Positions 1-64,000 of a stretch of DNA of 64,000 nt are shown piece by piece. The stretch covers positions 14,771,480-14,835,479 of the forward strand of contig CM121342.1 in NCBI GenBank assembly GCA_051530055.1, written 5' to 3'. The notes below the pieces were generated by a model, which was not told the DNA's origin, did no database searches, and was given only the letters and a program-made list of their open reading frames with translations. The DNA is from Neoechinorhynchus agilis. Taxonomy: Eukaryota; Animalia; Acanthocephala. The position numbers and the translations under genes are program-made. Each line of letters begins with the position of its first letter. Position 1 is the stretch's first letter.

Positions 1-1100
1 CTGGTATTATAGAAGGAGCTAAGGACGGAAAAGGACGTGGACGTCAAGTTATTGGAGGTGAGTGGAGATTTAGAGTATTTCTTACAGTTTTTGTCTCGAT
101 TTGAACAGTTGCAAGAACATGTAGTCTTATATTCCTAGTCCTTGATGTCATGAAACCACTAACGCATAAACGAATTATTGAAAAGGAACTGGAAGGATAC
201 GGAATTCGGTTAAATAAACAACCACCGAATATATTCTTTAAAAAGAAAGAGAAAGGCGGTGTTAACTTCCAGAGTATGGTATTTTTGTTCTCTTTGGCGG
301 ATTAACTTGTTTATTATTATTGTCTAGGATACCAATTGTACTTTGGACGTGGAAACCGTTAAAAGTGTCCTAGCTGAGTACAAAATTCACAACGCTGATG
401 TTTTTGTGAAATGTAATGCAGAAATCGATGACCTCATTGATGTAGCTAAGAATTCTCGTTGATTTTTGCGCGATCTGTCCCACTTTCGCATTAAATATAG
501 TTATAGTGCTTTTTTAAGTCCGAGCCTCCCAAATGAGAATTGTAAAGCGTAATCGAGGGTAACCGACGATATATCCCTGCTATTTACGTGCTTAATAAAA
601 TCGACCAGATTTCAATAGAGGTTTGCTATAGAAATTTAATTTCTATTTACTTTATCGAAGCAGGAATTGGACATTATATCTAAAATCCCACATTGTGTCC
701 CGATATCGGCGCACAATAAATGGAATTTCGACGACCTTCTTGAACTGATGTGGAAAGATTTAAATCTCGTCAGAGTGTAAAGCTTAAACTTTGTCTATCA
801 TTTCCAAAATTGCATTTCCTTTAGGTACACTAAACCAAAAGGTCAATTGCCCGATTACGGCAATCCCGTGGTTTTAAAAGCGGACGCATGCACGGTTGAG
901 CACTTTTGCAACAAAATCCATCGACAAATGATTAAACAATTCAAATCGTAAGTGGTTCCTCGAGCTGCTGTGATACATTCGAATCGATTTGTTTATTTAG
1001 AGCACTCGTGTGGGGGAATTCTGCTAAGTTTAATCCTCAAAGTGTGGGAAAGGATCACGTTCTTATGGACGAAGATGTAGTTCAAGTTATTAAAAAATGA
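1..1100 (+). CDS. DRG1: Developmentally regulated GTP-binding protein 1, multi-exon, 5' end outside window
   Basis: Spliced translation [19 protein letters not shown]|[42 protein letters not shown]...YKIHNADV...[29 protein letters not shown]|ELD...[11 protein letters not shown]...[14 protein letters not shown] (TGA 1098-1100) matches known DRG1 motifs. GT-AG introns e.g. 58-108 and 279-327. One anomalous junction at 442-548. Confidence 0.93.
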
Positions 1101-1309
1101 TCTTTCAAAAACGAAATGTCTGTTGATAGTTTCGAGGCTAATTTAATAAGACTGAACCAATTGAAATATTCAAATATTAACAGAGGATTATATTTTGTTA
1201 GTTATGTTAATTCTGGTATTCTCTCTCAAAGAAGCCATAAAGAACCATTTGTAAGATTAGGACACATTTTTAAAAACAAAAACGAATTAAAAATTTTATT
1301 GCCTAAAAA

Positions 1310-2196
1310 TTAATGCGATTTTCCCCATGGAACGTCCTTCAAAATATTCGCAACAACTGCATCCACTGGGTCGCAATAACGGTCGTTTTCATTTCCTCTA
1401 GCCGAACACTCGTCCTTCAATCTACTTTCCGTCCTTTCTTTGTTCTCCGATACGACTTGACATTTGCACACTATACTTGGTGCCGCGAATCGATCCATCG
1501 GATTATCCAGTTGAAATTTACGCTTAGGAACGTGCCACAGAACAGACCATCGGTTTTGTCGGACATTCGCCTTTTCCTTTAATCCTTTCTGTCTAGCAGT
1601 TCGATTAATTGTATGATCTCGGATTATTAACGGAATCACGAACACCACACAAAGTACGTAAAGAAATAGCGAAAATGCAGGTTTTACTTCCGAAAGAGTT
1701 TCTTCGATTTCTGTACAAGAAACGGACATGACCGCATCATTGTTTCCTAGATCGACAGTGCCATTTGGTGATTTAGTCAGCAGCATAAGGCACAATCGAT
1801 AATTATCGAGATTCTGACAAGAAAGATGATTACTAAATCGAAATGTTGACGCGTAATTCTCCATTACTTGTATTTTTATATTTTTGACCTCTAAATCCTG
1901 GTAATACACCACCATTCCTAGATTATCGGTTGTGTTGGCTATCGCAGGCGGCAAATATACATTGCAAATAATGTCCTTGATTCCATCAAATCAATCGGTC
2001 TTCATTTTTTATCAAGACCGATTGCCTTATGAAAACAGCAGGTCAAACTCACTTTCAAATCTGCGTCACTCGGAATTTCCTTTGGTGCTTCTGTTACATC
2101 GACAATCTTCGTTCTGTTACCTTTCTCCATACTGAGTGCTGATAATTGAACTGGAAAAATAAGTACAATGATTATTGTAAGCGATGTTAGTTTCAT
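1310..2196 (-). CDS. Uncharacterised single-pass membrane protein (signal peptide, ectodomain, TM, tail), probably 2 exons
   Basis: ATG at 2196 gives MKLTSLTIIIVLIFPVQLSA (signal-like), followed by a GTGAGT donor after ...DADLK. The 214-aa ORF 1310-1954 has a hydrophobic segment AFSLFLYVLCVVFVIPLII. No family recognised; the splice acceptor is inferred. Confidence 0.55.
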
Positions 2197-2399
2197 TGCT
2201 TTGGTTTGGGGATTTTGCACAAAGAACGATGTGTACACGGTCGACTCCTCCAAGGTGAGTTTTCTAAGAGATACATAAGCGTTGAGGATTTTGTTGAAAT
2301 GTTTTATTGTTCATTTTCGATTTTAAGCTCAAGATTAGTCTTCTTTGTGCGAATTCTTTATCGATTGTCTGAAGCAACGGAGCTGCTGTAGAGTCTAAA

Positions 2400-3060
2400 A
2401 TCCGAAAGCTCAAATGCTGTAGCGATTGATGTCACTGCTATTTGTTAGCAAGATTCTAGTTGGCCCTCTCCTTAACTTCTAACGAAATCACACACATAAA
2501 AGATTTCTGCAACAATCACAAACTCCAGTTGAACATCTCTAAATGTTTCAAGGTGATCCTTCATTCTCCCGCAACTCCGTATCCTACCCAGAGCTTCTAA
2601 ATGACATCCGGCGAAATACCTCCCTCAGAATTCTGGGTCTCCAATTTCAATCAAACTTGAAATGGGACTCGCATATCACTCTTTCCCATCAAACGCAATA
2701 CCTTTAAAATTTATATCCACAAACGCCTCCGACATTTAGGAATCCTTTCGCCCGACCCCTACAAATTCTACTTCTGCTTTATCTTACCATCCCTCAACTA
2801 CGGTTACCCCGTCAAATCGCTAATCCGCCGTCTTGAAATTCCGCACAAAAGAGCATCTAAAATTTGCACAACTTACTTTCCCCCCTCACCGAATGCCTTG
2901 ATGCTATTTTCATAAAACAATCAAAACGCCTCTCAACCCTACCACCACAATTTTTACCACATATCGCCCCCCCCCTGCACAATACTCGTAATCCTAATTC
3001 GTTTCATCCTTCCTTGACTTCGCACCTCCCCAATGTCCAATCTTCTAGGATATCGTAAAC
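2400..3060 (+). mobile_element. Degenerate non-LTR retrotransposon (CR1/L2/jockey-like) RT C-terminal fragment
   Basis: Interrupted frames encode IKDFCNNHKLQLNISKC, ILGLQFQSNLKWDSHI, FILPSLNYGYPV and LEIPHKRASK, the typical post-RT motifs of LINEs. Stops and frameshifts present. Confidence 0.7.
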
Positions 3061-3361
3061 TGAAATGAATTGAAGGAAAGACCGACCTCACAAGCTCTCC
3101 TGCAAACAATATTCGACAATCTCCATCAGAACGGACATCCCCCGACCGGATATTCTCAAACGAACGGACATCACCCTACAAGATAGTCCCACCTGGCCGA
3201 ACCCATAATCCACTCAAAAATCAACAAGCGCATGTTTTTAAGAACCCAAAGGTACATGGGTCTAATTTCTTAAGCAACAAATAAACGGGTTATTATTATA
3301 AGGTCTCGAAATCATTAGCTACAATAGAGGGTTTAATCAAAGCTCCAATACTGAAATAAAG

Positions 3362-3536
3362 GCCCGGATTTTATTTGTCATTAAAATCGATTTTCGGAAT
3401 GATATTTATTTCAAAATTTATCTGTAGCACATTGCAGGGGTCTGAATGTCTGCACCTTGAAAAAAATTATTCATTTTTTATCGAAGCCAAAACGATCAAT
3501 GATAAAAACTTGTTGAAACCCGGATAAAATCCGAGC
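3362..3536. repeat. Imperfect inverted repeat, MITE-like
   Basis: gcccggattttat (3362-3374) vs ataaaatccgagc (3524-3536), 12/13 complementary, with weaker inner pairing. Confidence 0.45.
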
Positions 3537-4009
3537 AACTGAAGTCTAACAGTCATTATATCATGTTTTAGTTTAAATCGATTTTTTTGAAAACGTTCGT
3601 GATCAATGGTTTTAAAATAAACTGCAATTTGTCAAAAAACTTGTTTGGTTGATCGAATATTTTGACCGCTTTATGTTCAAAATAAAGCTTATATTGATCG
3701 ATGATATTTTTTCAACTTTAGCAAGGATCAATTTCTTAAATCATTTAGCCGCCAGAATCAACAACCTTAATCATCTTTACCATGATGCCGATGCCATTCA
3801 AAGCGAATCAATAAGTACGGTGCAGGGAGTGAAGCGCCTGGATCATGAGTGGCAACGCTTTGGGTTTTTTGCAATATATATAGCTAAATACATTTCAAAC
3901 CAAATTCCTCATATGGTTTAATAGCTCGAAATAAATTAACATTGTTTAATAACCATGCATTTCTAATACGTTTTTTTTGTAAATATCAGAAAATTAAACA
4001 TAAAACTTT

Positions 4010-4295
4010 ATTGTACGTTGGCTAATCCGGTCCCCGGTGTTATCGATACTACTTTATTTATTTGGTAAATATTTCGCAAGGTTTTCCTTGCCTCTTTAGT
4101 CGCTATCTAAAATGGAGACAATATAAACAGCATGCACAGCCGGTCATTTCTGGATGTAGCTCAGATCTGCGGGGCTGTTCATATCGTCTCCATTATAGAT
4201 AGCGACTGAGTAGGCAAAGAAAACCTTGCGAAATATTTCTCAAATAAATAAAGGAGTAACGACAACACCAGGGACGGGATTCGCCAACGTACAAT
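4010..4295. repeat. Long foldback: about 120-bp inverted arms, 42-nt spacer
   Basis: 4010-4131 aligns to the reverse complement of 4174-4295 with about 15 mismatches (manual alignment). Confidence 0.9.
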
Positions 4296-5623
4296 CAAAT
4301 TTACCCTGAGGACAATGATATATGACAATAAAACTTTATTCATATTTGTAACATCCCTTCCTCGGCTTTTTAGTTTTTGCTTCTTGGCATGAAGCCACAC
4401 CGATCTCTTACATCAGAGAAGTGATTGAATTACTTAGACTCATATGTATGTGGTAATGAGTCTGTACATCCCTCAGGATTCTCAGATACCCCCGGAGGGG
4501 GCGGAACTTACCATAGCGACATTTCATCACCTCTCTAAAGTAAGAAGAGATCGGTGTGACTTCATGCCAAGAAGGAAAACTAAAAAAACAGAGGAAGGGA
4601 TGTCTTAAATACGAATCAATAGAACCGACTTGCGGGTAAAAAAGATTTAATAAATCGTTTTGTTGAGCGGTAACAACCAGAAACAAAAATCAATGGTCGT
4701 ATAGAGTTTTTGGGTTGATGTTCCGTTCTCTGTCAGTTACCAGTGGCCAGTTAACGAATTGACAAATCCGATATAAGAAAATGATGTTCCATAGGATCGT
4801 GAAACTACACAAAATGCGGAAAAAATGAATTTGCAATCGAATTTTTTTTAATCACATTTCCTAAGTTGGATGCTAATTCCGAAGAAAAGAAAATCATAGT
4901 AATTTCTTGCTAAAGTTTCTATCATATCAAAATTAGCAACTAATTATTTCTACAAAAAGACCGTTATTCTCAAGGAATATTGCTCAATATTTTTGATTCT
5001 ACAAATGAAAATCCTTTGTGTGTTTATTGTTTTGAAATACTGAACTTAGAACATTGCTCCCAGTACTCGAACGTAAAAATTTAGGTTGTGCAATGCCGAC
5101 TAATCCATCTGCGTTTAGTACGACGTAGCTTCTTTAAAAACGTTCGATTTAATAATAATTTAATACAGACATGTGTGATCCTGATCTAATCTAATTTTTG
5201 CAACCATTTGTTCATCTTGTTGACTAATCCAACTTTTTCTGGTTGCTCGAGAAATGGTGTATTTTGTAGTAGGACCTCACCGAATGTATACCGCTGTTCG
5301 TGTAGACGACCGCGACTAAAAAGATTAGGGCTGAAATAAGTCAATTTTCCAAATTTGGAATTGCTTTTTAAAAATTCCGTTATAGTTTCAACGCAGAAAG
5401 TGAGATCGCTTCTTTGTGCAATTGTTCAAGTTTTCCAAAAACAAAAACAGTGACCAAGTATTCAAGTGCTCAAAGGCCGAGTTTGAAGCATCGATGGAAT
5501 GGTTTCCGCTCTACTCGTTTCTCCGAACGCGAATATGAATTTAGAAAATGCACTTCTATCGAACCCATGCCCAAAAAACTCTCAAAGAAGCATTAAAGGT
5601 TAAAACTTCACTGGCATTAACGA

Positions 5624-5929
5624 TTAGTCGTATTTTGCTCCGGGTCTTCCTCTGAATCTATATCTCATGTCCAACTAAGGATTTTTCCATAATCAATCGG
5701 CTTTAAAAGTTATACTCACCATTCCACGTTTACACTGGAAAAAAGCGTCGAGGAGACGAAAGCAAAAGTCGGGGACATGGTCTCGCATAGCGACATCGCG
5801 GATACAATCCCGTGGAAGTCTATGGTGAACTTTAACGCAATCAGAATCCATAAGGCACTTCTTTAAGTCAACGCGAAGTTGATGACAAGCAATCGGAAAG
5901 CCCAATGGGCTTTTATCTTCCAGTCCCAT
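5624..5929 (-). CDS. COA5: Cytochrome c oxidase assembly factor 5 (PET191 family), 2 exons
   Basis: Cys pattern ACHQLRVDLKKCLMDSDCV...DC...C..LLDAFFQCKRGM, then GTGAGT intron, then LDMRYRFRGRPGAKYD* (stop 5624-5626), matching the PET191 C-terminal LD.R.RFRG motif. Confidence 0.9.
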
Positions 5930-6209
5930 TGATTTGCCCTTTGAACCTTTGAGAATGGCTCATAACGGTGTTTCTAATTTCTTTCTGCATTGCTCTTAGA
6001 CTATTGATTAGAAAGCATGTTCATCAATGAATTTTAACCAGCTACTTTCATGATTGAAATCAATGGATAGTGTTCTTTGAACGCTTGAAATCGAACGAAC
6101 GATCGGTAAAGTGATACTTAGCATTAGAGAATATTCAAACAATTAAGCATGTGGAAGTGAGGAAAAATTATATATCAAAGAATCACTTTAAGAACTTGCG
6201 AAACAATAA

Positions 6210-6251
6210 TTGACTGAAGAAGTCCAATGTGATTGAACGAAATTATTTCAA
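6210..6251 (+). ncRNA. Minimal type I hammerhead ribozyme motif (family B-like)
   Basis: UUGA-CUGAAGA-A-GUCCAAU(gug)AUUGAAC-GAAA-UUAUU-UCAA: core boxes present, stem I UUGA/UCAA, stem II with one mismatch, predicted cleavage after AUU (6247). Confidence 0.55.
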
Positions 6252-6269
6252 AGATTCACAAATCCTTTA

Positions 6270-6963
6270 ACGATCTTCTCGACGAGGTTCCCAAGTTCGT
6301 CTTGCTGCGTGTTCTACAAAGCAATCGGGAGCCTGGCTAAATGCTCTCCTCGCCCCGACAATCGGAACTCTTCTAGATGATTCCACGTTAAGGGTCGCAG
6401 TTTCTTTAAGATTGGGCCAGGATATTTGTATCCTGCAACGCTGTCGCTGCAGCTCTATAGTTGACGCTAATGGCAGACACTGCCTCTGTTGTAAAATGTC
6501 CAGAGGGAGGTTTCCAGGACACGTAGAGTTGAACTAAATTTTGAGTAGAGCCCTTTATTCCGTTCACGTGCCCAATATTCTAGAGTCGAGCAATTTATGC
6601 CGCCTAGACAGCAAGCGACCTGACGGTGTCACGGTTTTTCCATGGCGGGAGTGAAAACCGCTTTTGTGGGATGCGATTTGTGTGGACACGCTTGCCCCCA
6701 GTAATTTTCCCTTTTCTAAAAAGAGCCCTGGAGGTTCAGCGGTCGTAGCTGAGGTCCGAAAACGTACAAAATATAAAGAGCTCCTAAGCAATTACCATTT
6801 CCTCCCTTTTGCCGTGGAAACGCATGGAGCCTTGGGACCGTCAGCGCTCACTTTCCTCGACGAATTGGGACGAAAAGAATGACGGGGAAACCGCGCTCGA
6901 GAAATTTCCTCGCTCAACGAACGCTGCCAATATACTGGCAACGTCGGGATGTTTACAAGAATG
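6270..6963 (+). mobile_element. 3' fragment of a CRE-like non-LTR retrotransposon with restriction-like endonuclease, degenerate
   Basis: Encodes SGAWLNA...LRVAVSLRLG...C.C...H..CC, KRPDGVTVFPW, LWDAICVDTLAPS, AEVRKRTKY, FLPFAVETHGALG and NAANILAT, the Zn-finger plus PD-(D/E)xK endonuclease region of RLE elements. In-frame stops present. Confidence 0.8.
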
Positions 6964-7388
6964 AAAAATGAAATAGTAAAATAATCGACCTTTAAAGTCC
7001 AAAAAAAATTAAAATGATTCTTGGATATATAATTTTTCCCCACTTCCACACACTCATGGATTTTATCTTTAACTAAACAATTATGCGTTCATGTCGTGCA
7101 ATGAACTTTGAATCATGATCTTGAAAAAAATATTTCCAATAAAATGGAATAGCAATCAACTAAGTCTACCATGAAAATAATGAGCTCTTCTTGAATCGAC
7201 GTTAAATAATAATTAACTGACACTAACAAAATTCCTACCTTGTTTATATTAATGATATTTATGAGTTATTGCTCTACGTTTTTTCATTACTGCCCTTTGC
7301 CAAAATTTATGATTCCATACAAGATAACACTACGTGCTCAACTAAAGTATCTATTATTCTAAACTAAAGCTAATTCAAATCTAATGAA

Positions 7389-8253
7389 TCAATTTTCCTG
7401 TTTCCAAAATCCCTTTCCTCGTCCTTGTGTGAAAATGATTTCCTGTCCTTTGCAAACTGCAATCCCCTTAGTCAGATTGAATTTCCACCAGCCGCTTGAA
7501 CGATTCAACTTATTGACTTCAGCGATAATGTAATTTCTGCAACGTGAATCTTTTGTCGTCTCGGTCAATTCACTTTCCGAAGTTTCATCATCGTCGTTTG
7601 AATTGAGAGGCTCCGGATCCTCCACTGGAGATTCAAGAGGCGGATCCTCACTGATTATCTCATCCAAGTTTACTCCCATGCTTCCATATTGTCCAAGACG
7701 TAATGATATCTGATTTTTTGTTACCTTCTTCATACTGTTGGAGCTTGAATCGCTATCATCACTTTCAGGAAAGCGATGGCGGTTATCGGTAGAATCTTCG
7801 CTGTCTTCATCCGAAATTCCACAAAACGCATTTTGACCTACAATCGTCATTCTAAGTTTCTTACCCATTGACGATTTGCGTTTATTATTCTCAATCACAG
7901 GTTTAATATAACCAGGCTCAAATTCACATTCTAATTCCGAAGCAACTCTGTATTGTTCCCAAGTCTATAAATCGTAGAAAAAATCGTTTCAAACGCTCAA
8001 CATAAATGGATAGCTAACCTTCTGAACACGATCAAATATAGACTGGTTTAGGCCTCTTTTCCTAAACTGCCGGATCAGTCGACAAAGCGTCTTAGAAACC
8101 ACGAGTCCGTTCAATTTGCGCTAAAGTATTACGAATTAAGGTGGATTGGTTCAATTGCGACTTAATGAATTCCATTACCAGCTCATCGCTATCGAAGGAA
8201 CAATCCGGTTCGTATGGAAAGTCATGGATACCCAAGCTTGCAATTGGTTTCAT
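7389..8253 (-). CDS. GTF2A1: Divergent transcription initiation factor IIA large subunit (alpha/beta), about 3 exons
   Basis: C-terminus EPLNSNDDD...NYIIAEVNKLNRSSGWWKFNLTKGIAVCKGQEIIFTQGRGKGFW matches the TFIIA beta-sheet pattern (PLNS.DD...V....K..R....WKF.L..G.......F......W). Upstream exons give RKLNGLVVSKTLCRLIRQFRKRGLNQSIFDRVQK|TWEQ, resembling the N-terminal helices. Start codon uncertain. Confidence 0.7.
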
Positions 8254-8530
8254 TGATGTTATAGACTAAAAAGGAATCGTGTGCGCTAAAATCGAAACTA
8301 GTTAGAAAGGAGTCTTTTTTAACATTTAAACTCCGTTACGTTCCGAATAAGTTACTTTGGATTTGAGCATACATTTTTCATCAATCGCTTCAAATTGTTG
8401 ACCGATTGCCGAAAGATGTTTTTATAAACACTCATACATGACAACTATATAGACAACCAAAAACTCTTTGATAATGTTTTAATTCATTAAAGTTTACACC
8501 AATGAGACGACATTCGCTGTTTTAATCTGG

Positions 8531-8650
8531 ATCGATATGTGAGGAGGTACCGGGAAGTATATGATTAGAGAATTATTGTTTAAAAGTCTTCATTCGGTAA
8601 ATAATTTTTTCGATTAAAAGCGTTCTGCGAACCCGACGAGGTTCACATAA
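8531..8650 (-). repeat. Degenerate copy of hammerhead-bearing repeat family A
   Basis: Shares tcgatatgtgaggagg...ttagagaattattgttt...cgattaaa with the 15662-15846 copy; catalytic core mutated. Confidence 0.7.
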
Positions 8651-8889
8651 TGTTTTTAATACTATTTATCCATGTTCTGACTTGCCCCTCTGTTCAATGG
8701 TCTTAGGAATGATCTTATGCGGCGCACTCTAAAATATGGTTATCTTGTTGATTTGAGTTTGAATTAACAATTCTAACTTTTGGTTTTTCGTCATGTATGG
8801 ATGATATGTGGAACCTATCCTACTAAGTTTAAATCTTAAGTTTTCTAACATTGTTGAGCACACTACTTAGCACGCCATTAATTCCAATG

Positions 8890-8990
8890 TAAAGAAGTTG
8901 TTCATTTATATATGTGTTCTTTGGTGATGAGAACAATAGATATTGATTTATTGTTCTCAATATTTCGTCCGTCGGACTTCTTCAGGTTGC
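8890..8990 (-). ncRNA. Hammerhead-like motif, family B (Penelope pLTR-like repeat)
   Basis: Minus strand CUGAAGA-A-GUCC(gac)GGAC-GAAAUAUU, followed by hairpin UGAGAACAAUA...UAUUGUUCUCA and the family tail tgaacaacttctttaca. Stem I poorly paired. Confidence 0.6.
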
Positions 8991-9512
8991 TTGTAATTTT
9001 TTCTTAATTGTTCCAATGTGCACTTAAATATCTCAAGGCTTTCGGCATCGAAACCTATTTACAAGGAGTGATTGGAGTTTTTGAGCACAACACTTTAACA
9101 GTTTCAATTCATAAACCGAATAATTGCTATTTATGAATCCTTTTATTTAATGAAGGGTCTGATGAAAATGACCTCCTTATTTGTACGAACCGAACTTTGT
9201 AAATGATTTTTGTTAGTGTGAATTTAAAAATGGTAGCTAACGAAATGATGATGAAGAACGCCTGATTATTTGTTTGAAAAGTCCATTGTTTTCAGAATCT
9301 TCATTGCTAATAAACAGGTTAGTGATCTATCACTTTGTCAGAAATCATAAAACAAATAGCCTCTTCTGAAACTTATGTATAAAAATAAGGGGAGCAAATG
9401 AAAAAATCAGCACACGAAGCGTTTTTTGTCTTCGAGATCGCATTTAAAACTTTCGGTTTCTATAAATGCCATCTCCAAATTAATTTACGAATTTTTTTCT
9501 CAAGCTTTATTC

Positions 9513-10997
9513 TTACTTCAGCTGTTCTAGAGGTTCTCGCTCAATTGGTAAAGTCATGCAATGCGGACCTCCTCTTGCCCTCGATATTTCTGACGATGGA
9601 AGCACAATCACAGTGCGTTCAATTTCATTTGGTTTTAGACCTTCATCGAATCGTGTAAGTAATTCGGCTGCATGTAAGGCTTTGAACCCACGTTTTTTGA
9701 AAGCTTCAATGGTTTTTCGGTTCCGGTCGTACATGAAAATTACTCCTTCTTTGACAGCAAAAGTGTTGCAACCGTCGGTCCACTGTTCGCGCCAATTGTC
9801 TGGGAATTCGTCGTCGGCACAAAATACTACATCGAAATTTTTGCTCTTCAAATCATCCTGACTAACACTTTTTAAAAGATCAAAAATATAATCGAACCCA
9901 CGCATTTGCACCGTCCCAGTTTTTGGATCGATAAAATGTTGTTCGGCTTTAAAAGGCAGCTTAGTTAGTACTTCAGGATAATGTGCCGAATGAGTTCGGG
10001 TTCTACCGGTCCTCGGATTTCCGTTAATCGTAACATCGTTGCCGTTTCTGACTAGTTCCCGATTGGCCAACGGGCCGAATATGATCCAAAGACCGCGTTC
10101 AGCTTGAGTCAGTAGCGTGTCGAGGTGCATACAGTACCGGCTTTTTGGAAGGAAGATAAGCGACACTTTCTCCACAACTTCACGTTCAAATAACTCTCGT
10201 ACGATTGAACGTGCGGCTGCGAGAGTAGTTCGTTCGCTTATTCCAATTAAGAGATGATTCGGTGCAACCATCATAAAATCGCCTCCTTCCATTGTGATTT
10301 GTTCCTCGACCTCATCGGTGCCTTCCGATAAAAATGAATTGGCTTGTTCGGTCCATATAACTTTATCCCGCTGTTTTTCAAAAAACGGATGATGCTTAAC
10401 AATAAAATGAAAGATCACAGTTTCCCGCCTTCGTGCCAATTTAGCTGGTTGACAGATTATAATGTGATCGTTAACGAAAACAGCAATGTCTCTGACCATA
10501 ATAAGGTTTGGAATCGGTCTGAACAATATTTCTCCATCTCGCGAACAACCACTGAGGAGAGTTCGAGCGAGTTGCCTGTCTGAATAAACGTTTAAGAAGT
10601 CGTCGTACAATGTATGAGAAATTCCTTCACTTGCCAGAATCCAGTTTAAAAGAGAGACGCGGTTTTCCCGAACTCCAAGAACGTCTTGCAGCAACCAGCC
10701 AACATCTACGAGTTTATCAGAGCGGAAATAGTGTTCGGAGAAAGGATTAGCATAATCCGTTCGGGAACGACCTGCGTCCTGTTCTTGCTTAAGAAATCGG
10801 GCATGGTCCTCGTCCAGAAAAAAGAGGAGGATTCTCGTAAAAAGAGAATATTCCTTATCCCGAGCAGCATTGACGTCTATAATATCCTCAAATAAGCATT
10901 CCTGTGCCTTGAGTGGAATCATCTTTTCGATGCTCTCATCCAATCCGTGGATAAACAATCTTTTGAGCTTGGCTACTTCACTGCTAATGGAAGTCAT
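9513..10997 (-). CDS. arcA: Arginine deiminase, bacterial type, intronless (494 aa from ATG 10997)
   Basis: All ADI motifs present: SSEVAKLKRL..H, PNLIMVRD, ARRRET, EGGD, IGISERT, MHLDT, EQWTDGCN, YDRN and SEISRARGGPHCMTLP with the catalytic Cys. The N-terminal KAQECLFEDII...KEY...LLFFLD block and the insert before SSEISR resemble Bacteroidota ADIs as I recall them. Confidence 0.95.
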   Translation of the reverse strand: MTSISSEVAKLKRLFIHGLDESIEKMIPLKAQECLFEDIIDVNAARDKEYSLFTRILLFFLDEDHARFLKQEQDAGRSRTDYANPFSEHYFRSDKLVDVGWLLQDVLGVRENRVSLLNWILASEGISHTLYDDFLNVYSDRQLARTLLSGCSRDGEILFRPIPNLIMVRDIAVFVNDHIIICQPAKLARRRETVIFHFIVKHHPFFEKQRDKVIWTEQANSFLSEGTDEVEEQITMEGGDFMMVAPNHLLIGISERTTLAAARSIVRELFEREVVEKVSLIFLPKSRYCMHLDTLLTQAERGLWIIFGPLANRELVRNGNDVTINGNPRTGRTRTHSAHYPEVLTKLPFKAEQHFIDPKTGTVQMRGFDYIFDLLKSVSQDDLKSKNFDVVFCADDEFPDNWREQWTDGCNTFAVKEGVIFMYDRNRKTIEAFKKRGFKALHAAELLTRFDEGLKPNEIERTVIVLPSSEISRARGGPHCMTLPIEREPLEQLK

Positions 10998-12244
10998 TGT
11001 CTCGGTTAGTCTGTAATTTAAGATCGTCGTATGAGTTTTAGCTGCTGCGTTGGCTGCAGAAAAACCATGAAAGGTAAATAAATGGAACGAACGCTTATTA
11101 TCATGAGCAGTCAGTGGAAAAACATAAAAAATCCTCTTTATGTTCGGCATAAACCAAGGCTCGTGTCATTACTCTGCATCAAGTGACATTTTTGCTGGTA
11201 TATGGATCTAGCGAATAAATATGGAGTGGTGTATACTGTGCAAAAATCATGTGCAAGACCCAATAGAATTTTTAATGGAAAAAAATCGTTGCCGGAACCA
11301 TCTTTAGACTGTTAAGCATATACAAGCCACCTCATTAAAAATTAAAAAATCATAATGGTTAAGAAATTCTTTGCTTTTTTAAAGCTTACACGTGTAACGA
11401 ATTTTCTGTACTTCTAGAGATGGGAAATGTACGAATAAATTAAAAGTGGAAAACTTTAACAAGAAAATTTGTCATTTTTATAGAATAGAGTCTATAATAT
11501 GTACTAGTTTCTAACAGAGAAGCTAATACTTAACCGAAATCTTCTCGAGGACTTATATGCGAACGTGTAGGAGCTTTGACAAATGTGTCGACCTAAAAGA
11601 GAACCCCTCGTCACCATATACCTTGTTTTTTTGAGTGAATGTGTGTGGATTTTAGGTGTAAAAACTGACTCACTCTATTTGATATGTCAGCAGTTTTGGT
11701 TGGGTTTTTATCGAATGCGTAAAGGGTGTTTGTTACGCTCATGTCGTCTAGGTATTTTTAAGGCAAGAGGGTGGGATATTACCAAAAAATGTTCAAAACT
11801 CCCTTTCCCTTGGGTGCCCGATTGGGTCAATGTGAAAAAGCAGAAATGCAATCATGAGCCTCAGAAATGCGAAGTCACGAAAAAACTAATAATTTTCGAA
11901 TAAATTGATGTTAATTGATAAATCCGAGTAGAGCAGGTGTCGAAAAGTGCTTGCTAGGCGAACGAAGTGATGAAAGTGCTGAGAAATTCAGAACGTAAAC
12001 GTGCCATGACACTCAAATTTATGGACGAATTGCTGACTTTGACACACACTTCTCATTCAGGTATTAAGTGCAAGGCCTTCCCTCCCTACGGTTATGCAGT
12101 CTTTTGAAACCTGTCCAAATCACAAACTCGTCGCCTTGAAACGTTTCATAGAAGAGTTCCTAAACTTCGTTACAGCTAACTTTCCCCTTTTCACTGAATG
12201 GTTTCGTAAAATTTTCACTAAACAATCAAAAGGCCTCCCTTTTT

Positions 12245-13682
12245 CAATACTGCCCAATCTTTTCTTGTATAATAACCAGAAACGAACCGAAGGAAGGGCC
12301 CAACCTCATAAACTCTCCTTTAAATAATAATAATCACCAACTTTCTCACTTGATCGCACCCGTAATTCATTGCGAAATTAACATCAACATTCATTTAACC
12401 TATTCAGAACTTGAGTTTTCCCGAGAACCAAAAGGTACATTAATCCTCTTCTTTGTTCAATAATAAAACGTTTTATTATTATATTGCCAAATCTTTTCTT
12501 GTATAATAACCAGAAACGAACCAAAGGAAAGACCCAACCTCATAAACTCTCCTTCAAATAATAATCACCAACTTTCTCACTTGATCGGACCCGTAATTCA
12601 TTGCGAAATTAACATCAACATTCATTTAACCTGTTCAGAACTCGAGTTTTCGCAAGAACCCAAAGGTACATTGATCCTCTTCTTTCTTCAATAATAAAAC
12701 GTTTTATTATTATATTGCCAAATCTTTTCTTGTATAATTACCAGAAACGAACCAAAGGAAAGACCCAACCTCATAAACTCTCCTTTAAATAATAATCACC
12801 AACTTTCTCACTTGATCCGAACCGAAGGAAAGGCCCAACCTCATAAACTCTCCTTTAAATAATAATAATCACCAACTTTCTCACTTGATCGCACCCGTAA
12901 TTCATTGCGAAATTAACATCAACATTCATTTAACCTATTCAGAACTCGAGTTTTCCCGAGAACCAAAAGGTACATTAATCCTCTTCTTTGTACAATAATA
13001 AAACGTTTTATTATTATATTGCCAAATCTTTTCTTGTATTATAACCAGAAACGAACCAAAGGAAAGACCCAACCTCATAAACTCTCCTTTAAACAATAAT
13101 CACCAACTTTCTCACTTGATCGGACCCGTAATCCACTCCGAAATTAACATCAACATTCATTTAACCTGTTCGGAACTCGAGTTTTCCCGAGAACCCAAAG
13201 GTACATTGATCCTCTTCTTTGTTCAATAATAAAACGTTTTAGTATTATATTGCCCAATCGTTTCTTGTATAATAACCAGAAACGAACCAAAGGAAAGACC
13301 CAACCTCATAAACTCTCCTTAAAAAATAATAATCACCAACTTTCTCACTTGATCGGACCCGTAATTCATTGCGAAATTAACATCAACATTCATTTAACCT
13401 GTTCAGAACTCGAGTTTTCGCAAGAACCCAAAGGTACATTGATCCTCTTCTTTCTTCAATAATAAAACGTTTTATTATTATACTGCTCAATCTTTTCTTG
13501 TATAATTACCAGAAACGAACCAAAGGAAAGACCCAACCTCATAAACTCTCCTTTAAATAATAATCACCAACTTTCTCACTTGATCCGACCCGTAATTCAC
13601 TCCAAAATCTTCGAATTTTTAAGATGACCCAAAGGTACATGGATCCTCTTATTTGTTCAATAATAAAACGTGTTATTATAAA
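12245..13682 (+). repeat. Tandem satellite, about 231-bp unit, about 6 copies
   Basis: Unit anchor cc(a/c)aatc at 12487, 12718, 13022 and 13253. Partial internal duplication near 12820. Most units carry the 22-bp palindrome AATAATAAAACGTTTTATTATT. Confidence 0.95.
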
Positions 13683-13699
13683 GCGAAATAAAAACTTTT

Positions 13700-16368
13700 G
13701 GAGGTTTAAAAGTGAACGAAATGCATTTATTAATTGTGTTTCCCTTGAAACGTCTTCCAACGATGTCGTTCTTGTGAACGTAGCAATGGGAGCGATCGGG
13801 ATAGAAGAGATTACACATATTGGCCTCGTTTTCTTTGCTTAAAAAATGTTGGCTATTCCTTATTTTCCGGAAGTTTATTAAACTCCACTATGAATCCGTT
13901 TATTGCAAAGCTATGTTCTTAACACAAAACCATGGAAATCTAAGGATATATTAGTAACATGAGATCTCAGATGGTAGCATTCGGCAACAGGTGCCGAAGG
14001 AGCAAGTACTAAAAGATTAAACTGGAATTGTTACAGCTTGGTTATTTGGTTCCAGGCATAAGACATTCTTAAATATAATAATGAAGTGTTTACATTAAGA
14101 AGAGCGGAATTTTATTTATCATAATCGCAGCCAGCGCTTACAAAATAAGTGACCTTTCCATTTCTCTAAGAATATTCCAAGTCATTAGAAGTTGACTTTC
14201 AATGCGAATTTATGAGCTGATCTGGCGTTCCGATTCATCTGTTTTCTTTCTTTTGGTAGTTATACCATCGCCTGGATTTAAGTTCACTAATTTATTTCCC
14301 CGATATTTCACCTCTCGGATAATTCCGACATTTTCACAAGGTTTGTCATCTAAAACACGAACATTATAGCGTTATCCCCTGGACTGGTTATTACCGGGCA
14401 TCAGGTTCATCGGACCCCCGTTCCTCGGCTCATTGTTTACTAGAACCTCTAAGCTATAGCAGCAATGCCTTTTCAATGGCAATTTTAAACTGATATGTTG
14501 GTTTCATTACCTTCGATCCCGGGTTGGACTGAGCAGCCAATTTCGATGGCTTCCATTAGTTTGTTGTATTTCAGCTTTACTATAAACATAAACGAACATT
14601 TCTATGCTTAAAACTTTTTGATACACAGTAAATTTAAGCACCTAATGAAAATTCAAACAAAATGGGATTTAAGGTAAAATTCAGTGCCCATAGTCCTTAC
14701 GGACTGTTTTGCCAAGACGTTAAAAAATCCGAATGTGCTAGTGAACTTCAATACATCGCTTAGGTTTTATGACGAAGATGAGTTTCTGGTATTAAGGATA
14801 TCACTTGTTTACTTCTTAAATAAGAAACCTTTCGATCAATTTTTGGCCCGATTATTTCTGCAAAATTTTATGAGTTATATAAATTGTGCATTGCATGCCG
14901 GCACCTTCACTTTCTACGTTCTGTGATCGTTCAATGATTAAAACACAAAATTTATTTGAATGATGAATAAAATTAAAGCTTTTTTGTATTTGTTCGCCTT
15001 TTAATTCAAAAAACAGAGAAAATCTTTACCCTTACAATAAACATTTGCACTGCAAACTTGCTAAAGGTCTTTGCTTAGAAGTATTTATAGGCCCAGACAT
15101 AGTCCACTTTTTAAAAGCATTAAATTTCACACCACTCTTTTGAGTCAATGGAAACTTCTTCGGCCATCTACTACAATAATGGTACTCGTCATTTGATTCT
15201 TAGAAATAAAATGAGACAAAGCTAAAATTACACGCCTGACAGGTGAGCCAACAATATTCCTTGTGTTACCACCAACGTCAACATGAAAATCTCGTCCCTT
15301 AATCTTAACCGTTTGTACAACGGTAATGTTGAAATCGTGTTTTATAACGCCTTCGATTAAACTAGAAATCTATATGTTTTTGCGCTTTTGGTAGAGAATT
15401 CGATACTTTATATGCTAACATTCCTCCATTTTCCCAGCCTGAGAATTATCGCCTAAAACATGTTAATATTTTCCGATAGCCTTTTACTCTGGAAAAAATT
15501 TTTCAATTTTGAAATTCAGAATTGTATAGGTTTTGTTTACGCTGTTCCGTTTATTTAAAAATCTGTAACTTATTTGTCTAACACGCATCATTACATCCCC
15601 TTTGCAATGAAAAGAAATTATATGAATCTGGTTGGATAGTGCTTATAATCTTTTCCATTTCGAATTATTGTTTAGAAGTCTACACCCGATAAATGGGTTT
15701 TTCAATTAAAGACGTTTCGAACCTCGTAGGGTTCATCATCAGTTTATTAGTAATAGACTTTTTCGATGGAATAAAAAAATTTGAAGACATCTAAACAATA
15801 ATTCTCTAATCTTATACCCCGGTAACTTTCCTCCTCACATATCGACATTTTTCCATTTAATCAGTCGATTTGTGAATTTAAGTGTTTCTAGGCCTTCTTT
15901 ATTTAAGCATAAAACCAATGGTGTTTTGTCCTAGCTACAAATGTGAGAAAGCAATTGCTTGTCTAATTGTGTTACTGGAAGGTCCCGTTCCGCACATCAT
16001 CCATTTTTGCAGATGAATAACTACAATATATACACATACACATTTAGTCTATAGCATTAGGGCGGGCCAACTACAAAGTGTATTCATCAGGCACCGTTTG
16101 GCCTAGTATCTGAGTTAAAAGTGAAGATGGACGAACGTTCTCCGTTGTCACATTCATAGTCACTTATGTATAGTAGACACTTCTCAAGTAAAAAGACAAA
16201 AAGTCGACACGAGTCCTCTTTATTCGCTTTTTCCCGAACAATCTGTTCTTCAGACAAAAGAGTCGAGGATTTGCAAACAACCGAGTATTTAACCTCTGGA
16301 AAAGGGTGATGGTTAACTGTCCTTAACATACCTTTCTCCTTGGTGTAAATGTTCAGCAAGTTGACCAT
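13700..16368 (-). CDS. Possible intron-fragmented orphan gene (structure unresolved)
   Basis: Several short open segments bounded by AG/GT in compatible phases, e.g. KLKYNKLMEAIEIGCSVQPGIE|EVLVNNEPRNGGPMNLMP|DDKPCENVGIIRE and GMLAYK|FNRRRYKHDFNITVVQTVKIKGRDFHVDVGG. No family recognised and a full ORF could not be assembled. Confidence 0.3.
15662..15846 (-). ncRNA. Best copy of family A: minimal type I hammerhead ribozyme inside a terminally inverted repeat
   Basis: Minus strand UAAUAAA-CUGAUGA-U-GAACC(cuacga)GGUUC-GAAA-CGUC-UUUAAUUG (15749-15703). Flanked by inverted gaattattgtttagaagtct (15662-15681) and agacatctaaacaataattc (15785-15804). Confidence 0.75.
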
Positions 16369-19300
16369 GGCACCACATTATCGACATTATGTTCTGCTTA
16401 TTATCTACCAACTTGCTGCTCTCCGCTTCATTGGAAGCCAACCTTTGAAAAACGACATAGGATTATTTAATGGTAAGAAAATTGAAGAGAAATCAATTTT
16501 TGAAAGAAAAATTCCATCATATATAGCCAATTTCGTACATTAGTAATGTAGGAACGAATTGTTAAACGCCCAAATTCCAAACTGACCATTTCAATAAGTC
16601 TAGCGAAAAATCACTGAGTACACAGGAAAAAGGAAGCAACAAATGGGTTTGCTCATGTATCCATACCCATTTTTATGTATTTAAAATTAGTGTACAGATT
16701 AATGGCGTTTTAAAGTCATGTAGGAAATTTACGTTAAAATGCGTTTAAAAAAAATCACCAGTCGATCCTGACTTGACTAGTCCTATTTTGAATTTAGTCA
16801 TACTCGGTCTCAGAAAGCATCCATTTATTCTTACATATACTATAATTTTGGCTTCTTGTGGTTAAAAATGATAAATCAAATTTCCTAAATTGTAGTACTA
16901 AGATAAACCCGCGGGTAAATCGACATTTATATACCAAACTCAACCAAAATTCCTACTTTTTAGTCCTCAACGACTCTTCTCATAGACTTACCGAAAATAA
17001 AGTTTGGCATTATTCTACATGGCCATCGAATCTATATCATACAAAGGACTCATCACCTAGAGTCTATTTCGATCCGTCTGGATTTACAGTTGTCTCAATA
17101 TCAGCAAATGATACTGTTTATGTAGACAGTGTTCTCGAATTCGATATCACACCCGAAATGCCTAGTAGAGGCGATGATTTGGTGTCTGGAACTGTGGATT
17201 CAGCTCATCAATATACGATATCATTCTTTATCAGACCGCACTGCAACAAGGAAAAGGGATCTGTTCTCAAGTCGCCGAATTTACTTTTGGAAATCGATTG
17301 TGCAATTAATTCAGTGGTTGCGTCGTTCCATTCTTACTCCGGCTCCTGTTTTATTGCACACAATGTATCACATCCCTTAAATGGAACCTGGACAAGCATC
17401 GAAATATACTATTCAATCACAAAATGCAATATGATTCTATCGATTGATGGATTCGTTCGATCAGACGTAGTATCGCACAATTTAAGTCAGTCAGAATCAA
17501 ATGAGAGCGGCCGAATTCGAATCGGACCTTCATCCGGTTATTTGAAAACAGTCGAGTTCAGCAACTTTAAGTTCCTCATTTCAAATAGACTAAGGCATCA
17601 AAATTTTGTATATCCGCCAATCGGTCAATCAGGTAAGTTAAGATCAAAATCACTTATTTTTTAACTCTCCGTTAACGAGATTTTTTCTAGAAAGCGAAAA
17701 TTTAGGGTTTTTGCGTGACTTATTGTTCACATGTTCGCAAAAAGATTTCGAGGTCACTGGCCTCTAATGCAACCCACAGCACGTTTAATCTTCTCGTCTC
17801 CTTTGTTGTTGCGCACGTGACAGATATGATTAATCGCATTTATCTTTTACCTTAGGAATGTAGTAATTTTTCTATTCTGTACACGTGAGCAATCGCGAGC
17901 ATTGAGGCTTTATTGACCTTTGTTTGACTCGTGGATTAAACATTCTGTTTAGAAAAAGAAACCCCTTTAGTTCTTTTGCCTGCAGACACAAATTGCGCAC
18001 ACGGTTCTTTTTGTCTACAGCATTACTCTTAGTCCTATCAGGATGAGAAATGCTGCCTAGCTTTTCCGTACTCCCTACAAAAGCCAGCAACTTCATAACT
18101 TCTGACGCTTCTTTTTTTGCAGCAATTCCTCCTCTAAGCCAAAAACCGACGAAACCATCATTTCGCTTCGCTATTCGATTATAGAATAAGTGACCAATCA
18201 CTTTTAGACTTACGCAAAATCTTGATCCTGTAACCTAAAATGTACCTAACAAGTCGTGTCCGCTCTACGAGTTGGCTCACTAAACTTAACTGGCTCTACA
18301 TTCTACTCTGTATCCAAGGTTCGTTATGTACGCTTGATAAGGCCGTCTAAATCTCGTTTATTTCTGATAAATGACAGTATGCAATAGTATCATTTTCGGT
18401 TTTAATAACTTAGCTGCGAAAACAATTACTTAGGACATTATAAGACACCCATCATCGATTCATTAACATTACAAAAAATGCAACACTCCGCCAAATAAGA
18501 TCCGAAAGTGATCTTCGGCTTGAAAGACGAAGAACGACATGTTTGCCGATGTGAATTTTAGATTCTGAAGGGGATGTAAGTTTTCTTAGGTCAGTTCGAT
18601 GTAAATGGGCATTAGATTTTTCAACTTACAATGGTAAATAGGGTGAAATTCATAAAACTTTCAATGGAAACTATTTTTTTACTTAAGCATAATGCAAAAT
18701 TATGTGCAATTTTTGTGATAGAGCTTTTCAGTAAAATCTCATTTGATCATATTCAATTTATGGGCAAACCCGGAATCTGTCACGTGACGATTTTCTTATT
18801 ATGTCTCGTAAACCAGCTGAAAAATAATGTTTCAATCTATTCAGCAGCCTACTGCCAAAATTACAGCGTAATTTTCATAGGAACATTTATTTGGATCTCG
18901 TAACCCTCTGCTTCCTTTGTAACAATTGTCGTATTTTTTCTGGAATATTTTTTAATTCAAATTCTATAACTTGCCTTCTTTGTAACAATTGTCGTTCTTT
19001 TTCCCAAATGTACTCTCCTTTTTCGGTAATATTTTTTATTTCAAATTCTGTAATCTGCCTTCTTTTCCACGATTGTCGTCTTTTTCCCAGTAGCAATCGT
19101 TTTTTCGGAAATGTGTGTTCACCAATGCAATTAGTACTGCCATTGGCTGTTTTTTTTGTTTTTTCTCGCTGTTTTCGTTTCCTTTCACTTTACCTGTTGA
19201 CCGTGCCCTAACGATCTCGACCGTGCTTACTGGTTTCTGTTTCCTTTGTCGTCTTTCATGTAAGTATCCCAGCACCCACGGCATCATCTATGGCTGCATC

Positions 19301-22300
19301 ATTCCCGCTTGGTGCAGCACCGCCACATACACATACATTGGAAACTATATCATTTTTTTGTGCTAATCAAACATGCCTTCTTCTTTTTCTCCTGTTGCAT
19401 GTGCCTTCCCGTCGTTGGCACCATAACCGACTTTTAATACAAAACCTCCCCCTCCCATAAAAAAACTCTCCGAGCGTTTGCACATCACTAGGAAGCTGAA
19501 GAAATTTCTATCCGGCGAGCATTCTTAACCAAGAAACTTATATCGTTCAAGCTGTCGACGGCAGGTGACATAAAGTGCGCAACGAAAATGCTATTCCACA
19601 TTCCGACGCTAACATTCCACAATGTCTCAATTGTGCATATTATACCGAGGATTTAATAGGCTCATTGACACATGAGATATCGCCAATAACACCCGTAAAT
19701 TCATTTAACTTCAATGGTTTTGAGTTTCTAAGGAATTTTATGTCGAGACATTTGATGACAGTTGGAACTTATTCCTAAAAATGAGAAATGACGAAAACTG
19801 CACCCCGCCGAACAAAATGTATACTTTTGAGTTTTTTTCGAAAGGTGAAAAGAGCTCTGCTGCCTCATCACTCGTCGCTCGACACTGCCATTTTCCGAGA
19901 TGCTATGAGTAATGCACAAGAGCTTCCATTTTCCACACAACGTTTTGTCGTTTTCCTTCGTTACTGCAACCGATTTTGCGTATTTATGAACGAACGACTG
20001 AGAGTGTATAACTACATTTTTAGCGAAGCAAATCGCCTTTAAGTTCTACCATACTAGCTTCCTTCCTATTCTTTATCTTTTGGACCATTATGCAATTTGA
20101 TTTTTTTGAATTCTGACTAAAATGAAACCTGCTTTGTTTAACTATTAACTTTATAATCACACTAACAAAAGTTAATCCTTCTTTTTGTTGATTTTCTGTC
20201 TTAATATTTTTGCATCAACTGAAAACGGTTCTTTAGAAAACTAAAGTTATTTTTATCATGCTAATCCATCAAAATTTTCTCTTGTCAAAGGAATAAGAGG
20301 ATCGAAGAATACCTTTCTCGAAATACTAAGTTGAAATAGACGTTTTGTCACGTGTCTTTGGTATTCAATTTCAAATCAAGATTATGTCAGCCGATTTTAA
20401 CACCATTTGTTCATTCTTGAAATCTCCGAGCATTTAAACGGTTGCACAAGCTTTTGGTTATATTTTTTAAACGAATGTGTCCGCTTTGACAGACACATAA
20501 CCAAAATTTTACAGTTTCACGTTGCCTAATGAAGTATAAGAATTCCCTTTGAGATTGGTTACCATGCGTCCCTGCAGATTTTTGTTTTTCTCAAAGCTAC
20601 TTCTAGACTATTCATTGTAGAGAACGGCGGACGGTGGTTCGCTGCAGCATCGTCCACTAGTCGATAAATACACCTTCATTTTTAACACTCAATTAACCGC
20701 TCCTCGTGTCCAACGGAGAAAATGGGATGGTCGTCTTTCTATAAGAATCGAACGTCCATGGAATTTTCGAGGAGAATTTTTCGACCTTTGATTTTCTTCA
20801 TTTTTATGGGTAAGACTTGGTTCATTTTTTAATTTTCATGAAAAATATAACATTTTCTAACATTAAGACCCTCCGACATTTAGCAAGGATATCTGCTGCT
20901 TCATCACATGCTGGATTGCTATCTCCTGGAAAAAATCCAGAAGTGTATCACACATTTCCAAGAGAGCACGTTTTGACCCTTGGGAGTGAAGCGCGGCGAA
21001 GCGTGGAACATCGAGAAAGTTTCCATCTCAAATTCAGAACTCGCCAGTTATCCAACAGTACCGTGATTGCTCATGGTAGAACGAACGAGCATTACTTTAA
21101 CGTTGAGATAAATGTGAGTGCATGTGGCTTTGAGATTTGGAAAAATGAATATTAAAAACTTTAGGAGGGAAGATTGGTGTATAGATTTGCGGACGATAAC
21201 GGCCTTGCCATCTCGTCCTACTCATTGCCCTCAAAACAAATCAACGATGGTGAGTGGCATAAGTTGATTATTGAGAGGCAGAAATCAAAGGTATGCTAAT
21301 ATAATTTTCGGATTTTAGAAGACTAAACACAAAATATAGTTCTTGATATCATTGGATAATGAAAGATACACAGAAGTGTCGTTCGGCAAATCGCTTAGTG
21401 AAAACGTTTTTGCCGGTAGCAGAATTATGCTAGGGTTTAATGTGGAAGGTAATCGAATTGAGCAATTTGAAGGTGATATTGCAGAGGTAGGCATTTAAAA
21501 TTTGTCTGGTTTTTACTTAAGGTACCAATTTATTTAAAAGGTTATTATTTTAATTGGCGATCAACCGTTGGCCACTCGTGAGTTACCGGTTGATTATAAA
21601 GACGTGGTGAATTTGAAACTGATTGAAGCGTCTAACATGTCCGGTGGAGTAGAGAAAGTTATTATAAGAATGGACATGACAGCAGGATCAAGTGTGTCGT
21701 TTGGTGAGAAACACGATTCGGAGATTGTACTTCGTTATCCAGAACAAAAGGACCTCGACTCATTCGGTATTACATTCCGGGCATCATTCGATGGAATCGT
21801 AGCATCATTGCTGGGAGATCACACGTTTGTTGGACTTGAGGTTCACGGGGAGCAATTGATAATACTCGTTAAAAATCTCCGGGGAGAGACCGTAGAGCAT
21901 AATCTAGGCCGCACTGAGTACAATGTTGAACACACAGTTCATCTAAGAAACGACAGGCAAGGCGACCATGGTAATATGAACGCGTGGCTTACTAGGAATC
22001 GCGCGGCCGCAGTATCAGTGCCAGTATTAAACCCATTTCTGATCGACCGAATTGTACTTGGAGGAGAAGTTCGTAACCCTTCATTTAAAAATCGGAAGCC
22101 AATCTTAGGATGCATCAAAAAACCCTATCTAAACTTGTTCAATATCAATCTAGAACCAGTTGTCCCTCAAAGTCGATCCGACTGCAGAATATCGCGAAGT
22201 CATCAATCTCCGCATATCCAGGCTGTCGCGTTTGGACAAAACGATCGACCTTTACCTTTCACTTATGCTGACAATGACAAAAAACGATTTCAATCACTAG

Positions 22301-25300
22301 AATTGGAATTCAGTACGCTTGAACAGTGGGGAATCATTGTCAGCCTTCATGATAGTGTTGATAACTTTATAGCTCTTCATCTACAAAATGGAACTCTCCA
22401 TCTCACAATCGATGATAGCAACATTGAACAGCAATCCTTTCCACTGTCGACAGATCATCTTAATGATGGACGATACCATCGAATTAAGATAATGAATTCA
22501 GCAAATGGGCGAGACTACGCAAATGTGGATAACTCAAATCGGATTTACTTTCCGGCTAATATTGTTAGTGACTTTTGGATAACTACTATTTATTTTGGGG
22601 CTGCTGATCATTGGGCCAAAGACCATTATAGTCTAATGGGTCATGGGCCGCATTTCGTCGGATGCCTCAGGAATATCCGATTTAATGACGATACAATTAT
22701 TCGCAACGATCATATAAAGGACAGAACTAGAATTAATTCTCATTGTAGACCCGCTATTCGTCACGTTCGCCCCGCAGTCCTCTATTTGAACCCATCGGTG
22801 AGTTTCTCATGTCGCGAACCAAGTCACACGGTCCAAGTTGGTCTTTCGAACAATGAAGATTTCAGTACTCTCAGTCTCCCATTCAGCACGGTTGCAAGAG
22901 ATGGAGTAGTAGCCTCACTCACATCGAGTATTGATCGGAAAATCATTCTCTTATATCTGAATAATGGGCGTCTAAATCTTGAGTATAAGGATTACGATAC
23001 AAAAGAAGAATTGCAACTCGTAACCGATGTCCAAGTGAACGATGGGCAGACTCATAATGTCAGATTGTCTCGGGGATCAACTGGGAAATTGTTGCTGCAT
23101 GTGGGAGACATTGAGTATTCGATTGCATTGCCTCAAGGATCAGCTCCTTTATTTTTTGACAATTTATCAATCGGCGGTGCCTTCGATGGTACACACAGTT
23201 CGGGCAATTTTGAGGGTTGTTTCAATAATGTAGAATACAACCGGGCAAGTATTGTGCCCTCAAATAATGTCCCCAAAGGAAGACACGAATGCAGAATTGC
23301 GAATCGAAAAATATGTGATGCTGGATCTTGTCCTTCCACCATTAGATACACACCCAATTTTTGTCCAACAAGAAAATGCGGTCTAACATGCCAAGCTGCA
23401 GACTCATCGATTGTGACCTACTACGTCAATAATCAAAGATCGAAACCATCAGAACAGCAAAAAATCGCATTTGCTTTCCGGGCCGATCAATCAAACAAGG
23501 CTCAAATGGTCAAATCAGTCGGAACTAATGCTCAATTATCGATAAATTTGGAGGTGAGAGATTTTGAAAGTCAATGACCGCTTCTAACTACTCTTATCGA
23601 TAGGATGGCATTTGCTATTTATTGTTAGATGGTAATGTAGGAGAAAGTGGCGTCTATCAAAAAAGATTCGATTGTCCGAGAAAACGGGTGACCGATTCTA
23701 AATTTCACACCATCAATCTATTAAAAAATGATAGAAAGGTTCGATTTGCTATGAATCAAGTTACACTTCGTGTATTCATTGTAGCTAAATTTGTCGCTGG
23801 ATAACTGGAATGAAGCGATTATTTACGACCTCGGGAACGTGCCGACTACGTTTGATCTTCTTAACGAACAACTTGTCTTATGCTCGAATTCATATAGTGG
23901 ACAGTTACAGGATGTAAGTGGCGTACAACTGAACCTCGAGAGTCTTACACCAACCATCCCTACTTGCTGCACAGCTTATAATTGGGAAGGATGGCGAAGA
24001 GATTGAAGTGCTGGACGACATTATTGCCAATCCTTCAAGGTCGTCTATCGGCCATGAAGCCCATTGGCATGATAGATATTCTCAAATGTCCAAAAGAGGT
24101 AAGAGTGCTATATTTCACATTTTAGTTCAAGAAAGATTTTTAATAAAATTACAGGCAATCACTTAATTTTTGCTTTTTGAATCGTTTAGAAGTGGATTTA
24201 TCAGAAGAGATTTGCGCTAGCCTGGTATGCAAACCAGGGGCAAGGAAATGCAGGTCCAAAAGGAGCACCAAAAAAGTCTGCATTTGCGTTGATGCCAATG
24301 AAAGTGACTGTGATGCAACTGGAGGTACCAGCCCCAGTAGAACCCGCTGTAGCTCTTCTGCCCCAACCCTGTGTCGCATGAACCCTCTAGGGACCAATAT
24401 TGTAGCCCATATCCTTTTTATTTTCGTTATATTTTATTTGATATTTTCAAAAAAGAGCACAATTCGGACACAATATGTCGATTTGTAAGGAGGTGCCGAG
24501 AAATATATTATTAGAGAATTATTGTTTAGAAGTCTTCATTCAGTAAATAATTTTTTCGATTAAAGACGTTCTGCTGACCTTGTCAAGTTCATCATCAATT
24601 CTAAAAAGTACAAATGGTGATATATTTATTCTGCTCTCACATGCGCTTATGATTGATTGTATTGTTAAAAAAAACTCTGTCTTCATAGCTAACAGAATGT
24701 AACAATACAATCATCCATAAGCGCATTCTAAGCCGCCTTTTATAGGCGGCATATCCAAATTCCATGAATATTTTGTCTAAGCGTCGTAGTGTAAGTTGAT
24801 TGGTAATCGATCAATAGATGTTTAATTTCTAGATTTTCCGCTTAATATTATAAACTGTTTAAGCTACATATATTTTCTAGATGTTTTCGCACCTTTAGCA
24901 TAGTGCTTTTGGCATGATCCTTGTCCTAAAAAACCCCGCTTATTCATTGCTATGTTTTTGATTTCAACATTTCCTTTCTAGTTGATCCATGCGCTTCATT
25001 GAGCTGTAATCATGGTTCCTGCGTTCGTCAGGACAACTACGGCGTCTGTAAATGTATGGATGGTTTCATTGGACCCAACTGTAACCTCAGAGGTGTGTCC
25101 TCAGGGTATTTCCATCATTTTAGAATTGTTCTGTTTAGATCCGTGCCTACGGTTACCATGCCAAAATGGCGGAACATGTATGTCTCAGATTACTAGTTCG
25201 AATGAAGCAACCTTTGTCTGTTACTGTACAACGGCCTACACTGGCACTTACTGCGAGACATCCTTCCAGCAACAACCTGGTATGTGTAGTGTGTGTTTGA

Positions 25301-28300
25301 AGAAGGTTAAATAGTCTGCCAATTCCACTGGTGGCGGTGGTGGTGGACCAGGGTTCCTATTCTCGTTACAAATTTGCTATGCATGCCGCGAATGTATTAG
25401 GTTAACAGACACAGCCATCAGAGTTGGTGCCTCGTACTAATGTGTACGGCGTGTTGTCTTATACAGAGCTCCGAAATCCAATTAGATGGCAGAAAATTCA
25501 GATTTTGCTTTGCATGCCGAGCCAACAAAGATCACGACGGCTTGAATGCAGGAGCTAAGTCTCTTTTTCGTGATGACCGTTATCGTCGATATTGTCATGT
25601 CTTATTATGTATACCACCAACCACCGTGGCCACTGGCAAATATCTCAAGTAACGTCCATGGCCAACCTGCACTTCTCGTCTTTTACGTAGCGCCACCCGT
25701 TGATCCATGCCAAAATGTATACTGCTACAACAATGGATACTGCAGCAACGGCCAATGCATTTGTCCAGCCACACACACTGGTCTATACTGTGAAGTATCA
25801 ATTCAAGTCGGTCAGTTTTCTTTTTTGCTTGTGTAAAATCGATTTCAAACAAGTTTTTCAAAATACAGATCCATGCGCGAATATCGTCTGTCAAAACGGT
25901 GGACAGTGTCGCGGTGGACGTTGTGAATGCAGTCCATATTTCACTGGAAGTTATTGTGAATTACCACGGGGTTTCTATATCTACACCTATTTGTTAGCAT
26001 TTATTTTGTTTGTTTGTTTCCAAAATAGATCCATGCGCTTCTGTGGTTTGCCAGAATGGCGGACAGTGCCAATATGGGCGATGCGAGTGCGGTCCGTACT
26101 TTGCTGGAGCGTACTGCGAAGTTCCTCTACCGATGGGTTAGATTTCTTCTTTTTTTCAAAGGTCATTCGCCACAACCCCTCGCTACTTTCAGACCCATGC
26201 AGTTCTGTGGTTTGCCAGAATGGCGGTCAGTGCCAATATGGGCGATGTGTGTGTCCAGCGTACTTTACAGGAAACTTTTGTGAACAGAAAGGTGAGATGC
26301 ACGCTCAACTAATTTCTTTTCTTACACAAACGCGCTGAGAGCACTGTCACCCCTAGAAATGACACCACTAATGACCAAAGATTATGTTTCTACGTGCCTA
26401 TCAAATGTCTCAGGCTTGCGCGCAAGGGGGAGAAAACGTTAAAACGCATTGAGCTTACTAATCCATGCCACTAATGAGATTCGTGTAGAAGTGTCCAAAA
26501 AGGAGGAAAGGTCGCAGGTCTCATTTTTCCTTTCTGATCTACACTCTATAGAGAAAGTTATGTAACATGAATTCTCGGCTAAAGGAGCTCTACGGGGACA
26601 CATTTCCTTAGCTCGTTTTGTACTTAGAAAAAGGATCACTACACTTCAGTGTATATCAAAAATAAGTTACACGGTAGCCAATGTTAGATTGAAAGCCTTT
26701 CGGCTGACATTACAATCGTATTTTTTCACGCTCAACCAAGTTGTTATTCGTCTCGGTTAAGCATAATTATATGCACCTTACACGGAGTCCAACACTTAAC
26801 AGGTACTTAAAAGCCTCCCCCCTGCGGCGTAACTCCACATTAGTCTTCTTTTGGAGATAGACAAAAACAACTTTTCCAAGGTGTTTCGGTGGTTGCATCA
26901 CCCAACACTCCCTGGTGTTCCCCTCCTCTCATATCCCGGTCGTATTTGCTTATCTGTTTCTCCTCTTCTTGAGTCGTCTGCCCCTTTTAGTCTAACTTAG
27001 ACATCTCGAGAAGTCATTTACTCCCGCCGTAACCGACTTCATTGTCTATGCTCGCCATCACACACACATACACTTTTGCTACAATAGGACAGACAGACGA
27101 AGTTAGGTCTCAAGCAGAAACCATCACCACCTCCGTCGCAGCCACCAAGAACCCTTCAGAACTTTTAGAGGAAAAAACGTTTATCCTTGCTCTTTACTCA
27201 GATCACTCTTGAAATGATAAACTGCATTCTTCACATAAGCACTTCTCTCCTAATATTCGTATTATGTGAGTATCTCTCTCGCTTCAATGTTGTTTACTCG
27301 TTTCGAGTCCGGCAAAACAAAAAACCCGTACACAACGACACATCCGCCTAGATAACTGCTATGGTGTAAACTGCAATAACGGCGGTCAGTGCCGAGATGG
27401 ATCTTGTGTATGTCCTCCTGGATACTCGGGTCCGTACTGTGATCAATACGGTTAGTTGCTGGTAGCGCATTAAACCTCGAAACCTTATTGGACATTATGT
27501 TGTTGTTGGGTTTTTTAATCGTAATTATCGTAAAATATAGATTTGTGCTACCAAGTGCATTGCCATAACAATGGGCAATGCTCCGGTGGACAATGCATCT
27601 GTCCTGCTGGGTTTTACGGGGCATTCTGCGAACAATGGGGTACGTCCGATCTGCATGCATTTGCACTTCTCTCTTGTTGGCATGAGTTTCTCAGTTGATG
27701 TGGCGCATGACTCTTTTCTGTTCATTTGTTTCAGTGAACTCGGAAACCGATCCTTGTGTGGACGTACATTGCCTGAATGGGGGTCGATGTGAACTTGGTC
27801 ATTGCTTGTGTGCTGCTGGCTTTCGAGGCCATAAATGCGAAGAACACTCGCCTGGTAAGGCACAGAAAACAACACTAAAAGGCACCACTCGTGCAAACTA
27901 ATAATAAAGGCACAACTCATTAACACTACATGCACACAAACTCACCACCGATTTCACGACTCATCGTCTGCACTGACATCGATACTAACGATTAAAAAAT
28001 GAAAGATTTATTGGATATTTAGATGAATGCGCCGGAGCATGCCATAATGGTGCTGCTTGTGTTAGTGGACAGTGTGTTTGCCCACCCAAGTTTAAAGGAA
28101 AATACTGCGATGTGCCAGGTATATTTGAAGAAACTTCTTTAAAGCTTTAAAAAAGCTTCCCTTTGAAAAAGATCCATGCTTCGGAGTTGTTTGCAAAAAC
28201 GGTGGACAGTGCGATGAGACAGCCGTGCTAGCGAACTCCTTGAAACTTTGTAACTGCCCAGTTGGATATTATGGACGATACTGCGAGATAAAATCGGGTA

Positions 28301-31225
28301 AAATCCAGCAGCACATATAACAATTTACCAAATCACACCCACACACCCGAACATATATGTTGCACGCAAAATTTATTATTAGAAGAAACAAACTTTGTAA
28401 CAATAACTCCTCCTTTATTGTTTAGATCCGTGCTATAATCTAAACTGTAATAATGGACAATGTATTGATGGAGTTTGTCAATGCTCTCCTGGATACATGG
28501 GAGAGTTGTGCGATCAAATAGCAGGTGAGAATTCTAAAGTCTAAAATCTTTTTTTTAAATTCTGGGGCCTTTACATATTCACTCTTTTAAAAGCCGGTTT
28601 TAATGAGAAGTTGGAATACGGCACAGAAGAGTGTCTCTGTCTGAACAATACTGAATTTGGTGAGACATCGCAAGGTTTAGTTTAGGATGTCTAGAAAGTT
28701 CAACACTATCAGTTTATATATCACACACACACATTATTTTGATGTCAGCTTAATAATGCACGTTCATTTTAAAATATTTAGTTCCGCATGATCGCGTAAG
28801 TAGAGAAGTCGTTCAAAATGTGAAAAATGTCGTATACGCTAAAGATAACTGCATTTGCAGGCGAAATGTGACTTGTCATCTAGAGAACGGTAAAACCCTT
28901 GCTGACCCGCCACCCATCCACCTTAAAATATTCTTTTTCTTTGAAAAGTGGTCTGTGGAAATTAGACGAGTTAAGCTGTCGATTTAGACGTCTGCTCCGG
29001 TGTGGAGTGTCTCAATGGCGGTAGCTGCTTCGACGGAGGTTGTCTTTGCATCTCGCATTTCTTTGGTGATCATTGCGAGCTTCTCGGTTCAACAGCTAGT
29101 AAGAAAGCACGGCAGCTTGCGTCTCGAATAATTTCGCTAATAACCACTTGTTCTTAAACCCGCTTATGCTCGTGTGATTGTGCTTGACCATAAAATCCAA
29201 TTAGCAATAGAACTGCTCTTTAGCTAGATTATTATTCACAAAACACACTAATAACACCTGTCCTTTTTTCTACAATATGTATAGTTCCACAAACTTATCA
29301 ACTTGGTCTAAAAGGAGGACTCATTGAGTATGGGCGAGTGCCAAAGAAACGCGGAAAATGGATCGGTGGAGTATTGGCTATTGCATCCGGTCTGGCGCTC
29401 GGTGCTCTTGCTACAATATATGGAGTGAGACAATGTGCTGAAGGAGCTTGTCTTGGTGGAAGATCGACTCGAATTCCAATCGATACCGGTACAACGATTC
29501 CAGTAATGACCGCTGGAACCGTTCATGCCGATCCTGTGGCGACCGTAATAAGCCACACCGTCCCAGGAGTTTACAGTGAAGAATGCGGCGGAGTTGAGCA
29601 CCATGCTTCGTCGATGGTGACAGAAGATAGACAACGATTACTGCCAGTGGAGACCGTCGGTGATGTTGGCCGTGTCGGACGGGCAGCCGGCATTACAACG
29701 GAAAAGATTGAAACTATCCACGGTATTTATTTTGCCGTTGCTCTCTTCATATCAAAACATTTTCATTTTAGAACGATTGGTTGAGGGTGACTTAATTGAC
29801 ACTGGAATGGGATTTGCAACCACCGGAGCAGCAATCGCCACTGCAGCTGCCCCAATGTACCACGTACCGCCTATCGCTGATTTTGGATATGACGGGGTAC
29901 GTACAGATTCCGGTAACGCTCAATACGCGACTGATGGGGCGGAAGCTTGGGATTCTGTGACTACCGGCGGAGCCGGATTTGCTACGATGGGTCAGGGTGT
30001 TAGTTCACTTGAGATGATGTCTCCTTCTGGATTTGGGTACCAAGCAGGATCTCCCATGATGCCTGATTATGAACTGAGCAACACTATGGCACTAACATTG
30101 ACCCCGAATGGAAAATACGCAATTGTGGGTCAGTCTCAAGGACCACCCCAAATATGGGATGCTCAGGTTTGTAGTTAGGATCAAATTTCTTAAATTGATT
30201 TTTGCGTTAAGACCGGAAATCTGATAAACTCAATGTACGGAAGCTGTACAAACTGCACTCAACTGGCATTAGCATGCAATGGAACTCTATTAGTCGGACT
30301 TGCTAGTGATATTGCTGATACTCAGCCTTGTATTGTCCAACTATGGGATGTTAGTAATGGACGACCAATTCATCTGAGTCACCAAATTAAATGCTCAGCA
30401 TTTACGTTAAGCAACAATATGAACAACTTGGTAATGGCAGGCAATCAGAAATACGGACGAGGAATATCGGTTGGCATTCTGGATTTAGTATCAAATGAGC
30501 TTACTAAAGAACTGAAATCCGATAGCCATATGCCTTTTGGTCGTGATCCATCATTCATAGCCCTTACTCCAGACGAACGGCATGCTATTGTTGGTTGTTT
30601 TAATCAGACTCAAGGACTTACCAACTATGTTGTTTTTGATCTTACGGCTGATACAGAGACCGTTCAACCTCCCCACATAAGCCTCGATTGCGACCCGAAG
30701 AATTGCACCGTTCTTAATAATTCTGAATGCATTGCAGCAGTCAATAATGGTCAATTGTTCGTTTGGGACATTAATACATGCAAACCCGTTCATTACTTTA
30801 GTGATAGCAATCTTGATAAAGTGGCTCATCGTAACCGAATAAACGATATTCAGCTCTCATCGCCTAATAAATCAATGATGATTACGGCTTCAAATGATGG
30901 AACAGCTAAAGTCTGGGATACAGTGAATCGAACCCTTATGACAAGATTACTTGGACATAATGGCGAAGTCACTTGTTGCTGTTTTTCGCAGCGATCGCCG
31001 GATAGCCAGCAACAGCAACTCGTAGTAACGGGTGCCCGAGATCTTACAATATGTCTGTGGCGCCTGCCAAGTGGACAACTGGCTGCTCAAATAAACATTG
31101 GAATGGTTCCAATCAAAGCCTTAATGGCTGCACACAATAGAACCGTGGTCGCTATAGGCGAAAAGGACACCGAACGGCAGCTATTGATGCTCCGGGTTAT
31201 GCAACAAACCCATCATCAAAGCTAA
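16366..31225 (+). CDS. Large multi-exon receptor-like protein: signal peptide, at least 5-6 Laminin G domains, about 14 EGF-like repeats, single TM, Gly/Ala/Thr-rich linker, C-terminal WD40 repeats
   Basis: LamG motifs (INDGEWHKLIIER, LNDGRYHRI, VNDGQTHNV, FEGCF). EGF exons DPC....CxNGGxC....CxC...FxGxxCE between 24982 and 29100. TM WIGGVLAIASGLALGALATIYGV at about 29359-29427. In-frame GT-AG junctions 29722|29772 and 30166|30212 join the TM exon to the WD40 ORF (30233-31225: VWDINT, ITASNDGTAKVWD, GHNGEVTCCCFS, TGARDLTICLW). The link of the 16366-17632 exons to the rest is inferred, not traced. Confidence 0.75.
24476..24600 (-). repeat. Degenerate family A hammerhead repeat in an intron of the receptor gene
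   Basis: ttagagaattattgtttagaagtct...ttaaagacgtt...gttcatcatca is homologous to 15662-15742; core mutated. Confidence 0.75.
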
Positions 31226-32132
31226 GCGGAAAAATGTGAGCCGGGAGTGCAGTGTGCCACTTTGTGCGTCCAACCAAAACTCATGTACTTAAATTATTCA
31301 TTTGCGCCACACAAGATGCAAAATATCGTTTTATAGTGATTGAAACTTTTTTTATAGTGGAAATAGTGTGGGACGGTGGGACGGGCATAATCTATCTTCC
31401 ATTTTTATACCAAAACCTTGCAATGAAAGCTAACGCTGTGATGTTCATCACTTTCGAGGGGCTAAAAGTGTTCATAAGTAACCATCATTTGGACACTTTC
31501 ACGGAAACGTAAATTCTGCACTCACGACTTTTCGAACCCAATGACTCTCGTGCTTAAATATGCTTCTAAACTGGTGGGTCGCATACCGTTGATCAAAGGT
31601 TAATGCGAAAAATGTTAAAAAGTTGAGAAATGAACTAAATACGCTAACTTTGGCCAACTTAAAACTCAAATGCTTTATTTAACTAAAAATTCATATTGTG
31701 CAAATAATAGATTGTCAGGCAACGTATTGCGATTTAAAGTTCATTGACATTAATGAAGGTTGCATAAAATTACGTTAATGGTTTTAGGGCATTTTAAATT
31801 TGAAGCGCTTAATGGCAATCTAAACTTCTCTTCGACACCTACCAGTGCTAATGCGTTTCTGGAGCTATCGAATCAATTCTTTTGATAAGCATTGCAATTA
31901 CAGTCAAATCAGTTTAATAGGACAGGTCGCTTATTAGGATCAAATTACAAAGGTCCAAGACAAATGTATTTACGCCCGCGTAATATTATTCGCTAATTGG
32001 GACAAAAATTTCGTATAATCGGACCACGAAACGCAAGAGCCAATAAGAAACACAGCCGAAACTTTGAATAGCGAACATATTGTCTCAAGTCTGCTTCCAA
32101 GAAAAACCAAGATTTCTTAAGAACGCTTTAGA

Positions 32133-32560
32133 CAGTGAACTGCGTGCGTACCTTATTGCCCCTCCAAAATGCCACGGCGGGATTTGACGTTAGCTGAAAA
32201 ATTGGTTTCCTGGATAATATTAAACATCAACAACAAAAACACAGATCAGCGTCGGTTGGAGGAAATTACCGGATTGGCAAAGATTGCGATTTCGCCGTTG
32301 ATACGACAAGAGAATAGGCACAGTGCGAAGGCAAGGATTCAGATCTCTATAAGGCCCTCAATGAATGGTTTGGCACTGTTACTTTTACGAGGTGTGCGAG
32401 TAAGCGGCCCAACGAATGCAAACCAGAAGATGTTGCTAAAAAGCTGGGTCACGATGACTTCAAAACTAGGGAAGGTTGGTTGCATCGTTCGGATCTAGAA
32501 ATGGCATATAATTCAAGAAAACTTATGATAGGACGGCCAAAGCTCGGAAATAAAGATTTC
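32133..32560 (+). mobile_element. pogo/Tigger-like (CENP-B family) transposase N-terminal remnant
   Basis: MPRRDLTLAEK...QRRLEEITGLAKIAIS (HTH-psq-like) and frameshifted VAKKLGHDDFKTREGWLHR, matching the HTH_Tnp_Tc5 F.AS.GWL.RF motif. Degenerate. Confidence 0.65.
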
Positions 32561-33012
32561 TATATCATTACAACATCACGCCCAATCGCCAATTAAGAAA
32601 CTTGAGCGATCATATGGCTGGAAAATCGAGTAGTATTTCACAAGATGCTATGCAATTCATTTCTTATTGTTTTTATACAGCGATGTCTAATCCATCCTCA
32701 AATATCTATCTGTAAGTATTTAATAACAGTTTAAGCTAGGATTTTTAACAACGCTACTAGAAATCCAATATCGAATTGCCACAATACTTTTATCATTGGT
32801 TAGTTTTCGCGAAAAGGCTTTAGTTATACAAACAATATTAGCCCGAAAAACCCAATCACAATGGCTGCGATGATTCCTGATCGATCGTTTACCAAAATCA
32901 ACTAATCATGAGTTTGTTTCGATCGTCGTTTGACGTTCCTTATTAATTCACATCGATTTTGGAAATAAAAAATATTAATAAATCTGCTTAATATCGCAAT
33001 TACATAGATGTA

Positions 33013-33727
33013 CAGGGTGGAACACGCCCTTACTACTCCCCCCTTCACAGAAAAAAAACAGTGAAGATATAAAGATGTGTTTATCACCATTGGAAAGCTT
33101 ATTTCAATACGGATTCAACGGTATATCATACTATGACATTCAATAATCAGTTGGGCCGCCATTGGCCTCCAGAACGGCCTTGATACGGGCAGGGTAGGAG
33201 CTCAAGAGGCGCTCGAACATGCCGGTGTTTCCGCGCAGCCCGGTCAGCACGGCGTCGATGGATCGACGCAGGGCTGCTTGGGAGTGGTCTCCGTTCGACC
33301 CCGTCCTTGATGATCGCTCCAATGTGTTCAGCGGGGTTGAGGTCCGGAGACGACCCGGGCCACTCGGAGCTGGAGAAGAAGTCGAGTGGACAGGGTGCGG
33401 CTGCCGAGTACAGGGTTCTGAATCATTCCACAGTTGTACACATCGCCATTCCAGTTGCACTTCACGAACTGTTCACTGCGATTGATGCGCTTGGCCACCC
33501 AGGGGCGAGTGATGAACTTGGCGCCGGCATCGCGGGCCTCCCGGAACGTGATGGTACGGATACGGTCAACGTGCCACGCTTCCTCGCTGTCAAATGCAGC
33601 CATCTGTGGGCAAAGTTATATATCGTTAGAAGCGTATTGAAATAAGCTTTCAAACCCTGAAACCCGCATCAGAATATCTGTTATAGTTTTCCTTGTGGAG
33701 GGGGTACTAAGGGTGTGTTACACCCTG
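33013..33727 (-). mobile_element. Internally deleted Tc1/mariner-superfamily DNA transposon with TIRs and TA target duplication
   Basis: TA-CAGGGTG(g/t)AACAC at 33011-33026 and its inverse CACCCTG-TA at 33721-33729, with extended subterminal complementarity. The minus strand encodes an N-terminus (MAAFDSEEAWHVDRIRTITFREARDAG...), WPGSSPDLNPAEHIGAIIKD and RIKAVLEANGGPTDY*. Confidence 0.9.
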
Positions 33728-34883
33728 TATATAGTTTTCCTGTGGACTTACACTCATGCATTTGATAAAGTCTAGTCTTTGGGGTGCTTACGATAAAGAT
33801 TGAGTGTATTTAAACGGAACACTTTTGACCCACGTGCTTATGCGGACTAAAGAATATTTATTGGCTTATTAGGAATTATCGATGGTACACCAACGCGATA
33901 AGTTCAAAGAGCGAACATTTCAGCCCTTTATAGCCGTTATTTTGTCAACGATGTCTCTTTTGCGGCTTTTATAGTGGTCAACCGACCTCGGACTTTATCG
34001 AAGTAAATATCCAATATCCGATTTTTTTGTAGAAAATCGACATTCAAAACTGATCAACGACTAAAGCAATGGATGGTACACTACTCGTTTACGAAATAAG
34101 CTATTGTCCTCGAAATCTGAACCTTGTTTACTTGGTTAAAGAATAAATACTTTAATACGTTTGATGAATAAAATACGTGAATTTTTTATTTATATTACTC
34201 AGAAACTGGAATAAATGGCGTGCTAGCAATAATCGGCAATCGCCAAACGAACCTAAGCATCAAAAGTTAAAAATATGTATGTCATGGTTTTGTTTAATTT
34301 CTTGCTAAATTTCTTCATGTATACGACGGATTTGCCTAAACCGTTTCATCGACAAGGATATCGTTACGGTCTCCATCGACCGATTATCGACTAGTTTTAG
34401 AGAAAACGATTACAATTATACGGTCTAGATTGTGGAAACTAACGGTAATTTATCTCTATGTCCTTATATTCTAAAGACAAACTCACATTACCTTAAGAAC
34501 TCGCTATCTTCTCAAACTTCTTCGCATCGCCTAAGAATGGGCTTTTCACTCCCTCTAAAGTATTCTGGATTGATTCAGTAATGTATTGGTGTGTTCAGCC
34601 AATTTTCTTTATAGTTTCAATTTCATTAAACTATATAAGTTATAATTTTCTTAATTACAAGATTATACTCATGTCTAGAACACTTGGGCGTTTTCTTTTA
34701 CTCACATTTTCAACTCTTTTATGACTAAGAGTAAAAAGAACGTAATGTCTCCACCCTCTTTTCTCTAATCCCAAAAATCCTGCACAAAAGTTGTGTGCAT
34801 TCTCGATCAACCATGCACAGGTCTTTTAGATACTACACTTCGTCTTTTTAAACATAGCTTCAAACTTGGTTGCAAAACGTCTT

Positions 34884-37800
34884 ATGGTAAGGAACATACT
34901 CAAGTTAGAAAATAATGACACTAATATTTGTACTGAGTAGGCACAATCAAAAGATAATGGACCATCTTCACCATTCTCCTTGTCGAAACTCAAGTCCAAA
35001 ATCATGTTTTGGAAACCACCAGAGGTTCACAACGATACCTTAGAAGGATTGAAAAAGGAACTTGAATTAGTGAGAGAGATCCCATGCTTCTTACTTAAGC
35101 TATACTCCTGCTTCAGGAGGATCATAAACTAAGTCTCGAGGAATTAAGTGCAAAACATAATGTAAATGTAGAAACGGTTAGTATTCATTTGAAATCGCGA
35201 TTTTTGTCTTAGACTAGTGAAACTCAGGGATTGTCAGATGATGAAGTCGCGATCCGATTGGAAAGAGATGGCCCCAATGCCTTGAGTCCGCCTCCTACAA
35301 CTCCGGAATGGGTGAAATTTCTAAAGACAATGTTTACCGGATTTTCTCTTCTTCTTTGGGCTGGTGCACTGATGTGCATTATAGCATGGGCCATCGAGCG
35401 AAGTCAATTCGGGAACACAACTCTCGATTATGTAAGTGTCTTTTTATTTCTACTGATTTATATGTTAGACGTCGTCAGCTAATCCTTGGTGCAGTCCTGG
35501 CCGCTGTAGTAGTAATCACCGGATGCTTCTCGTATTTCCAAGAGGCAAAAAGTTCACGAATCATGGATTCATTCAAGAATCTTGTTCCACAAGTAAGTAT
35601 AATCTTTTGGTTTGACCTAATAGAAAGACATTATCCTATTAGTATGCAGTCGTTCTTCGAAATGGAGGCAAGATTGATATAGGAGCCGAACAAATCGTCA
35701 AAGGCGATATTCTTGAACTCAAATTTGGAGACAGAGTGCCAGCTGACATTGTCATTATCAAGGCTCACGGATTCAAGGTTTTGGCGACTTTGGTTTCGGT
35801 TTTCATCTTTAAATATGAGATAGGTTGACAACTCATCTTTGACGGGCGAATCGGAACCACAATCACGTGGAACCGAGTATACGCATCCCAATCCACTCGA
35901 GACGAAAAATCTCGCGTTCTTTGGTACAAATGCTGTCGAAGGTAAAGTTTTTCACTTGTAAAATTACCCTCAAACTGAATAATCGGACAATTTTTGAACC
36001 TTCCTAGCGTTGAAAACTATTTGGGAGCACTGAGATTGTAAAACACTTATGCAGTTTGAAGTATAAAATCCCTTTAAACTTTATTTTAGTATACATTTTT
36101 ATAATTGCAAAGTTGAGCTCCCTTTTTTCAAACATTTCTTGGTTCCTAATATAAGGTCAGTTTTTTGTCCGAACAGAATATAATCGAAAGCACACAGTCA
36201 TATAACGTTCTTGGGAAAAATTGGCCTTGAAAAATTCATCAAATGCAATTCCAAAACTTTGAATTCGATTTAAGACTATAATCTTATAGGTACATGCACC
36301 GGCATTGTTATTGGAACTGGCGATGAGACAGTCATGGGTCGTATTGCGGGTCTTGCGACAGGACTTGGGATTGGACAAACTCCCATTGCTATTGAGATCG
36401 CAAGATTTATTCATATTATCACAGCAGTTGCAGTTACGATCGGAGTGGTATTTTTCGCTCTTTCTTTGATTCTCGGATACAATGTACTAGAATCAATAGT
36501 GTTTCTGATCGGTATCATTGTGGCAAACGTGCCAGAAGGTCTCCTGGCTACTGTTACGGTAAGCCATAAGGATCGACCAACATTTTCGATGAACTTCGGC
36601 CTAGGTATCCCTTACCCTCACTGCAAAAAGAATGGCAAAAAAGAACTGTCTTGTAAAGAACTTGGAAGCCGTGGAGACTTTAGGCTCGACATCGACGATT
36701 TGTTCCGACAAGACTGGAACACTCACACAAAACCGTATGACTGCTGCTCACGTGTACTTTAACGACCAAGTCCGGGTTGCCGACGTGACTGACAGTCAGT
36801 CGGAATGCGAATACGATAAGCAATCAGAAGAGTATAAGGCTTATATTCGATGTTGTATTCTTTGTAGTAGAACCGAGTTTAACGCGGATCCTGCCAATAT
36901 GGCAAAACAAGTTCTTCAACGCGAATGGTAGGTTATATCCGATGTAATGTTTTTCATAACATACTTAAACGCAGCCTCGGAGACGCTTCCGAATCTGCCA
37001 TTTTAAAATATGCTGAACTGTCAACTCGAACAGTTTCTAGAATGCGACAAGAGTACCCAAAAATCTGTGAAATTCCATTCAATTCAACAAACAAATTCCA
37101 GGTTTCGAATTAAGTAAATTTGATTTCTCCAAAACCTCAGTATTTAGCTCTCCATCCACTCTGCACCCGACGATAGCCGATACTTGCTTGTGCTAAAAGG
37201 AGCTCCTGAGAGAGTATTTGCGCTCTGTTCGTCAATTTACGTGAATGGAAAAGACGAACCTATTAGTGATGATTGGACGAATGCTTTTCAATCAGCTTAC
37301 GATGAACTCGGTGGATATGGAGAGCGAGTGCTCGGTTAGTCAGAAACGCTTTATATAGCAAAAGATTTTGCCAGAATCGATTTTAAAGAGACCTTTTTCG
37401 ATTCTCTTGATAGTTCACAAATTGTGTTTCCATTAAGAACCCTTAGTGTTGCAAAATGTTCCACTACTATACTTTCAATTCCATCTATAAACGTAGATGT
37501 AGCATTGTAGGGGAAAATGAGGTGTGATCGAACAAAACCTTTACACCAGTTTTGATTATTCGATCCTGAAAATGGCTATACTTGACATGTTTTTTTAATT
37601 TTTGCTAGAAGCAATTAAGACAATATGAAAAATCTCTGTTCTGTTTTTATCTCAGGACTATGCGATTATTTCCTCCCATCGGATAAATACCCACGTGGAT
37701 ACGAGTTCAATGGCGATGAACAAAATTTTCCTATGAAGGGATTCAGGTTTTTGGGACTCATATCGCTCATCGATCCACCGAGAGCGAATGTTCCTAATAG

Positions 37801-39396
37801 TGTTGAAAAGTGCCGGTCAGCAGGCATAAGAGTTATAATGGTAACTGGTGATCACCCTATAACGGCAAAATCGATCGCCCGATCAGTTGGCATCATATCA
37901 CCAGGCAGTAGGACACCGGACGAAATAGCGAAAGAGACCGGCAGAGACGTTAGTGAAATTTCACCATCGTGAGTATTTCTGTATTCAACAGATCATGAAC
38001 ACTATAAGCCGTTTTTTAAGAGAGGCTCGAGCTATTGTCATACATGGAAATGATTTGAAGAACATGGACTCGGAGATGGTAGCTAATACTCTAAGAAATC
38101 ATCCAGAGATTGTGTTTGCACGAACATCTCCTCAACAAAAATTGATTATTGTTGAGAGTTGCCAGAGATTAGGAGCAATCGTCGCTGTAACCGGTGATGG
38201 AGTTAACGATTCCCCTGCGCTCAAAAAAGCGGATATTGGAGTTGCGATGGGTATTGCGGGTAGTGATGTGAGTAAACAGGCGGCTGATATGATCTTACTG
38301 GACGACAACTTCGCGTCCATTGTTACTGGAGTCGAAGAAGGTCGTCTGATTTTTGATAATCTGAAGAAATCAATCGCTTATACATTGACCTCGAACATTC
38401 CCGAAATCATGCCATTCCTTATATTTATTATAACGGGAATTCCGCTTCCTCTTGACACCATAACCATTTTGTTTATTGATCTCGGAACAGATATGGTGCC
38501 TGCTATTAGTCTTGCATATGAGAAGGCCGAACTGGATATAATGAAGCGCAAACCGAGAAATCCGAAGACGGATCGATTGGTAAACGAAAGGTTTGCATCT
38601 CTATCAATTTTTTTCTTTAGATAGTCTTATTCATTTCAGTATCGGAAACGAATTATATAGTCAAAATATTATTCCAAAATCTGAATTGATTAAGCTCATT
38701 TTCTATGTTTCTACCGTTTTACATACAAGAACTTTCTTTATTCTCTAATCATTTGAGAACTTCGAATTCATTTTGAAAAAATGTCACTTTTCGGTATTCT
38801 CATATCTTTGGTATTTTTTTCAGGCTGATCTCTATGGCTTACGGGCAAATCGGAATGATTCAGGCCTCAGCTGGGTTCTTTATCTACACTGTCATTATGG
38901 CAGATAATGGATTCTTACCAAGTCGACTGATCAATCAACGCCTTTCTTGGCAGAGTCCTTGGGCTAATGATTTATCCGATTCGTTTGGTCAAGATTGGAC
39001 AACCGAGCAAAGACGTGTTCTAGAAGATACATGCCAGACCGCTTTCTTCCTTTCGATTGTCATGGTTCAATGGACCGATTTGATCATTTGCAAAACGAGG
39101 AGATTGTCGCTGTTTCAACACGGAATGGGAAACACAGTGCTCGATTTTGCAATAATTTTCGAAACTTTGTTAGCTATGACTCTGATTTATATGCCAGGAC
39201 TCAATACGGGTCTTCAACTGCGACAAGTCTTGTAGGTAATGAATTTGCCAAAAACCATCACCATTTCCTTTTTAGCTTTCTATACATGGTATATCCGTTG
39301 CCATTCGTTCTGCTGATCTTCGTATTCGATGAATGTAGAAAGTATATTTTAAGAAAGCGTCCAGCGGGATTCATAGAAAGAGAAACCTACTATTGA
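34884..39396 (+). CDS. ATP1A: Na+/K+-ATPase alpha subunit (P2C ATPase), multi-exon
   Basis: [96 protein letters not shown] and terminal RETYY*. All junctions traced are GT-AG. The first exon appears to be ATG only (34884-34886). Confidence 0.97.
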
Positions 39397-40260
39397 TTTA
39401 ACAACCAAATATATTGATTTTTCTATCATGTGATGGCAGCAAAACTATGATTTATTTGTCTAATATCGATAAACGTTAAGAAGTCAGAAAAACGTTTATC
39501 TAGAAATAAGAAATTATTGCGCATCGTAGACAAAATATTAATAGCTTTTAAGATTCTGAAATGTTGAACAGAGTATTCTCAAGACCAAACTTTAAACAAA
39601 ATGAAAGCTAGAGTTTAATTAGCGTTGAGAGGCAGATATGTTCACTCCAACACTTAATAAAAAAGTATCCAGCAAGCCAGAATTAAAAGATAAAAAAGTT
39701 GAAATATTGAATCGCCTTGATAAAGAAGAATGTGACTACTCAACTGTAGTTTCTCAAGAGAGTAAGAGACCTTGCAAAACAGTAAATCTAAAATTATGTA
39801 ATTCTATCCTTACTTTGTTTTTTAAACCACTTCCCCACATTTTCAAGACCTATGATATCTGTAGTCGATCCTTAAAAATTGCATACATCACATTGGGGTT
39901 TCGGTATCCGAAAAGTATCGCATCCGAATGGTGTCCGGTCCAATTAATTCGGATAAACAACGTTCTACAATATAATCGCTGGTTTATTATAAATGTCATG
40001 AAATCATTCACACCACCGCTCTGGATCACTCAGCTGAATCCATGCCAGAATCGGTGCTCATTTGTACAGCCATTAAAATTAATTAAGGATTGATACAAAC
40101 AGTTACACATATAACCATTATTTCATTTCAATATTTTTGTAAAAAATTGAAGTCAGAGATGTAGTTAATGTATGAGCTAAACGCATTGAATTCGTAATTG
40201 GAGTGAACATAAAGGGGTTCAGACGAAAACAATCCACGATTAAATATTATTTTTTGTTGT

Positions 40261-40380
40261 AAAGAAGTTGTTCATGAATATATTTTGTTCAGTGTGATAT
40301 AGAGCTCAATTTATTGGTTCCCTTTCACTCAATATTTCGTCCGTCTCTTCGGACTTCTTCAGGTCTAAAAGGTAGGTCAG
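40261..40380 (-). ncRNA. Hammerhead-like motif, family B copy
   Basis: Minus strand gac-CUGAAGA-A-GUCC(gaagagac)GGAC-GAAAUAUU (40362-40331). The flanks aggtctaaaaggtaggtcag and gaagttgttca are shared with the 62.5-kb and 8.9-kb copies. Confidence 0.6.
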
Positions 40381-40598
40381 GGTATTACGAAATTAAGTTG
40401 ATCATATAGATAATTGATTAAGACGTAAAGCTTTGGATACTGTAATTAGAATACTCTTAGATGACTGAGATTTAAGGTACAAAAAATAACATTTAAAGAA
40501 GCAATAATGATTCAAACATTTTCACAAATTTATTAGTTAGGTTGCCATGGAAATTCCATCAGCCAGATTTTTACGTTCAAAAGATTTGCCTGCATTAA

Positions 40599-42176
40599 AT
40601 GACTTTCACGCCGAGTTGTCTCGTAGTTCTTGTTTTAGTTACCTATAAAGTCCAGTCAGAGGGTATTTCCGATACTTTGTTGACCACGAAAGCAGATTGG
40701 TTCTCAATGTATTACAGAGAACCCGGTGAATCATTAAATGTCGATTGCGAGAAACATGACGGTCTATGGTATCACATACCTTTTGGAAAATCGATAACCA
40801 AGCCATTTGGCCCGAATCCTTTGATAATAACATCCATCAATGGCAGTCATGCCGGTCTTTTTGTTTGTGCGAGCAAATCTTCCCCAAAAGATAGACGATT
40901 TTTGTTTTTGACAACGTCAGGTGAGCGATGCATTCAATTTTAAAATTAATTACTTTAATTTAAAAAAGCGTATGAGTTACTCGATCCATCGTGGGAAGGA
41001 GAGGGTAGTGCGATTGTGGGAGAACCATTAAGGAGACAATGCGTGATTCGTCAGGAGATAAATTATACTGTTTCAGTTAAATTAACTATAAGAAAGGACA
41101 GTGCCGTTCATGATGTGATAACGGACAATTCAATTCTTTTTATTGATAAACTTAAATATGAACATGAAGGAATGTATGTATGCTTACTTAAGACGGCCGG
41201 AGGTAGCTACGCGGCTCGGGCATTTCATCTAAGACCTGAAGGTTAGTTAGCTGAAGCTAAACGATAATGGATTGAATTGATTTCGATAGGTGTGCCAGCT
41301 CTGATAAGCACTCGAGAAAGTGTTAAGTTTGTAAAAGATGGAGAGACTGGTGTGGTCCTTGAATGCCCTGTGTATGGAATTCCGGTTCCATCGATAACGT
41401 GGAAGTTCAATGGCCAATCTGATCCAGCAATTCCAAATAAACCAACTATCCTACTCGACAAGGTCAACTCTTCTAAGCAAGGTATTTATGAATGCTTCGC
41501 CACGAATCGATACGGAACAAGTTCAGGAAATGTTGAGCTCATTGTAGCAGGTAAATGCGATAAGCAGCGAGTAATCGAGACTATTTTTTTAGGACCACCA
41601 GAGAACATTGGTGAGCAGGTTGCACCGGATATAATAAGTGAACATAACAAAACTTTTATGGTTGCAAAATGTCCAATTGGGTCCAGAATCGACACCGTCT
41701 ATCAGTGGAAACTAAAGGTCAGATTTCGTCACCGAATGCTTTTCCCATGTAATCTCATCGAAATCACGCACTTACAAAAAGTCCCAATAAATATTATATC
41801 ACACACGAACGATAAGTAATGCCCGAAACATTTATTGACATATAGCATTTAGAAACATCACGGAAAGGAAATAGAAGTTTTTGGTCAAAATGAAGGTTTT
41901 GCAAGAATCGAAATTCGTCCAGATGAGGTAGAATATCTCATTTGTGAGGCAGCGAATATATTCGGCAACACCAGCGCAAATGTTCAAACAAAAGTTATAA
42001 GCAAACGAGAAGAAAGGCAGCATAATTATGACTATTTGGAAATGACTACCGTTCAAGAACACGCGAACAACAAAATAGTTGCTGATTTTAGACTCCAGAG
42101 TGCGATTCGCAATTCCGTTCACGGTGTGGAATTGACCCCAGACCTACAGTACAAAACAACAAAATTAAATAGTTGA
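40599..42176 (+). CDS. Secreted immunoglobulin-superfamily protein, 4 Ig-like domains, about 5 exons
   Basis: Signal-like MTFTPSCLVVLVLVTYKVQS. Ig Cys/Trp patterns: VDC...W...AGLFVC; RQC...EGMYVC; LECPVYGIPVPSITW...QGIYECFATNRYG; AKC...YQW|...YLICEAANIFG. Stop at 42174-42176. No TM seen; further exons not excluded. Confidence 0.7.
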
Positions 42177-42519
42177 TAGTTCTACGTGGTGTCCGCCACT
42201 AATTAATAAATATTTTTGATTGAGCTGTGATCCGCAATGTTTAGCATTTACTAATTGACTTTTTGGAAGCTTCATGGATTTTTACATTTTGCAAACAAGC
42301 GATGTGCGAATGATAGGACTTAATTACCGACTAGATTTCGCACGCTGTAACTTTTAACAAATATTACCATTGGTGGACGTATAATTTTAGTAGCCAATCA
42401 AAGTTTACATCATCTAGAAGAATTTTGAGAAGTCTGTACAAGTTAAAGTCCGGCGATCAAAGACAATGAAAAATACAAATGGCTTAATAAATGAAACCAA
42501 TATATATATCAACTCCTCG

Positions 42520-44368
42520 TCAATTTTCGCCCCTTCTTCTCTTGTTGATCGGATTTCTTGGATCGCTGATGTGATACCTCTCCGGTTGCTCTACATTTGC
42601 ATCAACAATCCCAGCGACAAGCCCTTCCTCTTCTTCTACGCCATCGAATCAATCGTCTTCGCATTATTAACTATAGATTCGATGTCCAGTACACAAAATT
42701 CATGATTGTAAAGATCAGATTCGGTGTCACGAGACATTTTCTTCTTAAATACTTCCAACTGAGCCAAAACCTGTATTTACAACGTCTTCAATAAACAAAA
42801 CAATAAAAGACTTACATCTCGTTCACGATCTTTTTTGTTAACAGAATTTCTTTCTTTTGCTTTTTTCACCATATCTACCTTTTTAATCTTAATATTGTAT
42901 TCATTCGCACGCCTTCGTTCCTCATCAGTCAATATTCCTTCATTATCACGTTTTGAGTATTTAGTCCGTTCAATCCCAAATGATACCCGCTTGAGTGCAA
43001 CAGCCTCAACCAGTTTCTGCTTTCTCTTCAATTCCTTAAAGATCTTCTGATACTCTCGTTTTATTATTTCACGTCTAGCTTTAACAATACGAACAGCGCC
43101 GGAAAAAACATATCTAATAACCTACTCGTCTATCTGTTCCTCTTGATTAGCGACCTCGTCAACTGGTTCAGATTCAGCATCGTTAAATAGTGGTTTATCG
43201 CATTCGGATTCCAACTTGACAACTTCTTTCGAAAGATGCGGATCTTCTCCGGCATCATGAGCACTTTTTATCCTTATCTCTACGGTGACCTCTTGGTCTT
43301 CATCATCTGTTGCAAATGATAGCAGATTTCTGTTTCTAGCGAGATTTACATATGATTTCGATGCTCGAAAGAGAACGATACTTTGTTAAAAAATTAAAAC
43401 GTCCAATAGTTCACCTGAGATTTCCATGAATTTTCGTAAACTAGCGAAAACAAAATTTTAGCTTATTTAAATGTTTTGTTGGAAAACAAAATTTGTTAAT
43501 TATAAATGGGACGAAGGGAAATGTCTCGGCAAAAGTTACGTGCTATCCACTCTGATTTACTCAAAAATTTGAAATAATAGATTTCATGGATAACTTTCTA
43601 ATTCCTAAGAAGTCGGAATTGCATTGAAACTCATACATAGGTCGTTGTACAATAAAAAGAACGAGAGTAAATATCTTACCTCGTAGCCTTGCAAGCTCTT
43701 TCTGGCCTCTCGGCAACCTTGACCTTCCTTAAACGTTTCCGATTCAGTCTCGGATGAAGATCGTGAAATGGGTTGTTCATGATTTCTACACTTCTAATCT
43801 TATGCACATATTCTGGAATTTCGTTACAAACTTCGCCCTCGCCCAATTTCAACATATTGAAGATGGTCTTACCGGTTACCTACAATAGTGACAAGGACGA
43901 AACTTTTGAGTTATAAATACGAACTTTGCCGAACAGAGTGGATTGTTGATCCAATTCTGGAGTTGGACCAAGCGTAAAGAAGAATTGACTTCCGTTTTGT
44001 CCATTGATCTTTGCCATTCCCAAAAGACCCCGCCGGGTGAACCTTAGACGGCTATGAAATTCGTCCTTTAGTTCGTAGTCATCAAATGCACAGCGACCAC
44101 CATCACCATCAGGATCTCCCGTTTGAACAATAAAGTTTGGTACAACTCTATGAAAGTTACAGTCGTCGTAAAATCCGTCGAGGCAGTGTTGAATAAAATT
44201 TCGGCATGCTTGAGGGCACTCTTTAGTCCATAGTTCAACATCAATATCGCCAGCAGTCGTATGGAACAAAACCTGTTTTTTAAGAGATTCACATGGATGT
44301 GAAAGAGTTTCGATTATAAAGTGCACCTTGCCACTTGTAACGGGTTCTTGGATGTATACATTACTCAT
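42520..44368 (-). CDS. CWC27: Spliceosome-associated cyclophilin CWC27, multi-exon
   Basis: MSNVYIQEPVTSGKV, TTAGDIDVELWTKECPQACRNFIQHC, FHRVVPNFIVQTGDP, KDEFHSRLRFTRRGLLGMA, NGSQFFFTL, NLLSF..D, KSAHD...DPHL and C-terminal SDPRNPINKRRR. The last junction is ambiguous. Confidence 0.93.
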
Positions 44369-44914
44369 CTATAACATAATTGAAATTCTAGAATGAATTC
44401 CTAAAATGATCATCGTGTGCAATGCGCTGACGGAATTTTGATTAAAATTCGATTAAAAATACACATTAAGGCGACGCTTATATAAGCAGTTTGCTCTTAG
44501 AGAAACAAACTGAGTCGCATCTTTAATCAATGATTAATGAAGCTTGCTTTAAGCGTCACAGCATTTCACACTGAGAAACTAAATCCCTTGCTACGAAAAA
44601 TTGTGAACTGAAAAATTACGAATTATTCGCAAAAATAAATGAAATATGAACGCGAGAAGGTTTTAGAGATGGTTTTAACGGGAAAATCCATATCGGACGG
44701 TTACAGGAAGAGTCTAGCTATTCAATTGTACCAATTTAGTCGTCGAAATCGCCAAAGGCTCATACACTGCACTGAAATCGCTAAAAAATCACATTAAAAA
44801 GAAGTACTCATTGAAGAACTTTCAGCCTACTCATCGCAGAATTCGAGGTTTGTCATGTAGAATTGCAACAAGCACTGAATAAATTTCGAAATAATGAGTG
44901 ATAAGGCGAGGCTT

Positions 44915-45360
44915 TTTCGTTCGAAATGAGAGATAATGATGACTACAACTCCAATTAGATAAAATATTGTTCAACACTAAAATGATTCGAGATTGTTTTA
45001 AGGGCGTAAAAATCTTCGTTGGTTAAAAATCAGCTACCGGAACTTCAAGCATAATAATGCAATTAAATAGTAATCATTTGAAATGGGTAAATTCGTTTTT
45101 AAAGCGAGACTCGTTCGAAATGAGAGATAATGATGACTACAACTCCAATTAGATAAAATATTGTTCTGAAGAAGATTTACGTTTAATGTTATGGACTACT
45201 AAAATGATTCGAGATCGTTTGGACACACAGCCCCATTCCGGACCAAGATCAATTGGTTGCATGGTCCAAAGGAGAAAAATTATGAGCCATGAAAAAGGGC
45301 GACATTTAAAAACAAAGAACAATCATTTGAAATGGATAAATTCGTCTTTAAAGCGATCTA
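44915..45360 (+). repeat. Local imperfect tandem duplication, about 200-bp period
   Basis: tcgttcgaaatgagagataatgatgactacaactccaattagataaaatattgttc occurs near 44918 and 45113; aatcatttgaaatgg..aaattcgt occurs near 45072 and 45321. Confidence 0.85.
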
Positions 45361-46126
45361 ATTGGCCAAAGTACGATTTGTTCCAAAGTGATAGATGTTC
45401 ACAGATTTAGAACCAACAGTTTCTTCTACAAAATGATTGTATGGCTCATTTTTTCTCGACTAGGTAACCAATGAGATTTTAGTTCGATGGAGGATCTACG
45501 TATGAAGCCATTCGTCACCTATGAGCGCTTCTCGTTGAAAAGTAATTGTTTTCGCCCAAAGTCGTCATTGCACTTTCTCACGGTAATTGCGCGATTGCTT
45601 TCCACAAGATTGTCTTAGGTATAGAAAGTTCTTGTGGAGAGATTTCAGTCCACGTACAGGGTTTTTTTTGCGATGACGTGTACCCATGAAACGTTCTCCC
45701 GTAGTATCAATGGGTTCTAGGGAAGCGGTGGCGTTGATGTGCCAAAACAATTCTCTTGTGGAAGATAACGCTGGCCGGCAACATTAAGAGATTTAGAATT
45801 GTTCGAAAAAACCCGAGAGCATTAATGGGATTTAGTTTTGGTACCGTGCCGGATTCAAAAATTCATAAAGTGCTCCAGTAGCTTCCTGATGCAGCGAATC
45901 AGCATGGAGATCCAACGCGACAATGCCACGGCCATTAAGGAAGCTGCCGAACAATCATGAAGACAGTCTCAGAATTGGACGAAATCGAGGGATTTGTGAA
46001 CAGTAAAAAAAGGGAGAATTTATGGTTTTAGATGTTAGCTACATTTTTAACTGATATTCAAGATCGGAGATGACTGCCGCATTTTGAAATTTCCGATCGA
46101 GACAAAAATTAAGACAAAAAATACTT

Positions 46127-46283
46127 TCTTAGTTTCACCATCGCCCCCGGATTTAAATCTTTTACTAATTTATTTCTCCGATATTTCACCTTTCGTATTT
46201 TTCGCTAGGAATCATCCGACCGGTGTGAAATATCGGGGAAATAAATTGGTAAAGATTTAAATCCGGGCGGTGCAACTAAGAAG
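46127..46283. repeat. MITE-like foldback with about 60-bp arms; single arms also at 14239-14311 and 55474-55540
   Basis: ...ccatcgcccccggatttaaatcttttactaatttatttctccgatatttcac (46127-46189) is complementary to gtgaaatatcggggaaataaattggtaaagatttaaatccgggcgg... (46225-46283). Confidence 0.85.
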
Positions 46284-46524
46284 AGAAGAAAGTATCTTCC
46301 CCCTCCTCGGAAGATAATAATCCAAGGAAAAAAATACACACACTTAGAATTATTGAAAAGAAATATTTCGAAGGAGGAAGATTGATTCGGATTCACTAAA
46401 TTGCCATTCTTGAGGTACGAAGAATTTATGTCCGTTCGAACTTCGCTAATGATGATCCCGATCCATATAACACAACTAAAATCTCCTTTCTACTTTCGAA
46501 ATTAATTTGGACTGGGCGGGATTA

Positions 46525-47345
46525 GATAATCACAATTCTAACTTTAGTACCCCAAAGGATTGTCTCTATAGGTTTAAAAAATGGTCCCTTCAGCGGTTCC
46601 CTGGGAAGTATCTGAAGATCCGGAGTGTTGAGTACAACACTCATTGTCGTGTGCCGTTCAGGGTATTAAGTTATTTTATGGTTTCTTTGACCTAGATCGG
46701 TGGGTTGTGCGCCAAAGGAAAATTATCAACCGTATGAGGGGTGTTCACTGAATTCACCCAATCCGATATTTCGCCACAATCTCATACGCGTTTATCAATG
46801 TTTCAAAGTGATTTATTCACATTGATTAATTTTTTCACCACAAACAAGCAGTTATGAGTTTGTTTGTCGCCTTTGGTTACGGACTAATGCTCCTGATCTC
46901 AGTTTGAGCTAAAGTGTTCAAATTCACAACCGCCGATGCCTCACAATCAAAGGGGGCGAAATACCTCGTTGAAGGGGAGAGGAAACTCACTGACTAGTCC
47001 CGTCTTCCAGGGCGGTATCTGATTATCCGGATAAATTAGTACAAAACTCATAACCGAATGGAAAGGGTTTCAATCCACGATTGCCGATGACTCACAACCA
47101 AAAGGGCGAAATATCTCGTTGAAGGGGAGAGGAAACTCACTGACTAGTCCCGTCTTCCCGGGAGGTATCTGATTATCCGGATAAATTAGTACAAAACTCA
47201 TAATCAAATGGTTCATGGGAATTTAGCGTAGACCAGCGCTTCCTTGACCCAAATCTTTGGGCTGCGCGGCTGAGCCACGCATAAGATGTTAAAACCACAA
47301 TTCTAACTTTAGTACCCTAAAGGATTTTCTCTATATGTTTAAAAA
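46525..47345 (+). repeat. Mosaic of short dispersed and tandem repeats upstream of CK1, with homologous pieces at about 49560-49800, 50557 and 51167
   Basis: aaatacctcgttgaaggggagaggaaactcactgactagtcccgtcttcc duplicated (about 46960 and 47110); cacaattctaactttagtaccc at 46531 and 47296; gttcatgggaattt at 47211 and about 49702. Confidence 0.75.
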
Positions 47346-47451
47346 ACTGTTTATCTTTCTCATTAGACCTCAACGAAATTTGCCATCTACTGAGACTGTC
47401 GTTGTCGTCGTCGTTTGCCACGCATAGTGTAATTCGGTAGTTTTGTTTTAG

Positions 47452-48453
47452 ATGGAGCTGAGGGTTGCGCTAAAATACCGTCTTGGTCGCAAACTTGGGT
47501 CCGGTTCCTTTGGACACATTTACATGGCTGAGGATGTTGATACCGGAGAACAGGTTGCGATTAAACTGGAAGAGACAAGGTCAAAGCATTTACAGTTGGC
47601 CGTTGAGAATCGAATATATTCGATCTTGCAAGGAGGTCTGGGTGTGCCAAGAATAAAATGGTTCGGGCAGGAAGGGGACTACAACGCGCTAGTGATTGAG
47701 CTTCTTGGACCAAGCCTGGAAGATCTGTACAACTTCTGCGGGCGTCAATTTTCCCTCAAGACTGTCCTAATGCTTGCTGATCAAATGATCAGTCGAATCG
47801 AACATGTTCATTCGCGTGGATACATTCATCGGGACATCAAACCAGACAATTTCATGATGGGCGTTCACAACCTAGGCAATATTGTCTATCTCGGGGATTT
47901 TGGTCTCGGAAAGCGGTATATGGATTCTGGAACGGGTCGACATATACCCTATAGAGATAATCGTAGTCTCACCGGTACTGCCCGGTATGCGAGTATTCAC
48001 ACCCATCTTGGAATTGAACAAAGTCGGCGAGACGACCTTGAGTCTTTGGCGTATGTTCTTATCTATTTGAGACGTGGATCACTTCCCTGGCAGGGCATTA
48101 GAGCTCTTACGAAACGCCAAAAATATGAGAAAATAAGTGAAAAGAAGATGGCGACTAGTGTTGACGATTTGTGCAAGGGGCTCGAAGGTGAATTCGCGAG
48201 ATTTACAGAAAAATGCAGAAAGTTGAAGTTTGATGAGAAGCCGAGCTATGAAGCGTATCGGGAACGATTTGGACGTTTATTTTGTGAAATGGGTTATTGC
48301 AAAGATAACGGATTTGATTGGATCAACAAAGGAAGTGTGAGGCGAATGGAAGTCGTGAATTTTAGCCAACGAAAAAGAGAAGCAGAAGATGATGTAAATG
48401 TTCTTCACGAATGCCTTAAATGTGCTGCCGGGGGTGGTCATGATGTCTGTTAG
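47452..48453 (+). CDS. CK1: Casein kinase I (delta/epsilon-like), intronless, short C-terminal tail
   Basis: [55 protein letters not shown] and [11 protein letters not shown]; catalytic residues intact. A single 333-aa ORF. Confidence 0.96.
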
Positions 48454-49222
48454 TCCAGAAAATAAAAAAAGTTTGAAAAGTTGACGGGCTTTAGAACGCG
48501 ACTCGAATCACCCGCTGATTTTACCTATTATCTTAATCTTCTCATTGGTTAGCTAAAGAGAAAATTAAAAGTTAGATGTACAACTTATTCAGTTTATTGA
48601 ATTTCAATGTGACTGCTGACAAACCAGCATTAAAAACTCGTCAAAGCCAAAATTATTACCCATGGTGAACAGAAGGAGTGCTGAGAGAAAAAAACTAAAT
48701 CGTCAAATTTAAATTGAGTTCGGGTTTATTTTTAGAAATCATAACTTTTTCAGAAGGCACTGATTTTTCAGTAACGCTCTAATAAACTTCAAACTCATTG
48801 TTCAATTTGTAGCGCAAATGTAATCAGATTAGAATGTAAATTGACTACTGAGAAATCGTGTGAATACATCTTCTTGTTGGATACACCAATGATCATTATC
48901 GACTCATTTGATTTTAAATAAAATGTGAGATTCATAAGAAAGCATTTTACTTAGTTATTCTATCAAATAATCTATGAATCGACCTTATATTCGTCGGAAT
49001 AGTGTTCTTACAAAATAAAATGATTAAATATAACTTTACCAGAAAAAAGGGCAATTTTCAATGTATTGTATTACCAGGGTTGCCTATTTCGAGAATTTTG
49101 ATTTCGTTCATGTCACTATCATGAAGGACGTTCAATGAAGTATAGTAAAAATTCCGAGGAAACCATTTTCCCAACTTATAAACCGATACGATGATACTTT
49201 TGAGGAATGTATATATTTTTAA

Positions 49223-49440
49223 GGTTTTTGAGCATAATCCCCTGGTTAACGATTCCTTTGTTATTAGGAAATATTTCGAAAGAGGAAACCACGCCTCATG
49301 CGGGTCATTGTTAAAGTGTTGTCTTCGCAATTTAATGTATGAAACACTTTAGCAATGACTTGCATGAGACGAGGTTTCCTCTTTCGAAATATTTCATAAT
49401 AATAAAAGAATCTTTAACCAGGGGATTATGTTCAAAAACC
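49223..49440. repeat. Long foldback: about 98-bp arms, 22-nt spacer
   Basis: 49223-49320 vs reverse complement of 49343-49440, about 10 mismatches (manual alignment). Confidence 0.9.
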
Positions 49441-51324
49441 ATTCAGTATATATTTTTTGCTTATTCAAATGTTGCCTTTTTTCAAGGTTGATAATTTTTC
49501 CTTGGTCACACAGCTTACTGATCTATGTCAAGGAGGCGCATAAAGTCACTTATGCCGAGGTGTTCTAGTGGACTAAAGATCTTGATCTCAGTTTGGGTCA
49601 AAGAGTTCAAATCAACGATCACCGATGGCTCACAAATAAAGGGGACGAAATGCCACCAAAGGGAGGAAACTCAATAATGAGTCCAACCTTCCACCTTAGG
49701 GTTCATGGGAATTTAAGCTCAGACTAATGCTTCTCCAGACCGAAATCAATAGGCTATGCGCCTAAAGAAAAATTATCAGCCGTGAAAAAAAGTCACACTT
49801 AAAAAAACAAAAATAAAAATTACCGGCTAGCCAGACTTCGAAAAGTGTATATATATTAAACCTTTCGTCTAGCAGATTAAAACATTAATTTTTGCGAATA
49901 GAACTGAGCTGGTCATTAGATTCATGTTGATGTTTCAAGAAAAATCGTTATGGAGTTCAACACGATTGAATCAAATATACAATTTAAATTATTAAAAAGT
50001 TGTGTCGTCAGATCTCGAAAAAATCTGTGGAATTTAGATCGACGAACGGCTTTAATAGTGTATAATGCATCCTTCTTTAAAGGAAAATTTCATCCACAAA
50101 ATACAATCGTCCTTGGCTTTCTAAGGAACTTCAGAAATATAAGTCAAGAAATGGACTTTGGGAAGAACAATTCAAGCGAAGAAAGGCGAAAATGAAAAGC
50201 AGGGGTAGATTTTAGAATAAAAGAAGGATGGAAACTTTGGAAACCGTACATGTGAGAATAGTGGTTGAGAAATGTAATCGGACGCGACGAAATAGAGAAA
50301 AGGTATAAAAAAGGTTAATGGGAAGAGGGACGAAATAGGAGTTTAAAAGTTGAAAACGGGAAAATGAGAAAACTTTGCGGGAAAGGTCAAACATGGGAAT
50401 AACAAGGTTCTAAAGAATACAGATAAAGTTGAGAGAGGTGCAAGAGAAGAGTACTGGAGAAAGGGTGAAAAAGATCGAAGTCTATTAAATGGGGTAGGTT
50501 AATGAAAAGTGCCAAAAATGAACATTTATGGTGAAAAAATTAAAAGAATTTATTAGATCCGATATTTCGGAGCCACAGTCTTGTACTCGTTAATGAAGGT
50601 TGCTGATTTATCACTTTGAGAACTTTTTTACGCCATAAACAAACATGAATAAAAAAGGGATATCGAAAAAAGTTAAAAGCAGGTGCAAAAAGGTTAAATC
50701 AAAAATTCTTGTAGATACTTTAGAATACTCATTTGGGAGGTGTTCATTAATTTATTATGAAATATTTCGTGAGAATTTTCCCCGCATAACACCAAAAGCA
50801 AACAACCGCAACAGAGATCTAAACGAAGGGGCAAGGAAAATCTTCACTAAATATTTCATTATAAATTGATGGACAATTCATTGACCGTGGGCATAGCTCG
50901 CCAAATAAGGATACTATTCTCCCCGAGGAAAATTCTCGGTGAAATTGAGACTTTAGAATGCAAAATGACCATAGCAAACGAAACAAAGAACGTTTGAAAG
51001 TAGGAATGTTTTGAGAATTTAAAGTGAAAGCGAATTGGAGAAAAGAAATTGACGGTCGACGAAAAACGATTGAAGGGATTAAAGGTTATAAACAAAAGTT
51101 TGAAGATTGAACTGATCATATTGGTTGTTTTGTGGCGTAGAAAAATTAAAGTGATTTTATTTTAAAATCCGATATTTCCACACAATCTTGTACGCGTTTA
51201 TTAAGGTTGTTAAAGTGTTTTATTCGCATCTATAAACAAAAGTAGTAGCAATTAAAATGCGTTATATTCCTTATTTTCGTGACTTTTTGCAGGAAAATCG
51301 GTATAGAATTAGTTAAATTGTACG

Positions 51325-51731
51325 ATGGTGCACCTACCATTCGATGAAAAATTTCACTACCTCCTTTCCACTATAGTTATTTATTTATTTGATCACGCAC
51401 GCATACTGTTAGTTTAAGAGTTGTTTTCTTCAGATTGAGTTGATTGGTCTTACGACATCTTCTTTTGGGCCTCTTGGCTATATTCCTTTTTTTTAGGAGC
51501 CTTTCGGCTGACCTGCACACATCGGAGGCGCTTAGCCGCACTCGAAGGGACAGGGCCAACCCACTTTTTTGTGGGCCTATGTGTGATTTCAAACTTGACC
51601 CCGCCTCTTCCAGTAGCCTCGCACACCCGTGGAACCCAGCGACCGGTGGCGTTGAACCTTCGACATATCGAGCACATTATGAACGCGCACACCACACGGC
51701 CACTGAACTTCCGCACAATGCACCGCTTTGA
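51325..51731 (+). CDS. Possible two-exon small secreted pro-peptide
   Basis: ATG 51325 to donor 51408 and acceptor 51496 join in phase 2, giving MVHLPFDEKFHYLLSTIVIYLFDHARILSLSADLHTSEALSRTRR|DRANPLFCGPMCDFKL... The second exon is GC-rich relative to its flanks. No homology recognised. Confidence 0.3.
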
Positions 51732-51763
51732 ACATGTTTATTTTTTAAGCGCTCCATAGAAGA

Positions 51764-51895
51764 TAGAGAATTATTGTTTAGATGTCGTCTGATTTTTTAT
51801 TCCATCGAAAATGTCTATTACTAACAAACTGGTGATGAACCCTACGAGGTTCGAAGCGTCTTTAATCGAAACAATCATTTACCGGGTGTAGACTC
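51764..51895 (+). repeat. Family A hammerhead repeat, sense orientation, mutated core
   Basis: tagagaattattgtttagatgtc...aaactggtgatgaaccctacgaggttcgaagcgtctttaat is the reverse-complement homologue of 15680-15808. Confidence 0.8.
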
Positions 51896-53449
51896 AAAAT
51901 TCGTTCTTGGTACATTTACCGCATTTGATAAGCTTCCTAGTGTTCGTATTTGATTCAAAGGAATATATTTAAGGATTTATAATTGTCGAGAAAAGTCATT
52001 TTTGGTCTACAACGTCCATCCTTTACGCATTCCACATTGAAACTTCACTTCCGTTTTCTCTAGATTGCAATACTCGTTTGCACTAACGAGATATTGTTTT
52101 AATGTTTGCTGTAGCTTTATTTGTAGCTTGTTCGATTATCATCCATTTTTAGTAAAAATGAGTTGAAATCCTCTTAAAAATACGAACAACGCTAAAAAAA
52201 TTAAACTAATTGCTACTATTTTGTTTTTAGGAAAATAATTAATACATTACAAATTTAGAAAATCTTAAAAAATACATAATAATGGGACGGTACGGGGTTA
52301 GCAATTTTTAAAGCCACATTAGACTTCATAAGATTTCAAAACAAGTGTACATCCTGATTTTATTTCAAACCGCGACAAAATGTTATAAACATTTTATTGA
52401 AATATTTTATGATCCGCGTAATATCTTATTCAATATATTTTATTCGGGATTATGATCGCCACATCACCAAGCCCGAAGGATTTTCTCTTGATGAGCTTTG
52501 TAGGCATTCTCCACAACCTTGTTTGCGTAATTAGCCATTACTCTTTAAGCTGTTTTCATCACTAACTGACATTTTCTAATTTCGTTACACTAAATGAAGA
52601 TGTGAAACTTTGGCGGAGGGGTGCTGTGTAACAAGACTACATCGCTCCATTAACCTTCTTTATGTTTCGGATGAATATCTTATTTCAAAAGGAATAAAAA
52701 AGTACTGATGACAACATATGAACATCTTTATTCTCCATTGCCTCGAGGACCCAGCATTTCCTTCTTTGGAATCGTTGATTCTCTGATAAAAATAGTTGGC
52801 TGCTTCACACACGAATATTTTGGTTTCCAACTATGGACGAATTCAGAAAAACATGAAGTAACAAGGGCTGCATGGGTATCCTTGATGCGAACTTCCTTTT
52901 AGTTCAAGCCTAAACAATGAATAAAGCCTCATAAAATCTAATTTAAGTCAAACTTTTTTTGGCAGGAAACAATAATAAATTTATTGCATCAATGGAGCAT
53001 TTATAAAAAGGCTTAATAATACCTTTTAGCCGCCATTGCTGAACGCCCATGTATGTCTCAAGAATACTGCTATTCATGTAAGCGGACTTTGCTTCGATAA
53101 AATATTGTCCTACTTTTTCTTGTAGGCTTCTTGCGATTCTCGGTTCAGTTCTATTCGGTAGCTGCTCTACGTGTGAGCGAAATCATAGAGGCGAAACTAC
53201 TCTCGATAGACTCATTGCAATGCTCACTAACAAGAAGATGAATGCCATGTTCCTTGTGGGAAAGAGAGGAAAGTCCGAACCGATCGTCCAAAGTGTCAAT
53301 TTCAGACAGTCGTCTGCTGGACCCAGTAGAGCTCAGTTATATGCAGGATGATGATGAGATACGATGCAAAGTTAAGCTAAATAGAATTCGTCTGTTAACG
53401 ATATACAAATGGTTTAATTAGCAAATGCAACGGGGGTTAACATATTCAT

Positions 53450-55317
53450 GTATGTCGGGTAAAATTGCTAACCAATAATTTTAGAATCCAAGTACCTTTT
53501 TTGCTTGTTCGTTAACAAACTTTTCTGCGTTTTATTCATTCAACGTTTTACGGGGCTACATTCATTTTTCTAAGGAAAAAATACCTTCAGTTATACTTCA
53601 TTGATTCAAAAACAAAAACTTCAGTTTCCTAGGACGACGTGAACTTTGTCCCTATAGCCAATACAATATTTCGTGGATTAAATCCTGCTTTAATAATTTC
53701 AGCGCTTCTTGACTCATATACGCATGCAGGTTCAATTTCGATGTATGTTGTCTCGATCTTCACCAAGTTCTTCAACTTCCAAATGCAAACTTTACCATCA
53801 GAACTGCACGTTACTGTCCAAACGTTTAAGAGATTTCTTTTTCCGTGAAATCGTGAAAAACAAATGGAACGCACGGGGTGTGAGTGAGCATGGATTATAC
53901 GAAAATATTTGTTATCGGATGAACGTATGTCATAGAAAACTGTTGATCCATCTCGAAGACCGCAAAGTATATACCTTCCACAGCTAGAAAACTCAATGCA
54001 TTCGGATCGGGAGGGCAAAGTGTCGAATTGCCGTGCCATCGGCTGATTTTCGCGTGGTTGAACAATCCATAGGACCAGTTTTCCACGGATACAGGAGGAG
54101 GCTAACAATGTTCCGTTCGGATGAAATTTCACTTGTCGAACAGGAGAATCGTGTTGAATCCAAATCGCGATCGAATAAACCTTATCTTCCGTCCATATAC
54201 GAACTGAGCGATCAAAACTGCCAGAAGCAAAATAAGTTCCTATTGGTTAGGGATTGTTTAGATATGTAAGATGTCGACAAAACAACTATACCACCTCAAC
54301 AAATTCGCCACATTAACTGGTTTTTCTCAAACAATCCTTAACTGATCTAAAGGACTAAAATCGATAGAGCTAACCGTCTCATAGTGCTGTTCATGGATCA
54401 TCGTACAAGTTAGCGACTTTAAATCCCACGCAAAGATTTTTCCGTTCATGAATCCACTCAGCAGTGACTTTTCATTGTTACTGAAACATAGAGCAGTCAC
54501 GGGACCACGAATTCGGTCTTCATCTTCTATAACCGAAAAGTCTTCGGCAACACTATCGGGATTTTTGTGAACATTCATTATTCGAATAGTTGAATCGGTC
54601 ATTCCAAAAGCCACACGTTCAAAAGTTGGCGAGAATTCACAACAAATGATACAAGTTGAAGGGCATGATAGATTTAACAAGCAACAGGATGGAACGTTCT
54701 CGGGTTTATCAGCTTTTTCTATCTCAGAGTCAAGAAAAGATTGAACTTCATTTTCATGCTCAATCCTCCTTTGTCTCGGCGCATCATTAAATTCAACGGG
54801 TCCATTATCGTCACAAGGTTTGTTTTCTCCGAAAACGATAGCTGAAATAAGTTGATAAAAGGCCGGATGATTTGCATTGAATGTGTGATGAACATGTTCA
54901 CGTATTGTAGAAGGTTCTTCAACCAATCTCAGACCAACACTCTCTAGCGGTTAAGAATAGTTGATTTAGTTGTAAGTTCGTAGGACAGTGGAAGTACCAT
55001 TCACCATTCGACGAATAATTGCCGATTATATCCTCTAAAATCTTGAACTCAGCCGTTGGATCATCGGATTTGAACCTGTCAACAATATAATGTGCCATCT
55101 CAGTGCTCACCTCAGTTGCCTTTAAGCATATTCTGGCTAAAGAAGCGAACAGGAACCAATCGCGTTCAGTCGCACTCACGTAGTCCATTGCGTCCACAAC
55201 TGATTTAAGAATGCTGAACGAATTGGTGAAGTCAACGATATCTCGTAATGTAAGAGAGATCTGCTGATTGGCGGGTGGAGGAGCGATTGATTTGTTCGGA
55301 GGGAATCTAGGTCGCAT
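53450..55317 (-). CDS. TAF5: Divergent TAF5/TAF5L-like WD40 protein, multi-exon
   Basis: N-terminal helical segment in the position of TFIID NTD2, then ENVPSCCLL...CEFSPTFERVAFGMTDSTIRIMNV, GPVTALCFS...LLSG...WDL..LTC...H...VSSIDFSP, KFHPNGTLLASS and FSSCGRYILCG, the order seen in TAF5-family propellers. 3' end approximate. Confidence 0.6.
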
Positions 55318-56357
55318 CTCTGAAATTTCAAGAGAGAACCTTCTCGTTTTGACTATGATTGAAATGTGAAAATTGTTCAATGTTCAGTTTATTTGATAGT
55401 TCTGATACAATCACCACCGTCCGTCGCAAGTTTTTAAATATGTGAGTTCGTGTAACCTTTAAAAAACTTACAGAAATATCGGGGAAATAAATTAGTAAAT
55501 ATTTGAATCTGCAGTGGATAAACTAAGAAAAAGAAAGTTTCTTTTCCCCCGAAGTTAATAATTGGAGACAAGATGAATAGTGAGGAATGGAGTGAAAACA
55601 CTGGGTTGGAATATAAGCGAAATTATTTGAAGATTGAATTATTAATGTTTATACCTGAAAATTGAAGTAAAATATTAAGTCCAATACTCTTAATACTTTA
55701 AAAACCTTCTAGAAAAAGGCACGAGATTGTGCGCCCCTCAAAAATATCGGACCAAATAAATTACAACGCCGAAATCGAACGAAGAATCGGAAAAGAATAA
55801 GATATATGCTAAAATGATGAAAGAAAGACAAACGTGAAGAGGGTGGAAGAGCAAGAATGAAATTTGAAAAATTTACGAAAGCGACTTTCGGCTGAATCGA
55901 AATAAAGTGAAGAACTAGATTGAGGTCAAAAGATACCTGGGAAAAACAAGAAAAATGTTCATTTTAAAAAGTCAAGTCTCACGAGTTGAACAAAAGGATT
56001 GAAAGGTTAAATAGACAACAGAGTCGAAAAAACCCATAGGATTTGTAGGTCATTTCGGTCCTTGAGCGTGTAAATGTCTCCTACACTTTTTGATTTTCAT
56101 TAAATTCAGTGTTCAGTCCTTCACTGCCATTTTTCCCTATAATGTTCATTTGTTGAGATTCCGTTCAATCTTATTTTCCCAGTCATTTTTACATAGCGAT
56201 CAAATTGGCGTAATTTCGATCGTATGACTTTTAGGTATTATTTTAAAACCAATTGCCGTAGGTGTGTCAAAAATTTAAATATATTAGTTGAAGTAATGTC
56301 GCTTAGTTCATACGCTCAGCAATTGACTCACTATTCGTTTTTATAAAGTGCAAGAGC

Positions 56358-57167
56358 AAACAATAATCACCAACTTTCTCACTTGATCGGACCCGTAATT
56401 CACTCCGAAATTAACATCAACATTCATTTAACCTGTTCGGAACTCGAGTTTTCCCGAGAACCAAAAGGTACATTGATCCTCTTCTTTGTTCAATAATAAA
56501 ACGTTTTATTATTATATTGCCAAATCTTTTCTTGTATAATTACCAGAAACGAACCAAAGGAAAGACCCAACACCATAAACTCTCCTTTAAACAATAATCA
56601 CCAACTTTCTCACTTGATCGGACCCGTAATTCACTCCGAAATTAACTTAACATTCATTTAACCTGTTCGGAACTCGAGTTTTCGCGAAAACCCAAAGGTA
56701 CATTAATCCTCTTCTTTGTTCAATAATAAAACGTTTTATTATTATATTGCCAAATCTTTTCTTGTATAATTACCAGAAACGAACCAAAGGAAAGACCCAA
56801 CCTTATAAACTCTCCTTTAAACAATAATCACCAACTTTCTCACTTGATCGGACCCGTAATTCACTCCGAAATTAACTTCAACATTCATTTAACCTATTCA
56901 GAACTTGAGTTTTCCCGAGAACCAAAAGGTACATTAATCCTCTTCTTTGTTCAATAATAAAACGTTTTATTATTATACTGCCCAATCTTTTCTTGTATAA
57001 TTACCAGAAACGAACCAAAGGAAAGGCCCAACGCCATAAACTCTCCTTTAAATAATAATCATCGACTTTCTCACTTGATCGCACCCGTAATTAACTCCGA
57101 AATTAACATCAACATTCATTTAACCTGTTCGGAACTCGAGTTTCATTTAACCTTTTTAGAACTCGAG
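56358..57167 (+). repeat. Second array of the same 231-bp satellite, about 3.5 copies
   Basis: caataatcaccaac at 56361, 56592 and 56822. Same unit, orientation and palindrome as 12245-13682. Confidence 0.95.
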
Positions 57168-57749
57168 TGTTCGTGAGCTAAAATTTGCCCAGTTAGAAAT
57201 TACGATTCGTAGGCGATTTAGTTGACATATTTTTTGAAATTACGTAACGATATTTGTCTATTTTATGGAGTTTATCATCGCAAAAAGACGGTTGCGTGTA
57301 GGATTGCATTATTCGCTTGTCGACACCAGATGGAGATCGCATTAAAGACGAATATATTTTGACTGATTGAATTGAGAATGACTGAATCAGTCAGTCGAAA
57401 TGTATTGGTCTTCAATCCGATCTCCCTCGGATGTTGACAAGCGACCTAAATAACACCAAACTTACTTTCGTTATAGTTTTTAGCTATAAATTATCAGTGG
57501 TTTAAACTAAACGTAAAGTACACAGCGTCTCGATCAATATATTTATTAAAAGATTTATTTATCCTTCGATATACTAATAATTTAAATTTAGTGCTGAAAT
57601 TTCGAGTTTAAATCTAAGTGATCGTACACGAACTAATGAATTTTATGAGATTGCTGATGCTTTTAAGCCTCATGCCGAGAAACCATAATACATAATTTGC
57701 GTTTATTTTATAATTTGCAATTAAATTGTTTTATACAACATATTTAATT

Positions 57750-60700
57750 CTAATTTTTACTCCGATGAATTGCGTCGAATGCATCTGCAATCGCGTTTAG
57801 TTCTCTACACGTATTTAAAGCATTCGTAAGATATTGATCTTCGAATATTGATGGTTTTGGAGGTTTAAAAGTAGCACCGGTGACTAGGCTTCTTTTTTGA
57901 GGACGAGGAGGTGGCGTTCTTTTTTCTGCTTTTGAAGGCGCGAAACGGTTTGGCGCTGAAGTTGAGTTTTGACTTTGCATTAACATACAATTGAATCTCT
58001 TGGGCGGTGTGGTGCTCTTGGGGCCCAAAGATTGTCTTGGCAGTTCCGCAAAGTTCGAACATGCCATATTCGTACCGGCTAGATCATCGGTTCCATTCAA
58101 TGATTCTATGAAATTGGTTTGCACATCCTTTTCTTTTAATTCGCAATCTATTATATACAAATTATTTTTAGAATAATTGAAATCATCGTTACCTTTTAGT
58201 TTATTTATTTTCGAATTTCCTGTCCTATTATTTACAAGGCGCCGTATAGATCGTTCAAATAGTCTGAGTCTATGTTGTGCACGATTGTTCGCATCTTCAA
58301 AATCCTTTGTTTGCTTGATTATCTGGGACTTTAGTTCTTCTTGTGATTGCTCCAAGACTGTCACCCTTTTTCTATACCGACGAGCATGATTCTCCAAATC
58401 CTTGTTCCCTGTTAGAAGCTTCTTTTTCTCAATCTTGTTCTTCTTTAGTTCTACAATCATTTGACTATTTAATTTCCTTATCATTTCATATTGATGGACA
58501 GCATTAACCGAAATGTTATCCCGAAGTTCCGCCTTTAACTTGTCAATTTTACGTTCTTGCCTCTGTATAGTTATTGATTTATCTTGATTGTCACTTAAAA
58601 CGCAATCATACTTCTTTTGAATAGTTTCCACTTTTTCTAACAATTCCCCATTTTGCACAAGGAGATTTTCTAATTTCATAGAACCTTCTGCTAGTTTCGT
58701 ATTCTTCTCCCTTAATTCATTATAAAGATATTCGTATTTAGTTTTGAGATCAGAGATATCAGTTTTAGCATTTTCCAAACAACCTTGAAGTCTTAGATTT
58801 TCTTCTTTGTTTTTTATAAGTCCTGTATTTTCCTCTAAATTCCTAGACTGTTCCAAATGCTCTAGTTTTCCCATAATTTTTTGAAGTTTTAGTTCCAGTG
58901 ATCGCTTATCAGTTTTCCATTTTATTTCTTTCTCTAAGAACTGTTGAACTTTCTTTTCAGCCATGTCCAACTCTGCTTTCAATTTCACTTCGACCTCAAC
59001 AATTTCCCGATCTCTTGATTTCCTTGTAATTTCATTTTGCTCGTTGATTTCCTTGAGTTGATTCAATTTAGCATTTAAGTCATTTATCAGTTGACCGTTA
59101 GCCTGAGATTCTGCAACCATTTCTTCATTTTGCTTTCTGACTTTTTCTAATTGGTTTTCCATTCCCACTAAAGCTTTCACTTTCGTATCCAATTTCTCAT
59201 TGGCTGCTTTAAGGGATCGCTCCAGCTTACTTATTTTCTGTTGGCTTTCATTGATACGATAGTGCATCTCCCGTTCCGTTTTCGATACTCCCATTTCCTT
59301 TTCTTGCTGGATAGACGAAAGCTTCGTTTTTAAATCCTGATTTTTCTTAGTCATTTCCTCTAATTCCGAAGAAAGCGTTGCATACTTCTTGTTTTTCTGC
59401 TCAATGTCATACTCAGTAAGCTTCTGCTTCCTTTTTAGTTGTGTATTTTGAGCATTAAGATCATTGTTTTGTTCTGATACCTCCTTAAGCTTGCGTTTGT
59501 GGTCAATCAATCGATTTTCCTTCTCACTCAACTTTTCCAAAATCTCTGTTTGGTGTTTCTGTAATTTCATCACCTCTACTTGTGCGTCTTTTGCAAGTGA
59601 TTTAAGCTCATTTTCTTTTTGCGATAAATCACCATTTTTTCCTTTTGTAAGCCTTAAATCTTCCGTCAAATTCTCATTCTGTTTTGTCAATTCTGCTATC
59701 CTCAAAATCTGATGTGAACAATTTTTGTTCCTTTCCTCTAAATCGTTTTCCAATGCCCTCGTGTTCGTTCTCAGCTTCTTAATTTCTATGTTTAATTTAT
59801 TGCTTTGCTCGGACATTTCCTTTAGCCTGCGATTAGTGTTCTCTAGCAGCTTTTCCTTCTCAATTAGCTCCTCCTTCAACATTTTGCACTTGGAATCCGA
59901 TTCTTGAATTGTGGGCGAGCGATTCTCTGTTTGAGGTTTAGTTTCTTGTTTTTGAAAATGACCAACAATCACGTCTTTTCCATTTTCACTTTGCAAAGCC
60001 TCTTTTGTATGCGTGTTCCAACCGAAAGGTTCGTCATCAGACTGATATTTTCCTGGCTGATCGTCTTCAGTTTTCTTACATTCGGTGTCATTTATTACAT
60101 CGGGACTTTTAATTGACTTTTTCTTGCCGTCGGTGCTTCCCTTGCCATTTGAATTCTGAATTTGCATGGTTTTTTCTTTTTGTTTCCCTTGCTCAGTTGA
60201 TTGACCATTTTCCCTTTTATCCACAGCAGCCATCAGATCCGACAAAGATGAGTAAGGGCAATTTTTATCGTATGAGTGTTCATCTTCACTTATAAGTATA
60301 GTGTTTATTGTTGTTTTCCTGTCATTGTCTCCATCGAACAACAATGCTGACAAAAGACAAGTGAGTGTCGTTTGGTCGCTCGCGTTCAATCTTGTGCACA
60401 TTTCGAGGAATAAATCACTAACTGAAGGCGTAGACAGTCCGTATCCGTAAAAGCTCAAAATCAAGACAGCGCGCCCTAACAGCTCCATTGGTTTAATCGC
60501 CATCTTATAGCGATTCTCTAAAAACTTTTTCATTTCGCTTGGCCTTTTTCCAAGCATCGAAAAATCTTCATGTGGATTTTGTTCATTCACATTTTTTTCA
60601 ATTTGACAGCAAATGTCCTCCATTATTTTATAAACACCATTTGGGTCATTAATAGAAATCCAAATTTTAATATTTCGTCGGATCTTACATGTCGGAGATA

Positions 60701-60755
60701 CGGAGGCAGCGACGAGGTTAGTTATCATGGTACGAATATTCGCGTTAAGACTCAT
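57750..60755 (-). CDS. Intronless 1001-aa protein: globular N-terminus, long coiled coil, Pro/basic tail
   Basis: Uninterrupted 3-kb ORF in AT-rich DNA. Heptad-rich E/K/L/Q region from about residue 290 to 850. Faint resemblance of the N-terminus to Hook-type CH domains. Confidence 0.85.
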   Translation of the reverse strand: MSLNANIRTMITNLVAASVSPTCKIRRNIKIWISINDPNGVYKIMEDICCQIEKNVNEQNPHEDFSMLGKRPSEMKKFLENRYKMAIKPMELLGRAVLILSFYGYGLSTPSVSDLFLEMCTRLNASDQTTLTCLLSALLFDGDNDRKTTINTILISEDEHSYDKNCPYSSLSDLMAAVDKRENGQSTEQGKQKEKTMQIQNSNGKGSTDGKKKSIKSPDVINDTECKKTEDDQPGKYQSDDEPFGWNTHTKEALQSENGKDVIVGHFQKQETKPQTENRSPTIQESDSKCKMLKEELIEKEKLLENTNRRLKEMSEQSNKLNIEIKKLRTNTRALENDLEERNKNCSHQILRIAELTKQNENLTEDLRLTKGKNGDLSQKENELKSLAKDAQVEVMKLQKHQTEILEKLSEKENRLIDHKRKLKEVSEQNNDLNAQNTQLKRKQKLTEYDIEQKNKKYATLSSELEEMTKKNQDLKTKLSSIQQEKEMGVSKTEREMHYRINESQQKISKLERSLKAANEKLDTKVKALVGMENQLEKVRKQNEEMVAESQANGQLINDLNAKLNQLKEINEQNEITRKSRDREIVEVEVKLKAELDMAEKKVQQFLEKEIKWKTDKRSLELKLQKIMGKLEHLEQSRNLEENTGLIKNKEENLRLQGCLENAKTDISDLKTKYEYLYNELREKNTKLAEGSMKLENLLVQNGELLEKVETIQKKYDCVLSDNQDKSITIQRQERKIDKLKAELRDNISVNAVHQYEMIRKLNSQMIVELKKNKIEKKKLLTGNKDLENHARRYRKRVTVLEQSQEELKSQIIKQTKDFEDANNRAQHRLRLFERSIRRLVNNRTGNSKINKLKGNDDFNYSKNNLYIIDCELKEKDVQTNFIESLNGTDDLAGTNMACSNFAELPRQSLGPKSTTPPKRFNCMLMQSQNSTSAPNRFAPSKAEKRTPPPRPQKRSLVTGATFKPPKPSIFEDQYLTNALNTCRELNAIADAFDAIHRSKN

Positions 60756-61489
60756 TTCTAAAATTTAAGAAGGGGTTTTCAGATAAGAAATCAATATGTT
60801 CGAGCGTTGTGTATTGATAAAAATGAAGATACATTTTAAAATAAAGAATAATTGAAAATTGCACTCAAGGGATTTTATACCCCAATCACTGTTAGCGGCA
60901 AACCGAATACAAAACAATTTTGAATTAATACCTTAAAGCGAAGGATTTTATAAATTGTAAAGTCACCCATTTATTAGCTTTCAAATGTAAATCATAAAAA
61001 CCAAGTTGCTTGAGATAATCCCGTGTTTTCAGAAATGATTTAAAACGGAATCCCACCCACAACGTTCGGACAAATCGCAATTCAATGGTGTTCCCTTAAT
61101 TCTCCCCTACTTTTATAACCACCGTTTGGGCTTATTAAATGCAGTGAGTTGCTAAGTAGCGATTGGTGTGTAGAGTCCAGACTTTCCCACATTGCCTTTA
61201 AAATAACCTTATCCGCTATGCTTGTTTGACGTTTACGGTCCATGTAGATCTTAGTCAATCAATTTCGAGAAAAAGACAAAAGCGAATGAAGTTCCTACCA
61301 ATTTTTATACGATGATGTTACTAATAGGAATTCCTGACTAAGATAGACGCCACATTGGTTCTTTGAAAACATCGAACTTTAAAATTTCTCCTCGGTTAAT
61401 TTAATGTACTAAAATCCAAGAAAATGATTTTTCATCGAAAAGGAGATTAAAAATCAGAATACATAAGTCGCGTTCATATAGAGAATAGG

Positions 61490-61661
61490 TGTTGGTGTTG
61501 ATAATTTATTTTAAAATATTTCGTAAGTTTTTTGCTTACCTCTTCAGTTATATTGCTTGTAAGTATCAAATATGTGGGTTATTTGAAACTTACAAGCAAT
61601 ATAACTGAAGAGGTAAGCAAAAAGCTTACGAAATATTTTAAATAAATGATCAACACCAACA
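61490..61661. repeat. Near-perfect long hairpin: about 83-bp arms, about 7-nt loop
   Basis: 61490-61572 vs reverse complement of 61580-61661 differ at about 4 positions, including one indel. Confidence 0.92.
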
Positions 61662-62504
61662 ACACCAATCCGGGGGAAAACATCGCCAAACTCGAATCAA
61701 ATTCACCCCGACGACAATTCTCTGTGATATTTTAAGAATAGTTTCAAATTATTAAATGATGCGGGTCTCTTGACTTAGTACACAACCTGCTCGCTCGCAG
61801 CACAACGAATACTAATCAAGCATTTGGGAGGTGAGGGGAAATATCGTGGTTCATAAAAATCGTTATTGATATAAGGTATTGCTTTGGGAAATCGCTTGCT
61901 TTTAGATATGTTCTTGAAAACATGATTGCCTGCTTATCTTCATAAAATACTTGGAAAAACATAGTGCTTATCACACCCGAAATCGGTTATAATTATTGTG
62001 CCAACATGATAAATATTGAGCCGAAACGAGTCGTTTTTAGTTAATATTAAATATAGAAGACTTTAATGACTTAAGAATGGAAGTTTGATGAACTGATTCT
62101 GTACGAAGCTAAGATTTTAAAACACACGTCCTATTATTGCTTGAGTATAAGTTTAAAAACCGTAAGTCGCGACAATCCGGTAATAAAAATCAACGATCAA
62201 CTATAAAGAATATGATTTACCGATGTTATCGAAGATTTCAAATCGATGAACTCATTTTTCAAATAAAATTATTACCAGTCTCATAACAAAGTCGGGGAAT
62301 GTCCTAGTCGCCACCTGAGACACTTATACCTAAGCCCGTAACGTATCATCGAAGCTAGGCAGACGCTATGCTACTGTTCATCTACAAAAAGTCACGAATG
62401 TCACCTAGAGATCTTTAAAAGAGTATATTCAAGCTTTGCAAAAGGCAGAAGATCACAGCTATCTTTAGTTAATTGTAACGAAGTTGTTCACATATATGTA
62501 TTTT

Positions 62505-63435
62505 TTGGTGGTTGAGAAGAATAGAGAATGATTTTATTAATTCTAAATATTTCATCCGTCTCGTCGGACTTCTTCAGGTCTAAAAGGTAGGTCAGGATAA
62601 AGCCACCAGTCAACTTAAACAGATTACAGACTGAAATTTAGGCTAAAACCAGCGGTAAAATAGGGTGGATTAAAAACTAAAATCTAGGTAAAAGCCCAGG
62701 GTAAAATAGGGCGGATTACATAGTTAACTCAGACTAAAGCCACCAGTCACTTTAAAGGGATTACAGACTAAAACCAAGGATAAAAACACAAGTCAAATAA
62801 GGCGGATAGCAGACTAAAACTTAGGCTAATGAAACCAATTAAATAAGGTGGATTACAGACTAAAACTCAGGTTGAAGCCCCCGGTAAAATAGAGATGATT
62901 ACAGACTAAAACTCAGGCTAAAGCCACCGGTAAAATAGGGCGGATTAAAGATTAAAACTCAGGATGACGCAACCGATAAGATGAGGCAGATTACAGAATA
63001 TAACTCCGGCTAAAGCAACCAGTCAAATGAGGCGGATTACAGACTAAAACTCTGGATAAAAACATCAGTTAAACGGGTCGGACTACCGACTAAAACTAAA
63101 GCTAAAACCACCAGTCAAATAAGACGGATTAAAGACTTTAACTCAGGGTAAAGTCACTAGTAAAATAGGCAGATTATGGACTAAAACTCTGTATGAGGCA
63201 AGCGGTTCAATAGTGCGGATTACAGACGAAAAATCAGTATAAAGCAACCTGTCAAATGAGGCGGACTACAGACTAAAATTCAGGCTAAAGCCACCAGTCC
63301 AATGAGGCGGATTATGGACTAAAACTTAGGCTAAAATCACCGGTCAAATAAGGCGAATTACAGAAACTCTGGCTAAGACGAGGCGGACGAAATATTGATA
63401 ATAATAAATCAATCTCTATTTTTCTCATCACCAAG
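62505..63435. repeat. 46-bp minisatellite (about 17 copies) bracketed by inverted family B hammerhead repeats
   Basis: Unit approximately GATTACAGACTAAAACTCAGGCTAAAGCCACC(A/G)GT(C/A)AAAT(G/A)(A/G)GGCG over about 62595-63372. Antisense CUGAAGA...GAAAUAUU at 62545-62577; sense 3' half GGACGAAATATTGA...CTCATCACCAA at 63385-63434. Confidence 0.9.
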
Positions 63436-64000
63436 CAAAATGCATACTTTAGTTATTTATCAACTAATTGATGCCTTCTTAGAACCACGCTAAATTGATT
63501 TTTTTGAATAATATACGAGGTTTTACTTCTATGCGAGTATCTTAGACGTTTTTATCAAGGTGAGATATCAAACAAGTTTTTAACTCTCACACGTTACCTC
63601 GTTGATTTTGGTGGTCGTTTTAATACTACTGAGATAAGTGATTTCCATTTTATGTCTGAATACAAATCAACGCCTCATCGATTAAATTTTCACCATCAAC
63701 GCTTCTCTTTTTTCTTTGGTAAATTTCTTTACGATTTTTGATAACTGCTATAAGTTATAAATAAAAACAACTGTAATAGTTTTTTTGCAAATATTATTTC
63801 TTTTTTTATATCATTATTATTAGAACAAAGAAGCGTTACAATGAGTTGGGAGCATATCTGTCAAATAGACTTTATCAGTCTTAACTTTAATGATTTATAA
63901 AATCTATAAAATGGACGTCCTTGAAGTTTATTGTCTGAGCAATGTCCATAACTTGCCCTCCACAACGTAAGCCTATTCGACGCGTGAATTTAAACTGTCC

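What the first reader, a model, noticed from the sequence alone, without database searches (positions are those of the whole stretch)
9513..10997. Bacterial-type arginine deiminase embedded in an animal genome: horizontal gene transfer candidate
Seen: a full-length, stop-free, intronless ADI with intact catalytic Asp/His/Cys motifs. Its flanks are eukaryotic (intron-bearing TFIIA, hammerhead repeats, satellite shared with another locus), no arcB/arcC/arcD operon partners are nearby, and a TTACAG acceptor-like site lies 13 nt before the ATG. Established: ADI (Arg to citrulline + NH3) is the first step of the arginine dihydrolase pathway, used for anaerobic ATP generation, acid resistance and host-arginine/NO depletion in bacteria, Giardia and Trichomonas; animals generally lack it. 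Inference: a domesticated gene from a Bacteroidota-like donor, possibly supporting a parasitic or hypoxic lifestyle.
Basis: partly seen in the sequence, partly recalled or inferred. Interest (0 to 1): 0.8.

Follow-up and report, generated by a model that had tools for sequence, protein, structure and literature searches.

The report
Bacterial arginine deiminase domesticated in thorny-headed worm
An intact, transcribed and spliced gene for a bacterial-type arginine-degrading enzyme sits in a chromosome of the fish gut parasite Neoechinorhynchus agilis, acquired from a Bacteroidota-like bacterium before thorny-headed worm lineages split; animals are otherwise not known to have this enzyme.

Summary
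On the minus strand, 10997-9516 encodes a 494-aa arginine deiminase (ADI) family protein. Every family-invariant catalytic and substrate-binding residue is present, and the predicted fold matches ADI. The window is Neoechinorhynchus agilis (Acanthocephala); the gene is NCBI's 'hypothetical protein ACOME3_008189' on a 16.4-Mb scaffold.

RNA-type contigs from four worm samples cover the gene. In three runs they skip a 462-nt GT..AG intron (9516-9055). That intron removes the ORF's own TAA and adds six codons, so the gene is not intronless. One contig carries a 25-nt leader, absent from the window, joined at the TTACAG acceptor 13 nt before the ATG.

In the tree, N. agilis, an unnamed metagenomic sequence and Pomphorhynchus laevis form one clade (100/99). 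That clade is sister to the ~480-aa ADI family of Bacteroidota. A bdelloid rotifer copy is a separate, recent capture (AU p 0.005).

In 70 of 80 bacterial loci the gene sits beside ctlX (putative citrullinase). The worm kept ADI alone.

Contamination is excluded. Enzyme activity and physiological role are inferred. The 'hammerhead repeats' were not confirmed.

The scan already reported a second, broken ADI copy 1.35 Mb away (s1-037817).

The parts
11011..11655 (-). Transcribed region upstream of the acceptor (outron or unspliced 5' UTR). It contains the in-frame upstream ATG at 11150 that the NCBI model uses.
   Evidence: Collinear contigs reach 11580-11655 in X1, X3 and X4. In X2 this stretch has depth 21 and 9, against 1445 for the coding body. 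The 51-aa extension has no Pfam match and is absent from P0002, P. laevis and the bacterial homologues.
11011..11016 (-). TTACAG 3' splice acceptor, 13 nt before the ATG.
   Evidence: Sequence. An X2 contig carries 25 loose letters beginning exactly at 11010/11011, and the high-depth X2 contig ends at 11010.
9517..11010 (-). Exon 1. It holds a 13-nt 5' UTR, the ATG at 10997-10995 and the ADI coding body up to the first two bases of the Lys494 codon.
   Evidence: ORF. PF02274. RNA-type contigs at depth about 700-5400 in four runs. AF2 model pLDDT 86 with best PDB matches all ADI.
9055..9516 (-). A 462-nt GT..AG spliceosomal intron that removes the ancestral TAA stop (9515-9513).
   Evidence: Joint 9052/9515, 'skips 462, CT..AC (cut +2)', in X1, X2 and X3 at contig depths 856-2200. 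GTAAGA donor and AG acceptor read. The NCBI model P0001 ends ...LEQLKFRCRKP.
8944..9054 (-). Exon 2. It holds the last base of Lys494, then FRCRKP, then stop TGA at 9035-9033, then 3' UTR with AATAAA at 8952-8947. The 3' end is not mapped.
   Evidence: Contig pieces 8944-9052 joined to 9515 onward; sequence. Many loose ends at 8913-9002 show that this stretch overlaps a repeated, expressed element.
12247..13608 (.). A 231-bp satellite array upstream of the gene. This is context only; no role is shown.
   Evidence: Tandem Repeats Finder.
7392..8285 (-). Neighbouring host gene: TFIIA large subunit, with short introns. It proves a eukaryotic flank.
   Evidence: PF03153 E 5e-8 on the last exon. 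RNA joints 7964/8019 and 8120/8179 with CT..AC ends.

Best explanation
This is a functional, horizontally acquired arginine deiminase-family gene of the acanthocephalan Neoechinorhynchus agilis. A bacterium of, or near, the phylum Bacteroidota donated a long-form (~480 aa) ADI gene to an ancestor of at least the Eoacanthocephala (N. agilis) and the Palaeacanthocephala (Pomphorhynchus laevis). In bacteria this gene normally sits directly upstream of ctlX, a putative citrullinase. Only the ADI gene is seen in the worms. It was domesticated in three ways. Its base composition now matches host coding DNA. A spliceosomal intron arose at the very end of the ORF, replacing the bacterial stop with six new codons and a host 3' UTR. 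A splice acceptor 13 nt before the ATG receives a short leader encoded elsewhere, most likely a trans-spliced leader, so translation most likely starts at the bacterial-type N-terminus (M at 10997). Inferred mechanism: Cys480 attacks the guanidino carbon of free L-arginine, which is held by Asp170 and Asp293 (guanidinium) and by Arg189, Arg256 and Arg475 (carboxylate). His291 and Glu237 act as the general base, releasing ammonia and then L-citrulline. Shown here: genomic integration, transcription, splicing, phylogenetic position, residue conservation and predicted fold. Inferred: enzyme activity, substrate, cytosolic location and physiological role (arginine catabolism or ammonia production in a gut parasite, possibly host arginine depletion).
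For: Identity and integration. The ORF is 100% identical to N. agilis ACOME3_008189 on a 16,375,937-bp contig. TFIIA with spliced mini-introns and PET191 lie within 1-4 kb. GC3 is 0.40, inside the 0.31-0.44 range of other long ORFs in the window. Expression and processing. Four runs of one study give contigs over 9515-11650 at depth hundreds to thousands, against 2-6 in the flanks. A GT..AG joint of 462 nt appears in three runs. A leader is joined at 11010 and is not encoded in the window. Family. PF02274 scores 186.5 bits. PDB ADIs match at E 1e-29. The AF2 model has pTM 0.88, its top 26 Foldseek hits are all ADI (TMt up to 0.84, E 4e-30), and the next family scores 1e-10. All 53 invariant columns of a 38-sequence alignment are kept, including equivalents of P. 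aeruginosa D166, R185, E224, R243, H278, D280, R401 and C406. The two Asp that distinguish guanidino-acting enzymes from CtlX are kept (PMC9007349). Phylogeny. The best 80 genome loci carry Bacteroidota labels, apart from two MAGs labelled Roseobacteraceae/Thalassobius. In the careful ML tree the acanthocephalan clade has 100/99 support, is sister to 38 bacterial long-form sequences (100/99; one row is the MAG titled Roseobacteraceae and ten metagenomic rows are unnamed), and together they have 100/100 support against short-form ADIs. A profile of the three acanthocephalan sequences finds nothing between 835 and 488 bits among the candidates that a word-prefiltered search of the 5.8-billion-protein collection scored. 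The bdelloid copy is 75% identical to Cytophagaceae proteins, and joining it with the acanthocephalans is rejected (AU p 0.005). Literature. ADI was not detected in Metazoa in a eukaryote-wide survey (PMC5052871).
Against: No enzyme assay exists. The protein scores far below NCBI's arcA equivalog cut-off (197 against 489 bits), as do its bacterial relatives, so the whole long-form subfamily is biochemically uncharacterised. Acanthocephalans changed pocket-adjacent positions (PNLIFTRD to PNLIMVRD; FPYG to FPDNW), which could alter specificity. The runs are only guessed to be RNA, and they are contigs, so depth is a poor measure. The leader rests on one contig in one run, while three runs assemble collinearly through the acceptor. 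No synteny supports orthology with P. laevis within 10 kb either side. The acanthocephalan clade is a long branch next to the outgroup, so its 'sister' position may be long-branch attraction and the donor cannot be named. Protist ADIs were not in the tree. Downstream enzymes (OTC, carbamate kinase, CtlX) were not found or could not be searched genome-wide.
Confidence: 0.82

Rival explanations
1. The gene is bacterial contamination or a chimeric join in the assembly, not part of the worm genome.
For: The closest named relatives are almost all labelled Bacteroidota, and the coding body has no internal intron.
Against: It is at most 45% identical to any bacterial protein. It lies on a 16.4-Mb scaffold between spliced host genes. 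The transcript carries a GT..AG intron and a non-collinear leader. Its composition is host-like. An orthologue sits on an AT-rich 97-kb P. laevis contig.
Confidence: 0.01
2. The gene is real and expressed but no longer acts on free arginine. It has been neofunctionalised to another guanidino substrate (agmatine, methylarginines, peptidyl-arginine) or to a non-catalytic role.
For: It scores far below the arcA equivalog cut-off. Lineage-specific substitutions lie next to the substrate-pocket motifs, and a lineage-specific insert of low pLDDT lies at about residues 315-345. The bacterial partner ctlX is lost.
Against: All residues that bind the alpha-carboxylate and the guanidinium of L-arginine in solved ADIs are retained, as is the Cys-His-Glu set. 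The three acanthocephalan sequences share 69% mean column identity with these sites invariant, which indicates purifying selection on a catalytic protein.
Confidence: 0.12
3. N. agilis and P. laevis acquired the gene independently, or the gene is an ancient eukaryotic ADI inherited vertically and lost from almost all other animals.
For: N. agilis is as distant from P. laevis (45%) as from bacteria (44-45%). No shared synteny was found. The clade is not nested inside the sampled bacteria.
Against: The three sequences are monophyletic at 100/99 and share derived motifs that every bacterial sequence in the 12-row alignment lacks (CMHLDT, FPDNWREQWTDGCN, PN[LI]IM[VA]RD). No other eukaryote appears in the top 120 of three searches except one bdelloid copy nested in Cytophagales. 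A published survey found no metazoan ADI (PMC5052871).
Confidence: 0.05

Closest known systems
Long-form (~470-490 aa) 'arginine deiminase family protein' of Bacteroidota (Cytophagales, Chitinophagales, Sphingobacteriales), e.g. Limibacter armeniacum P0004, Flectobacillus major P0013
   Same: It has the same length class and the same inserts relative to ~410-aa ArcA. Identity is 38-45% over 98-99% of the length. All invariant residues are shared. The two form one 100/100 clade against short-form ADIs.
   Different: The bacterial genes are followed by ctlX in 70 of 80 loci; the worm gene stands alone. The worm gene has an intron, a leader acceptor and a new C-terminal hexapeptide. The worm proteins carry lineage-specific substitutions beside the active-site motifs.
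Canonical arginine deiminase ArcA (EC 3.5.3.6): P. aeruginosa 1RXX/2A9G, S. pyogenes 4BOF, Mycoplasma arginini 1LXY
   Same: It shares the fold (TMt 0.75-0.84) and the catalytic and substrate-binding residues.
   Different: Identity is only 20-23%. The worm protein is about 80 residues longer. It falls below the TIGR01078 and NF002381 cut-offs. There is no arcB/arcC/arcD context.
ADI of anaerobic gut protists (Giardia, Trichomonas) and other eukaryotes surveyed by Novak et al. 2016 (PMC5052871)
   Same: A bacterial-type ADI in a eukaryote living in a low-oxygen gut.
   Different: Those organisms have the full ADI-OTC-CK pathway. No such protein appears among the nearest 120 hits, so the worm gene is a different, independent acquisition. 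Membership of that eukaryotic clade was not tested in a tree.
ADI of the bdelloid rotifer Didymodactylos carnosus (P0080)
   Same: It is also an intronless Bacteroidota-type long-form ADI in a syndermatan genome, flanked by eukaryotic genes (O-FucT, and RPL4 with introns).
   Different: It is 75% identical to Cytophagaceae proteins and nested within Cytophagales, so it is a separate and much more recent transfer.
Second ADI copy of N. agilis, 1.35 Mb beyond this window (earlier scan note s1-037817)
   Same: Same genome, chromosome and family. The earlier agent also concluded that the transfer was ancient and shared with other acanthocephalans.
   Different: That copy is reported as interrupted by two mobile-element inserts and as having lost conserved residues. 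The copy here is intact, expressed and spliced. I could not read that DNA.

Membership tests
Arginine deiminase family (Pfam PF02274, guanidino-group modifying enzyme superfamily) | Significant match to the family profile above the curated cut-off | tested here: met
   186.5 bits against a cut-off of 22.8, E 1e-54.
Arginine deiminase family (Pfam PF02274, guanidino-group modifying enzyme superfamily) | Catalytic Cys nucleophile, His and Glu, plus two guanidinium-binding Asp | tested here: met
   C480, H291, E237, D170 and D293 align with P. aeruginosa C406, H278, E224, D166 and D280. All are invariant in 38 sequences.
Arginine deiminase family (Pfam PF02274, guanidino-group modifying enzyme superfamily) | Arg residues that bind the alpha-carboxylate of free L-arginine | tested here: met
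   R189, R256 and R475 correspond to R185, R243 and R401.
Arginine deiminase family (Pfam PF02274, guanidino-group modifying enzyme superfamily) | ADI fold (alpha/beta propeller with inserted helical domain) | tested here: met
   AF2 model pLDDT 86, pTM 0.88. The top 26 PDB matches are all ADI, with TMt up to 0.84.
Arginine deiminase family (Pfam PF02274, guanidino-group modifying enzyme superfamily) | Hydrolysis of L-arginine to L-citrulline and ammonia | not testable with these tools
   This needs recombinant protein and a citrulline or ammonia assay.
Canonical ArcA / arginine dihydrolase (ADI-OTC-CK) pathway | Score above the NCBIfam arcA equivalog cut-off | tested here: not met
   TIGR01078 scores 196.7 against 489.1, and NF002381 scores 213.9 against 414. 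The same holds for the bacterial long-form relatives.
Canonical ArcA / arginine dihydrolase (ADI-OTC-CK) pathway | Partner genes arcB (OTC) and arcC (carbamate kinase) present | tested here: inconclusive
   None was noticed beside the gene. Bacterial relatives pair with ctlX instead. A genome-wide search of N. agilis was not possible, and the earlier-findings index has no note on carbamate kinase.
Horizontally transferred gene fixed in an animal genome | Physical linkage to undoubted host genes | tested here: met
   It lies on a 16.4-Mb scaffold. TFIIA with spliced introns begins about 650 bp from the mapped end of ADI exon 2, and PET191 lies 3 kb away.
Horizontally transferred gene fixed in an animal genome | Phylogeny groups it with non-animal sequences, and it is absent from other animals | tested here: met
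   Tree, searches, loci, survey PMC5052871. Caveat: it is sister to, not nested in, the sampled Bacteroidota, and protist ADIs were not included.
Horizontally transferred gene fixed in an animal genome | Expression with eukaryotic mRNA processing | tested here: met
   A 462-nt GT..AG intron is spliced out in three runs, and a leader is joined at the acceptor in one run. The runs are only guessed to be RNA, but the junctions argue that they are.
Horizontally transferred gene fixed in an animal genome | Orthologue in a related host species (vertical inheritance after transfer) | tested here: met
   P. laevis GJ496_003789 lies on a 97-kb, 35% GC contig and is monophyletic with N. agilis at 100/99.
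Spliced-leader trans-splicing target | The same short leader, encoded by a separate SL RNA gene, is found on many unrelated mRNAs | not tested
   Only one 25-nt loose end at 11010 in run X2 was seen. The leader is absent from the window. Earlier scan notes report leaders on other genes, but their sequences could not be compared.

The most novel reading that the evidence does not exclude
ADI is a lineage-defining acquisition of Acanthocephala that gave these gutless intestinal parasites a new way to use absorbed arginine. It could serve as an ammonia or energy source, or it could starve the host mucosa of the substrate for nitric oxide, as Giardia does. It would then be a parasite-specific enzyme absent from fish and other vertebrate hosts, and so a candidate drug target. 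The stop-removing 3' intron and the leader acceptor would document step by step how a bacterial ORF becomes an animal gene.
Probability: 0.25. Interest if true: 0.75.

Novelty: new member of a known kind. Interest (0 to 1): 0.55.

Why it matters
A eukaryote-wide survey found no arginine deiminase in Metazoa (PMC5052871). Here an intact, transcribed and spliced copy is shared by two acanthocephalan classes. It is a clean, datable example of bacterium-to-animal transfer in a strictly sexual parasite, whereas most well-documented syndermatan cases are in asexual bdelloids. It shows concrete domestication steps: the stop codon is replaced by an intron donor, and there is an acceptor for a leader. 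It adds an enzyme that the vertebrate host lacks, relevant to parasite arginine metabolism and possibly to control of an aquaculture pest. It also points to an uncharacterised bacterial ADI-CtlX gene pair (arginine to citrulline to ornithine) that is widespread in Bacteroidota.

Tried and rejected
Contamination or chimera was rejected. A single syndermatan origin with the bdelloid copy was rejected by the tree and the AU test. Synteny between N. agilis and P. laevis: tblastx of window 1-22000 against 10 kb either side of the P. laevis gene found only the ADI itself, which is uninformative. Hammerhead ribozymes: no Rfam hit at gathering score or at E<=0.5. Leader origin: the 25-mer is not in the window at up to 6 mismatches. 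Only its last 12-15 nt (ACTTACAAGCA) recur, in a palindromic element at 61500-61650 and in the 3' exon at 9002-8988; the meaning is unknown. Literature: no paper held names ADI in Acanthocephala. The N. agilis transcriptome paper's one held supplement has no entry for it. Earlier-findings look-ups for carbamate kinase and for leader details gave nothing usable, and the look-up by sequence needs at least 30 bases. The exhaustive representative search was not run. The word-indexed profile search already showed a clean gap (835 to 488 bits), and the exhaustive library has no taxon names.
Full report
**What is there.** On the minus strand an ORF runs from 11150 to 9513 (545 aa). This protein matches Pfam ADI (PF02274) at E 1e-54, 186.5 bits against a cut-off of 22.8. 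It also matches solved arginine deiminases of Pseudomonas, Streptococcus and Mycoplasma at E down to 1.5e-29. It stays far below NCBI's arcA equivalog cut-off (196.7 against 489.1 bits). It is therefore an ADI-family protein but not a canonical ArcA.

**Whose genome.** The word-indexed protein search returns a 100% match to 'hypothetical protein ACOME3_008189 [Neoechinorhynchus agilis]' on a contig of 16,375,937 bases. The window is thus from an acanthocephalan, a thorny-headed worm of mullet intestines (PMC12690905). The next hits are:
- an unnamed MetaClust protein (P0002, 63%);
- Pomphorhynchus laevis GJ496_003789 (P0003, 44%);
- then only bacterial 'arginine deiminase family proteins' of about 480 aa from Cytophagales, Chitinophagales and Sphingobacteriales (38-45%);
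- one bdelloid rotifer protein (Didymodactylos carnosus, 39%).

**Not contamination.**
- A TFIIA large-subunit exon lies at 7392-7898(-) and a PET191 exon at 5696-5929(-), downstream on the same strand.
- ADI GC3 is 0.40, inside the 0.31-0.44 range of the other long ORFs in the window.
- No bacterial protein is more than 45% identical.
- The P. laevis orthologue lies on a 97-kb contig of 35% GC.

**Transcript evidence.** Four runs of one study hold the stretch. The runs are coded and are only guessed to be RNA. Their size (about 19 Mb of contigs each, one sample each) fits the individually sequenced worms described in PMC12690905.
- Contigs of k-mer depth about 700-5400 cover 9515 to about 11650. 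The flanks and the TFIIA gene have depth 2-6. Depth of contigs is a weak measure, and I use it only as evidence of presence.
- Three runs contain a joint from 9052 to 9515 ('skips 462, CT..AC, cut +2').
- Read on the minus strand, this is a GT..AG intron from 9516 to 9055.
- Its GTAAGA donor begins with the last base of the Lys494 codon, so the ORF's own TAA (9515-9513) is spliced out.
- Exon 2 (from 9054) completes the Lys, adds FRCRKP and stops at TGA 9035-9033. An AATAAA lies at 8952-8947.
- This reproduces the C-terminus of the NCBI model (…LEQLKFRCRKP).
- The coding body is therefore intronless, but the gene is not. The intron is also direct proof of eukaryotic expression.
- The same contigs skip short GT..AG introns of 54 and 58 nt in TFIIA.
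- The P. laevis gene ends at its own TAA with no donor, so the intron is specific to the N. agilis lineage.

**The 5' end.**
- In run X2 the high-depth contig (1445) ends exactly at 11010. The collinear upstream contigs have depth 21 and 9.
- One X2 contig continues beyond 11010 with 25 letters that are not in the stretch. In mRNA sense this reads …TCGAATATTTAAAAACTTACAAGCA|ACTAACCGAGACAATG.
- That 25-mer is absent from the window at up to 6 mismatches.
- In X1, X3 and X4 the assembled contigs run collinearly to 11580-11655. Their single mean depths are arithmetically compatible with a high-depth coding part plus a low-depth upstream part, but that is not shown.
- The simplest reading is that most mRNA is spliced at this acceptor to a leader encoded elsewhere.
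- Earlier notes of this scan report acceptors at start codons and non-collinear leaders on other N. agilis genes. I could not compare sequences, so trans-splicing of this mRNA is likely but not demonstrated. A distant cis exon is not excluded.
- If the acceptor is used, the first ATG is 10997. That start aligns with the bacterial N-termini.
- The 51-aa extension in the NCBI model has no family match and is not shared by P0002, P. laevis or bacteria.

**Catalytic competence.** I aligned the protein to P. aeruginosa ADI and to 37 relatives. Every residue named in the titles of the mutant structures and every invariant family column is kept:

| Motif in N. agilis | Residue | P. aeruginosa equivalent |
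|---|---|---|
| MVRD | D170 | D166 |
| ARRRE | R189 | R185 |
| EGGD | E237 | E224 |
| SERT | R256 | R243 |
| MHLDT | H291, D293 | H278, D280 |
| RARGGPHCM | R475, C480 | R401, C406 |

- The two aspartates are those that distinguish guanidino-acting enzymes from the citrulline-acting CtlX, which has Asn at both positions (PMC9007349).
- An AlphaFold2 model built on the alignment has mean pLDDT 86 and pTM 0.88.
- Its 26 best PDB matches are all arginine deiminases (TMt 0.75-0.84, E down to 4e-30). The next family, amidinotransferases, scores 1e-10.
- Low-confidence loops lie at residues 220-230 and 330-339. The second falls in an insert shared only with P0002.
- Acanthocephalan-specific changes lie next to pocket motifs: PNLIFTRD to PNLIMVRD, FPYG to FPDNW, YMHIDT to CMHLDT. 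Altered specificity therefore cannot be excluded.

**Phylogeny.**
- A scan of one genome per prokaryotic species with the family alignment returned 597 confirmed loci. The best 80 all carry Bacteroidota labels except two MAGs labelled Roseobacteraceae/Thalassobius.
- I built a careful IQ-TREE (LG+C20+F+G4 PMSF) on 47 rows. I left out most near-duplicate bacterial rows of the 93-row quick tree and added six short-form (408-423 aa) ADIs as outgroup.
- N. agilis + P0002 has 100/98 support.
- That pair plus P. laevis has 100/99 support.
- This clade is sister to the 38 other long-form rows, nearly all Bacteroidota by title (one MAG is titled Roseobacteraceae; ten are unnamed), at 100/99.
- All long forms together have 100/100 support.
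- The three worm-type sequences also share derived motifs that every bacterial sequence in the 12-row alignment lacks.
- The acanthocephalan branch is long and attaches next to the outgroup, so the basal position may be long-branch attraction. The donor can be called Bacteroidota-like but no more precisely.
- The Didymodactylos gene is 74-75% identical to Cytophagaceae proteins and nested in Cytophagales at 100/98. It lies between eukaryotic O-FucT and an intron-bearing RPL4.
- Forcing the Didymodactylos gene together with the acanthocephalans costs 43 log-likelihood units (AU p 0.005). The hypothesis predated the tree, but the test was run after I had seen it.
- There were thus at least two independent captures of the same bacterial gene family within Syndermata.
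- A profile of the three acanthocephalan sequences finds no further member of their clade among the candidates that the word-prefiltered search of the 5.8-billion-protein collection scored. Scores drop from 835 to 488 bits.

**Bacterial context and what it says about function.**
- In 70 of the 80 bacterial loci a gene of about 305 aa follows the ADI gene on the same strand within about 20-200 bp.
- It is PF19420 and passes NCBI's equivalog cut-off for 'citrulline utilization hydrolase CtlX' (421 and 439 bits against 334).
- CtlX is a genetically supported but biochemically unproven citrullinase (PMC9007349).
- The pair implies arginine to citrulline to ornithine, which supports true ADI activity for the long-form family.
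- No CtlX-like sequence occurs in the window, nor within 10 kb of the P. laevis or Didymodactylos genes.
- The fate of citrulline in the worm is unknown. I could not search the genome for OTC, carbamate kinase, ASS or ASL.

- The satellite is real: 231-bp units at 12247-13608.
- 'Hammerhead repeats' get no Rfam support at any threshold tried. However, exon 2 contains a CTGAAGA…GAAA string and lies in a repeated, expressed element, as many loose ends at 8913-9002 show.

**Known or new.**
- Bulk HGT candidates (4.8% of proteins) were reported for P. laevis without naming ADI in the text (PMC7310846).
- No held paper mentions ADI in Acanthocephala.
- A survey of eukaryotes detected no ADI in Metazoa (PMC5052871).
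- Both worm proteins are deposited as 'hypothetical protein'.
- This scan has already reported a second, apparently decaying ADI copy 1.35 Mb further along the same chromosome, with the same ancient-transfer reading (s1-037817; not checked by me).
- The present copy is the intact, expressed one.

**Verdict.** This is a new member of a known kind: a bacterial metabolic gene domesticated in a syndermatan. It has unusually clear domestication marks. The biochemical role is plausible but untested.

Noticed in passing
window 61500-61650: A near-perfect palindrome of about 130 bp. Its arms contain ACTTACAAGCAATATAACTGAAGAGGTAAGC. The first 11-12 nt match the 3' end of the 25-nt leader seen on the ADI mRNA, and a related string (AAATTACAAGCAACCTGAAGAAG) lies in ADI exon 2 at 8999-8977. 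Rfam gives only sub-threshold miRNA-precursor-like scores, so it is probably a MITE-like hairpin. Whether the leader and these repeats are related is open.
   Followed up: partly
window 8913-9002 (minus strand, ADI exon 2 / 3' UTR): Many contigs of all four runs have loose ends here with differing continuations. The 3' exon created by the new intron therefore lies in a dispersed, expressed repeat, so the intron acceptor and the new stop may have been supplied by a repeat insertion. A CTGAAGA-GTCC-GAC-GGAC-GAAA string resembles a hammerhead core but gets no Rfam hit.
   Followed up: partly
L003-L082 (bacterial loci), about 20-200 bp downstream of the ADI-family gene: A conserved gene pair of long-form ADI-family gene plus ctlX (putative citrullinase) occurs in 70 of 80 Bacteroidota loci. 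It implies an arginine to citrulline to ornithine route without OTC or carbamate kinase. In Flammeovirga and Rapidithrix the pair is absent and PEPCK lies upstream.
   Followed up: partly
L002 10001-11467 (Didymodactylos carnosus): An independent, recent capture of the same bacterial gene family in a bdelloid rotifer. It is 75% identical to Cytophagaceae proteins, has GC3 of 0.21 like its AT-rich flanks, and lies between O-FucT and an intron-bearing RPL4.
   Followed up: partly
window 12247-13608: A 231-bp satellite array starts about 600 bp upstream of the collinear transcript end of the ADI gene. Earlier notes of this scan describe similar arrays upstream of other genes that receive a leader.
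   Followed up: no
window 11000-11150 (minus strand): The NCBI model starts at an upstream in-frame ATG and adds 51 basic, acid-poor residues. These residues would be translated only from transcripts not spliced at 11010. Whether an N-terminally extended (targeted?) isoform exists is unknown.
   Followed up: no
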